A DNA stretch of 12,494 nucleotides from Candidatus Nanohaloarchaea archaeon (GTDB taxonomy: Archaea; Nanohalarchaeota; Nanosalinia; Nanosalinales; Nanosalinaceae): assembly GCA_041639695.1 (NCBI GenBank), contig JBEQBQ010000003.1, positions 1 through 12,494 of the forward strand, in the 5' to 3' direction. The notes beneath the pieces were generated by a model. That model was not told the DNA's origin, did no database searches, and saw nothing but the letters and a program-made list of their open reading frames with translations. Shown in pieces: positions 1 to 12,494 of this stretch. Positions within the stretch are counted from its first letter, which is position 1. The number at the start of each line of letters is the position of its first letter. A program made the translations under genes and the position numbers.

Positions 1-561
1 GCTTACTACAGTTTCAAGAACCGTACGGAAGAATCATTCTCCAACAAAGAAGCTCTCTGGCCAGGATCAACAACTGATCTCGATCTCAGAATGATGCCTA
101 TTAACTACACAGGTCAAATTGATGGCAACCTGACAGTCAATTATTGTGGCAAAGAGAAAACTATCGATAATTTCAGTCTGCAGATTGATGAAAAGATTAT
201 ACCAGAAAACGAAACATCGGTTACACCTGAGAAGGTCTCCAATACGTCAGCAGAACTAGAGATTGATTTAGAGAGCGGGGTTTTGGTGCCGGTTGAATCA
301 CCTCCAAAATGGAAGCCAGGCCCTTCAAGAATCGTGAATGGAACTGCAAAAATTGAATACGAGGCACCTATATTTAGGGAGGGAACTAACATCACTTATG
401 CAGTCCACTCAAACGGTGATACTAGCTACTACAAGGTCGGTCTCTGGAAAGAAGAAACAGTTTTCGACAAGATAACCAAGAAACAGCTTGGTATAGCTTT
501 AGCGGTCTCTGTTCTGCTGAACCTAGTTCTGGGTCTTTTGCTCATCAGGTCTAGAAAATAA
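1..561 (+). CDS. Membrane-anchored surface (glyco)protein, 5'-truncated by the window edge
   Basis: Frame +1 is open from base 1 (AYYSFKNRTEESFSNKEALWPGSTTDLDLR) into the ORF called at 91, so the true start is probably upstream of the window. Beta-rich sequence with many N-x-S/T sequons (NRT, NYT, NLT, NFS, NET, NTS, NGT, NIT). C-terminal hydrophobic helix LGIALAVSVLLNLVLGLLLI followed by basic RSRK and TAA at 559-561. Confidence 0.8.
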   Translation, partial: AYYSFKNRTEESFSNKEALWPGSTTDLDLRMMPINYTGQIDGNLTVNYCGKEKTIDNFSLQIDEKIIPENETSVTPEKVSNTSAELEIDLESGVLVPVESPPKWKPGPSRIVNGTAKIEYEAPIFREGTNITYAVHSNGDTSYYKVGLWKEETVFDKITKKQLGIALAVSVLLNLVLGLLLIRSRK

Positions 562-563
562 AG

Positions 564-570
564 TTTTAAA
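564..570 (+). promoter_or_regulatory. Putative archaeal TATA box (TTTTAAA) for the 946-aa gene
   Basis: Lies 27-33 nt upstream of ATG 597; no Shine-Dalgarno visible, consistent with a leaderless or short-leader mRNA. Confidence 0.5.
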
Positions 571-596
571 CGGTTAACACGAATACATCGTTAAAG

Positions 597-3437
597 ATGG
601 GCTTGATAGACGGATCCAGAAAACTTTTGCTTCTAACAGCCATCTTCTCAGCCATAATCGGGCTTGGATCCGCCGGTCTAACCGTCCAACACGAAACAGT
701 ATGGAAAAACAGTTACTGGCAGGAAAACGCCGGAAACATAGCAACCGGAACATGTGAAAAAGGAGAAGCAGATCTAAAATTCAGTACGGACGGCCAAACT
801 TATACTTCGGTAGGAGCCAACCTCACTCTTTCCGACCTAGGCGAATTAGACCTAGAAAAGACTTACAACGTCAAGGCATTATGTGGCGAGAATAAGACGG
901 GTGAAGGAAGTTTTGAGGTCGAAGAACTCAAAGCTGAAGTAGTTAAGGAGGGAGAGGGTTTTGTAGATTCAAAAATTGGAATGCAAAGGTTTACAGAGCC
1001 TATTGAACTGAAGGATATTGCTATTAATTCAGAAAACCTATCTGCTGATGATATTAGCTTCGTGTTTGACTCTAAAACTCCGGGAGAGGAGCTTTCTCTT
1101 AATGGCGAGCTTGAGATGGTAAATGCAGTTTCTGGAGTAAAAAGAGCTATACTTTATCCGACAGTTAATGAATACCTTCTCGGTTCACAGAAAGCCTATC
1201 TGTACATAAAATATAAGGGGCAAAGGATTGAAGAGAAAACTCTAAATACAAATATTCATCCGGTCCGTGTCACAAACTTTTACGAAAAACCCTCTGAGAA
1301 CATGGATTTCAGTGAAGTAAATAACGACTTCCTATATAGAATGGATATTACTCAGGACTCTAACGATCCGATCTCAATAAGTTCCGATAACTTTGTTGTA
1401 TCGATAGATCCTTTAACAGAGGAAGCCGACTACTCGGCGGACGAGAAGGAATGGTTCAAACTCTTGGATACGGCTCAAGCAGGCGAATACCAGCTTAAGA
1501 TGAACCAGTTCCCTGACAGTCTTCCGATAGGTAGCTACCAGTTTACTACATACTTGAAGTACGGTGATAAAGACTCCCAGAAGTTCAAGTTAGGTGAGAC
1601 AAGGGTTGACAAGAGAATCGACTTCTCCGGAACCATCAGGGATTCCCGAGGAAACGTTATTCAGACAGATATGGTTCTAAATACTGACGAAGCAAGTTAC
1701 TCTGTTTCGACCGGAAGCAACGGCAAGTATAGTACTTTTGTTGAACCGGATTCAGAGTACGATCTAAACATGAGTTTCTTTGATAGAGGCAAGGCCAGTC
1801 CTGATGCAAACTTCATGATTAACGATGCTGATCTTTCGGATGGATCGACATCTGTAACTTCAAGACCGATCAGCTTCCAGTACTGGACAAGTCCCTCGGT
1901 CGATATCTCAGGGGTCAACCCTGTGAACATGATGGCGGTTAGCTTTGCGTACGATGTTCGAGGAACTGCCTCGGCATCGATGAAGTATGATCCCGCAAGG
2001 CTGAACTATGATGAGGCCCAAGTCTACGAATGCAGCTACTGGAACTTCGAGAAAAGGGACTGTGTGGCAGGATGGTCGAAGATGGATGATGACCAGGTAT
2101 CAGTCAATCTTTACAGCAACGAGGTAAATATTGGAGATCTTGAGCTCCACGAAGTTTCAGAAGAAGTCGGGGGTTCAGAGAAAAAGACTTTGATGAACGC
2201 TTACGTTGTCGGAACTAACTCAGGGCTTTCACTTAACAACGGTATCAGGATATCGGGGACTGTAGGCGGGAAAGCCGCTGGAGGCGAGAAGATCGGTGTC
2301 TCCGGAAGAATAGTTAACGCTAAGGACGAGTTCGTGAACTCCGCAGAAGTAGAAGTCAGTTATGTTGAAGGCGCAAGAACAGTCAAAACATACTCAACTG
2401 AGACAGATATCGATGGAAAGTTCTCGATAAACAAGCCTGTACCAAAAGAAAGAGGAAACTACTCTATCAAGATTAAAGCATCTAAAAGCCCTTACAAATC
2501 TATTGAAAGAGTATTCGAACAGAAAGTTGATGTCTATGTTGAGAGAGCGATCTCAATTGAGTCTATGGACTCTCTACAGATAGACGAAGGCGAATCAGAA
2601 AACATCACGTTTACTGTTAGCAACCCTGGACAGAGAAAGGTTGAGGATATTGAACTTTCAGTTGAAGGATACCAGAACGTCGAGCTGTCAACGTATTCAA
2701 TTTCGGAGCTCTCAACAGGCAAGTCAAAAGAAGTAAAGGCTACGGTCAAGATACCTTCCGGTTTCTGTACAAACGGCTGTTCTGACTATCCTTCGTTCAC
2801 ACTGAAAGCATCCGGAACATCTGGAGGAACAAGTATAGATGAAGAGAAAGAAGTTCAGACCCAGATTATTCCTTCAAGAACAGCAAACAGCTCGTCAGCT
2901 GAACCAGAAGAGGAAGAGAATGAAAACAATACTCAGGGATTGACTTCTGAGGTTAACAGAATTATCGGTGAAGCTACAGGTGCAGCGAATGTCTCAGCAA
3001 CCAACCTGGTTCTAGGTCTGGTTATGCTTGGTATGATGGTTGTAGCAGGAGCTGTTAAGAAGAAGAATAATGAATCAGGATCGGATAGAAAACAGAGGGC
3101 TTCAAGAAGTAGTGATAGACCTAAGATTCAGAGACCTGACCTTAGTGGATCGGAACCTGAAGAAGATGAGATAGATGAAGCTATCGAGCAGATGAGTGAG
3201 ATTGAGGAGGACGAAGTTGATCAGAAGATCGAAGAAATCGCTGAACTCGAAGATGAGCACGAAGAAGATGACGATGTTGAGGCGGTTGAAGATATTGCAG
3301 AACAGGTTGAAGAAGAGGAACAAGAAGAAAGTAGTGGAGAGATCGAGGATGATACTGTTTGTCCGGTGTGTGGTAAGGAGTTCGATACTGAGTCAGGCCG
3401 GAAGCTGCACGAGCAGATGATGCACGAAGACGAATAA
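597..3437 (+). CDS. Large single-pass cell-surface protein: signal peptide, Ig-like/carboxypeptidase-regulatory-like and CARDB/NEW3-like domains, TM helix, acidic tail, C-terminal C2H2 zinc finger
   Basis: N-terminal RK plus hydrophobic LLLLTAIFSAIIGLGSAG. Two segments resemble carboxypeptidase-regulatory-like beta-sandwiches (FSGTIRDSRGN..STGSNGKYS; VSGRIVNAKD..TDIDGKFSI). QIDEGESENITFTVSNPG..ISELSTGKSKEVKATVKIP is CARDB/NEW3-like. TM NLVLGLVMLGMMVVAGAV then KKKNN; E/D-rich tail; CPVCGKEFDTESGRKLHEQMMH. Confidence 0.85.
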   Translation: MGLIDGSRKLLLLTAIFSAIIGLGSAGLTVQHETVWKNSYWQENAGNIATGTCEKGEADLKFSTDGQTYTSVGANLTLSDLGELDLEKTYNVKALCGENKTGEGSFEVEELKAEVVKEGEGFVDSKIGMQRFTEPIELKDIAINSENLSADDISFVFDSKTPGEELSLNGELEMVNAVSGVKRAILYPTVNEYLLGSQKAYLYIKYKGQRIEEKTLNTNIHPVRVTNFYEKPSENMDFSEVNNDFLYRMDITQDSNDPISISSDNFVVSIDPLTEEADYSADEKEWFKLLDTAQAGEYQLKMNQFPDSLPIGSYQFTTYLKYGDKDSQKFKLGETRVDKRIDFSGTIRDSRGNVIQTDMVLNTDEASYSVSTGSNGKYSTFVEPDSEYDLNMSFFDRGKASPDANFMINDADLSDGSTSVTSRPISFQYWTSPSVDISGVNPVNMMAVSFAYDVRGTASASMKYDPARLNYDEAQVYECSYWNFEKRDCVAGWSKMDDDQVSVNLYSNEVNIGDLELHEVSEEVGGSEKKTLMNAYVVGTNSGLSLNNGIRISGTVGGKAAGGEKIGVSGRIVNAKDEFVNSAEVEVSYVEGARTVKTYSTETDIDGKFSINKPVPKERGNYSIKIKASKSPYKSIERVFEQKVDVYVERAISIESMDSLQIDEGESENITFTVSNPGQRKVEDIELSVEGYQNVELSTYSISELSTGKSKEVKATVKIPSGFCTNGCSDYPSFTLKASGTSGGTSIDEEKEVQTQIIPSRTANSSSAEPEEEENENNTQGLTSEVNRIIGEATGAANVSATNLVLGLVMLGMMVVAGAVKKKNNESGSDRKQRASRSSDRPKIQRPDLSGSEPEEDEIDEAIEQMSEIEEDEVDQKIEEIAELEDEHEEDDDVEAVEDIAEQVEEEEQEESSGEIEDDTVCPVCGKEFDTESGRKLHEQMMHEDE

Positions 3438-3507
3438 ACTTTCTAATCAAGTATAATTATCGTTAGCACAATTCGATAAGAACTATGTTTCTGTGAATTC
3501 TTTAGAT

Positions 3508-3543
3508 TATAGTTTGAGTGACTGGCTGATCACTAAAACTATA
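3508..3543. repeat. Imperfect inverted repeat, 14-bp arms with 8-bp spacer, between convergent genes
   Basis: TATAGTTTGAGTGA (3508-3521) - CTGGCTGA - TCACTAAAACTATA (3530-3543); 13 of 14 positions pair. Confidence 0.85.
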
Positions 3544-3570
3544 GTGAGTTAGATATTTTCGAGAAAAGTT

Positions 3571-4353
3571 CTATTTCTTGAGAGTGTCCGTTAGGTTGTT
3601 CAACTTTCTTTTCAACCCGGCAAATCTAGGTTCTTCATACTGTACTCCTTCGAGTGCTGCGGCAAGCTTCTTGATCTCGAGTGATGCCTCGGACAAAGGT
3701 TCATGCTTTAGCAACGGAGTGTTCTGGAAGAGACTTTCCTTCACCTTATCATCATACGGTATCTCCGCTATGGTATCTGACTCGGTCATCATCTCAACCT
3801 CTCTCTGGATTAGTTCCCTGTCGGGTTCTCCTTCTGACATGTTGATTACTGTACCCAGAATCGGTTGTCTCATCTGCTTCGCCTTTTCAATTATCTGGGC
3901 TGCGTTAATTCCCGAGGTCTGTGTCGGCATCGTGATGATAATCAGTTCATCGCATGACTCCATAACTTTCTCGACTGTAGAGTTAAGTCCTGGAGGACAG
4001 TCAACTATAACGTAGTCAGAGTTCTTCGCTGCCTCGTTCAATAGATGTGCGAGGTTTCCTGCTTCAGGTTCTACATGGTGTATCTCGTTCGAAGATACTG
4101 CGGCCTTGATTCCGCTTGGATGCCTGAAGATGGCGTTTTCTGGATCGGAGTTCCCGTCTAGAACATGCTGTACCTTGACAGGGTGTTCGTACTTTCCTAA
4201 ATGAACTCCTAGATTTGATGCTGAGAAGTCTGCATCAACTACTGTTACTTCCTGTCCGAACTCTGAGAGGCCTATTCCCAGGTTGACTCCTAGGCTGGTC
4301 TTTCCTACTCCGCCTTTACCGGAGATCAGTCCAATTACACGGCCTCTATCCAT
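3571..4353 (-). CDS. minD: MinD/ParA-family ATPase (archaeal MinD-like)
   Basis: Deviant Walker A SGKGGVGKTS, A' motif VVDADFSASNL, Walker B YVIVDCPPG, GTVIN, EIPYDDKV, and a C-terminal basic amphipathic segment RFAGLKRKLNNL resembling a membrane-targeting helix. Confidence 0.9.
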   Translation of the reverse strand: MDRGRVIGLISGKGGVGKTSLGVNLGIGLSEFGQEVTVVDADFSASNLGVHLGKYEHPVKVQHVLDGNSDPENAIFRHPSGIKAAVSSNEIHHVEPEAGNLAHLLNEAAKNSDYVIVDCPPGLNSTVEKVMESCDELIIITMPTQTSGINAAQIIEKAKQMRQPILGTVINMSEGEPDRELIQREVEMMTESDTIAEIPYDDKVKESLFQNTPLLKHEPLSEASLEIKKLAAALEGVQYEEPRFAGLKRKLNNLTDTLKK

Positions 4354-4377
4354 ATACGGAACAATTGTACGCCTCTG

Positions 4378-4385
4378 TTAATAAA
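4378..4385 (-). promoter_or_regulatory. Putative TATA box (TTTATTAA) for minD
   Basis: 25-32 nt upstream of ATG 4353 on the minus strand. Confidence 0.55.
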
Positions 4386-4428
4386 TCACGTGTTTTTGTT
4401 GAGGGTTTAACCAAGGTTTCCAGCCATC

Positions 4429-4435
4429 TATATAA
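4429..4435 (+). promoter_or_regulatory. Putative TATA box (TATATAA) for the 137-aa gene
   Basis: 24-30 nt upstream of ATG 4459; divergent from the minD promoter. Confidence 0.55.
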
Positions 4436-4458
4436 TTCTTTACCAACAAGCAGTAAGT

Positions 4459-4872
4459 ATGGATAAGTTCTGGATCGTGGTAACATCAGTTTTCGTCATC
4501 GGAGTAATAATGGTCCTATTCGCTGGTGGCGGAACAAGCATGACGGTTAAGGATCTGGAAACAGAATGCCAGTATAGACAGACTCCCGGTCAGTCAGTAA
4601 ACATAATGGCTGACAGCATTAGATTTAGCGGCAACTTCCCAGTAAACAATATTGAACAAGAACCTGCGGTCTCTTACTCAGTAAACGGCAACAGAATAAC
4701 CTTTGAGGTCGATGTAGAAGAGGCCGAAGAACCTGAAAGCTTCTACTACAACTGTCTAGCATCCGCAGTATACGATGTAGAAACCAGTAAAAAGCCAGGA
4801 CCGGGCAACTACATTCTCTCAGTTGTACATGATGGAGAAGTAGCGGAAAGAAGGATAGTAACTATCCGCTAA
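4459..4872 (+). CDS. Small secreted or N-terminally anchored protein with a probable beta-sandwich domain
   Basis: Hydrophobic N-terminus FWIVVTSVFVIGVIMVLFAG; acidic beta-rich remainder with two Cys (TECQY, YNCLA) and a PGNYILSVVHDG terminal strand; own TATA box; stop overlaps the ppsA stop (4869-4872). Confidence 0.75.
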   Translation: MDKFWIVVTSVFVIGVIMVLFAGGGTSMTVKDLETECQYRQTPGQSVNIMADSIRFSGNFPVNNIEQEPAVSYSVNGNRITFEVDVEEAEEPESFYYNCLASAVYDVETSKKPGPGNYILSVVHDGEVAERRIVTIR

Positions 4873-7397
4873 CTCTCATCAAGCCGGTAAACCACTTTAC
4901 CGTCGTGGTTCTCCGCCTTCACTTTTCCTTCTTTCGCCAACCAGCCTAGAGCTTGGTTCAAACTTTTTCCATCAATCTTCTTCGAAGTGTAGTCCATAAG
5001 CTTCTCCGCTGAAGCCGTTCCATGACTCTTCAACGTTTCATAGACATTTCCTGCAGGGGTTCCTATCATCGCATCAACCGAGAACTCGTAGCTGACTTCG
5101 TCATCAAGATCTTCTTCAGCTTCAGCAACCTTCATAACGGTCTCCAAGGCAACGTCGGGTGAAACCGAAACCGCGTCAATACCCTGTCCTACAAGGAACT
5201 CGGCATAACCATCATGTGTAGATGGTGCGTCACCACAGATTCCTACGTGAGCGTTCTCAGAATGTGCCTTGCCGATAAGCTTCCTCACAGATTCTTTTAC
5301 TGCAGGATCTCTCTCATCAAACAGTTCGGCAAGCTTGTCCGAGTTTCTATCAACTCCTAACGTTAACTGGGTTAGGTCGTTTGTTCCGATTGAGAAACCA
5401 TCAAACACCTGAGCAAATTCCTCTGCTCTGATGATGTTCGCAGGTATCTCAGCCATGACGTAGACATCGATGTCTCCCTGATCCAGTCCGTACTCCTTCA
5501 TTCTGGCCCGGACGTTCTTTCCTTCCTGGACTGTACGGCAGAAAGGCACCATCACAGTCAAGTTATCCAGGTCAAGCTCATCAACACATTTTCTAAGTGC
5601 TTTACACTCAAGTTCAAACGCTTTAGAGAACTTCTCATCGTAGTAACGTGAGGCGCCTCTGAAACCGATCATAGGGTTGGCCTCATCCGGCTCAAACTTC
5701 TCGCCGCCCTCAAGCTGTGCATACTCGTCCGACTTAAAATCGCTTAACCGGACTACAACCTGATCGGGGTAGAAAGCAGCCGCTATCTTACCAATACCTG
5801 ATCTAAGCGCCTGAGTGTACTCCTCCTCACGACCCTCTTCGATAAGTTTGAGAGGGTGTTCTCCAACGTGAGAGGAAATAATGAACTCTTCCCTGGCTAG
5901 ACCAACACCGTCTACTGGAAGCTGTGCAAGATGGAATGCCTCGCTCGGTTCTCCGATGTTCAACTGGACGTCGGTCTCGGTCTCCGGAATATTATCGATA
6001 TGGTGTTCCTGTACCTCGAACTCTAACTCGTCCTGCCATACCTTCCCGGTAGAGCTGGAACAATCTACAGTAACGGATTGTCCGTCCTTAAGCTTGGATG
6101 TCGCATTCTCTGTACCGATTACTGCTGGAACGCCGATTTCTCTGGAAACAATTGCGGCGTGACTGGTTCTTCCACCTTTGTTAGTAATGATTGCTCCTGC
6201 CTTCTTCATGATGGGCTCCCAGTCCGGATCGGTCATATCGGTAACGAGAACTTCTCCTTCCTCAAACTGATCGATCTCCTTTGGTGAGGAAAGAACGTGT
6301 GCTTTACCAGAACCGATCTTAGACCCGATAGCTTCTCCTTCTAGTAAGACTTCTGACTCTTCCTTGAGCTTGTGATCCTCGATCACGTTTTCATCTTTCT
6401 CTGCCTGAACGGTTTCAGGTCTTGCCTGTACAATATAGAGTTCTTTGGTCTGGCCATCGTAAACCCATTCGATGTCCATCGGCTTACCGTAGTGCTCTTC
6501 GATTTCAACGGCGTAGTTCGCTAACTCTTTAACCTGGTTGTCGGTTATACAGAATTTTTCCCTGTCGCTCATCGGAACCTTTTTCTCGATGTTCTCTTGG
6601 TTGTCGCCTTTCTCATGGTCCTCGTTTCTGACAAGTTTGACCTCCTTGTCTCCAACTTTTCTCTCTATAATACCCATGTTCTCCTTGAAGACTGTGAACT
6701 CGTCGGGATTAACTTCTCCGAGTACAACGTATTCTCCTAGGCCGTAGCTACCGTTGATAGTAACTACGTTTTCGAATCCGCTGTCAGGATCTAGGGTGAA
6801 CATGACTCCTGCAGCTCCAATATCTGAACGGCCCATCTTCTGGACTACTGCAGAAAGTTTGACGTCGAAATGTGAGAATCCTTTGTCTTCTCTGTAGGAG
6901 ATAGCCCGGTTTGTGAATAGGGAGGCGAAGCAGTCCTTGATTCTTTTTATTAGATCTTGTTTTCCTGAAACGTTAAGATAAGTCTCTTGTTGCCCTGCAA
7001 ATGAGGCTCCTGGAAGGTCTTCGGCTGTTGCAGAGGATCTTACAGCAACTTCAGGATTTTCAACTCCTAAATCTTCTTCAAGTTCTTCGTATGATTTTAT
7101 GAAGTCTTTTCTAAGTGATTCAGGCATTTCTGCCTCTTTAATATGTGCTCTGATCTGTTCACCGGTTCTCTGCAGACTGTTAATATCGTCGATATCCATT
7201 CCGTCGATCAGTCTTTCAATCTTCTCCTTCAAACCGGTTTCTTTGATGAATGTGTCGTATGCGTCAGCTGTTGTCGCAAAGCCGGGGAGTACAGGCACGT
7301 TGACGTTGTTGCTTAGCTCTCCAAGGTTTGCGCTTTTGCCTCCGACCTTTGCGGTATCGTCGGAGTCGATCTCATCGAACCAGAGCACGTTGTTCAT
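4869..7397 (-). CDS. ppsA: Phosphoenolpyruvate synthase (pyruvate, water dikinase) with an additional C-terminal winged-helix domain
   Basis: VGGKSANLGEL, VAVRSSATAEDLPGASFAGQQETYLNV, PMDIEW, IVQARPETV, phospho-His motif GGRTSHAAIVSRE, DGVGLAREEF, EANPMIGFRGASRY, FSIGTNDLTQ, GICG; about 80 extra residues follow the usual end. Confidence 0.97.
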   Translation of the reverse strand: MNNVLWFDEIDSDDTAKVGGKSANLGELSNNVNVPVLPGFATTADAYDTFIKETGLKEKIERLIDGMDIDDINSLQRTGEQIRAHIKEAEMPESLRKDFIKSYEELEEDLGVENPEVAVRSSATAEDLPGASFAGQQETYLNVSGKQDLIKRIKDCFASLFTNRAISYREDKGFSHFDVKLSAVVQKMGRSDIGAAGVMFTLDPDSGFENVVTINGSYGLGEYVVLGEVNPDEFTVFKENMGIIERKVGDKEVKLVRNEDHEKGDNQENIEKKVPMSDREKFCITDNQVKELANYAVEIEEHYGKPMDIEWVYDGQTKELYIVQARPETVQAEKDENVIEDHKLKEESEVLLEGEAIGSKIGSGKAHVLSSPKEIDQFEEGEVLVTDMTDPDWEPIMKKAGAIITNKGGRTSHAAIVSREIGVPAVIGTENATSKLKDGQSVTVDCSSSTGKVWQDELEFEVQEHHIDNIPETETDVQLNIGEPSEAFHLAQLPVDGVGLAREEFIISSHVGEHPLKLIEEGREEEYTQALRSGIGKIAAAFYPDQVVVRLSDFKSDEYAQLEGGEKFEPDEANPMIGFRGASRYYDEKFSKAFELECKALRKCVDELDLDNLTVMVPFCRTVQEGKNVRARMKEYGLDQGDIDVYVMAEIPANIIRAEEFAQVFDGFSIGTNDLTQLTLGVDRNSDKLAELFDERDPAVKESVRKLIGKAHSENAHVGICGDAPSTHDGYAEFLVGQGIDAVSVSPDVALETVMKVAEAEEDLDDEVSYEFSVDAMIGTPAGNVYETLKSHGTASAEKLMDYTSKKIDGKSLNQALGWLAKEGKVKAENHDGKVVYRLDES

Positions 7398-7421
7398 GTC
7401 TACGACTTCTTGAAGCTTCCA

Positions 7422-7429
7422 TTTAAAAA
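7422..7429 (-). promoter_or_regulatory. Putative TATA box (TTTTTAAA) for ppsA
   Basis: 25-32 nt upstream of ATG 7397 on the minus strand. Confidence 0.6.
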
Positions 7430-7462
7430 GAGCGTTGTGAGTTATAAGTGGAAAAACAGGTT

Positions 7463-7921
7463 TTAGGAGTTAAGAAGCTGCTCAGTTGTATTAAGAGCCT
7501 CCTGCTTCGCCCTTAGTTCATGATTGTCACTTGAAACAGTATCCTCCGAGCTTTCCTCGGATAAATTGGCCTCATCCTCAAGAAACTTGGCTGCTGAAAA
7601 ATCAAGATCTTCGTTTTTAGACTTGTACTCTTCAAGGTCGATGGATCCGGAGAGGAATTTCTCTTCGATAAAACGTTGCTCCTTGTCAGTTTCTTCAGAG
7701 AGGTACTGTTTCAGCTTCTTGACCTGTGCTTCGTTTAGTTCCAGGCTATCTCCTGATCTTTTAAGGATTCCTACTGTCTCCAAGCTATCTACCGCTTTCC
7801 TGAGTCTATCCTCATCTATACCTAGCTCACATGAAATATCCTGAACTTTCTTCGGGTTGTCCGCAACTGACTCGACTACGGTTCCAGCAACAGGATCAAT
7901 AAGAAGCTCTACGTCCCTCAT
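7463..7921 (-). CDS. Winged helix-turn-helix (ArsR/TrmB-like) protein with a SHOCT-like segment; start revised to ATG 7921 (152 aa)
   Basis: MRDVELLIDPVAGTVVESVADNPKKVQDISCELGIDEDRLRKAVDSLETVGILKRSG fits a wHTH pattern; IEEKFLSGSIDLEEYKSK is SHOCT-like. The tracked 8143 start overlaps the prepilin peptidase antisense, whereas ATG 7921 has TTTAAG at 7949-7954 upstream. Confidence 0.7.
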   Translation of the reverse strand: MRDVELLIDPVAGTVVESVADNPKKVQDISCELGIDEDRLRKAVDSLETVGILKRSGDSLELNEAQVKKLKQYLSEETDKEQRFIEEKFLSGSIDLEEYKSKNEDLDFSAAKFLEDEANLSEESSEDTVSSDNHELRAKQEALNTTEQLLNS

Positions 7922-7961
7922 ACTGTACAGTTTATAACTCCGGCTGAACTTAAAGACTACT
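7922..7961. promoter_or_regulatory. 40-bp overlapping divergent promoter region with a 10-bp palindrome
   Basis: TTTATAA (7931-7937, + strand, 25-31 nt before ATG 7962); TTTAAG (minus strand, 7949-7954, 28-33 nt before ATG 7921); perfect palindrome ACTGTACAGT at 7922-7931. Confidence 0.55.
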
Positions 7962-8843
7962 ATGTTGATCGCGGCCTCCCATGCAGTAGCTTTTATTGTT
8001 CTCTCAGTTGCCGCTGTATTCGACCTTAAAACCACGGAAGTGCCTGACACAGTCTCGATAATAGGTGTTGTGGCTGGTCTAGGCCTACATTTACTTGCTT
8101 CGATACCACAGATGAACTTCTCCACTATAACCAGTGCTGGCATCCTTCTCTCGGATCCTTTTATCTGGATACAGGCATTTGGAGACCCACTTATCTGGTC
8201 TCTAGGAGCTGGGGCTGTATTCTCGCTCTATGGCTGGGGGCTTTACTTCCTCAAGATGTGGGGTGGAGCGGACGCCTTCGCTATGAGCGTTCTAGGCTTT
8301 GCAGCACCCTACGCAATCTCAGGCACAGGAATATCTTTCGGACTCAGTATATTCCTAAACATACTGTTCCTTGGAATGATCTATAGTCTGGGCTATGCAG
8401 TTTACAAGTCAAGAGGCACAAATGCCTTATCTAAGACCTGGAAAATGGTCAGACAGCAGGAAAAAAGAATATCGCTTGAAATAATGTTTGCGGGCGCTCT
8501 TTCCGCTATGATGTCAATTTCAGGCTTCTACGTAAGCCTGCTATACTTCACTATCCTACTCTCTCTGATATTTCTCTACAGATATCTAAAAGTTATACAG
8601 GATGATCTGATGACTAAAGAACTGCAGGTTTCAGATTTAGAACCCGGAGATGTACTCGATGACAGCGAAGAACAGGGAGGAAAAGTAAAAGGCATCACGG
8701 AGGAAGAAATTAAGTCTATAGATAAAGAAAAGGTCAAGATAAAGACGGGAATACGTTTCATCCCGGTTTTCCCCGTTGCACTATTGTTAACGGAGTTAGG
8801 TGTAGGCGGACTATCTATAATAGCCTTTATACTTAGCTTATGA
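7962..8843 (+). CDS. Type IV prepilin/prearchaellin peptidase (A24 family; PibD/FlaK/EppA-like)
   Basis: Polytopic membrane protein with first catalytic Asp in AVFDLKTTEVPD, GxGD-type motif MWGGADA, a soluble insert (LEPGDVL..GITEEEI) and the C-terminal IRFIPVFPVALLL typical of archaeal A24 peptidases. Confidence 0.9.
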   Translation: MLIAASHAVAFIVLSVAAVFDLKTTEVPDTVSIIGVVAGLGLHLLASIPQMNFSTITSAGILLSDPFIWIQAFGDPLIWSLGAGAVFSLYGWGLYFLKMWGGADAFAMSVLGFAAPYAISGTGISFGLSIFLNILFLGMIYSLGYAVYKSRGTNALSKTWKMVRQQEKRISLEIMFAGALSAMMSISGFYVSLLYFTILLSLIFLYRYLKVIQDDLMTKELQVSDLEPGDVLDDSEEQGGKVKGITEEEIKSIDKEKVKIKTGIRFIPVFPVALLLTELGVGGLSIIAFILSL

Positions 8844-10140
8844 TTGTAACATCGCTTTGACTGGTCTTTGAACCTGACTCAATCTTCATTTCTAGATCAT
8901 GTATCTTTTCCTGGTTTCTCAGAACGTGTTCGGCAAGGTTATCTATCTTTTCTTCTAGGGTCTCTGATTGATTTTTGGGGGTTCTATTCTCCTCAAGCCT
9001 TTTTTCAAGTCTTTCCAGTCTCTTCATCATCGCTTCGGCCTCCTCCGATTCGAGCTCTGATTCCTTCTCGATTAATTCAGATCGTTCTGCCTCGAGTTCT
9101 GAAATCTTCTCTTCAAGTTTCTCGATGTACTCCTGGTTCTCTGAAATCACCTGTGTTAGACTATCAAGCTTGGAGCCAAGTTCCTCCTCATCTTCAAATC
9201 CTTCAAGAACTTTCTCCTGTAGCAGTTGTTCCATGCTTTCAATTCGTTCCTTGCCGTTCCTTTCGGCCCTGTCAAGCTCCGATTCAATTCTTCGAAGTTT
9301 ATCATCCATTTCCTGCCTTAACACTTCAGTCCTGTCATTAAGGTCTTTCTCTGTAACACCTTGATTATCAAGCCTTTTCTCGAGTCTCTTCACTTTCTTC
9401 CTGAGTTCTGTTACGTTAGCTTCATCTATCTTGGAGCCTGCACCATGCTTTTCTACCTCTTCAAGTCTGGATTTTATCGATTTAAGATCGAACTCTATGG
9501 CCGACAAATCTGCTCCAGAAGAACTTTCCGGTTCAGAAGCGGTCTGGCGCTCCTCGACATATACAAATTCGTCACTGTTGACGTTTTCTTTAATCTGCTC
9601 TAACTCGTCAAGCTTCTGCTCCATTTTTTTAAGCTTCTGTTTATCTACGGAACCTGCACTTCCGGATTCAATATCTGTCTTCAGCTTCTTTATCTGTTCA
9701 TAGTTTGCTCTAACTGCCTTCCTGTATTTTTCAGGCATCGAAGAATCAGATTCAACGTTTTCAACCTTTTTCTCTATTTCTTCAAGCCTTTCCTCGAATT
9801 CTTCACCGATTTCCGGGGCTTCAAACTCTTTTTCCCGGATATCTTTTATCTGTTCGTAAAGATACTCCAGTTTCTCGTGAACCTTTCCTTCTTGGTACTC
9901 TTCTTTAATCTGCTCTACCATGTTGAGGCGTTTTTCAAGCTCTTCCTTGTCCATATGGTTGAGCATGTCCTCTATCTCGTTTACTTCGTCCTCTATAGAA
10001 AGAGATTCAAGTTGGGCCATCATGTCCCGGTCTTCAATATCGCTTACACGTTCCTCAAGCTCTTCAATAGAAGTTTCAATACCTTTGAGCTCGTTCTCGA
10101 GCTTTTCCCTGCTCACGTCTTCCGAGACTCCATCCGCCAT
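8833..10140 (-). CDS. Acidic long coiled-coil protein of unknown function
   Basis: 435-aa ORF rich in E/K/L with heptad-like patterns, interrupted by S/G linkers; no TM, signal peptide or Walker motif; TATA-like TTTTTATT at 10163-10170. Confidence 0.8.
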   Translation of the reverse strand: MADGVSEDVSREKLENELKGIETSIEELEERVSDIEDRDMMAQLESLSIEDEVNEIEDMLNHMDKEELEKRLNMVEQIKEEYQEGKVHEKLEYLYEQIKDIREKEFEAPEIGEEFEERLEEIEKKVENVESDSSMPEKYRKAVRANYEQIKKLKTDIESGSAGSVDKQKLKKMEQKLDELEQIKENVNSDEFVYVEERQTASEPESSSGADLSAIEFDLKSIKSRLEEVEKHGAGSKIDEANVTELRKKVKRLEKRLDNQGVTEKDLNDRTEVLRQEMDDKLRRIESELDRAERNGKERIESMEQLLQEKVLEGFEDEEELGSKLDSLTQVISENQEYIEKLEEKISELEAERSELIEKESELESEEAEAMMKRLERLEKRLEENRTPKNQSETLEEKIDNLAEHVLRNQEKIHDLEMKIESGSKTSQSDVTIIS

Positions 10141-10162
10141 ATCCCCAATTTAACGAGACGTG

Positions 10163-10170
10163 AATAAAAA
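10163..10170 (-). promoter_or_regulatory. Putative TATA box (TTTTTATT) for the coiled-coil gene
   Basis: 23-30 nt upstream of ATG 10140. Confidence 0.5.
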
Positions 10171-10184
10171 GCTGTTAGTTTGAG

Positions 10185-10197
10185 ATAAAGAAAAAAT
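10185..10197 (-). terminator. Possible oligo-U terminator of the pilin gene
   Basis: Minus strand reads ATTTTTTCTTTAT about 25-35 nt after the pilin stop codon; archaeal terminators are typically U-rich tracts. Confidence 0.4.
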
Positions 10198-10220
10198 AGT
10201 GGGAAAATATGCTATTTGCC

Positions 10221-10661
10221 CTAGTTACTGTAGGACTCGTTTGTCCAGGTTGCTCCTCCAGCACCTTCACATTCGATCGGCGTAGCCGAAATCTCTGTGA
10301 GAGTACCTTCGTAGACATCTCCAGAAGCGTTGTTGTACGCTACCTGAATGTCTGTAGGTCCGTTAGATAGCTGGACGTAATCCTGTGCGGGCGATTGACC
10401 GTCGAACTGCCACGTCACTGAGACGTTGCCGACAGCTTCCTGTCCCTTATCCTGCTGTACTGTTACAGCGGATTCGTTGTAGTCGGACAGAGAAAGGCTG
10501 ACTGTCGAACATCCTGGGATTTCTCCAGCTCTGTCGCTAGTATCTCCCTGTACGTTCTTCATCAGCTCTGGTGCCCACTGGGCAAATAGAGATGCTACAG
10601 CCATCGTGAATGCAATTAGCAGGACTGCAGCGATCAAAGGTGAAATACCTTTTCTTCTCAT
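10221..10661 (-). CDS. Archaeal type IV pilin (class III signal peptide)
   Basis: MRRKG|ISPLIAAVLLIAFTMAVASLF: basic residues, KG cleavage site, then the S-P-hydrophobic helix of archaeal pilins/archaellins. Two Cys (PGCS, IECE) and sequons NES, NVS, NAS, NES. Confidence 0.92.
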   Translation of the reverse strand: MRRKGISPLIAAVLLIAFTMAVASLFAQWAPELMKNVQGDTSDRAGEIPGCSTVSLSLSDYNESAVTVQQDKGQEAVGNVSVTWQFDGQSPAQDYVQLSNGPTDIQVAYNNASGDVYEGTLTEISATPIECEGAGGATWTNESYSN

Positions 10662-10683
10662 AGAACCGTCTTATAAACACTTG

Positions 10684-10691
10684 TATTTAAA
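10684..10691 (-). promoter_or_regulatory. Putative TATA box (TTTAAATA) for the pilin gene
   Basis: 23-30 nt upstream of ATG 10661. Confidence 0.6.
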
Positions 10692-10704
10692 GCTTCCCAA
10701 GCTC

Positions 10705-11229
10705 TTAACGCCTTTCTCTCAACCATAGACCCCATAGAACAAGTACTACGAAGGTCAAACCCCACCTCCAGAAAATAGAGTGGATGATCTCGAAAGAGAT
10801 TATACCGGAGTAGCTGAGGTAAACTGTGGTTACAATTCTCAAAATATTAGCTAACTGTATCAACACAATCCCTGAGATCAAATACTTCCAGTTCCTGTGT
10901 CCTTCTGATGCAAACATGAGGCCTGAAAAAGCAGCCACTGACTTCCAGCCTGTACAGTCTCTCGTTATCAAATAGTCTACGCTCTCTCCCACAAGCAAAT
11001 ATCCTTGAACTGCGAAATCTATTCCTAGAAAACCTAACAAGCTGGATGTGATTCGGGCCAATAGCTCTTGAAACGGTTCAAGATCCAAGCCTAAAAACAA
11101 TATTAGCTGGAAGAAAAGACCGGCCAACAGGAGCTTTCCTATGAATCCCGAGGTCTCGAAAAGCTTTCTCTGTCTCTCGTTCTCGGGTTCAAATATCTCT
11201 TCCTTCAGAGAAATGATCTTTTGCAACAT
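10705..11229 (-). CDS. Archaeosortase/exosortase family membrane cysteine protease
   Basis: Multi-TM protein with YLITRDCTGWKS (catalytic Cys), ANILRIV (Arg) and FEIIHSIFW (His), in the order typical of the exosortase/archaeosortase family. Confidence 0.85.
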   Translation of the reverse strand: MLQKIISLKEEIFEPENERQRKLFETSGFIGKLLLAGLFFQLILFLGLDLEPFQELLARITSSLLGFLGIDFAVQGYLLVGESVDYLITRDCTGWKSVAAFSGLMFASEGHRNWKYLISGIVLIQLANILRIVTTVYLSYSGIISFEIIHSIFWRWGLTFVVLVLWGLWLRERR

Positions 11230-11626
11230 CCCACTTTCTAACCCCTTTTTCTCTGGAACGCTTGTTAATCTTCCGGAACTGCTTACTCAAAGACTTGTAT
11301 GCATGTAGTGCAGACGCATGAGCATCTTTCTCGTGTGAGTTATCGCCGATACCCAGCTCTTCCTTCCGTTGTACCGGAAGGTCTTCTTCTGGCTCGAAAC
11401 GTGTTGCGCCTAATGAGGAAGCGATCTTCTCAACGTTTGAAGGCATTTCCTCTTTATCACAGCTCACAATAACAGGATGGCCTTCCTCTATAATCCTTTC
11501 AATTATCTCCGGTCTAGAGAACTCCTTTCGGCTTTCAAGAAAAACAAGCTCGCCCTCAAGATCAAGCGCTGCAACAGCCGAAGTATTACCGGGATCTATC
11601 CCCACAACTAAAGGTTTTTTACTCAT
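11189..11626 (-). CDS. DUF460-domain protein (RNase H-like fold); start revised to ATG 11626 (145 aa)
   Basis: VVGIDPGNTSAVAALDLEG, GHPVIVSCD, VEKIASSLGA..FEPEEDL..RK, NSHEKDAHASALHAY match the archaeal DUF460/COG2433 N-terminal domain. ATG 11626 overlaps the hef stop codon (ATGAGTAA). Confidence 0.85.
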   Translation of the reverse strand: MSKKPLVVGIDPGNTSAVAALDLEGELVFLESRKEFSRPEIIERIIEEGHPVIVSCDKEEMPSNVEKIASSLGATRFEPEEDLPVQRKEELGIGDNSHEKDAHASALHAYKSLSKQFRKINKRSREKGVRKWDVAKDHFSEGRDI

Positions 11627-12494
11627 ACTCTTTCTCCACGAGTTCTCGGATTGATGAAGCTTTTTTGTCCCCAATACCTTCTATCTGTTTAAGTTTATCT
11701 TCCGAAGCAGAAAAAATCTCTTCAATTGAGCTGAACTCTTCAAGAAGCCTCTTCGCAAGCTTCGTGTTCACCGAAGGAAGCCCAGCAACAACAAACTCCT
11801 GGAGCTGCCTCTCTGTAGTACCTGATTTAGATCCTCTAACCGCTACATCCCTGTCCTGCTCTTCCTGCTCTCGTTTGGCCATGGCTTTCAACATTTCAGA
11901 TGTTTCCTCTCTGTCATCGGCCCAGAGAACAGGTATTCCATGATCCACAGCTATTGAAGCCAATGCCCCTCTGATAGCGTTGGGATGGATTTTCCTGTGG
12001 GAGTAAAGCTCCTCGCCCTCGATAAGAAGTACAGGTTTTTCGAACTGCTGGAGCTCTGGTAGCTGCGAGAAAAGCCTCTGATCGACAAGCGAATCAACAA
12101 AGTCCTCGGTCTGTTTCCTTTCAACAGCGGTTCTATCCGAAACTAGGAAGTCCGCTACATCCAGGCGTTCCTGGCTTACCTCGATATCAAGCTTTGCCAG
12201 TTTCTTCAGTATCTTGTTCTCTCTATCATCTGCAACAATCTCTATTTTATCCTCATCTTCCTCTTCTTCCTGTTTCTCTGCTTCAAAGCTGTCCAAGGTC
12301 TTGTGATCTTCTGTCTCCAGTTCTTCATCCTTCAGCTCCTGTAGAACGCTGTTCATGTTGTTCTTCTTGTGGTGGGCGCTCCAGTAATGGCCTTCATCCC
12401 TTGTATTTTCTGCCATTAAAACGTAGACTTTTCCGGATTCCTGTCTACCTGTTCTTCCGGAACGCTGAATATCTCTTATACCTGAAGCAACAGG
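11619..12494 (-). CDS. hef: Hef (FANCM/XPF-like) helicase-nuclease, 5'-truncated: end of SF2 helicase, ERCC4 nuclease and HhH2 domains
   Basis: The frame stays open from 12494 (PVASGIRDIQRSGRTGRQESGKVYVLMAENTRDE), containing helicase motif VI QRxGRTGR. Then IVADDRE, ADFLVSDRTAVERKQTEDF (ERCC4 ERK motif), and tandem HhH (GLPSVNTKLA, IEGIGDKKA). Confidence 0.95.
   Translation of the reverse strand, partial: PVASGIRDIQRSGRTGRQESGKVYVLMAENTRDEGHYWSAHHKKNNMNSVLQELKDEELETEDHKTLDSFEAEKQEEEEDEDKIEIVADDRENKILKKLAKLDIEVSQERLDVADFLVSDRTAVERKQTEDFVDSLVDQRLFSQLPELQQFEKPVLLIEGEELYSHRKIHPNAIRGALASIAVDHGIPVLWADDREETSEMLKAMAKREQEEQDRDVAVRGSKSGTTERQLQEFVVAGLPSVNTKLAKRLLEEFSSIEEIFSASEDKLKQIEGIGDKKASSIRELVEKEYE

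Follow-up and report, generated by a model that had tools for sequence, protein, structure and literature searches.

Why should an enzyme of central carbon metabolism carry a small winged-helix domain at its C terminus? The question is raised by a gene in the window, a stretch of 12,494 nucleotides from a Candidatus Nanohaloarchaea archaeon (contig JBEQBQ010000003.1), which encodes a phosphoenolpyruvate (PEP) synthase, PpsA. Canonical PpsA, such as that of E. coli or N. meningitidis (2OLS), ends at around residue 765, whereas the window protein runs on for 78 more residues, which form first a linker, then an arm and lastly a winged helix of the DUF2582 family. A sequence-only reading of the locus had favoured a DNA-binding trigger enzyme and had listed an assembly domain among its other options.

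A complete PEP synthase with a winged-helix extension

The gene lies at positions 4869-7397 on the minus strand, as do all features described below, and is open across 842 codons up to a stop codon at 4869-4871 (ORF list, translation, Pfam and NCBIfam). Its translation passes in frame from ...VSPDVALETVMKVAEAEE into DLDDEVSYEFSVDA, MIGTPAGNVYETLKSHGTASAEKLMDYTSKKIDGKSLNQALGWLAKEGKV and finally KAENHDGKVVYRLDES. The three domains of PpsA are present in their usual order, namely the nucleotide-binding domain PPDK_N (residues 17-342, positions 6372-7349; PF01326, 417 bits), the mobile phospho-histidine domain PEP-utilizers (residues 378-448, positions 6054-6266; PF00391, 97.6 bits) and the PEP/pyruvate-binding TIM barrel PEP-utilizers_C (residues 472-758, positions 5124-5984; PF02896, 206.7 bits). 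Both equivalog models score far above their cut-offs (NF005057, 1077.9 bits against 598; TIGR01418, 1047.6 bits against 739.75) and both cover residues 2-764 only, so that the body matches them end to end and shares its domains and its His and Cys motifs with the canonical enzymes. Both motifs are kept in the window protein: the GGRTSHAA loop places His413 at 6159-6161, and GICGD places Cys721 at 5235-5237 (motif table). We take His413 to be the phospho-carrier, following its role in PpsA and PPDK, and GICGD is the Cys motif of PpsA. Of the 21 canonical fused sequences, 20 have the loop as GGRTSHAA; the exception, L036, has GGRTSHTA with the His retained. Judged by these signatures, the window gene probably encodes a catalytically intact PEP synthase.

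The extension begins with the acidic, flexible linker DLDDE (residues 763-767, positions 5097-5111; linker table and pLDDT), followed by an arm, VSYEFSVD (residues 768-775, positions 5073-5096), whose alternating hydrophobic pattern is kept across genera (alignment A1). The whole tether spans 14-40 residues in relatives with a net charge of -10 to +1. In the window protein, pLDDT is below 50 at residues 766-772 when the whole chain is modelled and at residues 1-8 when the tail is modelled alone. The winged helix itself occupies residues 776-840 (positions 4878-5072) and consists of helix 1, a strand, helices 2 and 3 and a two-strand wing (Pfam, AlphaFold2 and Foldseek). Helix 3, GKSLNQALGWLAK (residues 810-822, positions 4932-4970), bears the family signature. 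PF10771, the DUF2582 model with a gathering cut-off of 24.2 bits, scores 47.4 bits at residues 776-837 of the whole protein and 52.5 bits against the isolated tail, and a family search of the same genome finds the domain at 4887-5072 with 51.9 bits. The claims that PpsA and DUF2582 are fused in frame and that the tail carries the signatures IG..AG.V...L and ALGWLA[KR]EGK[IV] are confirmed by the translation and by these Pfam scores.

The tail shares its family, fold and signatures with stand-alone DUF2582 proteins, two of which have been solved by NMR (2L01, BVU3908; 2L02, BT2368). Those proteins are free and 65-82 aa long, whereas the window domain is fused to an enzyme and has its own conserved helix 2 motif, ATAxKLxxYT. 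Function papers on 2L01, 2L02, BVU3908 or BT2368 were sought, and nothing relevant was among the matches listed.

Conservation and origin of the fusion

Of 24 family relatives, 23 match the winged-helix part of the query within a long open frame, which measures 353-926 aa in these 23. The best PpsA-like match extends into the tail in 45 of the family's 49 other genomes, closed ones included; identity is 66-97% for 42 of them and 32-40% for three (the G008 match was taken from the winged-helix search). Sister families look different: the high-identity orthologues that reach their own C terminus (G025, G026, G029, G043, G033, G039, G040, G032 and G034) end at query residue 762-767, and a further one, in G027, ends at 765 on a piece at a contig end. 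Nine of these, when translated, have only 2-14 residues after KVAEAE. The apparent tail of G038, matched to query residue 799, proved to be a stop read-through into unrelated sequence. That canonical PpsA lacks DUF2582, as previously claimed, thus agrees both with equivalog models that end at 764 and with sister families that end near 765. The domain was probably gained when one nanohaloarchaeal family arose, joined to the C terminus by a tether that is short, flexible and acidic.

Among database proteins, 102 of the 120 listed clusters have the PpsA plus DUF2582 architecture; the named matches are Nanohaloarchaea and are annotated solely as "phosphoenolpyruvate synthase". The sequence-only reading had held the fusion to be uncharacterised, and we likewise found no paper describing a tail on PpsA in the literature searched. 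The objection that the architecture might already be common and described is right in its first half, inside Nanohaloarchaea; for its second half, the searches made brought up no description.

Purifying selection also acts on the tail, with a dN/dS of 0.012 over 80 codons at a dS of 0.88 between the window and its congener G002 (0.017 for the core) and with 10 invariant columns among 21 sequences from 20 genomes. Logan contigs, a second assembly of the probable source run and so of the same rather than independent DNA, carry positions 4600-5600 in one piece with no mismatches or indels. A search for RNA data listed no dataset that contains the stretch, the sole matching run being that probable source run. 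The draft state of the source genome (38 contigs) might invite the view that a frameshift, missed stop or chimeric assembly has fused two genes, but the chance of this is negligible, given an identical in-frame junction across the family (one-contig genomes included) and in protein clusters of several sources, purifying selection on the tail and the agreement of the second assembly. Assembly error is ruled out for the fusion, and the actual proof is the conservation of that junction among relatives.

Predicted self-pairing of the tail

The AlphaFold2 model of the tail has helices at 15-33, 38-45 and 51-63 and strands at 35-37, 67-72 and 75-80 (tail numbering, used throughout this section), with a mean pLDDT of 80 and 85-92 in the core. 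Foldseek returns the two solved family members, 2l02 with a TM-score of 0.71-0.72 and 2l01 with 0.67-0.71 (E 4e-4 to 5e-4). Within helix 3, G59, W60, L61 and A62 are invariant in 21 sequences, as are E64 and K66.

When two copies of the tail were predicted together, the median score was 0.74, against 0.00 for the best of three controls, although the solved DUF2582 dimers in the Protein Data Bank mean that this pass may reflect likeness to known complexes. The score mark is reached by 20 of 30 solved one-chain pairs and by 1 of 23 solved single chains. The runs agreed in at least 96% of contacts, with a partner pLDDT of at least 81. The predicted interface comprises residues 9-13, 15, 18-20, 38, 51-52, 55-60, 62-65, 67-73 and 76, including the invariant G59, W60, A62 and E64, and its lowest-error contacts between tails are 55-55, 59-59, 60-60 and 63-63. 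Residues 9-13 and 15 belong to the arm, which is predicted to lie against the partner subunit. Conservation is slightly higher within the interface than elsewhere (mean majority fraction 0.69 vs 0.63).

The wider family offers a parallel. Both solved entries, 2L01 and 2L02, contain two chains, and an exhaustive search found many proteins with 2, 4, 7 or 13 matched stretches; Pfam confirms tandem domains in a 131-aa protein (two) and a 309-aa protein (four). DUF2582 may well behave as a paired unit. On these predictions, the C terminus of PpsA most likely carries a module for homodimerisation or assembly rather than a DNA reader, which makes the assembly domain the best fitting of the earlier options.

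We propose the following picture of how the tail might act. Two tails would pair symmetrically via helix 3 (NQALGWLAKEGK), the two helices crossing at the Gly and Trp, and the swapped N-terminal arm VSYEFSV would form a further part of the pairing. PpsA subunits dimerise via their PEP-binding domains. The tail would thus add a second two-fold contact to an enzyme that is already dimeric, and this contact could either clasp one PpsA dimer or join dimers into larger assemblies. The full-length AlphaFold2 model, built from 21 close sequences, is too poor (mean pLDDT 57, pTM 0.37) for the placement of the tail on the body to be read from it.

A comparable arrangement has been reported for the 24-meric PpsA of hyperthermophiles, which likewise bears a C-terminal self-association element beyond the conserved dimer. 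According to the available excerpt of bioRxiv 10.1101/2022.08.11.503304, the P. furiosus 24-mer is organised by a C-terminal helix, and S. marinus PpsA ('MAPS') does not oligomerise without its C-terminal 20 residues. The element described there is a short α-helix with a Met-Fe(II) centre that forms tetramers, whereas the window protein comes from a halophile and has an unrelated 65-residue winged helix, predicted to form a two-fold pair. A MAPS-type C-terminal helix with an Fe(II)-coordinating Met was looked for at the C terminus of the window protein, where a linker leads into a winged helix instead. The tail may therefore be regarded as analogous, yet unrelated, to the hyperthermophile helix.

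Tail retention on decayed PpsA bodies

Four divergent groups of relatives lack the catalytic motifs: G001; G011/P0109; P0116/P0118/P0119/G065; and G064b (motif table). All four are without TSH, GICGD, TNDL and the ATP-grasp motif, and NPMxGFRGASRY is absent from all save G001; G064b still has a His in its His loop. The tail, by contrast, persists. The pattern IGxxAGxVY...HQALGWLA[KN]EG[KR] is retained in three of the four groups, with NMALGWLLREDK in G064b, and the tails of these forms are 38-56% identical to that of the window protein against 21-37% for the bodies, the reverse of what is seen in canonical pairs. Between P0116 and P0118, all 63 of 63 tail residues are identical, compared with 603 of 673 in the body. 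These motif-less bodies were not foreseen in the sequence-only reading.

Their reading frames are intact at 686-765 aa, one pair has a dN/dS of 0.22 over 363 codons, and the G011 copy is in synteny with the window gene. With motif loss and an intact frame under selection, the divergent relatives class as pseudoenzymes, and the window gene does not. Where a motif-less form is all that was found, genome completeness is 72-82%, and a canonical copy may exist that was not assembled; the G001 contig could be contamination. We also considered a rule by which PpsA decays where pyruvate kinase is present; G001 and G011 fit it, G062 and G065 do not, and pyruvate kinase and canonical PpsA coexist in many genomes, so the rule was dropped.

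Since bodies without catalytic motifs keep the tail, the tail-bearing protein probably has a non-catalytic role, and for the same reason stabilisation of the enzyme alone is an insufficient explanation. Assembly was apparently selected for its own sake, and the protein is probably also a scaffold or regulator. We infer that the tails pair in the cell, that pairing affects quaternary structure and that the protein has a second role. Taken as a whole, the explanation that combines an intact PpsA, a gained tail, a self-pairing module and an extra non-catalytic role stands, in our estimate, at about even odds. More tentatively, and with rather less confidence, we suggest that the protein moonlights: besides catalysis, its tail would let it do a non-catalytic job, whether regulating carbon flow (perhaps via DNA or another protein) or forming a scaffold by self-assembly. 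Several nanohaloarchaeal lineages would then be turning it into a pseudoenzyme that does this job alone.

Alternative roles of the tail

The trigger enzyme preferred by the sequence-only reading would be a PpsA dimer that binds DNA, for example its own promoter element, and couples PEP/pyruvate or phospho-His state to transcription, with the motif-less forms as derived regulators. The fold is indeed similar to that of DNA-binding winged helices, including AspA with DNA (5k5q), the ArsR-type HlyU, CzrA and SqrR, MarR, PadR and Fur (Foldseek), and the tail has a net charge of -5 to +2 compared with -52 to -89 for the body. A DNA-binding tail kept on a decayed body is also what a path from enzyme to regulator would be expected to leave, but the ligand-binding motifs that a sensor would need are likewise gone from the motif-less forms. 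Furthermore, the same dimer model that supports self-pairing buries helix 3, the would-be recognition helix NQALGWLAKEG, in the predicted interface; in this helix Gly-Trp is invariant and the N-cap is acidic (81% of sequences have D50), and outside the interface the sole conserved basic residue is K40.

The gene does have a specific upstream element (positions 7415-7451; upstream regions of 21 loci), in which a TATA-like TTTTTAAATGG at 7419-7429 is preceded by CACAACGCTC at 7430-7439 and CCAC at 7448-7451. Situated some 20-55 nt before the ATG, the element is conserved across genera; 16 of the 21 loci have its strict form at a constant distance, and it also precedes two of the motif-less forms; the composite motif occurs just 2-3 times in the 971-kb genome. 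This near-unique element beside the TATA box could be read as an operator, but it covaries with phylogeny, and its link to the tail is thus not independent evidence. The idea that the TATA box of ppsA sits within an inverted repeat was rejected, as the arms measure 0-6 nt and are inconsistent among loci. An archaeal precedent exists in the riboflavin kinase RbkR, likewise a metabolic enzyme with a winged helix, for which DNA binding and a regulon are reported (PMC5397151, available text), whereas the model of the window protein assigns the would-be recognition helix to a contact between subunits. In the searchable literature we found no paper tying DUF2582 to DNA binding. We consider the trigger enzyme unlikely.

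It is equally conceivable, at a similarly low probability, that the tail docks with the free DUF2582 protein or with another partner, by which PpsA would be regulated or localised. The same genome encodes a stand-alone DUF2582 of 65 aa (G000:C4:12028-12222; 59 bits, 35% identity with the tail); at least nine further relatives have one with the motif IGWLA[KR]E.K, so that the free protein bears the motif that forms the predicted interface. The gene does not, however, lie near ppsA and occurs also in a sister family without the fusion (f3, three loci), and its recurrent neighbour encodes an M29-like peptidase. Within 3 kb of ten stand-alone genes in Nanohaloarchaeota, 69 of 74 ORFs were considered (five were left out), the commonest families being Peptidase_M29 (5) and DUF5794 (4); no glycogen enzyme was found among the 25 most frequent of the 34 neighbour Pfam families, and a tie of DUF2582 to glycogen was accordingly not seen for this lineage. 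A separate DUF2582 ORF next to an unfused ppsA was also looked for, and in f3 the stand-alone matches are on other contigs than ppsA.

Also in favour of docking is that the bacterial regulator of PpsA, PSRP/DUF299, was not found in the window genome and is, in the available text of PMC8100219, reported as absent from archaea. Docking by such a domain also has a parallel in Gram-negative DprA, whose winged helix is likewise small, C-terminal and recognised by several models, one of them PF10771; in the available part of bioRxiv 10.1101/2024.10.21.619469 it is reported to bind the helicase ComM and not dsDNA. That contact is heterotypic, whereas the window tail belongs to another host protein and its predicted contact is homotypic.

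Metabolic context and significance

Pyruvate kinase was not found in the window genome (89% complete), in its congener G002 (99% complete) or in 30 of 50 family genomes, closed ones included, while ADP-dependent PFK/GK is present in the window genome. From gene content, PpsA appears to be the sole enzyme linking PEP and pyruvate in many of these tiny symbionts, and where pyruvate kinase is missing it would carry the ATP-yielding last step of fermentative glycolysis. The available literature describes such a role for PpsA in Thermococcus and proposes it for nanohaloarchaea.

According to the accessible text of a review, nothing is known of the post-translational control of archaeal PEP synthases; set against this blank, a domain under selection across a whole family makes the tail a concrete handle. 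The fusion is also a handle on DUF2582 itself, which is widespread and has two solved structures and no known function. Bodies that died repeatedly while their tails survived amount to a natural experiment, which points to a role beyond making or using PEP. If the moonlighting proposal holds, it would give DUF2582 its first function and archaeal PEP synthase its first known layer of control.

The fusion and its distribution

The ppsA gene is an 842-codon open reading frame on the minus strand (4869..7397), and its translation continues beyond the point where PpsA normally stops (...KVAEAEE): DLDDEVSYEFSVDA comes next, then a 65-residue domain with the last residues ...GKVVYRLDES. Pfam assigns three PpsA domains to the 842-aa protein, followed by DUF2582 (PF10771) at residues 776-837, which scores 47.4 bits (gathering cut-off 24.2); scanned by itself, the tail gives 52.5 bits. 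Residues 2-764 are a PEP synthase equivalog in NCBIfam (1078 bits, cut-off 598), and the tail is covered by no model in that scan. The in-frame PpsA-DUF2582 fusion proposed in the sequence-only reading is thus borne out, both by the strings that it quoted, which occur in the translation, and by the Pfam match of the C-terminal part, and only the strand had to be added.

The source genome is a 971-kb draft in 38 contigs (89% complete). As to a frameshift or stop at the junction, another assembly made from what is probably the source run, though not independent DNA, is identical letter for letter over 4600-5600. In a search of 40 relatives with the 83-residue tail, 23 of 24 same-family genomes were matched, every time within an open frame of 353-926 aa. 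The whole protein was searched against every other genome of the order (69, of which 49 belong to the same family), and the best PpsA-like match continues into the tail in 45 of these 49. It extends to at least query residue 836 in 40 family genomes (66-97% identity), stops at residue 802 in G059, where the contig ends, and in G008 has a longer linker with the tail in the same frame; three of the 45 are divergent forms (32-40% identity). The remaining four are G064 (a contig-end fragment only), G062 (a truncated divergent form), G014 and G045. The architecture is widespread in the family, and the sister-family orthologues lack it: in the three that have orthologues, matches reaching the C terminus end at query residue 762-767, and nine translated orthologues stop 2-14 residues past KVAEAE. 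One candidate exception, G038, was rejected, its stop having been read through into unrelated sequence.

Against longer database proteins, a profile of 21 tails gave 148 matches, and 102 of the 120 listed combine the three PpsA domains with DUF2582. Those with a named source belong to Nanohaloarchaea (Ca. Nanohalococcus occultus, Ca. Nanohalobium, Ca. Nanosalina), and their sole annotation is 'phosphoenolpyruvate synthase'. When a junction-spanning profile was run exhaustively with HMMER against 1.84 billion representatives, the long proteins matched on both sides of the junction were PpsA-derived architectures only (842, 828, 804, 776 and 765 aa), and in two further PpsA-derived proteins (709 and 695 aa) the match spans linker to tail. 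Between the window and its congener G002, dN/dS is 0.017 in the core and 0.012 in the tail (80 codons), with dS about 0.9-1.35. The fusion is a real variant of a known enzyme, present lineage-wide.

Some nanohaloarchaeal genes of this type also carry inteins of ~400 aa (LAGLIDADG_3 / Hom_end), as in the database proteins P0016 (1254 aa) and P0054 (1247 aa); at G067:C10:26113-29871 the insertion interrupts the phospho-histidine loop, near query residues 411-416. A second, unfused PpsA (G015:C13:20645-22888, L051; 776-aa frame, 60% identical) occurs beside the fused copy in one genome and may have come by gene transfer or as contamination.

Fold and self-pairing of the tail

Alignment of 21 tails from 20 genomes plus the window reveals an acidic linker of variable length (14-40 residues), a short stretch of alternating hydrophobic residues (YEFSV or VEVEV) ahead of the domain, ten invariant domain residues (G20, A23, G24, L30, G59, W60, L61, A62, E64 and K66, counted along the tail) and a fused-type motif, ATAxKLxxYT. 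AlphaFold2 models this alignment as a classic winged helix (H1, strand, H2, H3, two-strand wing) with a mean pLDDT of 80 and 85-92 in the core. The top Foldseek matches are the Sulfolobus centromere-binding protein AspA and the DUF2582 NMR structures 2L01 and 2L02, followed by the HOP2 winged helix, Z-alpha and the ArsR, MarR, PadR and Fur regulators; because all fall within E 3e-4 to 6e-3, the tail is a generic winged helix that is nearest to its own DUF2582 family.

Prediction of a two-copy tail complex gave a median score of 0.74 (best of three controls, 0.00); in a benchmark 20 of 30 solved one-chain pairs came up to that mark, compared with 1 of 23 solved single chains. Contact agreement between the three runs is 96% or higher, and the partner pLDDT is at least 81. 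At the core of the predicted interface helix 3 meets helix 3 (contacts 55-55, 59-59, 60-60 and 63-63), which would account for an invariant Gly-Trp in the middle of a would-be recognition helix; the first wing strand also takes part, and an arm (9-13/15/18-20) packs on the partner's helix 3, accounting for the conserved alternating pattern ahead of the domain. The prediction may reflect likeness rather than binding, a like complex being probably known to the predictor. Self-pairing fits the wider family: 2L01 and 2L02 each contain two chains, many proteins in the exhaustive search are matched in 2, 4, 7 or 13 places, and Pfam confirms tandem DUF2582 in a 131-aa Thermoplasmatota protein (two domains) and a 309-aa protein (four). 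On these models, the most plausible role for the extra domain is self-pairing as an assembly module, a reading to which we give about an even chance.

Tandem forms are frequent, among them ~130-aa two-domain proteins of Thermoplasmatota (P0135, 131 aa), the four-domain P0132 (309 aa) and ~350-aa Thermoplasmatales proteins with two DUF2582 and a coiled coil (P0117, 351 aa); P0163 (1439 aa) has 13 profile-matched stretches, yet one weak Pfam DUF2582 match only.

The ppsA promoter and neighbouring genes

The sequence-only reading had also raised the idea of a trigger enzyme, in which the tail binds DNA. The winged-helix relatives by fold do include DNA binders, and the tail is near neutral in charge (-5 to +2) on a body of -52 to -89; however, the predicted dimer buries helix 3, and K40 is the sole conserved basic residue outside the predicted interface. 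The ppsA promoter (7415-7451, minus strand) is conserved across genera as CCAC, 9-10 nt, YCAYAACGC and TTTTTAWATGG, so that a conserved element, here CACAACGCTC at 7430-7439 (minus) with CCAC ten bases further upstream, adjoins the TATA box. In 16 of 21 loci its strict form keeps a constant distance, and 4 others have near variants; the element also precedes the decayed G062 and G065 genes and is absent ahead of the unfused sister-family genes, although this co-occurrence with the tail is confounded by phylogeny. The composite motif is rare (2-3 occurrences in the 971-kb genome) and ends about 20 nt upstream of the ATG, a spacing consistent with a leaderless or short-leader mRNA. The element is a candidate operator for some regulator; that the tail itself binds DNA we consider improbable.

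Upstream of ppsA lies a 226-aa ORF (7463-8143, minus) with a winged-helix-like middle and a weak DUF4423 match (20 bits, below cut-off). Because its long N-terminal extension overlaps a prepilin-peptidase-like ORF on the opposite strand (7962-8843, plus), the protein probably begins at a Met further in. Most other genera instead have, upstream of ppsA, a divergently transcribed gene with an N terminus that is archaeal-pilin-like by eye. The interval 8833-12494 encodes a long, acidic coiled-coil protein, a protein resembling pilins, a membrane protein resembling archaeosortases/exosortases, a DUF460 protein and an ERCC4 nuclease of the Hef/XPF type. In G011 the genes for the coiled-coil protein and the A24 peptidase follow the same order.

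Decayed enzymes that keep the tail

Some profile matches carry PPDK_N and DUF2582 only, and Pfam scores show graded decay through proteins of 828, 804, 776, 765, 709 and 695 aa. Aligned with canonical sequences, four divergent groups (G001, assigned to the window's genus; G011/P0109; P0116/P0118/P0119/G065; and G064b) have each lost the His loop GGRTSH, the GICGD and TNDL motifs and the ATP-grasp sequence RSSATAEDLPGASFAGQQ, except that a His survives in an altered loop of G064b; NPMxGFRGASRY is also gone in all except G001. Three of the four keep IGxxAGxVY...HQALGWLA[KN]EG[KR], and the G064b motif is more divergent (NMALGWLLREDK). In canonical pairs the body is more alike than the tail (86% vs 68%; 69% vs 47%), whereas the decayed forms show the reverse against the window (tail 38-56% identical, body 21-37%), and their bodies diverge by 73-80% among groups. 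Within one group, P0116 and P0118 are identical at 63/63 tail residues and at 603/673 in the body. One decayed pair has a dN/dS of 0.22 (363 codons), which is relaxed selection and not neutrality.

The G011 copy is flanked by the coiled-coil protein and A24 peptidase, with MinD and a surface protein on the other side, and is a positional orthologue because its gene order is that of the window. Genomes with a decayed form only are 72-82% complete, G064 holds decayed and canonical forms together, and the G001 contig could be contamination. An enzyme-to-regulator path, as in the trigger-enzyme idea, would account for these forms.

Discussion

By homology to PPDK the functional PpsA unit is taken as a dimer, with the C-terminal PEP-binding domains as the conserved interface (bioRxiv 10.1101/2022.08.11.503304). 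A flexibly tethered, dimerising tail would therefore add a second two-fold contact, which would either clasp one PpsA dimer or join dimers. The same preprint describes a P. furiosus 24-mer organised by a C-terminal helix and cites S. marinus PpsA, in which removal of 20 C-terminal residues left no oligomerisation; the PpsA C terminus is thus a proven site for assembly elements. The window's protein resembles these hyperthermophile enzymes in the predicted placement of such an element, but its winged helix is unrelated to their C-terminal helix.

The tail might instead pair with another protein, for example a free DUF2582, a reading that we consider about as improbable as DNA binding. The source genome encodes such a protein (65 aa, 35% identical to the tail, with the same interface motif), and the PF10771-detected winged helix of DprA binds ComM, not dsDNA. 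The free gene (G000:C4:12028-12222, L073:4029-4223, with 9 related loci, L062-L072) is well conserved in Nanohaloarchaeota (M.ERIGELAGYVW...MAIGWLAREGKLEF) and adjoins a Peptidase_M29-like gene. Among 69 neighbour ORFs at 10 loci, Pfam finds that family in 5 and DUF5794 in 4, and no glycogen enzyme is among the 25 most frequent of the 34 families found.

A literature search by name found no paper on DUF2582; DprA and DUF1471 are among the matches listed for PF10771, none of which is on PpsA, and two of the most relevant papers on nanohaloarchaeal PpsA make no mention of a winged domain. PpsA has been proposed as an ATP-yielding glycolytic step in nanohaloarchaea (PMC10266531) and likewise in Thermococcus (PMC8100219), a review that states that nothing is known of post-translational regulation of archaeal PPS. 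PSRP/DUF299 was not found in the source genome, where ADP-dependent PFK/GK is present. Pyruvate kinase (PF00224) was found neither there (89% complete) nor in the 99%-complete G002, and no match to it turned up in 30 of 50 family genomes overall. PpsA may be the sole PEP-pyruvate enzyme in these organisms, and the tail-bearing protein, as judged from its decayed relatives, bears the sign of a second, catalysis-independent role.
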